Shown: piece after piece, positions 1-50,182 of the stretch
How positions within the stretch are numbered: position 1 is the stretch's first letter
Layout: every line of letters begins with the position of its first letter
Source of the DNA: a virus
Taxonomy: Duplodnaviria > Caudoviricetes
DNA: 50,182 bases
Virus record (IMG/VR): IMGVR_UViG_3300028908_000002
Coordinates: 1-50,182 of that record
Strand: one strand, 5' to 3'
Translations under genes and position numbers: made by a program
Notes under the pieces: model-generated
The model's database searches: none
What the model saw: the letters and a program-made list of their open reading frames with translations, nothing else
What the model was told of the DNA's origin: nothing

Positions 1-127
1 TGTATCATAATACCGTTTACATTGTTCACATACGCCACTTGGTTAGGTGTGTACAGTGCATCGTTAAACTCTCGCTTGTGTTGTTGTCCTACTGAACCCT
101 CTTGGGCTATTACTTTAAAGCCATTCA
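1..127. repeat. Terminal 127-bp direct repeat (copy 1), circular assembly overlap
   Basis: 1-127 is identical to 50056-50182. A length of 127 is typical of an assembler k-mer overlap, and the repeat falls inside the portal ORF. Confidence 0.95.
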
Positions 128-1118
128 AGATACCTTGTAGTGTTACAATGGCTTGGTTTAAGGCTATCTGATTACCCTTTATCAGCTTAAAATCTCCGTA
201 ATACTGATTAGTTGCCCTTTCCACCTTAAATTTCACGGGTCTATATGTGAATATCTGTGTGGGAAGTATCTCCCTCTTAAGTACATACCTATCATGCCAG
301 AATATACGCTCAATCTTGCCGTTAGGTAAACGATACTGTGTCTCCATAATGAAGAAACGATCCTCATCAGCCCATAAGTCTGTCTGCTTATCGTCTTCAT
401 AGAACTCTGTATCGTCAAAGCCTTCGACGGCAATGTGCCGTGAAGTCAGTTTACTTAACCATGTTGAGCCGAACATTTGTCTAATGTAACGCTGACCCAC
501 CCACTTCCAACGGTGGATATACAGTGCGTCGGAGTAGTCATACTCTACACTGTTTGGGTCAAGCATGACTTGATTGGCAGGAACAGGCTTTATCTTTATA
601 TCATTTATGACCATGCCAAACTCATCCTTCATACTGGTAGGATACACATCGTATTCTACCACCGCTAATCCTGACAGTAGGCTGTCCAATATGACCTCTC
701 CCTGTATAGAGGGGAAGTCGGATATTGACTTCACATAGTCCAGATACGCTTGATGTACCTGCGTCGTCCTATTATCCATGTTAGTGCCTCTTGGTTGTAT
801 TACAGTCCTAACCTGCACCTTTTGGAAATACCCCTGTATAGCTTGAGCTAACTGTGTGAAGACAGACTTGTACTCTACCGGAGAGCCTCTTCTCATAAGG
901 GCTTTACACTGTGCATCAGTGTAATGCTCCCCGTCGTACAACTTCCACAACTCCTCTGCTTCTGCCCTACTGTCAGAATATCGTTCTTTACTTACATTGG
1001 CTACCCTTATCAGCTCATCAATAGAGGCTTTAACCTCTTGCTGTTCAGTGTAGGACTGTGCCGTTACAGTCCCACGCTGTGGTGCGCCAATCAGTTGATT
1101 TGATCTTCTATTACTCAT
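1..1118 (-). CDS. Portal protein, N-terminal part (continues across the junction to 49266; ~635 aa total)
   Basis: Missing from the ORF track. ATG at 1118 overlaps the upstream stop (ATGA). It reads MSNRRSNQ...LYDGEHYTDAQCKALMRRGSPVEYKSVF, resembling P22-type portal N-termini, and is in frame with 49266..50093 via the overlap. Confidence 0.85.
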   Translation of the reverse strand, partial: MSNRRSNQLIGAPQRGTVTAQSYTEQQEVKASIDELIRVANVSKERYSDSRAEAEELWKLYDGEHYTDAQCKALMRRGSPVEYKSVFTQLAQAIQGYFQKVQVRTVIQPRGTNMDNRTTQVHQAYLDYVKSISDFPSIQGEVILDSLLSGLAVVEYDVYPTSMKDEFGMVINDIKIKPVPANQVMLDPNSVEYDYSDALYIHRWKWVGQRYIRQMFGSTWLSKLTSRHIAVEGFDDTEFYEDDKQTDLWADEDRFFIMETQYRLPNGKIERIFWHDRYVLKREILPTQIFTYRPVKFKVERATNQYYGDFKLIKGNQIALNQAIVTLQGILNGFKVIAQEGSVGQQHKREFNDALYTPNQVAYVNNVNGIMI

Positions 1119-3841
1119 TTTAACCTCTCCAATATAGCCCGTGCTGTTTGCACATCAGAAGGAGCCGTTGGGCGTTGTTTGTGTATCAACATATTATAGA
1201 CTCTTGACACATCATTCAAGCCTACTCCTGTGTCAACGGATACCTGATCTATCACGCTTCTATGTGATGTATAGATAGCCTCGTATTGCGTATCTACCTT
1301 CTGTCTTACGGCTGCTTCTCTCTTCTGCACTGCATGGTAGGATTTTGGCATCAAGCTCATGGACTTGTACATATTCTCTGCAAGTGTAGTGGCAGAGCCT
1401 CTTGCTCCACTATCCCATAACATATCAGCCTGTTGTAGCGTCTCTTGAGATAGAGAGTTTACAGTAGATGACAACTTACTGAATAGTGTCTCTGCTGTCT
1501 GCATACCGTTACCCAATACCATGTCCTTCCACCGGCTGAACTCTTTATCTGTAACAGCAAGTCCCGACATCGCCTTTATAAGCGCTGCTAATGCCGTACC
1601 ACTTTGTACATCGTACACATTGGCTAAGTGTTGCATGAACTCATCGGGAGACTTGAACTGTTGTGCAAAGGCTTTCATGCTTGACGCACCACCAGGAACA
1701 TATTTAAACACTTCCTTCTTAAGGAATTGAATAAAGCCTTTAGAGTCCTTTATCTCTGATATCAAGGCAGGATTGTCTTCTGCCAACTTGCCCATAAAGT
1801 CTATCGCATTGAGTGCTTTGGCAAAGCCTTTTACTGCAACAGGGTAAGTCTTGTACTGTTCCATTACCTTGTTGGCTTGTGATCGTACAGCTGTTCCTAA
1901 CTTGTGTTCATACGCCCACGCTTCAGCCTTCAAGTTTTTATATGTGGGGCTGTTGATAGCCTTCATATCTGACACCTGTGTAAGCTTATCAACACCAAAG
2001 GCTTTGTTCATAACCTGTCTTGTGAGCTTCTGATCCTCTGTCTCCATAGTCTCTGTCGCACTTGCCCTTAGTCCTGTTGAGCCTAAGTTCTTAGCTTCTA
2101 ACAACCACTTATCAACTTGATCTTGTGGCGGCATCGTGCCATGTAATTCTTTATATGCGTCTATCTTTTTGACAGCATAGGCTACATAATCTGCACCATG
2201 CCCTCTTTGAGCCTTAGACATAGCACCGAGTTTGTCAGCTACACCTGTGTATGTACTCTGTTCAAATTGTCTGCCTTTACTGTACTGTGCCAATAGTAGT
2301 GAACCTGCTGTATCTCCGCCTGTGGAAGCTGTGTCGGCTAATGACACTTTTCCGTTCTTAGTGATGTACTCATCAAAAGCCTTCTGTAAAGTGATTGAGT
2401 TTACCTCTTCACTCCTCTTAGCCTTCTCTATGGCGTAGTTCACCGCTCCTGCGTACAACACTTTCATTTTAGCTGGTGGGCGTTTGCCTAATTGTGCCTG
2501 TTCCAACAACACTGCTGATAGTGTCTGTTTACTTTCACCTGTACGGAGACCTTGTAACAGTACATCACCTGTCTTGACACCCTTATATGTCTCTTGTACC
2601 TGTTTCAGTGCGTCAATCTTATCTTGATCCCAACCGTTCACCTTAGCATACTTTATAGCCTTGTGTATGTCAGACCACGACGCTATCGGTATATCTTGAC
2701 CGTTTACCAATATAGACGAGGCTCTCATTGTTGCACCGCCGTAGTTTATAGTGTCGCCCTTAGATGCCTCCATACCTGTTGTAGCCTTGAGTATATTCTT
2801 AGCTGCCCCTCTTACATTCTTGTTAGATGATCCGACTGCGGTAAGAGCGGCTTTAATCTTAGCCTTAGCGGTCGATATAGATGTTTCAGTCTTAATGGTA
2901 TCAAAGCGTCTCTCTGCATCGTATATCTTCTGCTCAATCTCACGCATAGCCTTCTCATCTCCCCTCTTGTATGCGTCATTAAACTCTTTAGCATACATAG
3001 ATGAGATTAGGGCTTTAGGCGTAGCGCCTGATATGGCGGTGTTGTCCTTCTTACCTTTAACAGCGTTTAACATAGACTGCAATTCTTCTACAGCTTTGGT
3101 GTCGTTCTTCAAGTAGGCTTGTACTATACCAGCTTGAATGTGCGATACTACAGAGCCTTTCTTTGACCCGTCTCTGTTGTATGTCAACTGGCTGTTAATG
3201 TAGTCTTGTATTCTACTCTTAGGCGTGTTCTTGTTAATATAACCTGTGGCTACCGCCACTTGATTTATATCCTCTATGGACTCTTGTATCTTACCAGCCT
3301 GATCTACATAGGTGAACTTGGCGTAGTTCTTCATTGTGGCGTCTACTAACTCCTGATCATTTAAATCCTTCCAATCTGGGTGCTGTTTAAGGATTTCGTC
3401 CTTATGACCCTGTATATCCCACTCGGACATCGGTTCTGCCTTCTGTGGGTTATGGAATAGTGCTGCTATGCGCGGGTTTCTTGACATTGTATCCATAAGG
3501 TACTTTGGATCACCTGTGGACTTAAATCGTGCTATGCCTTCATGTAAGTCCGCTTTGTTCTTAGCTATCTCTTCATCGTACTGTTCAAGCTTGACAGTGC
3601 CGTTAGAAGAGCCTTCTCCGTAGCCTGTGCCTTCCTTAGCGGGGGCTTTACCGCCACCACCACCTCTGCCACCTACGCCTTTGACCCTTTGATTTGCCAT
3701 AGCTTGTCGTCTCTGTAACAATGACAGCCTTGCGTTCTCAAGCTGCATTTGCTGCATCTGCTTGTCCATCTGCTGTTTGTTGTACATTTCCTCTGCATTA
3801 CCACCTACTGCGGCGTATGCTGTAAAACTACCTAAGCCCAT
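1115..3841 (-). CDS. Internal virion / DNA ejection protein (~908 aa)
   Basis: Large Ala/Lys/Gln-rich helical protein in the virion operon after the nozzle and pilot genes. Start at MGLGSF gives a TAATG overlap with the previous stop. Confidence 0.6.
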   Translation of the reverse strand: MGLGSFTAYAAVGGNAEEMYNKQQMDKQMQQMQLENARLSLLQRRQAMANQRVKGVGGRGGGGGKAPAKEGTGYGEGSSNGTVKLEQYDEEIAKNKADLHEGIARFKSTGDPKYLMDTMSRNPRIAALFHNPQKAEPMSEWDIQGHKDEILKQHPDWKDLNDQELVDATMKNYAKFTYVDQAGKIQESIEDINQVAVATGYINKNTPKSRIQDYINSQLTYNRDGSKKGSVVSHIQAGIVQAYLKNDTKAVEELQSMLNAVKGKKDNTAISGATPKALISSMYAKEFNDAYKRGDEKAMREIEQKIYDAERRFDTIKTETSISTAKAKIKAALTAVGSSNKNVRGAAKNILKATTGMEASKGDTINYGGATMRASSILVNGQDIPIASWSDIHKAIKYAKVNGWDQDKIDALKQVQETYKGVKTGDVLLQGLRTGESKQTLSAVLLEQAQLGKRPPAKMKVLYAGAVNYAIEKAKRSEEVNSITLQKAFDEYITKNGKVSLADTASTGGDTAGSLLLAQYSKGRQFEQSTYTGVADKLGAMSKAQRGHGADYVAYAVKKIDAYKELHGTMPPQDQVDKWLLEAKNLGSTGLRASATETMETEDQKLTRQVMNKAFGVDKLTQVSDMKAINSPTYKNLKAEAWAYEHKLGTAVRSQANKVMEQYKTYPVAVKGFAKALNAIDFMGKLAEDNPALISEIKDSKGFIQFLKKEVFKYVPGGASSMKAFAQQFKSPDEFMQHLANVYDVQSGTALAALIKAMSGLAVTDKEFSRWKDMVLGNGMQTAETLFSKLSSTVNSLSQETLQQADMLWDSGARGSATTLAENMYKSMSLMPKSYHAVQKREAAVRQKVDTQYEAIYTSHRSVIDQVSVDTGVGLNDVSRVYNMLIHKQRPTAPSDVQTARAILERLK

Positions 3842-4617
3842 TACAATATCCCCGATCCACATTGACCATTAGCACAACCACCACCTGTTGGCGCACCGTA
3901 AGACACTCCACCACCGTATCCTACACCGTTAGGAGTAGGTGTCGGCATACTGTTTACAGGATTGGGTGCTCCGAACAGTACGTTACCCACAGTTGGGCTC
4001 ATCATAGGTCGTAGTACAGGTGCAAATGCCCCTGCAAGTTGTCCGCCAAATTGTGCAGCACTGTTAGCCCTCTGTCCATAGAAGTTAGCTAAAGTGTTCA
4101 GACTACTCGTTGCGCCGTTAGCTGCTTGTTGCACATTGCCCAATAGGTTATAAGGATTTGTCTTGTGGTTCCACGCATAGTTACCTATGTTCATCATAGT
4201 TTGAGCGTCCTCGTAGGGTTGCATAGCCTTGAGTTCTGCAAGTTTCATCTGCTTGTTCTGCTGTATCTGCAATGTTAAACCTGCCTCAATACCATTGCCC
4301 ACCTCATAACCACGCTGTGACAGCATCGCTAACGACTGATCTCTCATCTTCTGAAAAGCCTGTTCGTATTGTGCGGTTTTATATTGTGCCATCTGCCCCG
4401 AATTGATTGACTGTGCGAAGTCAGCTATATTCTCATCAATGAAGCCGAATGTTTTATACCACTCAGCCTCTTTAGCCTGTGCATCTTTGTACACATCTTT
4501 CGTAAAATTGAGTTGGTCTTGTTGTACCTGTGCAGCTTTGTCCGCAGCTTTACCCTGCTTCTTAGCCGCACCGTATGACAATAGACCACCCAATATAGCT
4601 CCAAATAGTGCCATCAT
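3841..4617 (-). CDS. Ejection/pilot protein (P22 gp7-like)
   Basis: Gly/Ala-rich hydrophobic N-terminus (LFGAILGGLLSYGAAKKQGKAA) followed by a Q-rich coiled coil; located after the tail nozzle. Confidence 0.65.
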   Translation of the reverse strand: MMALFGAILGGLLSYGAAKKQGKAADKAAQVQQDQLNFTKDVYKDAQAKEAEWYKTFGFIDENIADFAQSINSGQMAQYKTAQYEQAFQKMRDQSLAMLSQRGYEVGNGIEAGLTLQIQQNKQMKLAELKAMQPYEDAQTMMNIGNYAWNHKTNPYNLLGNVQQAANGATSSLNTLANFYGQRANSAAQFGGQLAGAFAPVLRPMMSPTVGNVLFGAPNPVNSMPTPTPNGVGYGGGVSYGAPTGGGCANGQCGSGIL

Positions 4618-4624
4618 TTGCTCC

Positions 4625-6964
4625 TTAATACTCGTACTGATGTGTTGTATAGAATAACGTCAAACTGTTCAGTATCACATCAGTACCTCTAAATTCAATG
4701 TAAATATTTGAACCCTTATTCCCTCGTGTAGGGAATGGAACTCTCTCTGCTACAACCTTATCGTCCTTGTGTTGGGCTTTGTACTTCTCTGTCGGGTGTT
4801 CTTGTTCTAACACTAAACGCTGATCTATAAAAGCCTTTACTTTCAGCTTACCTTTTTCGTTCAAGAACTCTTGACTAATGGCGTAGGTTAAAAACTCCAA
4901 CCACACATCAGCCCTGTATCCCGTAAATGTACCCGTTCTCAAGTAGAAGGATTTATACGCTTCATCATCAAATAGGGCGTATAAAGCTCCATTCCTTGTT
5001 GTGGCATACAGCTTGTCCTCATAGGCGTATATATGCACATAGCCTTTGTTAGCCTTGTGTAGATGCAATGTCCTCGTCTTGAGATTAAACTCATACAGCG
5101 TATCGGTTGGTACGTGTAGGAGCCAATAGCTATCCTTCCACAAAGCGCTACTCCACGCTGTGGGATCGATGTCGGTCGGAATTGTGTACCTATCCCAAAA
5201 TGCGTGAGTCAGCGACTGTGAACCAAAGCCCATCTGTATCTTTAAGCCTTGATAGTGTAGCCACATAACATTAGCGTATCTCGCTACAACTGTTGTGGGC
5301 GCTCGTAAATAACTATCACTGTCCACACGCTTAACTGTGAATGTGCCGTCAGTGGACACCGTGTAATTATTGTAGCCGTCAAATACTAATAGGGAATTCT
5401 GTATTCGTTCTATATGTACAATGCCCCGCTCAAACGCTAAAAACTGTAAGTTAGATATATAATCAGGCTGTCCTTGTTTGCTATAATATAGCCGTGTATC
5501 GTCAGACCTACGGAAGAAGAACAGAATGCCTTTGACAATATCAAGTCCAACAACATCTATGAAATCCTTATTTAGTTTACCTCGTGTAGATAACTGCGGC
5601 AGCCCTATCATCTCAAAAGGGTCAGTAGTGTCAAGTGTTATTGTGGCTTTAGTTATACGGTTGCCACTTGCATCTCTTGCATCCACCTCACCTATTAGGT
5701 AATAATTAGCCGTATCGGGTGGATTGTAATAAAACCTAACTTTATCTACCTCATTGTTTATCTCCAACAAATCGAATGTCAATTCATCTGATAGTGTGCC
5801 GTAGTACGCTACATCTGTGATTGGTGCAGACTCTACACCTATACAGCTGTTGTACTGTGTCATTGTGAAACTGTGTTGGAATGTGTTACTGTCGATAACC
5901 TTCCTCGCCTCCGCTCTGTACTCCTCTAACTTATCCCCTATATAATCAGTGGCATCGTTTACAGCCTTAGCCTCGTTAGGCAACTCTTGTTTAAGTCTGT
6001 CATATACCTCAGTGAAAAGCTTACGCCAATCGTAAGCTTTTTGCGAGTTAGACATTACTGGGTCAGATTGTATCCTGTTATTCTCAACTGCTATGTGTTC
6101 AGCAAATGTAGATGAACTATCCCACTTCCTTGTTATAAGGTCATTGTTGGTTAAACGCATACCTTCAAAGAAATTGTAGTAGTTCGTGGTGATGACTTTG
6201 TCTTGATTAACACTGCCCACATTTCCACTGTACAATAAGTTATAACAGGCTTTCTCTGTCTCTTTATACTGATTTTCAAACTTAACTACTGTTTCATTCT
6301 TCTCTGTTACACCTGTATCAGATGAAGTGTAGTTCTTATATGCAGATTGTATTGTAAATATACGCTTCTCCGCTTCATTATAAAGCCTTAACTGCTCGTT
6401 TTTATCTGTACTATCCTCTACACTCTTGAGTATATCCTGCGTGTCCTCTATGAAAGTCTTAGCCGTTACATTAGTGTTGTTATATGTAATGGTTAAGTCA
6501 GCGGGTAGCACCGCAAGTATAGAGGACAATCCAGCTCGGAGCATCTCAAATGTGTACTGATTAAGTACCCTGCCTTGTGTTAGACTGTTGTTAGGTGTGC
6601 TTACAGTCATAGACCCTCTGTTCTCAATTATTAAACTGTTAAACGACTTACTGCACTTACAATTTGACACCGCTATTGGAGACCCATTGTATCGTGCTGA
6701 GTATATGTTATGATTGTAAACGGCTGTGGCTAATGGGTATGAGTCTTGTACCGTGCATGACTCACCTCTTATCTTATACTCGTACCTATAAGGCAGACCT
6801 GCGTTACCTATGTAACGATCCTCTCTTGTAGGTACTAAGCTACCCTTGTAGTGTTCTATGTTCCACCCTTCTACTGTGAAAGGTTGATCAACTTTAGTGG
6901 GTGATGTTTGATTGTTCACTGCCCCACTAAAGTTATAGAACACCTTTTGTTGTGTTCCTTGCAT
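4625..6964 (-). CDS. Tail nozzle / DNA stabilisation protein (P22 gp10 / T7 gp12-like)
   Basis: 779 aa with N-terminal NFSGAVN, a beta-propeller-like RLYYSKQGQPDY segment and an aromatic beta-rich C-half; helical insertion in the N-half. Confidence 0.65.
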   Translation of the reverse strand: MQGTQQKVFYNFSGAVNNQTSPTKVDQPFTVEGWNIEHYKGSLVPTREDRYIGNAGLPYRYEYKIRGESCTVQDSYPLATAVYNHNIYSARYNGSPIAVSNCKCSKSFNSLIIENRGSMTVSTPNNSLTQGRVLNQYTFEMLRAGLSSILAVLPADLTITYNNTNVTAKTFIEDTQDILKSVEDSTDKNEQLRLYNEAEKRIFTIQSAYKNYTSSDTGVTEKNETVVKFENQYKETEKACYNLLYSGNVGSVNQDKVITTNYYNFFEGMRLTNNDLITRKWDSSSTFAEHIAVENNRIQSDPVMSNSQKAYDWRKLFTEVYDRLKQELPNEAKAVNDATDYIGDKLEEYRAEARKVIDSNTFQHSFTMTQYNSCIGVESAPITDVAYYGTLSDELTFDLLEINNEVDKVRFYYNPPDTANYYLIGEVDARDASGNRITKATITLDTTDPFEMIGLPQLSTRGKLNKDFIDVVGLDIVKGILFFFRRSDDTRLYYSKQGQPDYISNLQFLAFERGIVHIERIQNSLLVFDGYNNYTVSTDGTFTVKRVDSDSYLRAPTTVVARYANVMWLHYQGLKIQMGFGSQSLTHAFWDRYTIPTDIDPTAWSSALWKDSYWLLHVPTDTLYEFNLKTRTLHLHKANKGYVHIYAYEDKLYATTRNGALYALFDDEAYKSFYLRTGTFTGYRADVWLEFLTYAISQEFLNEKGKLKVKAFIDQRLVLEQEHPTEKYKAQHKDDKVVAERVPFPTRGNKGSNIYIEFRGTDVILNSLTLFYTTHQYEY

Positions 6965-6973
6965 TGTTCTACC

Positions 6974-7612
6974 CTATTTTTGACTGTCAGCTAAATTGGT
7001 GAAGTAGGCTGTGATCGACTCACCGTCAGCGTGTGTCTGTTCGATCCATGCTTTGACTTCACCGTCAGCATAGATACTGATATGTACACCCTCTTTTACG
7101 GGGAACTTCCACACTGTGTTTGGTAACGGTCTAAAGCCTTGTGCTACTGTGCCTAATAACTTGACCTTTTTACCATACTCTAAAGTGTAGTTCTCTACTT
7201 TAAACTGCACACCGCCAAAGCCCATGATTAGCATACCATTAGCTATCTTCCTGATCTTTGCATCTCCCTGTGTAGTGTGATGTGTTACTCCCGCTTCTAA
7301 AGTTAATACTGTTTCAGTGTATGTTACAGGTATTAGTTTTTTGATCCCCGTTGTAGTGTCGGTTCTAACTTGTACCATGTCGCCATCAACTATTGTCGGA
7401 TCAAGTACTATCAGCTGATCCTTCACCTCTTCATATAACGCTACTAACTCCTTAAGTACACCATCAACAGTTGATTTTTGTAACATATCCTCTGATGTAG
7501 GTATGGCTGCGGAGTTTACCTCTTTCTTTGATATGACACATATACCTGTTCCAGCGTTATATGTACCTCTTCCCCATGCTATCTCTTCACTGCCTATCTT
7601 GTATTGAGCCAT
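6974..7612 (-). CDS. Short fibre / receptor-binding protein
   Basis: The C-domain (GFGGVQF...GFRP...ISIYADGEVK) is related to those of 9523 and 10200. The N-terminal motif is shared with 16454. Confidence 0.6.
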   Translation of the reverse strand: MAQYKIGSEEIAWGRGTYNAGTGICVISKKEVNSAAIPTSEDMLQKSTVDGVLKELVALYEEVKDQLIVLDPTIVDGDMVQVRTDTTTGIKKLIPVTYTETVLTLEAGVTHHTTQGDAKIRKIANGMLIMGFGGVQFKVENYTLEYGKKVKLLGTVAQGFRPLPNTVWKFPVKEGVHISIYADGEVKAWIEQTHADGESITAYFTNLADSQK

Positions 7613-7931
7613 TGTTATCCTCGTTTAGTTGGTTCATTTCAACTCTTAAGGCATCTAACATTCTCATCTGTGTATTACAAGTGTTCAATGCTTGTCTTAG
7701 GTTGATAATGTATGTAGCTACTTTCTCACCTGTAAGCGGCTCACTTGGCACTTTAGGTTCTGGTACTACCTTTGTAGCCTCCGGTTTTATCCTATAATAT
7801 ACCGTACCACTTTGTATCTTGTGTATTACTACTCTGTCCTTTATCGTTGTTGGCGAGGGGTTTGTACCGCAACCCTCGAACAGTAGAATAGATAACAGTG
7901 AGATGGCGATTACAATCTTTGATCTTGACAT
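7587..7931 (-). CDS. o-spanin (Rz1-like lipoprotein)
   Basis: Signal peptide with lipobox LFEG-C, Pro-rich stretch and C-terminal ALNTCN helix; overlaps the i-spanin. Confidence 0.8.
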   Translation of the reverse strand: MSRSKIVIAISLLSILLFEGCGTNPSPTTIKDRVVIHKIQSGTVYYRIKPEATKVVPEPKVPSEPLTGEKVATYIINLRQALNTCNTQMRMLDALRVEMNQLNEDNNGSIQDRQ

Positions 7932-8316
7932 TTGTTCCTCTTTTCTTTAACAGTTTATTGTAGTACGCAATCTTTCGTCTTAGCGTACGATAGTTTACAT
8001 TAGCCTTTCTTATGGCAACTGCTCTTTCTCTCAAGGCTTTGTTTAGCTTAGTGTTTAATAGCTTTATCTTCGCCTTAGCCTCTGCATCAGCTACTTTGTA
8101 GCCTTCAATCTCAGCTTGAAGCGATGCTATTACATCATTAGCCTTGTTTAACTCTTCTACTGTAGCTGTCAGATTGGCATCTAATTGTACTATCGTCTTC
8201 GCCCTTTGCTCGGATAGATTGTAGTACTTCTTGATAAGATACCCTTCTGCAACTACGCTCAGAAGGAGTGTAATACCCAATATAGGTACTACCCCTATAA
8301 ATCCTCTTAACTTCAT
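7792..8316 (-). CDS. i-spanin (Rz-like)
   Basis: Single N-terminal TM segment followed by a long coiled coil; lies between endolysin and lipoprotein. Confidence 0.75.
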   Translation of the reverse strand: MKLRGFIGVVPILGITLLLSVVAEGYLIKKYYNLSEQRAKTIVQLDANLTATVEELNKANDVIASLQAEIEGYKVADAEAKAKIKLLNTKLNKALRERAVAIRKANVNYRTLRRKIAYYNKLLKKRGTNVKIKDCNRHLTVIYSTVRGLRYKPLANNDKGQSSNTQDTKWYGIL

Positions 8317-8917
8317 TCTGATCCTTTAATCGCTTATAATGTAACCATATGCGTTTCACATAGGTTACTGTCTCCTTGCTCCTTCTACCCGTTACCTTAG
8401 ACAGATACAGTCGTACAATAGCCCACTTCGTGGACTTAGCCATGTAAATAGCCTTTCGTACATTCCCATACCCTGCATTGTAACAGGCTAATGCCAGTTC
8501 AAACAGGTCTTTCTCGGAGTGAACATGAAAGTTCCTCCATAGTAACCTGCATAGATACCTCATATATTTCAACTGTGCATCTACGGCACTACGTGGATTA
8601 TACGGTGTACCTCTGAAGTGCAACTTAGTCTTGCCCCATCTCCATGTGCTTGGCATGAATTGACATAATCCTACTGCTCCAGCCTTACTTACACAAGTTG
8701 GGTCAAACAGGCTTTCCTGATACGCCTGTGCTTTAAATTTCATGGGATCACAGGGTGGTAACTGTTGTTTCGTACTTGCTATCCAATGCTTGTCATACCC
8801 CTTGTATGTCAACGGTTTTCTGTTCGGGTAATGGACATCTAACCAATTACCAAAAACCGATGACGATGATAACAACAATAGCAATAATATTGATAGCATA
8901 CCATTTATACCAAACAT
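8138..8917 (-). CDS. Endolysin, SLT lytic transglycosylase with N-terminal signal/anchor
   Basis: Motifs QES (catalytic E), GAVGLCQFMPSTW, ACYNAGYGNV and ETVTYV. AAGGAGGT RBS precedes ATG 8917; hydrophobic N-terminus. Confidence 0.92.
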   Translation of the reverse strand: MFGINGMLSILLLLLLSSSSVFGNWLDVHYPNRKPLTYKGYDKHWIASTKQQLPPCDPMKFKAQAYQESLFDPTCVSKAGAVGLCQFMPSTWRWGKTKLHFRGTPYNPRSAVDAQLKYMRYLCRLLWRNFHVHSEKDLFELALACYNAGYGNVRKAIYMAKSTKWAIVRLYLSKVTGRRSKETVTYVKRIWLHYKRLKDQNEVKRIYRGSTYIGYYTPSERSCRRVSYQEVLQSIRAKGEDDSTIRCQSDSYSRRVKQG

Positions 8918-9146
8918 TCTTACCTCCTTGTTGTACCATAGTGCTAAAATCAAAATCCTTATCCCAATGTATTCTTAACTTGTATGTTATGAAATACACT
9001 GCTAACATTATAACAGTTTTATACAAATGTGTAAACATCTCAGCGTTGATAGCATTGAAGTACTCTATTGCGTGTGTTCCATATCTGTATAAACCCACTG
9101 TTAAACCTATCGCTGTAATGATAAGGAAGTAAGTTAATCCTATCAT
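8847..9146 (-). CDS. Putative holin (3 TM segments)
   Basis: 99 aa with three hydrophobic helices, immediately upstream of the endolysin. Confidence 0.6.
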   Translation of the reverse strand: MIGLTYFLIITAIGLTVGLYRYGTHAIEYFNAINAEMFTHLYKTVIMLAVYFITYKLRIHWDKDFDFSTMVQQGGKNVWYKWYAINIIAIVVIIVIGFW

Positions 9147-9158
9147 CGTTTACCTTTC

Positions 9159-9512
9159 TTAATGTTTTATAATGTACAAGGCAAGTGCGGACAATGCACT
9201 GCCTACAATGCCCAAAGTCCACAACAACATTCTAACTCTGTGCTGTGCGAGTTTAGTGTCAGTTGCTGACTTCAAGCCTTCGAGCTCGGCTCTTGCTTCT
9301 GATATTAACTTGTTCAGTGTGTCCTGCATAGCCTCTATCTTGTTGTACACATCGTCTCTGTCGTTGAACAGTGTCTTTAAACGCTCGTCGTGGCGGGTTT
9401 GTGTATCCGCCAGACTTGCTAACTTATCAACCGCTTTAGTTAAGCGGTCGATGTTTTGTGTATTCCTTTCCGTAAGCCGTATCAGCTCTCCTATTTTATC
9501 CTCACCTGCCAT
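9159..9512 (-). CDS. Coiled-coil protein with C-terminal TM (holin/antiholin-like)
   Basis: Heptad coiled coil plus a C-terminal hydrophobic helix at the head of the lysis cassette. Confidence 0.5.
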   Translation of the reverse strand: MAGEDKIGELIRLTERNTQNIDRLTKAVDKLASLADTQTRHDERLKTLFNDRDDVYNKIEAMQDTLNKLISEARAELEGLKSATDTKLAQHRVRMLLWTLGIVGSALSALALYIIKH

Positions 9513-9522
9513 GGGGTGTTTC

Positions 9523-10188
9523 CTATCTTGCTACAACAAAAGTGTCGATGTACATGGTGAATTTCTCCCCTGTAACATCAGACGGTGTAAGTCCACCCTC
9601 GGGTAGCCAAATTTTAACATCTCCATTGTCATACAGTGTAACTGTTACACCACCCAGCATATAAGTAGCGTTTTCCATATAGCCTATCATGCCTTTGTAG
9701 TACTCTCCTGAAGGTGGTACTACTCTCTTCCAGTTAGCGTCAGAGGTATCAACTGATGCTATCACTTTATGCCACTTACCGTAATCGTGAGCTGCACCGT
9801 CAAGTGTAAAGATCATACCGCCTTTACCACCTAACAAGTGATCTGATATGTCTAAGATAGCGGGTGGGATACTTGTATCTTTAACAGTTGTACCGTTCTT
9901 CATCACAAGCGGCACTTCTACAACATCATAGTTTCTTGCTATGTTGTCAATCTCATCTTTGCTATCGTCCATGTACTCTAATACAAGCTTACCTGTTGTA
10001 TCGTCATACTTGAAATCCTTAACTATCTTGTCAGTGATCTCTTTTAACTTAACCTGCTTCTTATCTTTATCTACAATCTCCGCACCGTAGTATTTATCAC
10101 TATCAGGTGCGTCTAATGCCGTAGTCTGTTTTAAACTGTTAGTTACATCTGTCTTATCTGTTGTTGTGTACTTATAATTAATACTCAT
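9523..10188 (-). CDS. Fibre / receptor-binding protein, paralog of 10200
   Basis: C-terminal ~130 aa closely matches the neighbour (KDTSI, FTLDGA, YGKW, MENA..LGGVT, WLPEGGLTP.DV.GEKFT). Confidence 0.65.
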   Translation of the reverse strand: MSINYKYTTTDKTDVTNSLKQTTALDAPDSDKYYGAEIVDKDKKQVKLKEITDKIVKDFKYDDTTGKLVLEYMDDSKDEIDNIARNYDVVEVPLVMKNGTTVKDTSIPPAILDISDHLLGGKGGMIFTLDGAAHDYGKWHKVIASVDTSDANWKRVVPPSGEYYKGMIGYMENATYMLGGVTVTLYDNGDVKIWLPEGGLTPSDVTGEKFTMYIDTFVVAR

Positions 10189-10199
10189 CTTATCATCTC

Positions 10200-10862
10200 C
10201 TAATGTGCTACTGTAAATGTGTCGAAATAAACGGTGAACTTCTCACCTGCCACATCAGTTGGCGTTAGTCCACCTTCAGGCAGCCATACTTTAATGTTAC
10301 CGTCAGCGTATATGGTGATAGTTACACCACCAAGTACGAAATTAGCGTTCTCCATATTACCTATATTAGCTTTTAAGTAGCCAGTTTTAGGTATCACAAG
10401 TGAAGCATTCGGGTCGGCTTGATCCACCATAGCTACAACTTTATTCCACTTACCGTACTGTGAAGTAGCACCGTCAAGTGTGAACTGTAACCCACCATAA
10501 CCTGATATGATATTGTTAGATACCCACTTGACGCCTAAGCCTATTGATGTATCCTTAATACTAGAACCGTTTAGTGGTACAACAGGTACATCAACAGCTA
10601 CAAGTTTCTCTAACCGCTTGTTAGTGTCGCTCCACACTATGAGATCACCCTCATTTAAGCCCTCTGTCTTAACAACAGCTTTACCTTTAAGGGCTTCTTG
10701 TACATTCTCCCCGCCACACGCAGCTTGTTCCTCTTTCTTGATAGGAATATGCTCAGCGTGTATTGCGGTACAGGTACCTGTTCCACAGGCTAAACTGTCT
10801 TGCGTTTCGGGCTGATCAGCTTGATAGAGGAATAAATCCTCTTTGCATATTGCTAGTGACAT
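10200..10862 (-). CDS. Fibre / receptor-binding protein, paralog of 9523
   Basis: Same C-domain as 9523; ENVQEAL fibre-like motif. Confidence 0.65.
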   Translation of the reverse strand: MSLAICKEDLFLYQADQPETQDSLACGTGTCTAIHAEHIPIKKEEQAACGGENVQEALKGKAVVKTEGLNEGDLIVWSDTNKRLEKLVAVDVPVVPLNGSSIKDTSIGLGVKWVSNNIISGYGGLQFTLDGATSQYGKWNKVVAMVDQADPNASLVIPKTGYLKANIGNMENANFVLGGVTITIYADGNIKVWLPEGGLTPTDVAGEKFTVYFDTFTVAH

Positions 10863-10872
10863 TTGTAGCCTC

Positions 10873-11901
10873 CTAAATTTTATGCGAACTTGCTATGTCG
10901 CCTATCGTAGATTGTGACAGTATTGTACTATACAAGCGACAGTCTTTAACTCCGCCTTCCATAGTGCCGTAACTATAATCTGATATATTGGAACAAGTCC
11001 AACCCTCGATTGTGAGCGAACCCTCTGCTGATGACACTAAAGCTGTTAAATCTGTTGTAGCTTGTAATGTACCGTTACTGTCAAACAGATAACCGTGAAC
11101 ATTACCGCCGCCTGTCGGTACAAAGCCTACTGTGTACCACTGATTGGCTGATAAGAAATAGCCACTGTCTTGTTTATCGTCGGCTCTTGTTACGAAATAG
11201 CCTTTACTGTTGGCTGTATCAACCGCAAAGCCTAACTCTATTGTGTCTGCATGTTTCATACCCAAACCTACACCTTGCATAGGTTCAGCCGAATCACCTG
11301 TCCATACAAAGCTAAACACGATAGTCCAATTATTTTCATCGGCGATAGTAGGTTCATTATTCCAAGTTTGCATTTTATAGTCGTCGCCTGTCCATTCCAT
11401 AGCACATTCGCCACTTATATCAGATTTGAAAGTCCAACTGTTAGCGTGATCTGCACCGCCTACTAAGTCTTTACCGTCTTTCTCCATAGGCACTACCGCT
11501 ACTTCATTACCTATTGTAAGCGTTGTGCCTAATTTCTCAATCGTACATTGACTTGATGTGGTTGTTCCACCGCCTGAAGTGCTACCTCCGCAACACACAT
11601 CTTCCCACACATTGTTGTCAGTGGTAGCGTCAGTGCAGACGTACCATGCCTTATTAGCTGTATCTATATACACCGTGTTAATTCCCGCCTTAGGATTAGT
11701 GGTGGCTGTTGGTGCGTCAGTACCTAACATGACAACTGCCACATCAGGTATTAACTCCGCCTTCTTATTGTTCTTGTCCGTTATCTTTATACCAACTATA
11801 TCGCCGTCAGAGAGATCACTCCAATTTGTAACCTCTACTGTATTGGCTAACTTGTTAGCATCGCTGCTTAAGAACTTCCTATTGATCGACATCTGTATCA
11901 C
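10873..11901 (-). CDS. Fibre protein with LamG/ConA-like C-terminal domain
   Basis: APT...YIDT...WYVCTDAT...W fibre motif; C-terminal WTIVFSF...NQWYTVGF...GGVKDCRLYSTILS LamG-like pattern. Start is probably at MSINRK. Confidence 0.65.
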   Translation of the reverse strand: MIQMSINRKFLSSDANKLANTVEVTNWSDLSDGDIVGIKITDKNNKKAELIPDVAVVMLGTDAPTATTNPKAGINTVYIDTANKAWYVCTDATTDNNVWEDVCCGGSTSGGGTTTSSQCTIEKLGTTLTIGNEVAVVPMEKDGKDLVGGADHANSWTFKSDISGECAMEWTGDDYKMQTWNNEPTIADENNWTIVFSFVWTGDSAEPMQGVGLGMKHADTIELGFAVDTANSKGYFVTRADDKQDSGYFLSANQWYTVGFVPTGGGNVHGYLFDSNGTLQATTDLTALVSSAEGSLTIEGWTCSNISDYSYGTMEGGVKDCRLYSTILSQSTIGDIASSHKI

Positions 11902-12346
11902 CTCCTAACAAAACAATCAGCTTATCAAGCATAGTTGAAAGCCTCTCTAACGGGGCTTCAAGTGTTGGATACTTGTGTGAGCCCTGTATAGCAGACATAA
12001 TAGCTGCTGCTATGCTTATATCTGATGATAATGCGTCTATGTTGTCGTAACCTATGTTGCTAAGTATAGATGCTATATCCATAGCTTGACCCTCTATACC
12101 GTTCAAAATGTCCTGCACAAGATTTGTACGCTCAATGAACTGTGCGTAGTCTTGCAAAGCTTTCACTTTCAGACCATCATCTGTATCTATCAACAATCCA
12201 TATGTGTCTTTTAATGCGGTGAACTCATCAGGCACACCTAAACTTGTAGCATTGAACATTGTGGGGCGTAGTGTATCACTACTGTCCTTTAACTGTTCTA
12301 ATAGCTGTGCTACACTACTTATATCTGCTTTATTTGTAATAAACAT
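11879..12346 (-). CDS. Acidic helical protein, paralog of 12356 (possible fibre chaperone)
   Basis: Shares GYDN...L.SD and F.AL...Y.LL with its neighbour. Confidence 0.5.
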   Translation of the reverse strand: MFITNKADISSVAQLLEQLKDSSDTLRPTMFNATSLGVPDEFTALKDTYGLLIDTDDGLKVKALQDYAQFIERTNLVQDILNGIEGQAMDIASILSNIGYDNIDALSSDISIAAAIMSAIQGSHKYPTLEAPLERLSTMLDKLIVLLGGDTDVDQ

Positions 12347-12355
12347 TGCTTATCC

Positions 12356-12829
12356 TTATTCTGCTTCTACTCTTTCTTTAAGTCCTTGCAATAAAGCCCC
12401 TACTCTCGCAAATCCTCCTACAATAGCGTTATACTGACCCGCTTTGTTAATGGACGCTACAAGTTGAGACAGTAAAGCACCGTCGCTATCCAAGTTAGTA
12501 ACATTATCGTAACCCAAAGTATGCAATAGCTGTGTGTAAGAGAAACCCTCCTCGACATCTGCGCCGTCTTCAATATCTGTTAAAAGGTTTTGAAGTTGGA
12601 TTTCATAGACTATATCCTTACTTAGGTTTAGAGTATAGATGTCCTCTACTTCATCGTACGCTAAAAGATTGTACTTATTAAGGAGGGCATCGAAGATTTC
12701 TTGACCCTCGCCTTCTTTAATTCCTTCTAACAGTTCAACTGTTATGTTGTTTGCTTTCTCTCCGTTTTGGATGTCGCTTTTTAGTTGCGCCAATGCCTCA
12801 ATTACTTGATTATCAGTTATCGCTTTCAT
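12356..12829 (-). CDS. Acidic helical protein, paralog of 11879 (possible fibre chaperone)
   Basis: Same shared motifs; directly downstream of the long fibre. Confidence 0.5.
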   Translation of the reverse strand: MKAITDNQVIEALAQLKSDIQNGEKANNITVELLEGIKEGEGQEIFDALLNKYNLLAYDEVEDIYTLNLSKDIVYEIQLQNLLTDIEDGADVEEGFSYTQLLHTLGYDNVTNLDSDGALLSQLVASINKAGQYNAIVGGFARVGALLQGLKERVEAE

Positions 12830-12849
12830 GTGTTATCTCCTTAATTAAA

Positions 12850-15800
12850 TTATCCCAACTGTGGGGTTAAGCCGTATGCTCTTGTGCCGTACTTAAAGTT
12901 AATATAACCAGCCTCGTACAACCTCTTAGCCCAAGCTCCTCTTTGTGCACCATCATCCATTCCGTTTGCATTGTTACCACTTACCGGAACATATACTCTA
13001 ATCTCGCTAAGCGTTGCATTTGAATACATAGTTCCGTTAACAGAGCCGCCTACTATGGTTAAATAACCGTTGTACTGTGCATCGTAGGAACTTATGTTAC
13101 CTTTGTACACGCCGTCCACATAGACTCTTGTCTTCAAGTCTGATGTGTCATGTAACAGACAAATGTGGTGTGGTGCACTTGTGAACTTAGATTGGTCGAG
13201 GCTTACATACCCTCCGTTGTTGTGTCCGTTTTCAAAGGACACCCAAAACTTATCCGTAGTCCTCCAACCTACAACCAAACAATCGTTGTTCGAGTCTGAA
13301 GTCGAAAAGCTACCTAAGAAGTAGTTTTGGTCTAAGTTCTCCGGCTGTACCCAGAAAGATATGATCCAGTCTCGTTTACCTAACCATACACCGTTTGAGT
13401 TGTTGTATGCTTTAAGGTAATTCTTCCAAGCTCTTCTTGCAAACCAACCTGTTTGATTCCATGACGCACCCTTCCTCCAAACGAATGTTCCAGCTGACAT
13501 CTTCTGCTGCATCCACTCTTTGTTTTTCGTTACCTCTTTCACAATACCGTCTAACGGCAAGTATAATGTTTCAGTCCAAGAAGAGTGCCTCAACACATTA
13601 TACACACTCGGAACCATACCTGTCGTAGTATTTATGTAGTTCTTACCTACGATAGCAACCTCGTCTCTCGCCATCCACATAAAAGTATAGCCGTCCATGT
13701 ATCCTGACAATCTGATGTCTCCACCTGCTTGTAGGCAGTTGCAGCCGTCAATAAAACTAACTACCGTGTTAAATGTCAAACCGTCATTGAATACCATAAA
13801 AGTATGACCAATCAAATGGTCTTGACTTCCATCACTTGGTAGTGGTCTCATGTTGGCTTTCTTCACTCCGTTGTTAGTGAAATAAAACACTGGAGCTGTA
13901 TTCACTTGTCCATTTGTACCACTGATAGTGTTCTCGCCAGTAATCGCTACCTTCTTAAAGCCTTGTGTGGCATTGTGATACACAGGGTAAAATGTCCTCG
14001 CTTGTGGCAAATCACCTTTCCACTCTAAAACATTAGAGTTGTTCATCACAAGTTTAGCGCTTTGAGTGTCGTCATCATACTCTACAATGTTCTTGTCATA
14101 CACATACAGCCAAGCGGTTTGACCGTTTGTTCTCATATAAAAGCCTCTATGTTTACCACCTTTAGCTTTATCTACCCATGCGTACTCCACCTCTGCTTTA
14201 CATTCATCTGTTGGAAGATCATCGGGGAACTCATACACATTTTTAAATCTGTAACGAGCCTTGTAATCTCCTATTGCTGCTGCTAACTCTGTCGGTACTT
14301 TGTCATTCTCTGCGTTGTCTATGCCCCTAATATTCTCGACTACAAGCTCAAGATCAATTGTGAGTTCCGTATCATCGTTAAGAACTATGATAAGGTCTCC
14401 GCTTGTATCATCACGCTTAAACTCTTTAATGTCCTTATCTGACAGTGCCTTAACTTGATCCGCTACCGCTTTCTCACTGACAAATTCAGTGTTTGAAGCG
14501 TTATCGGTATCTCTAACATCACCTCTCATTGGAGGATAGCCTACTTTTAGCTCTGTGTCATTAGCGAGTGTAATGATGTATTGCATAGCTACATCGTCCT
14601 TGCTGTATGACTTGACTGTTCTCTCGGCTGCGTTGTCAATAGCTGTTCTAACCGCTTTTTCAGTCGGGAACACGCCGTCTTCAGCTGCATCAGACGCTCT
14701 GACGCTTTCAATGTGCGCTATAATGTCTATCCAAGCTATTTCAGTCTTGGATGTTCCATCAGCCGATGTGAATGTAAGCTTCTTGTTAGTTGCATCATTT
14801 TCAACTGTTTTAATGTTGTTGATATCAACTGAAACAAGCTCATTCCCATCCTCGTCCTTAAGCTTCAAAGTGCCGTTGTTGTATGTTCCGTCTTTTACAT
14901 ATATGTCTACCGCTACATCGTCAAGGTCTATGGTTTTCTTAGTGTCATCTGCAAAGGTAATAGTTAAAGTATGCTCGTCAGTGTCAGCTGTAAAATCCTT
15001 CACTAATTTAGCACCTGTAACTTTATCTACCTTAGTGTCCAATGCTGTCTTAACTGCTTTGCTTGTCGCAAGTTCGTCATCACTGTCATTGATAGCTGTC
15101 TTGATGACAGTTGTATCGACTTTCTTGTCAAGTTCTGTTCTGACTGCTAACTCTGACGGCACATCGTCATTTGTAGCGGTGGAACTGTCTCTTACTGATG
15201 TAACAGGATCAATATCATTGAACGCTACCTCAAGCTTTGTTCCGTCATTAAGTTCAATGACATACTTACTGTTCACATCGTCCTTCGTATAGGACTTGAC
15301 AAGCTTATCTTTGTTAGCCTTAACAACAGTAGATACGGCTGCTTCTGTCGCTGCTTGTGTAGTACTTGCAGCTGTTGGGTCTGAGTTAACACTTGTAACC
15401 AAATCAATTAAATCTGCGTACGCTATTTCAGTTTTAGTTGTACCGTCCGCCTTTGTAAACACAAGCTTCTTGTTGGTGGTATCATTCTCGATTGTATCAA
15501 CATTGTTAATGCTTATAGATACAAGCTCGTTGCTGTTTTCATCTTTTAACTTCAATGTACCACTGTCGTATGTAGCACTATCTGCATGAATATCTACTAC
15601 TATATCGTCAAGGTCAATAGTAGTCTCGGTGTTATCCTCGTACTTGATAGTTATACTGTGCTCTGTTGCATCAGCAGTGAAATCCTTGACAAGCTTTGCA
15701 CCTGTTACAGCGGTATGCTTCTTGTCAAGTTCGGTACGGACAGCCTTCTCTGACGGGATTACAGTGTCTTCCGCAGACGCACTGTCTCTCACTGATGTAA

Positions 15801-16452
15801 CAATAACTCCGCCTTTGTAATCAGCTTCGTACTTAGTGCCGTCCTCCAACTCTATGACATATTTTTTATTTACATCATCAGTTGTGAACGACTTAATCGC
15901 AAGTTTAGACAGATTATCTATTACAGTCCTAAGCCCGTACTCTGATACTACCTCTTTATCAGACGCAGAAGTTTTATCCCTGATGTCTTGTCTCACAGTA
16001 ACACCACCACTTACATCTGTCTTAGTAAGTGTTATAGTCAATCTTACAGTTGGAGACGGGTTATAGTTCTCTCTAACAGCTTTAACTACAACCTGTGTGG
16101 AACTATCCACACCATAAAGCCCATATTTAACCTTCAACACACCACCGCTGAACGATACCAACTCAAGTACGCCTGTATCTATGATATAGTCGTTTTCGGG
16201 GTCATAGTTGTCTATATTGATAGTCAACTCTTCTCCCGTATCCAAATCCGTATTTGATGGTGTGGGTGTAAGTATTGGCTGCGCTAACGTGTCTCTTGTT
16301 ATATCTATCCTGAAAAATTCAGGCATACCGTCGTCCTGCGACTTAAATCCCCATACTCGTTTTACATCATCTGGCACAGAGGTTGCGTCGAATACTAACT
16401 TACCCGCATCCTCTTTCATTGTTCCAGCTGATACAAACCATTTCCAAGCCAT
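12850..16452 (-). CDS. Long repeat-containing tail fibre with C-terminal LamG-like domain (1200 aa)
   Basis: Repeated SVRD...PSE.AVRT.LD and VK.F..DD...YVI.L.DGT modules; C-terminal ISFWV...HHICL...RVYVDG...LSEIRVY. Confidence 0.8.
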   Translation of the reverse strand: MAWKWFVSAGTMKEDAGKLVFDATSVPDDVKRVWGFKSQDDGMPEFFRIDITRDTLAQPILTPTPSNTDLDTGEELTINIDNYDPENDYIIDTGVLELVSFSGGVLKVKYGLYGVDSSTQVVVKAVRENYNPSPTVRLTITLTKTDVSGGVTVRQDIRDKTSASDKEVVSEYGLRTVIDNLSKLAIKSFTTDDVNKKYVIELEDGTKYEADYKGGVIVTSVRDSASAEDTVIPSEKAVRTELDKKHTAVTGAKLVKDFTADATEHSITIKYEDNTETTIDLDDIVVDIHADSATYDSGTLKLKDENSNELVSISINNVDTIENDTTNKKLVFTKADGTTKTEIAYADLIDLVTSVNSDPTAASTTQAATEAAVSTVVKANKDKLVKSYTKDDVNSKYVIELNDGTKLEVAFNDIDPVTSVRDSSTATNDDVPSELAVRTELDKKVDTTVIKTAINDSDDELATSKAVKTALDTKVDKVTGAKLVKDFTADTDEHTLTITFADDTKKTIDLDDVAVDIYVKDGTYNNGTLKLKDEDGNELVSVDINNIKTVENDATNKKLTFTSADGTSKTEIAWIDIIAHIESVRASDAAEDGVFPTEKAVRTAIDNAAERTVKSYSKDDVAMQYIITLANDTELKVGYPPMRGDVRDTDNASNTEFVSEKAVADQVKALSDKDIKEFKRDDTSGDLIIVLNDDTELTIDLELVVENIRGIDNAENDKVPTELAAAIGDYKARYRFKNVYEFPDDLPTDECKAEVEYAWVDKAKGGKHRGFYMRTNGQTAWLYVYDKNIVEYDDDTQSAKLVMNNSNVLEWKGDLPQARTFYPVYHNATQGFKKVAITGENTISGTNGQVNTAPVFYFTNNGVKKANMRPLPSDGSQDHLIGHTFMVFNDGLTFNTVVSFIDGCNCLQAGGDIRLSGYMDGYTFMWMARDEVAIVGKNYINTTTGMVPSVYNVLRHSSWTETLYLPLDGIVKEVTKNKEWMQQKMSAGTFVWRKGASWNQTGWFARRAWKNYLKAYNNSNGVWLGKRDWIISFWVQPENLDQNYFLGSFSTSDSNNDCLVVGWRTTDKFWVSFENGHNNGGYVSLDQSKFTSAPHHICLLHDTSDLKTRVYVDGVYKGNISSYDAQYNGYLTIVGGSVNGTMYSNATLSEIRVYVPVSGNNANGMDDGAQRGAWAKRLYEAGYINFKYGTRAYGLTPQLG

Positions 16453-16453
16453 A

Positions 16454-17371
16454 TTAGCCCCCTATAATAATTTGTTCATTTTGTGTGTCGTTAGCTGTAT
16501 ATACTAACGGCTGTGTTTGTGTACCTACAAGATATTGACCCCATTGTTGAAAGTCCGTGTCTTGTGTAGGCATATTGTCACATACAGGCGGTATATAGAA
16601 TGTCATCTCTTGACTATCAGGTCTCGTTTCAACGTATCCTACATATTCACCTTGTGCGTTCTTCTGTTCACTCCATTTGGATTTAAGCACCCAACGGTTA
16701 ACCTTTACAGGTATGTACAAGATTATCTTCTTATTTACACGATCTATGTATGTGGACTTGTTAGTGTCATTAGTCCACACCACTTCTATTGGGTAGCACA
16801 TGATGTCCACTAACTCTTGTGCCTTCCTTGCAGCGTCCTCTGTACAAGATAGAAAGTTGCGAAACTCCTCGTACATCTTCTTAGCTGTACATAAGGAGCT
16901 TGACATCTGATCTAAAAGCCCTTGTGCCCTCTCAACCTTACACTCTGCGAGTTTTAATTCTTCATCCGCCTTGTTGTACTTGCATAGTGTAGTTTCTGTG
17001 AGACTCTTTAGATTAGCCACATCGTGTAAGAAGCACCCTATCTGATCTACAATAGTAGCTACTCGTTGCACTGCTACAACACTGTCGCTTACCTTCTCTA
17101 TATCCTCTCTATAATTCGTTATAGGAAGTATATCGTCGGACAAGTCGAGTAACTTCTTCAACTCTTGAACATTATCTGCTAAAGTTTTAATGTTGGGATT
17201 GTTCATCAGCTCGTCATACACATCGTGAACCGTATGTGTCTCATCATACGGTAAGTCTTTAGCTGATATTCTCCGTATTGTGCGTGTTGATCCATCTGGG
17301 AGCGTAACTGTCTCAGTACCTGTGCCGAGTGCTAACTCGTCAAGTCCTACTTTACTGCTATATACTTGCAT
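16454..17371 (-). CDS. Proximal fibre / tail-associated coiled-coil protein
   Basis: N-terminal anchor-like motif KVGLDELALGTGT...ISAKDLPY followed by a Cys-containing coiled coil. Confidence 0.5.
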   Translation of the reverse strand: MQVYSSKVGLDELALGTGTETVTLPDGSTRTIRRISAKDLPYDETHTVHDVYDELMNNPNIKTLADNVQELKKLLDLSDDILPITNYREDIEKVSDSVVAVQRVATIVDQIGCFLHDVANLKSLTETTLCKYNKADEELKLAECKVERAQGLLDQMSSSLCTAKKMYEEFRNFLSCTEDAARKAQELVDIMCYPIEVVWTNDTNKSTYIDRVNKKIILYIPVKVNRWVLKSKWSEQKNAQGEYVGYVETRPDSQEMTFYIPPVCDNMPTQDTDFQQWGQYLVGTQTQPLVYTANDTQNEQIIIGG

Positions 17372-17379
17372 ACAGCCCC

Positions 17380-18120
17380 CTATTTAGTGAGTTTCTGTAC
17401 CGCTGTTTGATAGCGTTGGTTGAAGTAAACAGCCTTGTTCACATTCTCCATATTCGCATTATACAGTAGCATATTCGCTGCTGCATAGTATCTAACTGCG
17501 TACATTATTGTAGCTTTGTCCTCATAATACTGTGGAATAGTACTTTTAAGAACTAATTTTGGAGGTTTAAGTTTCAACCTCGCCTTGAATTGCACGACTT
17601 TAGGAAGGTACACTATCCCTGTTGTAGGATAGGCTTGTCCTGCTATGATTACATACGATGGTGCGGTACTGTCCGTATCGCACTGCTGTATGACATATTT
17701 AGGTTCAGGGTCAGTCAATATTGGATAGGGGCGGTAAACACCGTCGTCCTCATACACTGCCTCCAATGAAGAGCCCTTAGCTGATCTCAACGACGCCCTT
17801 CTCACCTCAATATCGCACACATCATCTGTATATGGGCGTATGCCCGTGTACTCATCAATCTTACGCAATGGTACATTGTCAATAAATGACAGAATACCTA
17901 TTGCATTATCAGGAAGTGTGAAGTTGTCAGCACCCTCTTCAAGTGTAACAACTCCATCACCTCGAAATATAGTTTCGTCCATCATCTGCAGGGCGTAGAG
18001 AGCCTCGTTACACTCTCTTACTATTTGATCGTCAGTGTAACGCTCTCTTCCCTCCGACTGTCGTGCGTCGCCGATTAAATCTCTGATCGATATGATCAGT
18101 TCATCGACAGACTCGTACAT
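17380..18120 (-). CDS. Head-tail adaptor
   Basis: IRDLIGD...YTDDQIV..NEA N-terminal helices, YRPYP, and C-terminal AVRYYAAA helix; follows the capsid genes. Confidence 0.7.
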   Translation of the reverse strand: MYESVDELIISIRDLIGDARQSEGRERYTDDQIVRECNEALYALQMMDETIFRGDGVVTLEEGADNFTLPDNAIGILSFIDNVPLRKIDEYTGIRPYTDDVCDIEVRRASLRSAKGSSLEAVYEDDGVYRPYPILTDPEPKYVIQQCDTDSTAPSYVIIAGQAYPTTGIVYLPKVVQFKARLKLKPPKLVLKSTIPQYYEDKATIMYAVRYYAAANMLLYNANMENVNKAVYFNQRYQTAVQKLTK

Positions 18121-18128
18121 GATAAATC

Positions 18129-18620
18129 CTATATATGATAGTAGGTTTTAACCCCACTTTGTACCACTTGGGCTAATAGGATAACTTGCCCTTCTGTGGC
18201 TTGTCCTGCCATAGCTGTAATCTCTACTCTAATCTCCAACGGCTCGTCGATGTAAGCCTTAACATCTTTACATACGACTTTGCACTTTGTATCAGAAGCG
18301 TTTAATGACGCAAAGTACGCTGCATTATCAGTGTCATTACCTATCTTCATCGTTGTATTCTTATCGTACGGCACGATGATTACCGCACATATTTGCTGGA
18401 TATAGTGTCCAGCTGGTATCGTACCCACATAGATTACATCGTCCTTCTTCAACAGTGTAGCGTCATCGATAGGTTCTGCCACTCCTGTCTCCGGATTGAC
18501 TGTTAAGCCTTGCTGCCATGCTCTCGTCCCCGGCTGTACAACGGAAATCTCAAACTCTGTACTCAATACAGGGGCAAGGTTGGCGTTTCTGTTTTGATGT
18601 TGTGTCTTAATTGTTGCCAT
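18129..18620 (-). CDS. Capsid decoration/cement protein
   Basis: Small beta-rich protein (GTIPAG...IGND) directly after the major capsid gene. Confidence 0.55.
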   Translation of the reverse strand: MATIKTQHQNRNANLAPVLSTEFEISVVQPGTRAWQQGLTVNPETGVAEPIDDATLLKKDDVIYVGTIPAGHYIQQICAVIIVPYDKNTTMKIGNDTDNAAYFASLNASDTKCKVVCKDVKAYIDEPLEIRVEITAMAGQATEGQVILLAQVVQSGVKTYYHI

Positions 18621-18625
18621 TACTA

Positions 18626-19822
18626 TTACCCCCTCTTACCTATGAAGTACTCAAAATGGATAAGTCCAAAGTTGTACCCTGTAATTTTAGTACTGTAATC
18701 TGTGTTATGCTCTCTGTACACTGCAGGTGCTACGTTAAAAAAGCCCCTTAGGAAGCTCTCGCTGAATTCTCCTGCATCGTATGTCTCGTATCTGTACTCT
18801 GGAGTCGGCCCAGATGCCATACGAAGCGCTGACTGTCCAACAATTACGCCTCTACCTACGAGGTCATTCGATACGCTAAAGCCTTGCTCACCACTCATTT
18901 TACCATCTTTATTAAATAATCGCCATCCAGGGAGCATTACACCTGTACCTCCGAGATGTCTGTTCAATGTTGTACCATGAAATGTTGGAACTGCTACGAA
19001 GTCTAAGTTACCAAATGTGCCAAGATAACCTCTGATAGCCATATTTCTCTCACCTCTCACATCATACTGTGCGAGGTCTCTGAAATCGGTTGACTCTCTC
19101 AACAATCTAAAGAATGTGCTATCTACAAATACAGTGTATCTACCTGAACTGTTAGACGGCACAAGTGGCAATCTATTACCGCCATTAGTAAAGCCCCATC
19201 CCTCTGATGCTGCTTCTTCCAACTTTCTCACAAACTTGAGTGTAGGTGTATCAGTTGATGTAAGAGCAGCCATAGTGGTCTTACCGTTAGGTCTAATGAT
19301 GTGTGACGGTGCACAGTGTGTCATTGTGCCCTGTAATGCGTCAGCCATTGACTGATGTACCCATCTTGCATTTAAGTTAGCCAACTGCCCCATAGCGTAG
19401 CTGTGCTTTGTGTTGTTCACTTTGTCATATGCAGAGCCTTCAACAGCCCAACCGTTATCTCTGACAAATCTGTAAAAGTGCATTGTCAACTCATCGCTGA
19501 AGTACTTTTGTACCTCGCCCTTTCCCTCAGCTCTTGACTTACCCATGATAGGTGGGTTAACCAAGAAACCATCATAATCAAATGTTATAGCTTGTTTAGC
19601 GTTCTGCGCTGTTCTCGTACTTCTGTATATTACAGATGAAGCACTGTTGCCTATATATGCGTTGAACAAGTTTGTTCTCTGCATTGCGACAATTAGCTTC
19701 TGTTTAATCCACTGCTTACGCGTCAACGGATCGTTCAAGTCAAGTTGTGCTGTGGTGTTCTGCGACGCATTTGGTGGAACAAAGCCTTGACTCGCAGACG
19801 CTGGTGTTACTACTGTTGCCAT
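18626..19822 (-). CDS. Major capsid protein (N4 gp56 / DUF4043-like)
   Basis: 398 aa; SSVIY...ITFDY.G.L...I.G...AEG.GE, G.LG.FGN and GVIVGQSAL...YETYD.G patterns; follows the scaffold. Confidence 0.85.
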   Translation of the reverse strand: MATVVTPASASQGFVPPNASQNTTAQLDLNDPLTRKQWIKQKLIVAMQRTNLFNAYIGNSASSVIYRSTRTAQNAKQAITFDYDGFLVNPPIMGKSRAEGKGEVQKYFSDELTMHFYRFVRDNGWAVEGSAYDKVNNTKHSYAMGQLANLNARWVHQSMADALQGTMTHCAPSHIIRPNGKTTMAALTSTDTPTLKFVRKLEEAASEGWGFTNGGNRLPLVPSNSSGRYTVFVDSTFFRLLRESTDFRDLAQYDVRGERNMAIRGYLGTFGNLDFVAVPTFHGTTLNRHLGGTGVMLPGWRLFNKDGKMSGEQGFSVSNDLVGRGVIVGQSALRMASGPTPEYRYETYDAGEFSESFLRGFFNVAPAVYREHNTDYSTKITGYNFGLIHFEYFIGKRG

Positions 19823-19885
19823 GTATATCCTCTCCCTAAATTATTGTGGTGTACGATAGCTCATCACCGTCGTACCCTCTTCATA

Positions 19886-20329
19886 CTAAATGTATGAGAA
19901 TGTATCTACGCTATCCGGTGATACACCCGCTTCACGGGCAATATCTTTAATAGCCTCATCAGTTAGCGGTATGTCCTCTGTCGGCACACCATTCCAATCT
20001 ATGTCAGATGGCACGCCTACTTGTGGAGTTGTCTCATCAACCTTCTCCTTAGACACCTCTTGTTCTTTACCTTGATCTGCATCTTCACCTGCATTGGTAG
20101 GCGTGGCTGGTGTACCAGTCTCTTCCTGCTTTGGTGTGATGGCTGTCCTGTATGCTTGTACTCTCTCTTCAACAGCTTGATCGAGTAGCTCGGTGTATTT
20201 GACAGCGAATTGCGCTGGATCATTTTCCTTGAGCTGTTCAAGTGTCTCATTGAGTGGTACAACCAGTGTACTCTTAATCTCTTCCCTATACGCCTCAACG
20301 GCTGTATCGATTATATTCGTATCCGCCAT
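19886..20329 (-). CDS. Putative scaffolding protein
   Basis: Very acidic helical and low-complexity protein immediately upstream of the capsid gene. Confidence 0.55.
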   Translation of the reverse strand: MADTNIIDTAVEAYREEIKSTLVVPLNETLEQLKENDPAQFAVKYTELLDQAVEERVQAYRTAITPKQEETGTPATPTNAGEDADQGKEQEVSKEKVDETTPQVGVPSDIDWNGVPTEDIPLTDEAIKDIAREAGVSPDSVDTFSYI

Positions 20330-20480
20330 AGTAATCCTTTATTTATGTTATCGTTATGCTTACACTCACATATAGCATAAGGCTAACATACGAGGAGGCG
20401 ACACTGCCCTGCCAAACAGTGCCACCTGCGGAGTGTACTATAACTACCTACTTAGGTGGAAAAATCTTTGTAGGCGGGTG

Positions 20481-20509
20481 ATTTTATCTAAATCGGTTTG
20501 ATTTGTCAA
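20481..20509 (-). promoter_or_regulatory. Sigma70 promoter of the virion operon
   Basis: Minus strand TTGACA-17 nt-TAAAAT. Confidence 0.75.
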
Positions 20510-20723
20510 GTACTTTTGATTTCCCCTTTAAGGTAAAATGATAAAACGCTTGACAATCGAGTTTTTAAAGCCTTATATATAAATAGGTATAGAATGAGCG
20601 TATTTTAACTTGATTTTTAGGTGGTAATTTGGGTTAAATGAGTGCAAAATCGGCTTCAAAATCGATTGATTTAGGGCTGAAATCTCGATATAATGAGCTA
20701 AAATTTTGATGAAAGGAATGAAA

Positions 20724-21122
20724 ATGTCATTTAAACCAGTAAAAGTTGAGCGATACGCACTCAAGGGATGGGCTAAACATCCTCGCACAGAGGAGATAGT
20801 ACAATTAGAGCGTACAGTGGCAGCACTAACCCCACCTGCCACACTTAAGAAGATGAATGCTGTAAATGCGCATAGCGCAAAGCCTATCAAACCACCTGCT
20901 GATCGTGCAGCAAACTTAGAGGCGCAGATTGACGCATATCTGCATACTGCAATAGACAAAATAGGTGTGCGTGTAGGAGAAGAAATCCCTCCTGCTGAAC
21001 TACAAAGACTCGTATCAGCACTCACACAGGTACAGGGTGCGCTGTTGAAGAAGGGTGGTACTGATGTGGACTTGTCAGCTACACGCTTAGACCACTTCAG
21101 GAGCTTACTTCGGAAATGTTAA
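20724..21122 (+). CDS. terS: Putative terminase small subunit
   Basis: Small helical protein directly upstream of terL with AAAGGA RBS; positional call only. Confidence 0.5.
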   Translation: MSFKPVKVERYALKGWAKHPRTEEIVQLERTVAALTPPATLKKMNAVNAHSAKPIKPPADRAANLEAQIDAYLHTAIDKIGVRVGEEIPPAELQRLVSALTQVQGALLKKGGTDVDLSATRLDHFRSLLRKC

Positions 21123-21138
21123 ACCGCCGTATGTAAGT

Positions 21139-22845
21139 GTGGACAGGGCTACGCTTAAAGCGTTGTTTCCATTAGCTGACTTGGACATATTCTACAGAGA
21201 GCCTTCATCTGATGTAGAATTAGCTGAACGCTACTTGCCTAACAAACTGTGGCGTATGAATGTGTTGTATAAGATTAAGAATAAGTCGGGACGAGTTGTG
21301 CGCTTTGTTCTTAACGATGCACAGTTAAAGGTGTATAAGGAGTTGTTATCGCACCCTCGTTTGATTATATTGAAGAGTAGGCAGCGTGGTATATCCACAT
21401 TCATGCTGATATGCTACTTTGACGATGCACTAATTGAGGGTGTCATTGAAGCGGGTATGATGGCACAAGGTGAGAAGGAAATGGAGAACTTGTTTGACAA
21501 GGTTAAGCTGTTATGGCGTGAGCTTGATGACAGTGTGCTCCGCTTCTTATCCTTGCACACTGTCAAGGACACTACAAAAGCCTTTGAGTGGAATAACTTG
21601 AGTAAAATGTACTTACAGTTGTCCTTTAGATCGGGTACACTACAACGCTTCCATGTATCGGAGTATGCAAAGATAAGTAAAAGGTACCCCGAAAGGGCTA
21701 AGGAGACACGATCTGGTAGCTTACAAGCCATTCTACCTACAAAGGACAACTTAGTTGTAATTGAAAGTACGGCAGAGGGTGATAATGACTTCAAGCGTAT
21801 GTGGGATGGAGCGTGTGAGCTTGATGATAAAGAGAGGTCATATAATGACTTTAAACCAGTGTTTCTGTCGTGGTTGGACGATCCTGACTGTGTACTTAGT
21901 GTACCACAGCGTGATACACCTATCAGTGAAGCCTACTTCAAGCGTATGGCTGAACGATTAAAAGCCTTATTCAATTTGGGTGATAGGTTCGCTAAACAGT
22001 TGTGCGATGCGTCGGGTAATGTCAAGGTGCTTGATGTTCAACGCTGGTGGTGGATTGCCAAGTTGCGTGAGATGGACAATGACATGGAGTTAATGTTGAG
22101 GGAGTATCCTGCATATCCAGAGGAAGCCTTCTATTTGAGTATAGAGGGTGTGTGGTATAAGGACTTGTACGAGTATCTGTACAGTAACAATAGGTTCTCG
22201 CTTGACTTTGAGCTTATGTACGATGATACTATGCCCGTTGCTGTGGCATTTGACTTAGGCGTAGACGATAACACAGTGTTGTTGTATAGTCAATATACGG
22301 ACTTTCGTATTAACATGTTAGACATATCAATAGACTCAGGGCGTGATATAGTTAGCTATTGCAAGGAGATAAAAGGTAAAGCCTTAATAGAGGGGTGGAC
22401 GATTGGGTTACTTATACTTCCACACGATGCACGGAACAGGCACATCTCTTCAAATAAGACTGTGTATGACATAGTAGTTGAACACTTCCCTGACGCTATT
22501 GTCCATGTAGTTGAGAGGGCTGGTGTTTTAGCTGATCAAATTAAAGAGGTGCGTCGAGTTGGTAAATCCTTCTATTTGAGTGAGCGGTGTGATGTTGTTA
22601 AAGGCATGTTTCAAAACTACCGTATGAAGGTTGACGCTAACGGTATGCCTACGGGCAAAGATGTACACGATGAATGGTCTCATATAGCTGATGCAGTTAG
22701 ATACCTATCTCAAGTGGTTGATAGTGGCTATTATGCTTCCGTAGCCACAACTCTACATAGTTTGAGGGTGGCGGCTATGATGTCTCATTACAGTATAGAC
22801 GAGGAGCGTGAGTACGACACTATATATGATGGCTTATCTCTTTAA
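21139..22845 (+). CDS. terL: Terminase large subunit
   Basis: Walker A ILKSRQRGIST, Walker B HVSEYA, coupling motif ESTAEG, nuclease motifs AFDLGVDD and SHIADAVRY. Confidence 0.95.
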   Translation: MDRATLKALFPLADLDIFYREPSSDVELAERYLPNKLWRMNVLYKIKNKSGRVVRFVLNDAQLKVYKELLSHPRLIILKSRQRGISTFMLICYFDDALIEGVIEAGMMAQGEKEMENLFDKVKLLWRELDDSVLRFLSLHTVKDTTKAFEWNNLSKMYLQLSFRSGTLQRFHVSEYAKISKRYPERAKETRSGSLQAILPTKDNLVVIESTAEGDNDFKRMWDGACELDDKERSYNDFKPVFLSWLDDPDCVLSVPQRDTPISEAYFKRMAERLKALFNLGDRFAKQLCDASGNVKVLDVQRWWWIAKLREMDNDMELMLREYPAYPEEAFYLSIEGVWYKDLYEYLYSNNRFSLDFELMYDDTMPVAVAFDLGVDDNTVLLYSQYTDFRINMLDISIDSGRDIVSYCKEIKGKALIEGWTIGLLILPHDARNRHISSNKTVYDIVVEHFPDAIVHVVERAGVLADQIKEVRRVGKSFYLSERCDVVKGMFQNYRMKVDANGMPTGKDVHDEWSHIADAVRYLSQVVDSGYYASVATTLHSLRVAAMMSHYSIDEEREYDTIYDGLSL

Positions 22846-22888
22846 GCTTCTATTGTAGTGTGGTACGCTCACATGAAACACTGAACAT

Positions 22889-23882
22889 GCTCCTGCTACG
22901 CAGTCGCTGATTATGTTGTGTAGAAGCAGTTACTCCGTAACTACTCCTACACAATGAAAACTTAAGCTTTGCTTAACTACAAACGCTACACTACTAAAAA
23001 TTTAAGCTTCAGTTAAGAATTAATCTAACCTTAACAAAAACGCTCCTGCTACGCAGTCGCTAATTAAGTTGTGTAGAACACTCCTGCTACGCAGAAGTGT
23101 ACTACACAATAAAAACTTAAATCTGCCTTACATAAAGGCTTTCTCTTTCTAAAATTTAAGCTTAATTTAAGTTTTAATCAAATCTTAAACCAATCTTAAA
23201 TCGTATTTTACCTCTTAACCTAATCGTTAAGAGGTAAAATACGGAGTGTACCACAGAACTTATACATTCAACATTACATCGTATGCTATGTAAACTTATT
23301 TCAAACTTAATTATTTTAACAATGAAAAGCCTCTTCGTGGGCGCAAAGCGTTACACACTCACAGTAAACGCTCCTGCTACGCAGTCGCTGATTATGTTGT
23401 GTATAAGCAGTTACTTCGTAACTACTCATACACAATGAAAACTTAATCTAACCTTAACCCATTCTACACCTAAAAATTTAAGCTTCAGTTAAGAATTAAT
23501 CTAACCTTAAACCGATCTTAAACCGTATTTTACCCCTTAACTTAAGGGTTAAGGGGTAAAATACGGAGTGTACCACAGCACTTACACACTAAATATTGCA
23601 TTGTATGCTATGTTAAACGCTCCTGCTTCGCAGTCGCTGATTAAGTTGTGTATGAGTAGTTACTTCGTAACTACTCGTACACAAGGAAAACTAAAATTAA
23701 CCTTAACCCATTCTGCTCCCAAAAATTTAAGCTTAATTTAAGCTTTAATCAAACCTTAAACCAATCTTAAATCGTATTTTACCCCTTAACCTAATCGTTA
23801 AGGGGTAAAATACGGAGTGTACCACAGCACTTACACACTAAATATTGCATTGTACAACATGTAAACTAAAATTAACCTTAAG
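22889..23882 (-). repeat. Array of four composite hairpin units (candidate ssDNA element or ncRNA array)
   Basis: GCTCCTGCTWCGCAGTCGCT starts at 22889, 23042, 23370 and 23619. 42-44 bp palindromes lie at 23202-23243, 23523-23566 and 23773-23814. Confidence 0.92.
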
Positions 23883-24464
23883 CGTTTTAGAGCTAAAAGC
23901 CTTCAGTGGGTGGTGTTAGGGCGCGAACCCCTACCCTCCTTTGCCCCACCCCCTCCCCCTCACTCCTCACGCTCCACTCTTCGCACACAATACATTAGTC
24001 CGTTGCACACACGCCATTTTCAGCCGTTGCACATCGTCGCACATGACAGGAACACGGAGTAAAGAGACGCTTTAACCATCGCACATACAGCTAAAACGAG
24101 CATATTACATCATGTTATGTTAACACGGTGTGCGGGATTTTAAGCGATTTTATAGCCTTACCCTTAAAATGACCCATTTTTTACCAGTTTTTCGCTCTCC
24201 GTTCGATTTAGAGCCATTTTTGAGCGAAATTTTTAGATTTTTGGAGTGAAAAAGTGAAATAGGTGGCAATCAAAACCAAATAAAATTAAAAATATTTAAT
24301 AATTAAAGATATTTAACTTTTACAGTGCGCATTGTAAAATAAAGCCTCGTTTATGTTTAGTGATGTGGTGTCAGGGTGTCAAAATTCGAGTGTGCCACAG
24401 ACGGAAATTGCAGGGAGTGGAGTTTTAACGGAACTCCAAAAGTGAAAAAAATCCCAATTTTGGT

Positions 24465-24885
24465 ACGGTAACTTTTACGGGTAATTTTTTATCGGGGAAA
24501 TTGTTACTCGTTTAAAAGCCTAAATTTAGGTATTATCTTATATAGTAACAATTTAACTTTAATATTTAGCATATATATATAAAAGGAAAAATATTGGTTT
24601 AAGGAAATTTTAAGTTTAAGGAAAATTTAAGTTTTAAAATTTAAGCTTTTTCCGTTTAAGTTTTATTATTATTATTATTATTATTGAAAAAAAAAGTTTG
24701 AAAAATTACTTGCTAAAAAGTTACCCGACCAAAAATTTTAAGCCCTAAATCCAGGGTTTCGGAGCGTAACAGGTAACTTTTAACCAAAAATAAAAAGTTA
24801 CGGCACCAAACCTTAAACAGTTACCGCCCCTCAAAAGCCCCAAATTTCGGGCGGTAACAAATTAAGCGTTTTGTTACCCACCCCG
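24465..24885. other. Candidate replication origin
   Basis: About ten GTAAC/GTTAC motifs in both orientations flank a very AT-rich core (~24535-24710). Confidence 0.55.
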
Positions 24886-25182
24886 AAACTTAAACGGCTT
24901 CACTGCTAAAGCAAACTCGATGCTCCGAGTGTACCACACAAATATTTTACACCCGTAAGCCCAATCGACTCAAGCGTATATAAGATGACAGACCACAAAG
25001 AAAGGCTTTTAACACGGTGTACAAAGTGATTTTTCGTTTAAGGTTTCTCCGTGTCATGCCGTTTTGAAGGGGGGTAAAATCGATACACAAAGCCAAAACA
25101 GATGTATTGTACATAAAGCGCAGGAATACACAAAGCCCTTTACCCTACTGTATCGAAGGATTTACACGGTGTACAATGCTTG

Positions 25183-25286
25183 TTTACCCTTATATACCAC
25201 AATTCTAAGCATATAATGCCGTGTTCACCCTTACATACTACAATTTTTACACTGTACGATGTCCGTTTACCCTTACATACTACAAT
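25183..25286 (+). repeat. Three 21-bp repeats TTYACCCTTAYATACYACAAT at 41-42 bp period
   Basis: Copies at 25183, 25224 and 25266; partial copy at 25139. Confidence 0.75.
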
Positions 25287-25670
25287 CAAAAGAGCATACC
25301 ACAGTTAAAATTTTGTACCACACAAATAAACCACCCAAAAACGCCAAATTTTTAACGCCAAAATTTAAAATGCACTCCAAGCACATGACATCCCACACTC
25401 ATAAGTAAACTTAATTTTACCTTGTCAAGCCAAATTGCGACATTGATTTGTATTCCTACAACGCTACATTTTAAACTAAAATTTAAGCCCATTTTATATA
25501 TTATATGTTTATACAATGCACCTTAAACACATGACATCACACAAAAATTGACAGAAAACGCAAACTTTTTAGAAAGAAGGCTTTTATTTAAGCGTGTATT
25601 AAGGTTAATTGTACTACAATACACTTATCGGTTAAGCAGACAACCGAAACCAAATAGAAAAGGATGCAGA

Positions 25671-26219
25671 ATGCAAGAGTTGAGAGAAATCGTTAAACTA
25701 TGCAAAGGGGTGGGAGTTGAACTACCCAAAGTTAGACAAGGTAAATTAAGCGGCGGCTTTGTCATCGAAAATGTTTTCGTGCAAGATGTCATAGGCGTTC
25801 AAGATGTGATGATCGCCATTTTGGCCGAGAGGTTAAAACACAAATATAATATCAGTTGGACTTTGAAGCCGTCAAACGAAATCACTGATCCAAATTTTCT
25901 TGAAGAAGGCTTATTGTCATTCACGCTACCAAGCGGCGATCACAAGACACTTGAATATGCCGTTGTCGAATGGTCAGACACACAAGATGTGTTGTCAAGC
26001 TATTGGTCAAAGGGCGGAGTTAACTCCGCTGACCCCGATTTTGTCGGGGATCAATGGGATACGCTAATTGAAGTGATATGGCAGTGTTTCAATAGCTGCC
26101 GCCCATATTTGTACGATTTAATACTTGATGAGCTTCATAGGGCGCGTAACTATGAGGTATGTAAGAAGTATAGCGCTTTGAATAATCTTGACAACGATAC
26201 AGTAGAAGAGGAGATTTAA
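25671..26219 (+). CDS. Hypothetical early protein
   Basis: AAAAGGA RBS before ATG 25671; TACAAT -10 box at 25615-25620. Confidence 0.75.
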   Translation: MQELREIVKLCKGVGVELPKVRQGKLSGGFVIENVFVQDVIGVQDVMIAILAERLKHKYNISWTLKPSNEITDPNFLEEGLLSFTLPSGDHKTLEYAVVEWSDTQDVLSSYWSKGGVNSADPDFVGDQWDTLIEVIWQCFNSCRPYLYDLILDELHRARNYEVCKKYSALNNLDNDTVEEEI

Positions 26220-26220
26220 G

Positions 26221-27156
26221 ATGTTACAGGTAAAACATGTAATAAAAGTCTTAAGGGGTTTGGATTTAGAGGTTAAAGTTACTGTTACAAAAGAAGGCTT
26301 TTACAAACTAAGGTTAAATAGCTCAGAATACATAATGAACGATACAGCTGATGTAAGAGATACGATCACCCGCGAGGGCGCGTATCTGATTAGGCTTACC
26401 CTCGATAAGACATCTTTAACCGATGATCAAATCAAGCTATTGGCAGTAGAAGGCGTTGAAGCCGCTTTTGAGGGCTACAAAGTCAAGAAGGTCAAACCCG
26501 TACAATACATTAAAAACGCCGCATTGTGGCTTGATCCCCATAAACATGAATGGGATCATGACATTGAAGTTGCAGTAGCGGCGTTTGACACCCAATTATT
26601 GTGTACATGTTCGCCGTCTGATGATAGCAATTGGACTTACATTAATGAGCGGGTTGAGGATTTTTTAGAAGACCTCTTTTACTGTTCGGCGATACCGGAT
26701 CAATATGCAATATTATCCTATAATGGTAAAGTGCTATTTTTAGCTGATAAAGAGGCTAAAACAGTTACATATAACAATGTGGATTATGTCATTCAAAAGC
26801 CGTTGTCAGAAGATGTTGCTAAGTGGGTGAACGAGAGGATTTTACACCATTTGGTCAAGATTGAGAAATATCTTAAAGTTAAAGAGGTCATTGCGATGAC
26901 CCCGCTATATCCTCTATGGGAAAAGCGATCGACCCTTCTAATCAATACACTTTTACCGTCTAACTATCTTGAAAAGGTAGTAATAGAAGACGGTGATAGG
27001 AATGAAGCTTGTAAGTATCTCATGCAAGAGTACCGCTTAATCGGTGAGAGGTTGAAGAATAGTAAGAGAGAGCTGTATGAGAAGGCTATGCTTACCATAG
27101 CACAAAAGTTCAACGATGATGTTAAATCGTTGAATGCTTATATTGACGGGCTATGA
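26221..27156 (+). CDS. Hypothetical early protein (311 aa)
   Basis: Long ORF with GAGGAG RBS; no recognised motif. Confidence 0.75.
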   Translation: MLQVKHVIKVLRGLDLEVKVTVTKEGFYKLRLNSSEYIMNDTADVRDTITREGAYLIRLTLDKTSLTDDQIKLLAVEGVEAAFEGYKVKKVKPVQYIKNAALWLDPHKHEWDHDIEVAVAAFDTQLLCTCSPSDDSNWTYINERVEDFLEDLFYCSAIPDQYAILSYNGKVLFLADKEAKTVTYNNVDYVIQKPLSEDVAKWVNERILHHLVKIEKYLKVKEVIAMTPLYPLWEKRSTLLINTLLPSNYLEKVVIEDGDRNEACKYLMQEYRLIGERLKNSKRELYEKAMLTIAQKFNDDVKSLNAYIDGL

Positions 27157-27291
27157 GAGGCTTTTTAGGGTACTATTATATAGGAAGGGTTACAGAGTAA
27201 CCGTTTCTATATGGCTATACTACTTTGTAGTATGGCTACTTTGTAGTATTCTTTAAAGGTCTTAGACCTAATTTTAAACAAAGGATCGACT

Positions 27292-27523
27292 ATGAATGAG
27301 AAAAGTAAAGAGCGATATAAAAAGCTTGAAATTCTAATGCAATGTCGATCTATTCCAGAGCTGTGATAGAGAGGCTTTATATATACAAAAAAGCTTTACT
27401 AAAGCTTTTGCAGTAGAGGGGCAACCCATTACTATAAGAAAGAGTCTTAAAGAGGCGGAGATCGAAAAGGTTAAAAGCCTGATAAATAAAGAGAGAAGGG
27501 ATTTAGCATGTACATTCCAATAG
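27292..27523 (+). pseudogene. Small gene interrupted by a +1 frameshift near 27337
   Basis: Strong AAAGGA RBS gives only a 24-aa ORF, while the +1 frame is open from 27339 to 27523. Confidence 0.4.
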
Positions 27524-27741
27524 GTATACTAATTTTGTTGTTACTTTTTATACCCGGATTTTTTGAGTTGGCATTGCTATTGGCAGGTTTAGCCGTAGTA
27601 GGCGCTATTGTAGTAGCGATCGGTGGAACTGTTTTAGGTTTCATCGTTAGCTATGGGATAGTTAAAGTAGTGGCGGTCATCGCCGTTGTAGGTACATTTA
27701 TATATGTATCTGTAACAGACTTAAAATCCCCGCCTACTTAA
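27508..27741 (+). CDS. Small very hydrophobic membrane protein
   Basis: 77 aa, almost entirely hydrophobic. Confidence 0.7.
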   Translation: MYIPIGILILLLLFIPGFFELALLLAGLAVVGAIVVAIGGTVLGFIVSYGIVKVVAVIAVVGTFIYVSVTDLKSPPT

Positions 27742-27751
27742 GGGGATTTTA
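27721..27751 (+). terminator. Hairpin / terminator
   Basis: TTAAAATCCCC ... GGGGATTTTAA, an 11-bp perfect inverted repeat at the gene end. Confidence 0.55.
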
Positions 27752-27857
27752 AGTTATATAATGGTACAATACACACATTGAAGCCTTTAAAGAGTGTCAT
27801 AGTCTGTAACACTCTTTAAAGGTTTTATACCTAAAATTTTACAAAAAGGATTTTATT

Positions 27858-28610
27858 ATGAACGGATTTCAAGGTTTTAACGGATTTGGAGCGCCACAAC
27901 CAACAATGGCGACAGAGACTCAACCTATGCCAATGCCAATGGATCAACCAATGGCGACAGAAACTCAACCAGCGCCGATGACAACAACTACAACAGGAAC
28001 AGAGAGTAAAAGAGCTAAAAGGTTGTCAAAAACTGCAATATGGAAGTTAATCAGTGAAACACAAAGTTATCAGAATGGATCAATTCCGGCTGATGTTCTG
28101 GCTGTCCTAAAAGCTCATATCGAACCGAAGTCAGGAGGATTTGAGAAGACGGAGATCGATCCTAATCACTTTGTGTGGGATTTGAACGGTGCGGAGATCG
28201 CAAGAGTCGATCACATTTTGGGAGTCTTTTTCCTAAGTTCTGATTTTAGTAAGGGCATGACCCGCACTAAGACCACTCATAATTACATCTCTCAATTTGT
28301 AAAAGAGAGGGATACAGAGCTTAGGAATAAGCAAATGGAGTTAGTAGCCGCTACATCGGAGGCTCTAAACCGCCAAGATATTCAAACGGCTATGAACTTA
28401 CAAAATGAGATCCAGAGTCTCATAGAGGAATTAAACGCACCGTCTAAAGTGAAAAGAGAGAGAGCGACAGAGGTTTTAACCGAAAAAGCAAAAAGCGGAG
28501 TACTTGCAACAGAAGCCCCGCAACTATATACCAATAGTTTAGGGGTAAATAAGCAAGAAGTTATCACAAGACTCCAAGAGGCGGGTTACACTCCCGATCC
28601 CTCTAAGTAG
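27858..28610 (+). CDS. Hypothetical protein with low-complexity N-terminus and coiled coil
   Basis: Own promoter (TGGTACAAT), RBS and downstream hairpin; GFQGFNGFG and repeated MATETQP. Confidence 0.8.
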   Translation: MNGFQGFNGFGAPQPTMATETQPMPMPMDQPMATETQPAPMTTTTTGTESKRAKRLSKTAIWKLISETQSYQNGSIPADVLAVLKAHIEPKSGGFEKTEIDPNHFVWDLNGAEIARVDHILGVFFLSSDFSKGMTRTKTTHNYISQFVKERDTELRNKQMELVAATSEALNRQDIQTAMNLQNEIQSLIEELNAPSKVKRERATEVLTEKAKSGVLATEAPQLYTNSLGVNKQEVITRLQEAGYTPDPSK

Positions 28611-28616
28611 TCTCTC

Positions 28617-28650
28617 AAAGGGTTAAGGCTTTACTGCCTTGATCCTTTTG
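28617..28650 (+). terminator. Rho-independent terminator
   Basis: AAAGGGTTAAGGC-loop-GCCTTGATCCTTTT directly after the stop. Confidence 0.6.
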
Positions 28651-28766
28651 TTATAGTGTAGCAAATTAAGCGTAATTTTACGGCACTATTGTAAGTTTTC
28701 GCCTCCTTTACTTACAATGGTGCATAGACTACACTATAACAAAAGGATCAATAAAAAGGGGTAAAT

Positions 28767-29051
28767 ATGACGCTTGAATTTATGAGAGTATTCAAGGAGT
28801 ACCAAGATCAGATCGATCGTGATCTGATTTTGTGTACTCCTAAGGCTATAAAAGAGGTAAATAAGGAGCTTACGGAGTATTATATAAAAGCCGTAAGCTC
28901 CAAGAGTGTAGCGGTTTTGTATAAAAGTTTGGTAGCGGAATACAAAAAGTATTACGCTAACAACAAATACTGTACAGAAGTACCCTTCGAGGTATTGCAG
29001 CATGAGACATTAGCGCATAAAGTGCTATTGTCCTTACATAGTGGGATTTGA
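28767..29051 (+). CDS. Hypothetical protein
   Basis: AAGGGG RBS; followed by hairpin AGTGGGAT-TTG-ATCCCACT. Confidence 0.65.
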   Translation: MTLEFMRVFKEYQDQIDRDLILCTPKAIKEVNKELTEYYIKAVSSKSVAVLYKSLVAEYKKYYANNKYCTEVPFEVLQHETLAHKVLLSLHSGI

Positions 29052-29061
29052 TCCCACTCTC

Positions 29062-29118
29062 CAATTCTACAATCACATATCAATTCTAATCTCACATATC
29101 AGTCCTAATCTCACACAT
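29062..29118. repeat. Three tandem 19-bp imperfect repeats (CAATTCTAATCTCACATAT)
   Basis: Copies at 29062, 29081 and 29100. Confidence 0.75.
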
Positions 29119-29396
29119 CAATCAATTTACACTGTTTTAATTCTATAATGATAACGATTATTACAATCAACCCAAAGCCCTATTTTAACCTATTTAACTC
29201 TTACAGTTTGAAAAGAAGGCTTTTAAGAGGGGCAAAGCTTAACTAAAAATAGATCATCTCTTAAAATGGCTCTCACGCAATATAAAAATTAAAATAGTTT
29301 AATTTTAGTTGTAAAAGCTTTGAGAATGGATTTTAAGAGATTTTAATTGTATTGTAGTATGGTAATATAAAAGAGAGTATAGCGTACGATAGCGGC

Positions 29397-32096
29397 TTAT
29401 TTAACCGCTTTATCGTACATTTCAAGGCATTGTGTGAGACATCCGATCAAAGTCTTGTGCATATTTAGCTTTGTAGCCCGATCTATTGCATCGACTAAAT
29501 GTTTCCTATCTCTTATGATCAGCGTGGACGGTATCCGTCGGACTACTCCGTCCACTTTGTACAGTGTAACAGGCACGGGGATAAGCCCGTATTTAACAGC
29601 CCTCGTCTTGCTTGATAGCGTGTCGATCACATCTCCGACCGCTATATTCTCATCTAAAGCCTCTTTAAATAAGGCTTTTAACTTTCTCCTACTACACAAA
29701 TTCACACCGGCGGCATCTAATATGGTACGCAACTCCGTCCACTCTCTCCATTTCCAAGTGTGAGTAGTCTGATCCATGTTCAATTTCTTCATGATCCAGT
29801 CTGCCACATGATCCACATCGTCTGCAAGGTCTGCCCTCTCAATCTCTTCAAGCTCTGCCACTTGCTGTGGCGTAACCACTTTGGAGGCGTACTTCTGCAT
29901 GTTATTGTCTGCCCACTTAGAAGCCTCGACGGGGTTTAATTTAGCCCACTTAAGAATGTTAACGATGTAAGTTCCGATAGCGTGTGTAACAACCTTCATA
30001 ACGGTAGCCGTGTCATACTTCTCTATCAAGCCCGTCTCATTGAAGGGATTTATACCACTGCTATCAAATAGCATTATTCTACTCTGCATCTGCGGTTCAA
30101 GGCTATCATACAGAGACGTAGCGTTAGCACCGAACAATATAAATGCACCGGTACGCAATGATACAGTGCCTTTATGCTTAGGGCTTATGTCTGTATGTGT
30201 ACCTTGAAAGGCTGCCTTTAAAGCGTTCAAGGCTTGACCTTGACCCTTGAAGCTATGGGACGAAATCTCATCGAACATGAGACAAAGCCTTGACACTACA
30301 TCCCTATAATCTACTGCCGACCTTGTGTCTTTAACGAGTTCCGTTAAGTCTATGCCCTTCTTATTGGTAAGGTTAAGCGTACGAAACACATTTATCAATG
30401 CTGACTTACCCGCACCCGATGGCGCTTCTACTAACAAGGCTTTAGGTCTGTTGAATGGTGTGAGCCACATCGTTAAACTAAACTCTGCAATCAACAATGG
30501 TAAGTCTTTCCAGTGTTTCATATAGGTCTGTACAATGTCATCGTACGCCTCTTTTGTTACACCGGTCAAATCCTTAATCATACGCAAATCAAAGGCTTGA
30601 CGCACATTAACCACCGTCTTACCCTGCTCGGATACACTGAACATAGTTGTATCACGGGGAGCTAAGAGGGCTAACTCTATTTCCTCGTCTGCAATGACGG
30701 CAACACTATTGGATGCTATCACTTTTAATATAGTGTCTGTCAGCGTGATCTGATCCAACAACTGAGGCTTTTCACCCTCTTCCGTTGATCGTAGGACTTT
30801 CTTATTGTAGTCCTTGATCATCTTTGCCATGTCAGGCTTGAAGAGGAAGCGGCGCCAATACTTGTACATATAAAGCTCAAGTGTACCGTCTTGCACACGA
30901 ACCCTATTTGCACCCGTAAGTGTGCCATCGTATCTCAGACCTCTTAAGTATATGTTACCCCTACTATCCACTTGTGTAGCGAGGATTAACCACAGTAGCG
31001 TATTGTAGTCTATGTATTGCATAAACGACACGGGGTGAGGGTACAGCTTATCCACCCTTAAACAGATCAGATGTACCACTTCAGCGAGGAGTTTCTCCCC
31101 GTGTTCACGATACATGTCTTGCAAAGCCTCTAACGGTGGTGGTAAGGCTATACGATGACCTGCATCTCCAAACTGTGTTACGCAAGTATTACCACCACAA
31201 TAGTAGCGCAACAAGCCATCGCCTTGTTTGACTACCCAAGCGTAGCGGGGATTGTTAGGATCGCTGTGCTTATCTGCATTGTGCAAACATCGCACATTGA
31301 CTTTCGAGGTAGGCTCTACACCGTTTATAGCTGGTGTGAGCCACCTATCTAAATCCCCTATTAGCATAGTCTTGCCTACTAAGTGGTTGAGGGATTGATC
31401 ATCTACCGCTGTTATTGTTACTTCTGTATCACACCTTACTTCCGGTGTATCAGCGTGTGATACTAAAGCCTCCTTAAACTCCTTCTGCTCCGTTTTATTG
31501 TAGTGTTCTGCTACGAGTGTAGCCCCGTATTGCACATAATACACCTGATCCTTCATGCCTAAGAAAGAGGCTTTCTCTTTATTGTACGCTTCAAGATCAC
31601 CTGTTACCAATGTAGGGGCAAACAAGCGTGTTACATCTTTGCATGACTCATCAGCTGTCAATCCGAATTCAGCGTTTATGCTTGACCATACAGTCTTGTA
31701 ATTATGTACTGTTAAGCCTACTATAGGTAACACAAGTCTGACTCTTATGTCAGATGTTCTGCCGTAATTCTGTGTGGGGATTAAGACATAGCTGTATCCT
31801 TGTAACGCTTCAGCTATGTTATTCAAGCGATCGATAGTGGCAGTGTCGATATCAAAGGCGATCATATTGCCTACACCTATGAGGTGCTTCTTGTGCCTAT
31901 GACCTCTATCGTATATGCCCATTGATGAAGCGTACCACAACATATGCTGTGCCACCTCTTCTAATGTCGGTAAGGATAGTTGTGTGAAGCCGAAGGTTGT
32001 AGCTTTACCGTAGTCGAGCTTTTGATCCTCCGTTAGTAGTGTGTCGGGTTTAGCGTGTTTAAGTTGCATACTACAACTTATAGTATAATTGTTCAT
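29397..32096 (-). CDS. Primase-helicase: AEP-type primase fused to SF3 helicase
   Basis: N-terminal AFDID, RVRLVLP and DESCKDVTRLF; Cys/His segment (C.H...H...C...C); Walker A EAPSGAGKS, Walker B LMFDE, motif C FGAN. Confidence 0.85.
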   Translation of the reverse strand: MNNYTISCSMQLKHAKPDTLLTEDQKLDYGKATTFGFTQLSLPTLEEVAQHMLWYASSMGIYDRGHRHKKHLIGVGNMIAFDIDTATIDRLNNIAEALQGYSYVLIPTQNYGRTSDIRVRLVLPIVGLTVHNYKTVWSSINAEFGLTADESCKDVTRLFAPTLVTGDLEAYNKEKASFLGMKDQVYYVQYGATLVAEHYNKTEQKEFKEALVSHADTPEVRCDTEVTITAVDDQSLNHLVGKTMLIGDLDRWLTPAINGVEPTSKVNVRCLHNADKHSDPNNPRYAWVVKQGDGLLRYYCGGNTCVTQFGDAGHRIALPPPLEALQDMYREHGEKLLAEVVHLICLRVDKLYPHPVSFMQYIDYNTLLWLILATQVDSRGNIYLRGLRYDGTLTGANRVRVQDGTLELYMYKYWRRFLFKPDMAKMIKDYNKKVLRSTEEGEKPQLLDQITLTDTILKVIASNSVAVIADEEIELALLAPRDTTMFSVSEQGKTVVNVRQAFDLRMIKDLTGVTKEAYDDIVQTYMKHWKDLPLLIAEFSLTMWLTPFNRPKALLVEAPSGAGKSALINVFRTLNLTNKKGIDLTELVKDTRSAVDYRDVVSRLCLMFDEISSHSFKGQGQALNALKAAFQGTHTDISPKHKGTVSLRTGAFILFGANATSLYDSLEPQMQSRIMLFDSSGINPFNETGLIEKYDTATVMKVVTHAIGTYIVNILKWAKLNPVEASKWADNNMQKYASKVVTPQQVAELEEIERADLADDVDHVADWIMKKLNMDQTTHTWKWREWTELRTILDAAGVNLCSRRKLKALFKEALDENIAVGDVIDTLSSKTRAVKYGLIPVPVTLYKVDGVVRRIPSTLIIRDRKHLVDAIDRATKLNMHKTLIGCLTQCLEMYDKAVK

Positions 32097-32125
32097 TTTC
32101 CACCTTTATAGAATTTGCTTTTGAT

Positions 32126-32154
32126 AGTTTAGCAAAATTTAAAATTTTTGTCAA
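32126..32154 (-). promoter_or_regulatory. Sigma70 promoter of the primase-helicase
   Basis: Minus strand TTGACA-17 nt-TAAACT with an extended TG; divergent TATAAT at 32305-32310. Confidence 0.75.
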
Positions 32155-32358
32155 GGGGCTTTGGGTTAAAAGTCCTATTTTAATGGTAAAAGTAAGGGTT
32201 AAATCTCTTTTATGTAAAAACATTTATATATAAGGGGCTGTTTTGGTGCTGATATTTATTTTTGTATCGGGGATATTTTAAGCGTTTTATAAGAATTGTT
32301 TGGCTATAATTTCTTTAACAGTTTGTTTAAAACTGAAATTAAAACAAAAGGATCGAAT

Positions 32359-33201
32359 ATGACACAGACTATGCCACAGGGCGGTATGCCACAAGGTATG
32401 CCACAAGGCAATATCCCACAGGCAGCATGGCAACCACCTGCCGCAGCATGGGGTAAGCCTATACAGGATACATCAGCTGGTACACTGTTCCCTAAACTAC
32501 CGGACGGTACAGATTTGAAGAGTTGGGGTAATGCCCCTATTGGGTTTATACAAGGCTTTGTACCGATTAAGGTTATACAGATGCACGGTACAAACGGTGC
32601 ATTTACAAGAATAGCCGGTTTCGGTTTCAATTACTATTGTGCGTCAGAGGCTGATATAGTCAATAGCATTGAATGGGGGTCAGTCGATACGCCTACCACT
32701 GTAGCCAGTGCGTGGGACGAGGGTAATATAAATCCCCTTGATGTAGTTGGCATCGTTAAGATCGCCTCTAAAGGTGATCCGAAACCCGACGGTGGCAGAT
32801 ACTCCTATCACCATGTAAGCGTAGGCATGGGTGATTGGGGTGAGCATACTGCACAGGTAAAGGAGATAGTGTTGAGAGAGGTAAACGCTAAGATGAAGGC
32901 TTTAGGTATGACAGTACCGCCTAAAGTTTATGCAGGTGATAGAACAGGTATGCCGATGACACAGATAGGTGGTACACAAGCACCTGCACATACTAATACA
33001 CAGGCTATGCCAACAGGTAATGCACAACCTGCACAAGCACCTACGGGTAACGCACAAGCACCTATGGGCAATGCACAAGCACCTATGGGCAATGCACCTG
33101 CACAAGCACCTGCACAAGCACCTACGGGCAATGCACCTGCAGGTAATACCCCTGCACCAACAGGCGGATTTCCCACATTCGGTGGCGGTTTCCCACAATA
33201 A
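32359..33201 (+). CDS. Putative single-stranded DNA-binding protein with long Q/P/A/G tail
   Basis: First gene of the replication operon; beta-rich core, disordered tail of 21-nt repeats (QAPMGNA) and aromatic C-terminus. Positional inference. Confidence 0.45.
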   Translation: MTQTMPQGGMPQGMPQGNIPQAAWQPPAAAWGKPIQDTSAGTLFPKLPDGTDLKSWGNAPIGFIQGFVPIKVIQMHGTNGAFTRIAGFGFNYYCASEADIVNSIEWGSVDTPTTVASAWDEGNINPLDVVGIVKIASKGDPKPDGGRYSYHHVSVGMGDWGEHTAQVKEIVLREVNAKMKALGMTVPPKVYAGDRTGMPMTQIGGTQAPAHTNTQAMPTGNAQPAQAPTGNAQAPMGNAQAPMGNAPAQAPAQAPTGNAPAGNTPAPTGGFPTFGGGFPQ

Positions 33202-33256
33202 TTTAACAGCCTCTACTGCGGTAGGGGCGATTAAGTTATACATAAAGGACGGTAGT

Positions 33257-35194
33257 ATGGTGAAATACAAAGAAGTTGAAGACTTCAACTTCATACAAAA
33301 AGGCTCATGGATAAGCCTTGACACTGAAACGAGGAAAAATCCCTTAGTACACAGAGGATTTTATGGCGACATAAGAGTCGTACAGGTTACATTGTTGAAT
33401 GAACCCGACATGACATACCTAAAGGTCTTCAATGGGCATGATGCTGTACCACATATGCAACACTTAGCAGAATGTAAGTGGATAGGGCAGAACATAAATT
33501 ACGATGTATATTCTGCCGAGAGGATGGGAGTGGATGTGTCTCGGTTAGAGATACATGACACGCTCATAATGGCACACAATGCCGTGCCACACCTAAAATC
33601 CTTTAGTTTGGATGCACTATATGAGGCTTTATTCGGTGTAGATGTATATAAGGAGTATGGATTGGAGAAGAAGGCTTTACAAGCTTCACAGTGGGATGAG
33701 CCAGAGTTAACCAAAGAACAACTTACATACGCAGCACTTGATACACAGGCGGCGTTGAAGGTGTACTTCAAGTTAGCTGAAATGTTAAGCACCATGCCAC
33801 AAGCCCGTATATCGTACGAGGTAGGTAGGTTAGCTCAAACAGCCCTATTCAGAGCAATAGGCTTTGCATTTGACGCACAAGAGGCACAGAAACAAGGCTA
33901 TTTCACGCCTAAGTATGAGTTACCAAAAGGCATGAAGTTGAGATCATCCAAACAAAAATGTGAATGGCTAAACCTGCCACCTATGCTAAACAGCAAGGGC
34001 GATAGAGTGTCATACAGAGCTGATAAGTATGTCCTACAACAGATAAAGGTCGGCAAGTTCCCCTATGGCGCATACGGGGATAATCCTAAATGGAACGCAT
34101 TAGCACTTGCGGAGATTGGAAGACCGGAGTTCTTCCACTGTATGGGCTATGAGCCGTATCCAAAGGATTGGAAGTCAAGAAAAGAGGCTTATGAGTTGCA
34201 TGACCAATATGAGAGGTACATAGAGGAACAGGAGCATTGTGATACGCCAGAGTGTAGAGAGCAAAGGCGTAAAGCCACAGTGCTACTTGATGCCATGAAC
34301 TTTGATGTGCGCTTGTCATTTCTTGATGTATTCCGTAGGTTAGCCCTAAGAGGAAGAAGGGTTAACTCCGTGTACCGTGTAACTACCACATCAGGTAGGA
34401 CGGCAGCACAAGGACACGATTACAGGGTGAACATACAACAAGCGCCACGCTCTGTAAAGCCTTTCTTTAAAGCGAGTGCGGCTAAAGTCCTCGTTACATT
34501 CGACTACTCACAACTCGAATTGAGGATGATGGCGTGTTTAGCTGAGGACAAAGTTATGTACGAGGCTTACAAGAACCGAGAGGATCTACACAATAAGACA
34601 AAGATCATGCTCGGATTGGCTGATAGGAGTCTCGCTAAGCGTATCAATTTTGGTGTCATGTATCTCATGGCTGAGAATACCTTTCACGGTACTATGTTGA
34701 AAGACGGCGGTATCGATTGGGAAGGTTCATCAGGAGTATTATTGCCATTGTGGTACATAAAAGAAGTAATAGAGAAGTTTAGAGCCACATATACAGGTGT
34801 GGCACAGCTTCAAGACTATGTTAAAGAGCTTACCAAAAAAGGCGGTGGATATTTAACAACAGTGTTAGGCAGACAGCTACACCATTGCACAGCGCCACAG
34901 TTGATCGGGCGTTATATTCAAGGTAGTGCCGCAGAGGTAGCTAAAGTGTGCCTTGCATATCAAGAGAAGGGTGTAGAAGCCCCATTGTGTGCTATGGTGC
35001 ATGACAGCTTCACATGGGAGACCACAGTAAGTGAAGCAGACAAGGTGGCAAGACAAGCCGCAGAGGTAGGCTTTGAAGCGTGGCGATATGCCATAAAAGA
35101 CACGGCGTTTCCAGATATGCCGATGCCGATTGAGGTAGGCATGGGCGTAACATGGAAAGAGGCTGATAGCAATGTAATATATGTAAAGGATTAA
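33257..35194 (+). CDS. polA: Family A DNA polymerase with 3'-5' exonuclease (645 aa)
   Basis: Exo motifs LDTET, GQNINYD and YAALD; TTSGR, NIQQAPR, motif A FDYSQLELR, motif B RSLAKRINFGVMY, IQGSAA, motif C VHDS. True start at ATG 33257 after AAAGGA. Confidence 0.95.
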   Translation: MVKYKEVEDFNFIQKGSWISLDTETRKNPLVHRGFYGDIRVVQVTLLNEPDMTYLKVFNGHDAVPHMQHLAECKWIGQNINYDVYSAERMGVDVSRLEIHDTLIMAHNAVPHLKSFSLDALYEALFGVDVYKEYGLEKKALQASQWDEPELTKEQLTYAALDTQAALKVYFKLAEMLSTMPQARISYEVGRLAQTALFRAIGFAFDAQEAQKQGYFTPKYELPKGMKLRSSKQKCEWLNLPPMLNSKGDRVSYRADKYVLQQIKVGKFPYGAYGDNPKWNALALAEIGRPEFFHCMGYEPYPKDWKSRKEAYELHDQYERYIEEQEHCDTPECREQRRKATVLLDAMNFDVRLSFLDVFRRLALRGRRVNSVYRVTTTSGRTAAQGHDYRVNIQQAPRSVKPFFKASAAKVLVTFDYSQLELRMMACLAEDKVMYEAYKNREDLHNKTKIMLGLADRSLAKRINFGVMYLMAENTFHGTMLKDGGIDWEGSSGVLLPLWYIKEVIEKFRATYTGVAQLQDYVKELTKKGGGYLTTVLGRQLHHCTAPQLIGRYIQGSAAEVAKVCLAYQEKGVEAPLCAMVHDSFTWETTVSEADKVARQAAEVGFEAWRYAIKDTAFPDMPMPIEVGMGVTWKEADSNVIYVKD

Positions 35195-35196
35195 CG

Positions 35197-35439
35197 ATGT
35201 ACTACGAAGCAACTAAAGGCGACATGGTAGCGTTAGTGTTGATAGAGAACGGCAGACGACACGCCGTTGAATGGTGCAGTTTAGAACATGATGTTGTACA
35301 GTCATTCAATAAGAACTTTGTTGATATGTACGCATATAACGATTTAGCAGAAAAGCCTCTTTTAGGGGGCTTTAAATACACAGGTAGGGTGTTTCACACA
35401 CCGGACGAATATTTAACTACAATAGAGGAAGAGAGATGA
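35197..35439 (+). CDS. Hypothetical protein
   Basis: AAAGGA RBS; tightly packed in the operon. Confidence 0.7.
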   Translation: MYYEATKGDMVALVLIENGRRHAVEWCSLEHDVVQSFNKNFVDMYAYNDLAEKPLLGGFKYTGRVFHTPDEYLTTIEEER

Positions 35440-36416
35440 AAGCGACAATAGAATATGCAGACCTAAGTAAGATAACATCACCGAACGATATAAAAGCCCT
35501 TGTATTAGAGGGCGACAACAGTAGAACTAAAACGATGGGCGATAAGATAGTGCTACGCCCATCTATGGTGGATATGCATTGCCCGTACGAATGGGCTTTG
35601 AAAGTGTACGGCTTAGTCCGTTCTACACCAAAGGCAGCAAACTCAATAGGCACAGCGTATCATGCTGCAGCAGAGGCGTTTGACACCTATCGCATACTAT
35701 CAAACGGCGACATGCCGCCGCCAGATTGGCTATGGGATATAGCACAGGAGCGCATAGCCAAGAGCGAGGCACAGTATAAAAGACTCACAGGCGGTGATAT
35801 GTGGGAGAACGCCGAAGGCTCATACAGCAAGTACGACAGTAAAGAGAGGCTTTTCACTGATCTCCAAGACAGTGTATATGATATGCACTTAAATTTGGGG
35901 TCTCTACCTACACCCGCTACGGTAGAGTGTAGATTGACGCAGCCAATAGACCACCCTAAGTTTGCAGCGGTAAGTGGTAGCGTTGATCGTCTCACACGAA
36001 CTCCGGAGGGGTATTACATAGTGGACGATCACAAGTTCACTAAGACATTCAACGCGAGTAAGCTTGACACTTACGCCGTACAACAGAGCCTATATCTCGA
36101 TATGGCACACAATGCGGGGTTACAAGTAGTAGGTGGAAGACTTTTAGGTATAGATAGAGGGGCAACACGGGCTAAAGCGTCGGCGAGATTTAAAGTTTTA
36201 ACGGTAAATTACAATAGAAATCGGGCTTACAATAAAGTCTCTTACGCTTTGAATTTAGTCAAGCTAATAGAGCAATTTAGGGCTGAAATGCCACTAATTG
36301 ACGCTATAACGATGTTAGCGCCGACAACAAATCAAGGGGATTTCTTATGCTCTAAAAAGTGGTGCGAGGCGTGGGATAATTGCCCTTTACAAAACGGTAA
36401 AATCAAGTATTTATGA
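35436..36416 (+). CDS. Cas4/AddB-like PD-(D/E)XK exonuclease with likely Fe-S cluster
   Basis: CPYEW, GTAYH, GSVDRL, DDHKF, Q..LY and C-terminal C....C.....CP. Confidence 0.85.
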   Translation: MKATIEYADLSKITSPNDIKALVLEGDNSRTKTMGDKIVLRPSMVDMHCPYEWALKVYGLVRSTPKAANSIGTAYHAAAEAFDTYRILSNGDMPPPDWLWDIAQERIAKSEAQYKRLTGGDMWENAEGSYSKYDSKERLFTDLQDSVYDMHLNLGSLPTPATVECRLTQPIDHPKFAAVSGSVDRLTRTPEGYYIVDDHKFTKTFNASKLDTYAVQQSLYLDMAHNAGLQVVGGRLLGIDRGATRAKASARFKVLTVNYNRNRAYNKVSYALNLVKLIEQFRAEMPLIDAITMLAPTTNQGDFLCSKKWCEAWDNCPLQNGKIKYL

Positions 36417-36417
36417 G

Positions 36418-36476
36418 ATTTTAAGCTTAGGTTAAGCGTAGATTAAGCACTTTCAAAGCTTAATCACGCTATAATT
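36418..36476 (+). promoter_or_regulatory. Promoter with 11-bp phased TTAAGC boxes and TATAAT
   Basis: TTTAAGCTTAG GTTAAGCGTAG ATTAAGC ... GCTATAAT upstream of the ligase. Confidence 0.6.
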
Positions 36477-36502
36477 TTACTATTAAAAGTAAAGGATCGA
36501 AG

Positions 36503-37807
36503 ATGAGTTATAATTTGCAAGACATGCTGTATGATTGCTATAACACAGACAGCATAACAGACAAACTGTCATACATTAAGCAATGTACACTGTCAAACAC
36601 TGAAATAACATGGCTAAACATGGTAGTTACAAAGACAATAAAGTTCTACGTAACTAAAACAATGTTAGCCTATCCAACAAAAGCCTCTTTATCGGACATC
36701 TATGAAGATGGGCTAACCATTGCACCCACTAAAGAGACAATAGAACTGTTGACAAAATTGGCTGATAGGTCTCTGAGTGGCAATGCCGCCGTTCAAGCCG
36801 TTATGGAGTACTACATCAGAACACAAGACCACAGTGTGTTCTTTGCAGTACACAAGGATTTGAGATGTGGCTTGAGTAGCAAAACACTGTTAAGAGCGGG
36901 TGTACCATTGGACAAATGGGAAGTACAAAAGGGTGTTCCATATGTAGAGGGTACAGCCATAAATTTCCCGCTCGTAGTACAACCAAAGTACAACGGAAAT
37001 AGGCTTCTTGCATGGCGTGAAGGTAAAGTAGTACACTTGAGATCGTACAACGGATCGTCGTACAAGTATCAGTACCTTCAACTTGTGTTGTCAACCTTGC
37101 CAGAAGGCTTTGTCCTTGACGGTGAGTTAATTAACGGTAAAGGTCAGACGGAAGAAGAGTTTAAATCTGTCAATAGGCGTATAAACTCCGCTATAAGTGG
37201 CGGTGGTAACATGGCATACCACCCAAACGACACTTATTTAGTGTGGGATGTTATACCACTGTCTGACTTCATGGCGCAGCGTACACCTGCCACTGATTAC
37301 TCCGTGCGTATGCAGAACGCACAGAGTTACGCCGCTACACATGATATGCTAAAGGCGTGTGAAACATCTATTGTCAATGACCGTGAACAGCTAAATCAGG
37401 CTGTAGCATGGGCGTTAGACAATGGCTATGAAGGCATAGTAGGTAAAGACCTACGGGGTACGCTTACCTATAAGAAAGATAGAACATGGTTGAAGTTCAA
37501 GCGGAGTGAACCCGCTGACCTTAGATGTATAAGTGCTAAAGAGCATACAACAAAAGCAGGACAAATAGGGGCTTTACTCATGGCGGGAACTGTTAAGGGT
37601 AAGCCCGTTCAAGTGTGGGTAGGATCGGGCTTAAACGATGCGGATCGTTGTGTGGACTATAGAAAATACATAGGTAAAATATTTGAGGTTACATATTTCA
37701 TGTTAACCCATGATAGTGTAACAGGGGCATACAGCCTTAACAGCCCACGATTTAAGAAGGACAATCCTGCTACACAATTGTTGGACTTAGAAAGGCACGA
37801 TAAATGA
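36503..37807 (+). CDS. ATP-dependent DNA ligase
   Basis: QPKYNGNR (KxDGxR variant), LDGEL, VWDV, EGIVGK, WLKFK, VGSGL and PRF. Confidence 0.92.
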   Translation: MSYNLQDMLYDCYNTDSITDKLSYIKQCTLSNTEITWLNMVVTKTIKFYVTKTMLAYPTKASLSDIYEDGLTIAPTKETIELLTKLADRSLSGNAAVQAVMEYYIRTQDHSVFFAVHKDLRCGLSSKTLLRAGVPLDKWEVQKGVPYVEGTAINFPLVVQPKYNGNRLLAWREGKVVHLRSYNGSSYKYQYLQLVLSTLPEGFVLDGELINGKGQTEEEFKSVNRRINSAISGGGNMAYHPNDTYLVWDVIPLSDFMAQRTPATDYSVRMQNAQSYAATHDMLKACETSIVNDREQLNQAVAWALDNGYEGIVGKDLRGTLTYKKDRTWLKFKRSEPADLRCISAKEHTTKAGQIGALLMAGTVKGKPVQVWVGSGLNDADRCVDYRKYIGKIFEVTYFMLTHDSVTGAYSLNSPRFKKDNPATQLLDLERHDK

Positions 37808-39234
37808 GTGCAACAGTTAAACCTGCCGCATTGAAACCGCACCAGATAGAGATGGCTACCCAAGCGTGGGAAGTCTTCTCTAAGCGTGGCATAGTGTACC
37901 TCGCAGGACAAGAGCGTACAGGTAAAAGTGCCGTCGGTTTAGTGTTAGCCAATGCAGCATATCCCAATGGTAGGTGTCTTGTTATCACCGGTAAAAAGCC
38001 TATCGGTGATGATTACAGATACAATATCAATGACGAGGGTAAGATAGTCCGTGCTCCGAAGAACGGTAAGTATCACATGCTAACCGGTTGGCGTAAAACA
38101 TTGAGGATTTTCGAGGGTCAATACACTATTAAAGTTGACATTATCAACTATGAAAGCCTACATACGCTAAAGGATTACATGAAATATGATGTAATCATTT
38201 ATGACGAGGCTCATAAGAATATAACGAGATACCCGCAGCCGTCGCAGACATGGCTGCAATGTCGGACAATGTTCTATATGAAACCTGCGATCTTTATGAG
38301 TGCCACGCCGCACCCATATAGTCATGCGCAGTTGTTTCACCAATTAGGTGTCTGCATGTATAGCCCATGGGCAAGATATGCCGACTTCTTGTCATGGTTT
38401 GAGGATTACGGCATACTGACATATAAGATGATAGGCGGTGGGCAGCAAATCCCATGTTATGACGAGACGAGAGACGATATACTGATGCCAGAGTTTAACG
38501 CTATAAGGGTAGTACGAAGCCGCGAGGGCTTAGGCTTTATAGAGCCTGTCGATGAGCTACACTATTTCAAGCTACCACAGCATCTGCATAAGATGTGTAA
38601 GCAGTTGAACGAGTTGGGCTATGTGGAGATAGACGGTGTACTTGTAGGGGCAGCAAATGCCGCTGATGTGCGTAATAAGTTATTGCAAATCGAAGGTGGC
38701 ACATTGACGTATACAGCATATGCTGAAGTGATCAGCAAGACCACCGACCGCCCTGTTAAGTTACACAATGCACGGGAAGCTGTACAGCACGGCTACACTG
38801 TTCAAGAGTTTGAGGAGAAGTGGCTACCACAGACATACGATCTCAATCTTGAGTACTATGACAAAGCCAAATGGATTTACGACACATTTGGTGATACGGA
38901 AGATGTAGCAATTATGTACAACTTTCAGAATGAAGGTAAGTTGCTACGCATGATATTTAAGAACGCTAAAATCCTGCAAATAAAAGCGAACGCATTTGGC
39001 GTGGATTTGTGGGATACAGAGCACTTAGTTATATACTCCATGTCGTGGCAAAGCGATGTGGCGGTACAAGCGAGAGCAAGGCAGTGTAGTTTTGAGCGTG
39101 AGACACCGATCAAAGTACACTATCTACTAACGGAGAGTGGCGTGGGTGCAGATATGTATGACACCTTATTAAAGCGTGGTGAGGATTACACTAACGCTGT
39201 ATATCAGAAACACAGGAGAAATTTGTATGGGTAA
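37804..39234 (+). CDS. SF2 (SNF2-like) helicase
   Basis: LKPHQ, GQERTGKS, YDEAH, SATP and QARARQ. Confidence 0.88.
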   Translation: MSATVKPAALKPHQIEMATQAWEVFSKRGIVYLAGQERTGKSAVGLVLANAAYPNGRCLVITGKKPIGDDYRYNINDEGKIVRAPKNGKYHMLTGWRKTLRIFEGQYTIKVDIINYESLHTLKDYMKYDVIIYDEAHKNITRYPQPSQTWLQCRTMFYMKPAIFMSATPHPYSHAQLFHQLGVCMYSPWARYADFLSWFEDYGILTYKMIGGGQQIPCYDETRDDILMPEFNAIRVVRSREGLGFIEPVDELHYFKLPQHLHKMCKQLNELGYVEIDGVLVGAANAADVRNKLLQIEGGTLTYTAYAEVISKTTDRPVKLHNAREAVQHGYTVQEFEEKWLPQTYDLNLEYYDKAKWIYDTFGDTEDVAIMYNFQNEGKLLRMIFKNAKILQIKANAFGVDLWDTEHLVIYSMSWQSDVAVQARARQCSFERETPIKVHYLLTESGVGADMYDTLLKRGEDYTNAVYQKHRRNLYG

Positions 39235-39400
39235 GTTGGAAGTGTTATTAATGACATTAGAGGATATAGAGAATAGCGACGCATTGTCGCTATCGGAGTT
39301 GCAGGACGCAGTGAAGCTGTTGGCTACACATCTGAGAGAGGCTATGGAGTATGTCAGAGTGGAACTGACACCCACGCCTGATCATGACATTGAACAGTAG
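39227..39400 (+). CDS. Hypothetical protein
   Basis: AGGAG RBS before ATG 39227. Confidence 0.6.
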   Translation: MGKLEVLLMTLEDIENSDALSLSELQDAVKLLATHLREAMEYVRVELTPTPDHDIEQ

Positions 39401-39464
39401 TACGAGGGGCTTTCATAAAGCCTCTTATAGTGCTGTTGCACAATACAAATTTTAGGAGAATGAC

Positions 39465-40094
39465 ATGAAGAGAGTGTTTCTAATCGTAGCCCTATGGGCT
39501 TTAGTTGCTACCGCAGGTAGCTGTATTCCGAGTTGTGAGTCGTTGAGCATGAAGTACAATGTTACAGTGGAGCAGTGTAACAGTGTCAAGACGATGTATA
39601 ATAGCCTACTCAATAGACCGGCGTATCAAGGTGGGGATACTGGATTGGAGTTTTGGTTGGATCAGTTGGGTAGTGGTGAGTTGACCATGCCACAAATAGT
39701 GGGTAACTTTGTATCAAGTCGTGAGTTCGTGGCAAAACTGAAAGAGGCACAAATTGACACACCGGCGTTCCCGATCAAAACATTGGAGAACAGTATATTC
39801 GCACTGTTCAACATATATGATGGTGCGACACTGGCTACTTGGGGTAACAACTTAGGAGATAACAGAGAGACCTATGTTACCTATCACAGGGCATGGGTCG
39901 ATGACTCTATCTATTTCAGTTCAAGACCCTCTATTCCTTACCTTGCAGGTGCGGAAGCACAGGAAGATATGAAGGCTATCTATGAGCATTTATATCACTA
40001 TGGGTACGAGGTAGCACTCATGAAGGACATAGTTGCAGGATACTATGTTCAAGAGGGCGATGACCCTATTAGGACACACACGGGAGACAGATAA
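39465..40094 (+). CDS. Exported protein with DUF4214-like (S-layer anchor-like) domain
   Basis: Signal peptide; MYNSLLNRP...D.GLEFWLDQL.SG.LT..QIV.NFVSSREF. Confidence 0.7.
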   Translation: MKRVFLIVALWALVATAGSCIPSCESLSMKYNVTVEQCNSVKTMYNSLLNRPAYQGGDTGLEFWLDQLGSGELTMPQIVGNFVSSREFVAKLKEAQIDTPAFPIKTLENSIFALFNIYDGATLATWGNNLGDNRETYVTYHRAWVDDSIYFSSRPSIPYLAGAEAQEDMKAIYEHLYHYGYEVALMKDIVAGYYVQEGDDPIRTHTGDR

Positions 40095-40288
40095 TGCCTT
40101 CCGGAATGCTTGAGGATTTCTCGGACGCAGTACAGGCGATAAAGCCTTACTGTTCTGATGAAGCACAGGCGAGGGCAGAGTTGCAGAAGCTATTGAGCGA
40201 CAGTGGTTTTGACCGCTTGTTGTTCAATGCCGCTGTTGAAGAGTATGTAGAAGAATTGGAAGAGAAGGAGCGACATGGTTTACTGTGA
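40094..40288 (+). CDS. Hypothetical protein
   Basis: TAATG coupling to the upstream gene. Confidence 0.6.
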   Translation: MPSGMLEDFSDAVQAIKPYCSDEAQARAELQKLLSDSGFDRLLFNAAVEEYVEELEEKERHGLL

Positions 40289-40490
40289 GAGTTGTGAGGA
40301 TTTACTCGACGCAATAGATGAGCATTATCCGATATACGGTGAAGAGGTTGGTAGATGGTGTGATACAACACCTTATTACCCTGAAGATGAGGATATAAAC
40401 CCTCCTGAATGGATTGAGCCTGTCATGTGTTGTGATGATGAGCCACTTGATCCAATGGAGGATTTGATAGAGTACTTAGAGGACAAGTGA
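40275..40490 (+). CDS. Small acidic Cys-containing protein
   Basis: AAGGAG RBS; CESC motif. Confidence 0.6.
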   Translation: MVYCESCEDLLDAIDEHYPIYGEEVGRWCDTTPYYPEDEDINPPEWIEPVMCCDDEPLDPMEDLIEYLEDK

Positions 40491-40609
40491 TGAGCAGTAG
40501 AAGTAAGATAGACACTTTGCAGGAGAATACAGGAACATACACTGGTGCGGACGCAAAGGCTATCAAAGAGTATAACAGAAAGAAGTGGGAAGAGAGGAAG
40601 AAGAAATGA
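40490..40609 (+). CDS. 39-aa basic protein
   Basis: Read by hand: MSSRSKIDTLQENTG...KKWEERKKK; translationally coupled at both ends. Confidence 0.55.
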   Translation: MSSRSKIDTLQENTGTYTGADAKAIKEYNRKKWEERKKK

Positions 40610-40794
40610 CATGGAGTGCATTAAAAAGACTGACTGATTTGGCTGTATCGGAATACACAAATGACGATGAAGAGGTGGAAGTGTATGTAATACACAAGGG
40701 TAGCAGTACCAAAGTGCGTGTTACAGATATAGTCATGAGCCATGAGGGCGGAAAGCCTGTTGTGTTAATTGAAGTAAGTGAGGAGAAGAAATGA
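40606..40794 (+). CDS. Hypothetical protein
   Basis: ATGA-coupled start at MTWSALK. Confidence 0.6.
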   Translation: MTWSALKRLTDLAVSEYTNDDEEVEVYVIHKGSSTKVRVTDIVMSHEGGKPVVLIEVSEEKK

Positions 40795-40976
40795 CAATAC
40801 CGTACGAAGACATGATTGAAGAACTGGAGCATGAAGCTGTATCCAACAGTGTTCATGTTAACACCGTTAAGGTGTACGCTGAGGATGAGGATGGTGAGTT
40901 GTATCGCATAGACAATATACGATACGATGACGAATTGGACGCAATAGTGTTAGACATAGCTGAAATAACACAGTAG
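40791..40976 (+). CDS. Hypothetical acidic protein
   Basis: ATGA coupling; GAGGAG RBS. Confidence 0.6.
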   Translation: MTIPYEDMIEELEHEAVSNSVHVNTVKVYAEDEDGELYRIDNIRYDDELDAIVLDIAEITQ

Positions 40977-41042
40977 CGTTTAACAGGGGGCTTTTAAAGC
41001 CTCCGATTAAGCGTTAAGCTAAATACAACACAAGGAGCTGAC

Positions 41043-41762
41043 ATGACAGTAGAGGATAAGAAGTTGATATTGAAATATTCAAATAGAGCCTTTAGGTGGT
41101 ACGCAAAAGAGGGAGCTAAGAAACTCTTGTGTGCCACATTGGGCTTGGTTGCTGTACCTATTGGTTTACTGTTCAAGCGCACATACAGCCATAGGCGGTA
41201 TGTTGGCGACAACAAAGAGTACTTGGAATGGCTGAGAGCGCAGTATGGTTACAGCAATGTAACATTAAACCCTAAGTCAGAAGTAGCATCGTACAATACA
41301 AAAGACATACCGTTCAAGTGGTATAGGAACTCTAAGGACGCATTAGGGGATTTGTACTGGGTCAGAGATCACCGTAAAAGCCTTAATTCGTATGTACATA
41401 ACCTACAATGGGCTATGCTACGAAACCCGTGCGGCGGATTAGTCCTTGCTAATGCGGGAGATTATGTCGTTATAGACTTGATGATAGGTAATAGGATAAA
41501 AGCCTTTAAAAACGATCCTAAGAACTCTATTGACGGGTGGAGTTATATTGAAGCTCGTATCAATGGAAAGAAAAAAGTAAAGGGATTTTATTACCGTGAT
41601 ACTAGAGGCTTAGGGAGAGGCAATAAGGGGCTTGAAATCAAGATCGGTGCTAAACTTGAAAATGTCCTTTGGCAGAATAATATCCTTTATAGTCGTAAGG
41701 GTTATTTGCAGGAAGATATAAAAGGCACTCTCCAAATAGGAAAGAAGTTCATTTACAATTAG
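41043..41762 (+). CDS. Basic, aromatic-rich protein with one hydrophobic segment
   Basis: AAGGAG RBS; contains a W..LRNP motif seen in uncharacterised phage proteins. Confidence 0.7.
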   Translation: MTVEDKKLILKYSNRAFRWYAKEGAKKLLCATLGLVAVPIGLLFKRTYSHRRYVGDNKEYLEWLRAQYGYSNVTLNPKSEVASYNTKDIPFKWYRNSKDALGDLYWVRDHRKSLNSYVHNLQWAMLRNPCGGLVLANAGDYVVIDLMIGNRIKAFKNDPKNSIDGWSYIEARINGKKKVKGFYYRDTRGLGRGNKGLEIKIGAKLENVLWQNNILYSRKGYLQEDIKGTLQIGKKFIYN

Positions 41763-41770
41763 GGGATCAG

Positions 41771-41905
41771 ATGAAGGCAGAAGAAATATTTGTGTGTGCC
41801 GTATGTGGCACAGAAATAAAAACGCGGTGTGGCATGAGAGGCTATTGCTCGAAGTGTCAGCAGGAAAGACCGATAGAAAGGAGTATGACATGGCGGATAG
41901 ATTGA
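41771..41905 (+). CDS. 44-aa zinc-ribbon protein
   Basis: Read by hand: FVCAVCG...YCSKC; AGGGG RBS. Confidence 0.6.
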   Translation: MKAEEIFVCAVCGTEIKTRCGMRGYCSKCQQERPIERSMTWRID

Positions 41906-41953
41906 CACCACCGGAGATTGAGGAAGAAAACCCGATCTTAGAGAATACCACAG

Positions 41954-42328
41954 ATGGCTAAAGCACACAAGGATTTACAAAACCACATCATCACACTGAT
42001 AAATGACAGTGGTGGCACAGCGATCAATGTGGAAGGTATTAAGGGTGTGTCGGATATTGTAGCCTGTTACAAGGGCATATTCTTAGCCGTAGAGGTTAAG
42101 ATACCACCTGATAGGTTAAAGCCTAAACAGGCGCAATATCTACATGACATTAACAAAGCGGGTGGCATAGGTGTAGTAGTCAAGCCTAAAACATTGGTGC
42201 GGTTCTCTAATATGCTGATGACACTATCAGCTGAACATATAGAGGCTATACGCATTATATACAAGGCTATGATACACACTGAAGCCCCGAAAGTGGAGGT
42301 ATTCAGTGCAAAAAGATTTCAACGCTAA
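41954..42328 (+). CDS. VRR-NUC nuclease / Holliday junction resolvase
   Basis: GVSDIVAC.KG.FLAVEVK...LKPKQ...I.KAGG. Confidence 0.9.
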   Translation: MAKAHKDLQNHIITLINDSGGTAINVEGIKGVSDIVACYKGIFLAVEVKIPPDRLKPKQAQYLHDINKAGGIGVVVKPKTLVRFSNMLMTLSAEHIEAIRIIYKAMIHTEAPKVEVFSAKRFQR

Positions 42329-42710
42329 AGTGGCACAGCAACTCGGACTTAGCAAGTCTGCATGGGAAGTTGTATCGAGGGCAAAGCCTTCTGTTGTACA
42401 CAGGCTTTACGACAGTAAGGGTAAGATCAAAATTGAGGCGTACAAGGATATAGCACTTGAAGACGATGTACTTCAAGAGCTGTATGACAAGTACTACAAT
42501 AAGTATAACTATTTTGCTATACCAATTAAAAGGGCGGTAGTTAACAGCGTGGCGGTACGAATGGGTGTAGATGCGGAAGATGCCGCACTTGTAACCCTGT
42601 TACGCAAACTATTGAACGCCCGAAGAAACGGCGCGGGACTGTTGTCTGACATACAGACTAGGCTAATGCGTACCTTCATTGGCGTAGTAATGTACAAGGA
42701 GACGGGTTGA
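42306..42710 (+). CDS. Hypothetical protein
   Basis: GGAGG RBS with GTG start. Confidence 0.65.
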   Translation: MQKDFNAKVAQQLGLSKSAWEVVSRAKPSVVHRLYDSKGKIKIEAYKDIALEDDVLQELYDKYYNKYNYFAIPIKRAVVNSVAVRMGVDAEDAALVTLLRKLLNARRNGAGLLSDIQTRLMRTFIGVVMYKETG

Positions 42711-43162
42711 GAGTAAGGATTAAGAACGCACAGTGGAAGCGCTGCGTAGCTAAAAAACTACATGAGCGCTTTCCACGCTTAGGCATAAATGTAAAGACAT
42801 TGGACAACTGGCAGAGCCATGAGCATCTGTCAGTGTTGAAACACTACACCTTCTCGTATAGAAAGCGGGAGTACATATCATACAGTAGGCTTTCAAGACA
42901 GATCGTAGCGGACAGAAAGCTACACGATCAATTCAAATCCTATTACGGACTGTATCGGGTTCGTGTATGGGGTAAAGCCTATGAGTATGTGTATGAACAC
43001 TGCAAATTAGGCAAACCACAGTCGCCCAGAACAATGCGGGGTATGCTGTGGAAGGTGTACGACAGAGGTTGGGTAAGGAATACAAATATAGTTGGGATTT
43101 TATCCCCTAAACTTCGTGAGCGCATGGCGCTATATGTTGAGAGAGGAGAACAACTTGAATAA
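42707..43162 (+). CDS. Hypothetical basic protein
   Basis: AAGGAG RBS; TTGA-coupled start. Confidence 0.65.
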   Translation: MRVRIKNAQWKRCVAKKLHERFPRLGINVKTLDNWQSHEHLSVLKHYTFSYRKREYISYSRLSRQIVADRKLHDQFKSYYGLYRVRVWGKAYEYVYEHCKLGKPQSPRTMRGMLWKVYDRGWVRNTNIVGILSPKLRERMALYVERGEQLE

Positions 43163-43451
43163 AGATATACATGAGACCCTTAAAGAGAGGGGCAAGACAC
43201 ACGGGGATTTTGAAGAACAGGCACACATTGCACAGATGTTAAAGGACATTATACGTCCTTACATAAGCGGATACACAGACGATAAAAAAGAGGCTTTGGA
43301 TATGACTATGCACAAGATCGCCCGTATATGTGCGGGTGATCCAAACGAAAGAGACCACTGGCACGATATAGCGGGATATTCTACGCTTGTGTGTAAAGTT
43401 ATCGACAGTGATACAATAGTGGGAGACAGTGATGACAGGAAACGGCGATGA
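43155..43451 (+). CDS. DUF6378-like helical protein
   Basis: ERG.THGDF...KEALDM..HKIARI..GDP...DHW.DIAGY; TTG start after GAGGAG. Confidence 0.75.
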   Translation: MNKDIHETLKERGKTHGDFEEQAHIAQMLKDIIRPYISGYTDDKKEALDMTMHKIARICAGDPNERDHWHDIAGYSTLVCKVIDSDTIVGDSDDRKRR

Positions 43452-43951
43452 TACCTAAAGCCTTAATCACATCGGACAAGGGTGCTACGGGAGATGAGCG
43501 GTACACACCTGCGTATGCCGTGCGCCCATTGTTACCTTACCTGCCACAAGGTTGGCGGTACTATGAGCCTACGGCTGGTAAAAGCCAGAGTATCGTGGAG
43601 GCTTTACAGTCGGTTGGGCTAAAGGTTAAGGCGGGGAATACAGACTTCCTAAGAGCGGGGTTACACCCGTCTATGTATGACTGTATTGTAACAAATCCAC
43701 CTTATAGCATAAAGGATCAGTTCATAGGACACTGTTTCAGAATAGGAAAGCCCTTCGCTTTACTGTTACCTATACCCGCATTGCAGGGTAATGTAAGGGG
43801 TGAAATGTTCAGTGCTGCGGGTGTGGATTTGAGTATCATAGTATTGAACCAGAGGGTGGCGTTTTCAGGCAGCTCCCCACACTTTGGAGTAATGTGGTTG
43901 TGCTACAAGATACCTATGCCACAACTACAATTTGTAAATATCGTTAAGTAA
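43448..43951 (+). CDS. Small DNA amino-methyltransferase (m6A/m4C)
   Basis: DERYTP, YEPTAG (motif I), DFL, IVTNPPYS and FALLLP. Confidence 0.88.
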   Translation: MIPKALITSDKGATGDERYTPAYAVRPLLPYLPQGWRYYEPTAGKSQSIVEALQSVGLKVKAGNTDFLRAGLHPSMYDCIVTNPPYSIKDQFIGHCFRIGKPFALLLPIPALQGNVRGEMFSAAGVDLSIIVLNQRVAFSGSSPHFGVMWLCYKIPMPQLQFVNIVK

Positions 43952-43960
43952 GGAATGAAG

Positions 43961-44077
43961 ATGTACAACGATGAGTACCACTGGGTAAGATGTCAGGCGT
44001 GTGGCAAATGGGTACACGCACCTAAAGTGGTGGACGATATAGTCTGCATAGAGTGTAAGAAAAGCTATGTGGATTAA
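43961..44077 (+). CDS. 38-aa zinc-ribbon protein
   Basis: Read by hand: WVRCQACG...VCIECK. Confidence 0.6.
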   Translation: MYNDEYHWVRCQACGKWVHAPKVVDDIVCIECKKSYVD

Positions 44078-44162
44078 GTGTGAGGTGTGCGGACACTCAA
44101 ACAGTGTACCGTGCTGGAGAACAGTGGCACATTGTGAACAGTGTGGCACAAGGATATTGTAG
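44067..44162 (+). CDS. 31-aa zinc-ribbon protein
   Basis: Read by hand: MWIKCEVCG...HCEQCG. Confidence 0.55.
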   Translation: MWIKCEVCGHSNSVPCWRTVAHCEQCGTRIL

Positions 44163-44171
44163 GAGTATAGT

Positions 44172-44321
44172 ATGGCGTTAGTAAGAATATTCGAAGCTAT
44201 ACTTAACGGGAGAGCCTCTGCGGCAGATAAAGAAATGGATAGGAAGGCTAAGGCGGGTGCTGAGAGGGATCAGCAAAGAATAGATGCTATGGTTAAAGAA
44301 GCAAATAGGAGAAGAAAGTGA
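44172..44321 (+). CDS. 49-aa helical protein
   Basis: AGGAG RBS; GTGA coupling to the next gene. Confidence 0.55.
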   Translation: MALVRIFEAILNGRASAADKEMDRKAKAGAERDQQRIDAMVKEANRRRK

Positions 44322-44788
44322 ATATAGAGCTTATAATCGGATTAGTATTGTTGTCAATAGTGATATTGTTGGGTGTAGCCCAAATGATGAGTGTGGGATC
44401 AAAAGGCGATCCTATGATGTCTAAGGACGAGGGTTATACTGTAGAGCTAAATGGTGCAGTGTACAACTTCAGCAAGGTATATGCGGATAGAGGGTCTTTA
44501 TACGGTGTTACACAAGACGGTACGACTATATGTGTAAACGGATGTGAAGAAGTGGTAGATGCACAAGGAAGAGTCATAACTAAAACAGAAATCCCTGTGG
44601 TGCCACATAAGAGGTACACGGCTACATCTTTACGCACAGGTAAGAGATTTGACGGTGATGTCATGATACACAAAGATGGGCTTTATTATCTCGACAATGA
44701 AGAGATAGATACAGAAGAGCCTATTTGGGATAACGCTTTAAATACATCAGTGTCAGCCGCTGACTGTATCGTGGAAGATGTCAAGTAA
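44318..44788 (+). CDS. Membrane-anchored hypothetical protein
   Basis: N-terminal TM segment followed by a beta-rich soluble part. Confidence 0.65.
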   Translation: MNIELIIGLVLLSIVILLGVAQMMSVGSKGDPMMSKDEGYTVELNGAVYNFSKVYADRGSLYGVTQDGTTICVNGCEEVVDAQGRVITKTEIPVVPHKRYTATSLRTGKRFDGDVMIHKDGLYYLDNEEIDTEEPIWDNALNTSVSAADCIVEDVK

Positions 44789-44999
44789 GAAACATCGCTC
44801 AACATGGGAGTTGTACGACATTGACCCCAAAGTGTTGAGCGATATGACTTACGAAGAGGCTTTACAGTATAAGTTGAAGTCTGGCAAGGAGCATCATTAT
44901 CAGTTAGTACATTCTAACTGCGATGATGAAAGCCTTTTGTCGGACATCAGAAAAGGTATTGAGTTAACAAGATATTTATTAAAGGAACTACAATGTTAA
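44778..44999 (+). CDS. Hypothetical protein
   Basis: Overlapping chain of ORFs on the + strand. Confidence 0.6.
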   Translation: MSSKKHRSTWELYDIDPKVLSDMTYEEALQYKLKSGKEHHYQLVHSNCDDESLLSDIRKGIELTRYLLKELQC

Positions 45000-45208
45000 G
45001 ACGATTGGGTGAAATGGCAGCGAAAAAGTTGCATAAGAGTCAAGTGTTGGAAAGGCTGTGGATATACTATGGTGTTAACAAGGACGCTATGGCGGAGCGT
45101 TACGATAAGTATTATGATGAGTGTCCGTCTCATGCACCGGAACACAAGAGGGTGTGTGCTGAAACGGGATTGGAGAAATGGGTACAGAAAGTTACAGGGG
45201 GTAATTAA
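44993..45208 (+). CDS. Hypothetical protein
   Basis: AAAGGA RBS. Confidence 0.6.
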   Translation: MLRRLGEMAAKKLHKSQVLERLWIYYGVNKDAMAERYDKYYDECPSHAPEHKRVCAETGLEKWVQKVTGGN

Positions 45209-45417
45209 TGAAAGATGTAGCATGGGCAGAGATACCAGATAAGAATTTATACGACTGTATGAAACAGCGTAATCGTGAATACAGGGAGCACTATAGCGCA
45301 TTGAGAGCAAAAGGTATCCATAGAAATCAAGCTCACAAAAGAGCGCTGAAATATGCAGGGTTAGCGGAAGAGGATTTAGATAGTAGAAGCGTATTCATAA
45401 CATCAAGGAGTAGATAA
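45208..45417 (+). CDS. Hypothetical basic protein
   Basis: TAATG coupling; last gene of the + operon. Confidence 0.6.
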   Translation: MKDVAWAEIPDKNLYDCMKQRNREYREHYSALRAKGIHRNQAHKRALKYAGLAEEDLDSRSVFITSRSR

Positions 45418-45426
45418 ACTACGAAT

Positions 45427-45598
45427 AAAATTAAACTATTTTAATTTTAGCGTCCATTTTAAAGCCTTTTAAGGGTATAAGACCCTTACTGAAAAGCTAA
45501 AGTCGCTTAAAATGGACGCTGAAAATCGATTTTAAGAGCCTTTATTATTCAACTCGATAAAAACTACATTGTTAGAATAAAGGCTCTTAAAATTGATT
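45427..45598. terminator. Three consecutive inverted repeats between convergent operons
   Basis: 9-bp arms at 45427-45448; 14-bp arms at 45449-45462/45507-45520; 14-bp arms at 45530-45543/45579-45592. Confidence 0.6.
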
Positions 45599-45622
45599 AA
45601 TGTAAAGTGTAGGCGGTAAAAC

Positions 45623-45961
45623 CTACACTATAATCTCACGGGCTTCAAAGCTCAACGCTATACTTTGCGGTACATATAAACTACCGTACTTCACTACAAA
45701 CATGAAACGATTAAAATCCTCTATTGTAGCTTTCTTTTGATAACCACCCTTAAAACCCTCGTGATAAGCCTCTCTATGGCAGTCTCGGCATAGCGTTATA
45801 AGGTTACTCTCTTCATATCTCAATAAAGGGAAGTACTTACCACTATTCAAATGATGTACTTCTAAATCCATACTATTACCACACACGGCACAGAAAGGCT
45901 CTCTCCTTATGTGAGCCTCTCTTGTTCTATGCCACTCTTTACTGTTGTGCCATGAACTCAT
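45623..45961 (-). CDS. HNH endonuclease
   Basis: CAVCG...LEVHH...NLITLCRDCH; ATGA-coupled start at MSSWHNS. Confidence 0.9.
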   Translation of the reverse strand: MSSWHNSKEWHRTREAHIRREPFCAVCGNSMDLEVHHLNSGKYFPLLRYEESNLITLCRDCHREAYHEGFKGGYQKKATIEDFNRFMFVVKYGSLYVPQSIALSFEAREIIV

Positions 45962-48900
45962 AATGTATCGCCTTGTACATTTGGGATATAATCCCATATT
46001 GTGTTAAGGTCTGGATACCCGTCTTCCTGTATAATCCTTCTCATGTCATAGGGTGTAATGGTAACTTTGCCATCGCTCTGCTTTTGCACCTGTTTAGCTA
46101 AAGAGTCAAGTATGCTAAACTCCTTCTGCCCGTGTACATAGCGCCACATGTAGTTATAGCCACTATCCGTATTGAGTACCGCACTCAAATTGTCTAACAC
46201 CTTAGATGCAGATGTAGCGGCATCAGCTTCACGCATACCGGAGTCCTTCAACAGTTTAGTCAGTATAGCGTGTTGTTCTCCCGTGTTACCCTTCACAACT
46301 GCATCAATACACGCAGGGGCTTGTTTTGATCTAAAGAACTCATGTAGCACCGCCTGTCCTGTTGAAGACACACCCGTTTCACTGTTTAATATGTGCGTGT
46401 GCCATATTGGGCTGTACGATCTAACTACTCCCTCTTCAGCGTCTATCGCATGGCGTATGCCCTCTATGATCCGCTTCTTTACCTGTGTGGTCTTAGCGGC
46501 ACCCTTTGCCGCAGCGATAGCTTCATCGTGCAAGTCTATCGTTATAATGCCGTCTTTAAAACTCGTACTACCACCGCTTGGCGTAGATGTAAACTCTACC
46601 TTCAAATCTTTGAGATTTGGATATACATCTGTTAATTCCCTATTTAAGCCTACTATATCACTAAGCGAAATAGGGGCTTTATTGACTTGTGTCTCAAGTG
46701 CCGCACCTGTCTGCTTCAATGTAAACTGCGCGTCAGGTATCACTACACGAGGCACACCACCTGCAACCATTGTACGAGTAGCGGAAGGCTTTATGTTGTA
46801 TGACAATTTAACAAACTCATTCTGCACTGGTGGTTGAGCAGAGTAGTTAATCGCCTTCTCCATCCACTCTGACAATTTACCACTAAGGTGTTGCATCGTC
46901 TTTCCGTAATTGTCAGCGTGTACAGCGAACACTGCGGGTGGTAAGTCAGCGGGATCACCGCCGTCTAACACTTTCTCAATTTGCTCACTTGTCTTAGGTG
47001 TTATAAGGGTCTCACTTAGTAGTTGTGCGTGTGTTTGCAAAGCCTTTATCTCATCGGTGAACTTTGCATAACCCTTCACCGTGCCGTAGTGTGGCATAGC
47101 TATATCACTGAATACAGACTTAACCTCTTCTGGGTGATTGGTCAAGACCTTAATAGTGTCAGACAGAGTTCTCAACTCTCTACCCCTGTGAGTGTAAGGT
47201 ACTATGTGTTTGTAGAAAGCGTTAGTTACACCTCTCCATATCTCTGTTGTAACGGCTGATGCGTCGCCCTTTAACTTAGCCTTGCCCCTATTAATCCCCG
47301 TGCCGAATAGGTCAGATAGGCTTTTCACATAGTCGCCCATTACTTTACCGACTTCAGTCTTAGGTAGCGCAGAACTGCCGTAAATCCTCTCTAACATCTC
47401 AAAATTGGGTAACAGTACACTATCAAGTCCGTCGGGTGTCATAGAGGCTTTCTGGAACATACCTCGTAGCACCGCCCTGTCAAACAGCTCCCTTGTTTGT
47501 GGCGCAAGGAGTTGGGTTATAGCGTCAGTTTGTGCATAGTCTGTTTTACTATACACCTGCGCCAATAGGTTGTATATATCCTTGTCAGACATCTTACTGT
47601 TTAAAGCCTTGACTAAATCGGCTTCAGAGGTGATAGTGTGTCTTCTGTACATATCGTTCAACTGTTTGTAGCCCACTAAGTCTTCCTCGTCTAAGAAGGC
47701 TTCCATGTACTTGTCTATTCTACTCTTAGCCTGTTTAATCACCGGACTTGTTACCTCGTCTGATAGACCGTTCAACTCTTTCCTTAGAGACATTAAGTCG
47801 CCCAACTTTAGCGTGATGACATTAGAGTCATCGGGAGACATTCTATTAAGGATTTTACTTATATTCATCAGTGTTGCACTCTCTACTGCATCCGCTTTGG
47901 ATGCCATGCCCACCGTTTTTAAGCTATCCTCTATCGCTGATCCTAAGTCGCCTAACAGTTCATCTTTACCTGTTACTAACTGTTGATCACTGTACTTGAA
48001 CTTTAAGCCCTTCTCGAACATACCCCATGTATCCCGTGCCACTTGTACCAATCCCGATGTAGGTGTCTTGTTTACCGCTTTAGGATCAGTCAAGCCCTTT
48101 AACTCTTTCATAATATAACGGGCTAAGTCGTCATGATTGAAGGCTGTCTGTAAAGCCTCTGTGTCAAGTCCGTCAGTTTTAGATAGACGGTCAAACATCT
48201 GTTGCATTAGCTTGTCCGTCATATTGTCTAACACTGACGCTGACGATAGACTGTCAAGTCTATACACTTCACCCAACATCGAACGCCCTGTTGGCGTACC
48301 GAACATTGCGGCTAACATTCTCTCCTGTGGCGTGTTGGGTGTTCTACCTGTAACTTCTTTCCACGACTTAGATAGGTTAGCCCACTCGGGAGACTTTAAC
48401 CACGCATCCGTACTCTTGTAATCCTTAAACTCAGGATTTAGTGTACGCATCATGTTGTTAAATGTGATGTTGTACTTCCTATCAGCTAAGGCTTTACCTA
48501 TCGCAGGTAGTGTGGTAGTTAAACCATAGTGCAAAAGCCTTCCTCCAATGGCTGAAATAAGTGCGTCCTCTGCCGCTGTGCCTGAACTTACATTCTCACC
48601 CTTTCGTATTACATACTCCGTAGCACCCATTTTAGCCATGAGCTTAGCTGAACCTGTTGATAGCATGGGCAGCTTACCCGCTATGTTAGTCGGCATAGCT
48701 GCCATTACTATTGCGTCGCCTAATGTCTCCCTGCTCCAGAAGCCAGATTTCTCACCTACCTTTGTACCTGTAAGGTTTTGCTGTATGATCTGCCTGTCCT
48801 TCTCAATCTGCACCCTCTCTTGATCGGATAGGAGGCTTAAGCCCACTGTGTCAAGTACATCATCAGCTATATTGACGAGTCCTATGCCCAACTTCAATAG

Positions 48901-49266
48901 CCCATTAGCACCCGTTTTAGCTAATACACCTACATCACCCATCAGTGTACCATTTAGCATAGGACTGTCGCCCTTCACTGCATCAGACATGGCGATAAAG
49001 TTCTTCAACAGGTGATCATTACTGTCCACCATGTCCGTGTGGCGCTTATTGGTATGTGGCACTGCGGAAGAACCATTAGGCTTTCCCGCAGCTTTAGCTA
49101 TGTTGTTTAAATTAGCGTTGGTCTGATACAGTTTAGTATCTTCCTCTGCCACTACTTCCGATGCCCATTGTGTGTCTATCTCATCAGGATAGACTGTTGC
49201 TGTTGATGTGGACTGTGTACCACTGTTAAGTGCCTCATCAGCCCAGTTCAAGTCTATATCTGGCAT
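45958..49266 (-). CDS. Large internal virion/ejection protein with degenerate zincin-like domain (1102 aa)
   Basis: Large helical protein downstream of the portal; C-terminal L.D....EL..VYP.L..L.V.F...I.I.L...RHAIDAEEG segment. Confidence 0.6.
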   Translation of the reverse strand: MPDIDLNWADEALNSGTQSTSTATVYPDEIDTQWASEVVAEEDTKLYQTNANLNNIAKAAGKPNGSSAVPHTNKRHTDMVDSNDHLLKNFIAMSDAVKGDSPMLNGTLMGDVGVLAKTGANGLLKLGIGLVNIADDVLDTVGLSLLSDQERVQIEKDRQIIQQNLTGTKVGEKSGFWSRETLGDAIVMAAMPTNIAGKLPMLSTGSAKLMAKMGATEYVIRKGENVSSGTAAEDALISAIGGRLLHYGLTTTLPAIGKALADRKYNITFNNMMRTLNPEFKDYKSTDAWLKSPEWANLSKSWKEVTGRTPNTPQERMLAAMFGTPTGRSMLGEVYRLDSLSSASVLDNMTDKLMQQMFDRLSKTDGLDTEALQTAFNHDDLARYIMKELKGLTDPKAVNKTPTSGLVQVARDTWGMFEKGLKFKYSDQQLVTGKDELLGDLGSAIEDSLKTVGMASKADAVESATLMNISKILNRMSPDDSNVITLKLGDLMSLRKELNGLSDEVTSPVIKQAKSRIDKYMEAFLDEEDLVGYKQLNDMYRRHTITSEADLVKALNSKMSDKDIYNLLAQVYSKTDYAQTDAITQLLAPQTRELFDRAVLRGMFQKASMTPDGLDSVLLPNFEMLERIYGSSALPKTEVGKVMGDYVKSLSDLFGTGINRGKAKLKGDASAVTTEIWRGVTNAFYKHIVPYTHRGRELRTLSDTIKVLTNHPEEVKSVFSDIAMPHYGTVKGYAKFTDEIKALQTHAQLLSETLITPKTSEQIEKVLDGGDPADLPPAVFAVHADNYGKTMQHLSGKLSEWMEKAINYSAQPPVQNEFVKLSYNIKPSATRTMVAGGVPRVVIPDAQFTLKQTGAALETQVNKAPISLSDIVGLNRELTDVYPNLKDLKVEFTSTPSGGSTSFKDGIITIDLHDEAIAAAKGAAKTTQVKKRIIEGIRHAIDAEEGVVRSYSPIWHTHILNSETGVSSTGQAVLHEFFRSKQAPACIDAVVKGNTGEQHAILTKLLKDSGMREADAATSASKVLDNLSAVLNTDSGYNYMWRYVHGQKEFSILDSLAKQVQKQSDGKVTITPYDMRRIIQEDGYPDLNTIWDYIPNVQGDTL

Positions 49267-50182
49267 TATCTATCTCCTTGATTGTAGCCCTGCGGTGCTA
49301 AGTCAGATGTAGCACCCAAAGCCTCTGCTAATTGTCCTGCCGCACCGTTTACATTACCCAACACGCCTGTTTGATTTGTCATTGCAGCTCGTGGGTCTAA
49401 GGTCGGCATATAGCCCATTTGCATAGCTAAGTTGCCGTATATCTGTGCAATCTCTTCACTATGCTTAGTTTTCAAGTTCTTCAACTTCAATGACATGGCG
49501 TAGAAGTATGCGGCAGGATTTGCGTTCATGAGTGCCTGTCCTGCCATGCCGTTCAATAATTGATCTAACATAACGGCATCTACGCTTTCAGACCCATTCA
49601 TGTCGGATGTGAATATCTCAACATCCGCCTGTAATTCGTCAAGCCCCGTGCCGCCGTATGTTTTATATCTAACTATACCGTCTTTACCTTTTATCGTGTG
49701 TGGTACATATTGCACTGTATCACCGACATTCATGCGCAGCACTTCTGGCTGATTGACTTCAATCTGGGCTTGTTGATTGAACTCATCAGTTAAAGTTATG
49801 TACTCGTGTGCGTTCTTGTACACTGATGCTAAGTGCATAATGTCTAACACTACATACTTATTCCACCTCTTCAAATGTGTGTCGAGGCGTGTTAAGCTGT
49901 TGATTGCTGCGTTCTGTTGTAAGCCTACTTTTCTACCGCTTGATGACGCATCGCCAAATCCAAGAAAAGCGGGATTTAGCCCTAACACTTCAAACATAGC
50001 TTGATTGGAGAATACGATCTTCTCCTTCTGTGTTTGAGCTTGTGGCTGTAAATTGTGTATCATAATACCGTTTACATTGTTCACATACGCCACTTGGTTA
50101 GGTGTGTACAGTGCATCGTTAAACTCTCGCTTGTGTTGTTGTCCTACTGAACCCTCTTGGGCTATTACTTTAAAGCCATTCA
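49266..50182 (-). CDS. Portal protein, C-terminal part
   Basis: In frame with 1..1118 across the overlap; GLNPAFLG....SSGR.V..QQ.A pattern of P22-type portals. Confidence 0.85.
   Translation of the reverse strand, partial: NGFKVIAQEGSVGQQHKREFNDALYTPNQVAYVNNVNGIMIHNLQPQAQTQKEKIVFSNQAMFEVLGLNPAFLGFGDASSSGRKVGLQQNAAINSLTRLDTHLKRWNKYVVLDIMHLASVYKNAHEYITLTDEFNQQAQIEVNQPEVLRMNVGDTVQYVPHTIKGKDGIVRYKTYGGTGLDELQADVEIFTSDMNGSESVDAVMLDQLLNGMAGQALMNANPAAYFYAMSLKLKNLKTKHSEEIAQIYGNLAMQMGYMPTLDPRAAMTNQTGVLGNVNGAAGQLAEALGATSDLAPQGYNQGDR
50056..50182. repeat. Terminal 127-bp direct repeat (copy 2)
   Basis: Identical to 1-127. Confidence 0.95.

Follow-up and report, generated by a model that had tools for sequence, protein, structure and literature searches.

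The window, a 50,182-nt stretch of DNA that is the whole, circularly assembled genome of a podovirus, carries just downstream of its terL gene four tandem copies of a cassette. On the evidence assembled here the cassettes are genuine, and it is their pairing, not their sequence, that is constrained. The array is probably a cis-acting DNA element rather than a gene or an RNA, and most likely serves as a signal for the start of DNA synthesis or for the processing of genome ends. We tentatively read it as a set of strand-specific single-stranded DNA initiation signals within a zone of replication or end duplication. Initiation that depends on hairpins in single-stranded DNA has been described in few systems, namely G4-type origins, the ssi sites of RSF1010 and the N4 promoters, and this reading, if true, would add a new compact, repeated example in an ordinary double-stranded DNA podovirus together with a candidate enzyme, an orphan primase-helicase. 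If the array were only a packaging flank or a group of neutral palindromes, it would be a well-documented curiosity of one metagenomic genome.

The phage represents a little-studied, Kafunavirus-like lineage. Its terL matches the terminase large subunit family phrog_2 of PHROGs (E 1.9e-17) and shows 37% identity by tblastn to its counterparts in Pseudoalteromonas phage PH1 and others. From terL up to the start of the early and replication genes at 25671, the ORF list holds no reading frame of at least 60 aa; in this region CTTAA/TTAAG has 6-7 times, and TACCACA 11 times, the density that it has elsewhere in the genome. The array sits in this main control region of the phage and opens it, starting 44 bp past the terL stop. 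The landmarks are as follows.

21139-22845, plus strand: terL (568 aa), the last late gene ahead of the non-coding region
22846-25670, no strand assigned: non-coding control region of 2.8 kb from terL to the first early gene (ORF list, motif density)
22859-22868, minus strand: TACCACA box in inverted orientation (GCGTACCACA), immediately to the left of unit 1
23900-23990, plus strand: C-rich, G+C-rich tract past the array, with a look-alike in the related locus L007 (8478-8535)
24550-24700, no strand assigned: the region's peak in A+T content (84-88%), containing phased TTAAG and (ATT)n
25671-26219, plus strand: first early gene, 182 aa from its ATG, with a leader conserved with L007

The look-alike of the C-rich tract was judged by eye and was not found by blastn. 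The phage encodes a primase-helicase of 899 aa (PHROG DNA primase, Pfam DUF5906) and also a DNA polymerase A, a ligase, a helicase and an exonuclease (PHROGs, Pfam). The primase-helicase has a homologue in L007 (32% identical) and no match in a sequence search of the PDB. For the naming of the early proteins, TerS and the primase type, NCBIfam returned no family for nine proteins; an Atlas search with the 182-aa early protein gave nothing, and the 311-aa early protein, used as a query in viral contigs, found no relatives. An earlier note on this DNA, made from the letters alone, had described the array and had named a misassembled repeat as one way in which it could prove spurious. The 12 contigs of the single public run that contains the stretch, all at least 99% identical to it, show no alternative letters, gaps or joints, an agreement that is not independent support because that run may be the source sample. 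It is a DNA run, and no RNA run was listed as containing the stretch.

The cassettes start at 22889, 23042, 23370 and 23619, with spacings of 153, 328 and 249 bp between unit starts. These starts, as given in the earlier note, were recovered by a search with the 19-mer of hairpin A, which occurs four times in the window at up to three mismatches, always on the plus strand, against none expected from 100 shuffles. The unit content described there was likewise found again: hairpin A, which is near-invariant and 19 nt in length, the long hairpin B and a TTAA tract are present in all four units, and units 2-4 also hold a perfect palindrome C, while unit 1 lacks both C and a 13-nt box. Units 3 and 4 are 90% identical across 249 bp. 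Almost the whole unit is paired in folding, and the array folds far below its shuffles, with a z score of -17.7 for the minus and -14.3 for the plus strand (20 shuffles each). A scan of the genome for perfect hairpins (stem of at least 9 bp, loop of 3-8 nt) gave 17 rows, about 11 of them distinct, against a mean of 1.25 in 20 shuffles. A coding repeat was considered and rejected: the 249-bp period is divisible by 3, yet the ORFs that cross the units are only 51 and 57 aa long. A scan of the array for intrinsic terminators called none of A, B or C, and yielded a sole site.

23125-23149, plus strand: intrinsic-terminator-like site with a 5-bp stem and a T-rich tail, in unit 2 only

Hairpin A is the best conserved part of the cassette, and the invariance of 18 of its 19 columns fits a sequence-specific recognition site. 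Its copies are these.

22889-22907, minus strand: hairpin A1, GCGTAGC mini-hairpin core with tandem G.A (19-mer search, folding)
23042-23060, minus strand: hairpin A2 (19-mer search, folding)
23370-23388, minus strand: hairpin A3 (19-mer search, folding)
23619-23637, minus strand: hairpin A4, GCGAAGC core (19-mer search, motif count)

Read on the minus strand as GC-GA-CTGC-GNA-GCAG-GA-GC, the stem comprises four contiguous base pairs, the tandem G.A and two further base pairs around a 3-nt loop, with T at the loop centre in three of the four copies and A in the other; the tandem G.A that the earlier note had pointed out is indeed there, and on the plus strand it becomes T.C/C.T. By its sequence, hairpin A on the minus strand is a GCGNAGC DNA mini-hairpin, a structure defined in the accessible text of PMC13037366 by two G-C pairs and a sheared G.A that closes a one-base turn. 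The array has five GCGNAGC copies, four in A and one at the top of B2, and the minus strand carries every one; over the whole window the motif shows no enrichment, with 17 copies where 12.1 +/- 3.6 are expected. All eight A and B loops are c-GNA-g on the minus strand (GTA, GGA, GAA), as had been claimed; on this one strand the tips obey the rule for highly stable DNA mini-hairpins, and the loop changes are confined to the middle base in three of three events.

Hairpin B is longer and more variable.

22916-22954, minus strand: hairpin B1, 18 pairs, with a GGA loop on the minus strand (folding)
23069-23109, minus strand: hairpin B2, its top replaced by an A-like core with pairing intact (folding, alignment)
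23397-23435, minus strand: hairpin B3 (folding)
23646-23684, no strand assigned: hairpin B4, the sole B copy that folds better on the plus strand (folding)

The stem pairs TTGTGTAG with CTACACAA in units 1 and 2 and TTGTGTAT with ATACACAA in unit 3; in unit 4 it pairs TTGTGTAT with GTACACAA, which leaves a T.G pair on the plus strand. The top of B2 is a copy of the core of A, and the new stem still pairs. There are seven non-Watson-Crick cells in B, of which five are G.T on the minus strand, in keeping with the earlier statement that most mismatches become G.T there, and one is G.T on the plus strand; the G.T cells common to B1 and B3 are shared by descent.

The remaining elements of the cassettes are the palindromes, the boxes that follow them and the TTAA tracts.

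23202-23243, no strand assigned: palindrome C2, 18-bp perfect arms, 6-nt spacer (hairpin scan)
23523-23566, no strand assigned: palindrome C3, 19-bp perfect arms, 6-nt spacer (hairpin scan)
23773-23814, no strand assigned: palindrome C4, 18-bp perfect arms, 6-nt spacer (hairpin scan)
23244-23256, plus strand: box GAGTGTACCACAG of unit 2, after C2
23566-23578, plus strand: box GAGTGTACCACAG of unit 3, after C3
23815-23827, plus strand: box GAGTGTACCACAG of unit 4, after C4
22994-23040, minus strand: TTAA tract and weak hairpin D1, at the end of unit 1 (folding, motif positions)
23150-23201, minus strand: TTAA tract and hairpin D2 (DNA energy -9.2 on the minus against -6.6 on the plus strand)
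23470-23523, minus strand: TTAA tract and hairpin D3 (folding, motif positions)
23721-23772, minus strand: TTAA tract and hairpin D4 (DNA energy -11.2 on the minus against -5.6 on the plus strand)

The three palindromes are the longest perfect hairpins of the genome, and their arm and spacer lengths agree with the earlier description; the arms of units 3 and 4 read CCCCTT/AAGGGG where those of unit 2 read CCTCTT/AAGAGG. Two features are additions to that description: the 13-nt box GAGTGTACCACAG, which is invariant after each C, and the folding of the TTAA tract into an imperfect hairpin D, which is better on the minus strand in all four units. The 11-bp phasing reported for the tract is reflected in twelve 11-nt spacings of CTTAA or TTAAG in the position lists. 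The spacers near A and the box have drifted to 72-86% identity.

In the minus-strand alignment of A and B, 97.9% of the 97 cells pair, six pairs are changed on both sides, and the covariation score was reached by none of 500 shuffles, although five of the six double-changed pairs stem from one event, the B2 swap. Pairing was kept through double changes from G-C to T-A in B and from T-A to C-G in C. The claim that pairing is preserved when the sequence changes stands, both through these changes and through the paired B2 swap. The companion claim that folding favours the minus strand fared less evenly. The energies favour this strand for A (4/4), B (3/4) and D (4/4), so that the preference is real in energy terms, but few independent events lie behind it: by our own count there are about five G.T events on the minus against two on the plus strand, which is not significant, and the lean is towards the plus strand in B4 and, at the base of C, in the outermost pair of C2 and C4.

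TerL-based locus searches place the nearest relatives at 47-50% TerL identity. Repeat arrays occupy the non-coding DNA after terL in all four of the related lineages examined, each with a different sequence: 58-bp repeats (three copies) with iterons of about 8 bp in PH1; 33-bp repeats (two) near the terL end and 83-bp repeats (three) about 1.4 kb further on in KF-1; 29-bp (three) and 70-bp (three to four) repeats in L011/L012; and many short repeats in L007. CTTAA/TTAAG is enriched 6-9 times in the non-coding region of L007 and also opens the post-terL DNA of L013. The non-coding stretch after terL is thus a position-conserved, fast-evolving cis-acting region in this lineage. The cassettes themselves were not seen in these phages; a covariance model of B plus A had no match in 10 loci from related phages. 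Relatives lacking the structure had been named beforehand as grounds for abandoning it, and in form this is what was found, but the absence weakens the reading little because the nearest relatives share only 47-50% TerL identity and carry other arrays at the same place. The accessible part of the literature searched holds no statement on the genome ends of KF-1-like phages.

We infer every step of the initiation mechanism proposed here, while the structures, the covariation, the strand leaning, the position and the TTAAG enrichment on which it draws are observed. A phage protein would bind the phased TTAAG/CTTAA boxes, a motif common to the relatives, and unwinding or strand displacement would make the minus strand single-stranded. 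Each unit would then fold on that strand into four consecutive hairpins, in the order C-D-B-A, of which A and B have at their tips c-GNA-g mini-hairpins that would resist nucleases and SSB and remain folded. These folded hairpins may act as ssi-like signals at which the phage primase-helicase is loaded or primes, and priming on the minus strand would lead to rightward synthesis in the direction of the A+T-rich stretch and early genes. As to the setting, a replication origin zone and the duplication of a terminal repeat during concatemer processing are equally conceivable. According to the accessible text of PMC13037366, GCGNAGC-type mini-hairpins bind SSB poorly, resist exonuclease, and occur at the primase start of phage G4, at ssiA of RSF1010 (primase RepB') and in the N4 early promoters. 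The same text describes the G4 complementary-strand origin and ssiA/ssiB of the RSF1010 oriV as strand-specific c-GNA-g/GCGNAGC hairpins read by primase (PMC13037366).

The array resembles these signals in its GCGNAGC-type hairpins, which lie beside iteron-like repeats, G+C-rich and A+T-rich stretches and are accompanied by the phage's own primase-helicase; the succession of G+C-rich and then very A+T-rich stretches after the array, together with the phage-encoded primase-helicase, counts for initiation. A possible iteron-type origin, in which helically phased direct repeats would adjoin an A+T-rich unwinding stretch near the replication genes, could draw on the pentamers phased at 11 bp, the 84-88% A+T at 24550-24700 and the early and replication genes from 25671 on. 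The likeness to G4 and RSF1010 is structural alone, with no likeness in sequence, and the array differs in having four hairpins per unit and four tandem same-strand copies in place of a single site or an opposed pair. The contrast between these four same-strand copies and the two opposed ssi sites in the wider architecture of the RSF1010 oriV counts against initiation, as do the capacity of template switching to yield covariation in DNA palindromes without selection and the count of zero c-GNA-g hairpins in the corresponding region of L007. A second plausible origin at 29052-29396, adjoining the primase-helicase gene, also counts against this reading of the array. The window holds no E. coli-type DnaA box (TTATCCACA), with one relaxed match in the control region. 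In a bolder form, which we regard as distinctly doubtful, each cassette would be a self-contained single-stranded DNA start module of a new family, in which a GCGNAGC mini-hairpin and a long guide hairpin are read on the minus strand by an unrecognised phage enzyme, which would be either a polymerase that escaped detection or the orphan primase-helicase; in a podovirus other than N4, DNA or RNA synthesis would then begin in a hairpin-dependent manner at four tandem sites.

It is somewhat unlikely, in our assessment, that the array is instead a packaging or end-processing site, such as an assembly site for the 138-aa TerS or a structured sequence flanking a terminal repeat. In that case the DNA would be bent and wrapped at the phased TTAAG boxes, and the palindromes would be nicking or fold-back sites in concatemer cutting, as has been proposed for T7. 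The short distance to the terL stop and the repeat arrays found after terL in each related lineage examined fit such a site, as does the adjacency of terS-terL to the early region, which recalls a T7-type concatemer junction. Logan contig depth is 47.6-51.5 in the flanks and reaches 78.8 over 23825-24542 and 63 over 24513-25012, as might be produced by a terminal repeat some 0.5 kb long immediately to the right of the array, but this fit spends two free parameters on two numbers, a co-occurring strain explains the depths equally well, and contigs of one run cannot reveal ends. A protein site on duplex DNA needs neither compensatory changes nor G.T-tolerant stems, and we know of no mini-hairpin in a pac or cos site. 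The T7 concatemer junction has arrays of short repeats, and the origin regions of lactococcal phages and P4 have direct and inverted repeats; all share with the present region a non-coding late/early stretch with direct repeats and palindromes, but their arrays are short iterons, whereas the present array consists of multi-hairpin cassettes of 150-330 bp whose stems covary and whose tips are mini-hairpins. A hairpin intermediate that contains the terminal repeat of T7, cited in the accessible text of PMC4281155, provides a precedent for packaging. Tandem small-RNA genes, or elements for RNA processing or stability, are an unlikely explanation, under which transcription of each unit, with the minus strand as the likeliest source, would yield an RNA roughly 200 nt long, with hairpins C, D, B and A, that acts as a regulator or protein sponge. 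The nearly complete pairing of the unit agrees with this, as do G.U-tolerant stems favouring the minus strand, with RNA energies for B1-B3 of -22.7 to -24.9 against -13.8 to -20.9 on the plus strand, and the G followed by 3-5 T after three of the four A copies on the minus strand. By our own reading a weak sigma70-like TTTACA/TTAACA-N17-TTTAGT/TTGAAT also lies upstream of each C on that strand; however, a promoter scan at no less than 9/12 finds none in units 3 and 4 and one plus-strand site in unit 2, and the key A is missing from position 2 of the putative -10. Moreover, A, B and C have no proper U-run, no Rfam family matches, and a minus-strand transcript would enter the 3' end of terL. The stability rule for c-GNA-g triloops, as given in the accessible text of PMC13037366, holds for DNA and not for RNA, which argues against an RNA.

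A neutral or selfish palindromic repeat, spread by tandem duplication and kept paired by hairpin-templated repair without a function of its own, seems improbable. Units 3 and 4 are indeed a recent 249-bp duplication, and the cassettes are absent from all relatives examined and from the public collections searched; against this, A and the fully invariant 13-nt box have been held while neighbouring spacers drifted, the loops changed at the middle base only, the B2 swap produced a new paired stem, and the units carry a TTAAG motif that is concentrated here in the relatives too. Very improbable, finally, is the N4-type promoter, in which A would be extruded on the template (minus) strand and read rightward by a virion or early phage RNA polymerase. 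The N4 early promoters are three template-strand hairpins ahead of the early genes, each with a stem of 5-7 bp, a loop of 3 nt and a G+C-rich heptamer of the GCGGAGC or GCGAAGC kind, as described in the accessible text of PMC4496689 and PMC13037366. The array resembles them in its several small G+C-rich hairpins with a 3-nt G-N-A loop, which lie on one strand in non-coding DNA before the early genes and place GCGTAGC/GCGAAGC on the would-be template strand for early-direction transcription. In N4, however, the loop centre (-11) must be a purine (accessible text of PMC4496689), and it is T in most A copies here; the contiguous stem is shorter, 4 bp and then the tandem G.A, and B, D, C and the box have no N4 counterpart. 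Nor does the analogy drawn in the earlier note find its enzyme: PHROGs and Pfam detect no RNA polymerase, virion-type or other, and motifs B and C of T7/N4 are absent from the five largest proteins by regular expression. An orphan protein of 1102 aa has one distant relative and no polymerase kin in the PDB sequence search, Atlas, or searches of 5.8 billion and 1.8 billion proteins; its AF2 model is all-helical at pLDDT 38 (AF2 models were of low confidence, at 49.5 and 38), so that a highly diverged enzyme is possible. There are also no ORFs between the units, and the late genes are served by sigma70-type promoters.

The statement in the earlier note that no described family was recognised agrees with the Rfam, viral and bacterial searches. 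Across the whole window Rfam gave no match at the gathering score; at E up to 10, the stretch 22800-25700 gave only 12 hits below threshold; most of these were hairpins of miRNA precursors, and the highest-scoring one reached 24.3 bits where the gathering score is 88. Distant-mode blastn of the cassette against 50,697 phage records found no match, and three cassette patterns scanned in viral contigs gave no copies. The core of A has 62 matches in 596 Gb of bacterial genomes, all single and by our own estimate near chance, and none of them extends into a B-like hairpin, although the host genome may be outside that collection. The array shares imperfect, strand-specific hairpins with REP/BIME elements and the IS200/IS605-type hairpin ends (PATEs), which act as single-stranded DNA. 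Unlike REP/BIME, the four A copies and three C palindromes are clustered within one kilobase rather than dispersed, and the bacterial matches are single; unlike IS200/IS605, no transposase is seen (PHROGs, Pfam). A dispersed REP/MITE repeat was rejected, as all A and C copies lie within 22889-23814, the viral contigs hold none of the three patterns and the bacterial singletons show no extended likeness, and CRISPR-like, attC-like, protelomerase and retron readings were dropped, having no defining feature here. Within the window, the covariance model of B plus A identified the four units and their mirror images on the plus strand; its one other match was a weak B-like hairpin at 27170-27238.

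The hairpin array that follows terL consists of real, unusual and well constrained structures that open the 2.8 kb of non-coding DNA (22846-25670) lying between terL and the first early gene. Copies of the hairpin A 19-mer stand at 22889, 23042, 23370 and 23619, the four unit starts claimed in the earlier note, and nowhere else, against zero copies expected. The remaining architecture is likewise as that note described it, with three copies of palindrome C (perfect arms of 18, 19 and 18 bp), a TTAA tract phased at 11 bp, and units 3 and 4 being tandem duplicates of 249 bp that are 90% identical. The C palindromes are the longest perfect hairpins of the genome, and a 13-nt box that never varies, GAGTGTACCACAG, comes directly after each of them. 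The TTAA tract doubles as an imperfect hairpin (D), so that a complete unit, read along the minus strand, is arranged as box-C-D-B-A and is almost wholly paired. The box core TACCACA is enriched in the 2.8-kb non-coding region, which holds eight of its 20 genome copies (within 22859-25322); seven have plus-strand orientation, the eighth lies inverted immediately left of unit 1, and a longer form, GAGTGT(A/G)CCACA, is also found at 24388 and 24927.

Base pairing is preserved where the sequence changes, as had been proposed. At one position of B, unit 3 has T-A and unit 4 T.G where units 1 and 2 have G-C; at one position of C, unit 2 has T-A where units 3 and 4 have C-G; and in B of unit 2 (B2) the top was swapped for a copy of the core of A within a new, still paired stem. 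When the units are aligned on the minus strand, pairing holds in 97.9% of 97 cells and six pairs differ on both sides, and the covariation score was reached by none of 500 shuffles. Five of these six changes stem from the single B2 swap, so that compensation arose independently about twice in B, and once in C. Folding of the array relative to shuffled sequence gave z scores of -17.7 (minus) and -14.3 (plus; 20 shuffles per strand). Misassembly was checked against Logan contigs of the single public run containing this stretch, which match letter for letter with 24648-24697 left out as a repeat, although this run is possibly the source sample of the record and the agreement is perhaps not independent.

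The earlier note also proposed that folding favors the minus strand. Folding energies agree for A and D in all four units and for B in three of four, all eight triloops are c-GNA-g on this strand with the three loop substitutions at the middle base, and the internal mismatch of A is a tandem G.A on the minus strand versus T.C/C.T on the plus strand. The proposed excess of G.T pairs is not significant by a hand count, with about five events on the minus strand versus two on the plus strand (B4; base of C2/C4). Given this, and because the cassette copies are related by descent, the minus-strand preference is likely but not established. The minus-strand heptamer of hairpin A is GCGTAGC in three copies, with one more in B2, and GCGAAGC in unit 4, a sequence that identifies it as the GCGNAGC "mini-hairpin" of Hirao and colleagues, described as extraordinarily stable as DNA (PMC13037366).

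The phage is a podovirus by gene content, encoding a portal, major head protein, SU10-like adaptor, ejection proteins, endolysin-like protein and spanin together with terL, DNA polymerase A, an 899-aa primase-helicase, ligase, helicase, exonuclease, methyltransferase and HNH endonuclease. The record is a complete virus of 50,182 bp whose exact 127-bp direct repeat at the ends (1-127 and 50056-50182) is an assembler artefact of circular assembly; the portal ORF crosses the ends and the unique circle is ~50,055 bp. Directly after the portal, at 45958-49266 (minus strand), is an 1102-aa orphan protein with one distant relative among 1.8 billion representatives, which is predicted at low confidence to be all-helical and probably belongs to the internal virion or ejection proteins. 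GTACAC/GTGTAC occurs 66 times genome-wide versus ~24.5 expected for a random hexamer on both strands, and the same genome encodes the DNA methyltransferase at 43448-43951.

The closest cultured phages are a Kafunavirus-like group (Edwardsiella KF-1, Pseudoalteromonas PH1, Vibrio VPMS1 and Dickeya Amaethon; 37-38% identity in TerL, about 30% in the head protein), which have the same local layout as this phage, with leftward head genes, rightward terS-terL, a non-coding gap and rightward small early genes. The nearest genome (G001, locus L007) has 47% TerL and 32% primase-helicase identity and a conserved leader of the first early gene. Its 1.9-kb non-coding region at the same place carries different repeats and no c-GNA-g hairpins. 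In both regions CTTAA/TTAAG are enriched roughly 6-9-fold, short motifs such as AAAATTTAAGCTT recur and, as judged by eye, the repeats are followed by a C-rich tract. PH1, KF-1 and the related loci L011/L012 have their own tandem arrays in post-terL non-coding DNA, and that of locus L013 begins CTTAA-rich. The place is thus conserved as a repeat-bearing cis region, which this lineage fills with a form of its own, the hairpin cassettes. The array is of a familiar general kind, a cis region rich in repeats and palindromes between late and early genes.

Repeats after terL in PH1 and recurrences of the A core
PH1 (L018), 7616-8160: array, with three 58-bp tandem repeats from the terL stop
PH1, after the 58-bp repeats: iterons, some 340 bp, period ~8 bp, GGACGTCT-like
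Clostridiales (L069, L072, L075): three copies of the A core, own flanks
Chitinophagaceae (L030, L057, L061, L062): four copies, own flanks
Muribaculaceae (L043, L044): two copies, own flanks

No relatives of the cassettes were detected by blastn, three viral-contig pattern scans, a bacterial genome scan or a search with a covariance model of hairpins B and A, and the element is known from one metagenomic genome alone. The 19-nt core of A forms small families of several copies in three unrelated metagenome-assembled genomes; from sequence, this may reflect convergence on a stable hairpin or chance. The judgment that the array belongs to no described family was borne out: Rfam gave no match at the gathering score, excluding a known RNA family, and a dispersed REP or MITE family is rejected since A and C copies are confined to the array and the bacterial genome scan was negative. 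A coding repeat is also rejected, with only 51- and 57-aa ORFs crossing the units.

The strand leaning and mini-hairpin tips together point to a role as single-stranded DNA, and we tentatively suggest that the array may provide strand-specific single-strand initiation signals. Reported roles of GCGNAGC-type mini-hairpins include ssDNA initiation by primases (G4, RSF1010 ssiA) and by the N4 polymerase, as well as poor SSB binding and exonuclease resistance (PMC13037366). Here, as in G4 and RSF1010 ssiA, such mini-hairpins are present, on one strand of four tandem modules next to phased boxes that resemble protein-binding sites and to stretches rich in G+C and in A+T, and the phage has its own primase-helicase; these features together favor initiation. 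An N4-type promoter system, by comparison, is very improbable by the tests run, as no RNA polymerase was detected among the phage's genes (PHROGs, Pfam) and three of four A copies have T at the loop center, a position at which a purine is reported to be required in N4 (PMC4496689). Tandem minus-strand small RNAs would account for the near-complete pairing and G.U tolerance, but are rather unlikely given the lack of promoters and terminators: intrinsic terminators and strong sigma70 promoters were rejected, with one terminator-like and one promoter-like site, both on the plus strand of unit 2, while the same scan found clear sigma70-type promoters flanking late genes (20481-20509, 20666-20694). 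Neutral palindromic duplication with pairing kept by template switching is improbable, as hairpin A, with 18 of 19 invariant columns, and the fully invariant box are the best conserved parts while intervening spacers drifted to 72-86% identity. A terminase or end-processing site acting on duplex or cruciform DNA fits the position adjoining terL in all relatives, and is unlikely though worth weighing.

For initiation signals, we infer each step beyond the structures themselves: the minus strand would become exposed, the hairpins would stay folded on it and direct loading or priming, and priming there would send synthesis rightward. The setting could be a replication origin or, if a hint from contig depth is real, copying of a terminal repeat during concatemer processing, where T7 has been proposed to use a hairpin intermediate and synthesis started by primase (PMC4281155). 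Logan contig depth is 78.8 (23825-24542) and 63 (24513-25012) versus 47.6-51.5 in the flanks, which fits a ~0.5-kb terminal repeat near 24.12-24.65 kb or a second strain sharing the stretch. Other features of the control region and early genes are as follows.

Additional features of the window
24660-24690: (ATT)n microsatellite then A-run, within the most A+T-rich stretch
25160-25286: three tandem 41/42-bp repeats, each ending TAC(C/T)ACAAT; candidate non-consensus early promoters
~60 nt before the first early ATG: TGTACTACAAT, as in these repeats, in the leader conserved with L007; likewise a candidate
29052-29396: intergenic, beside the primase-helicase gene; TCTAATCTCACATATCA-like direct repeats (three) plus an A+T-rich palindrome; candidate second replication origin
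27170-27238, plus strand: B-like hairpin with a GGTTAC-AGA-GTAACC core between early genes, scoring 25.5 bits with the covariance model
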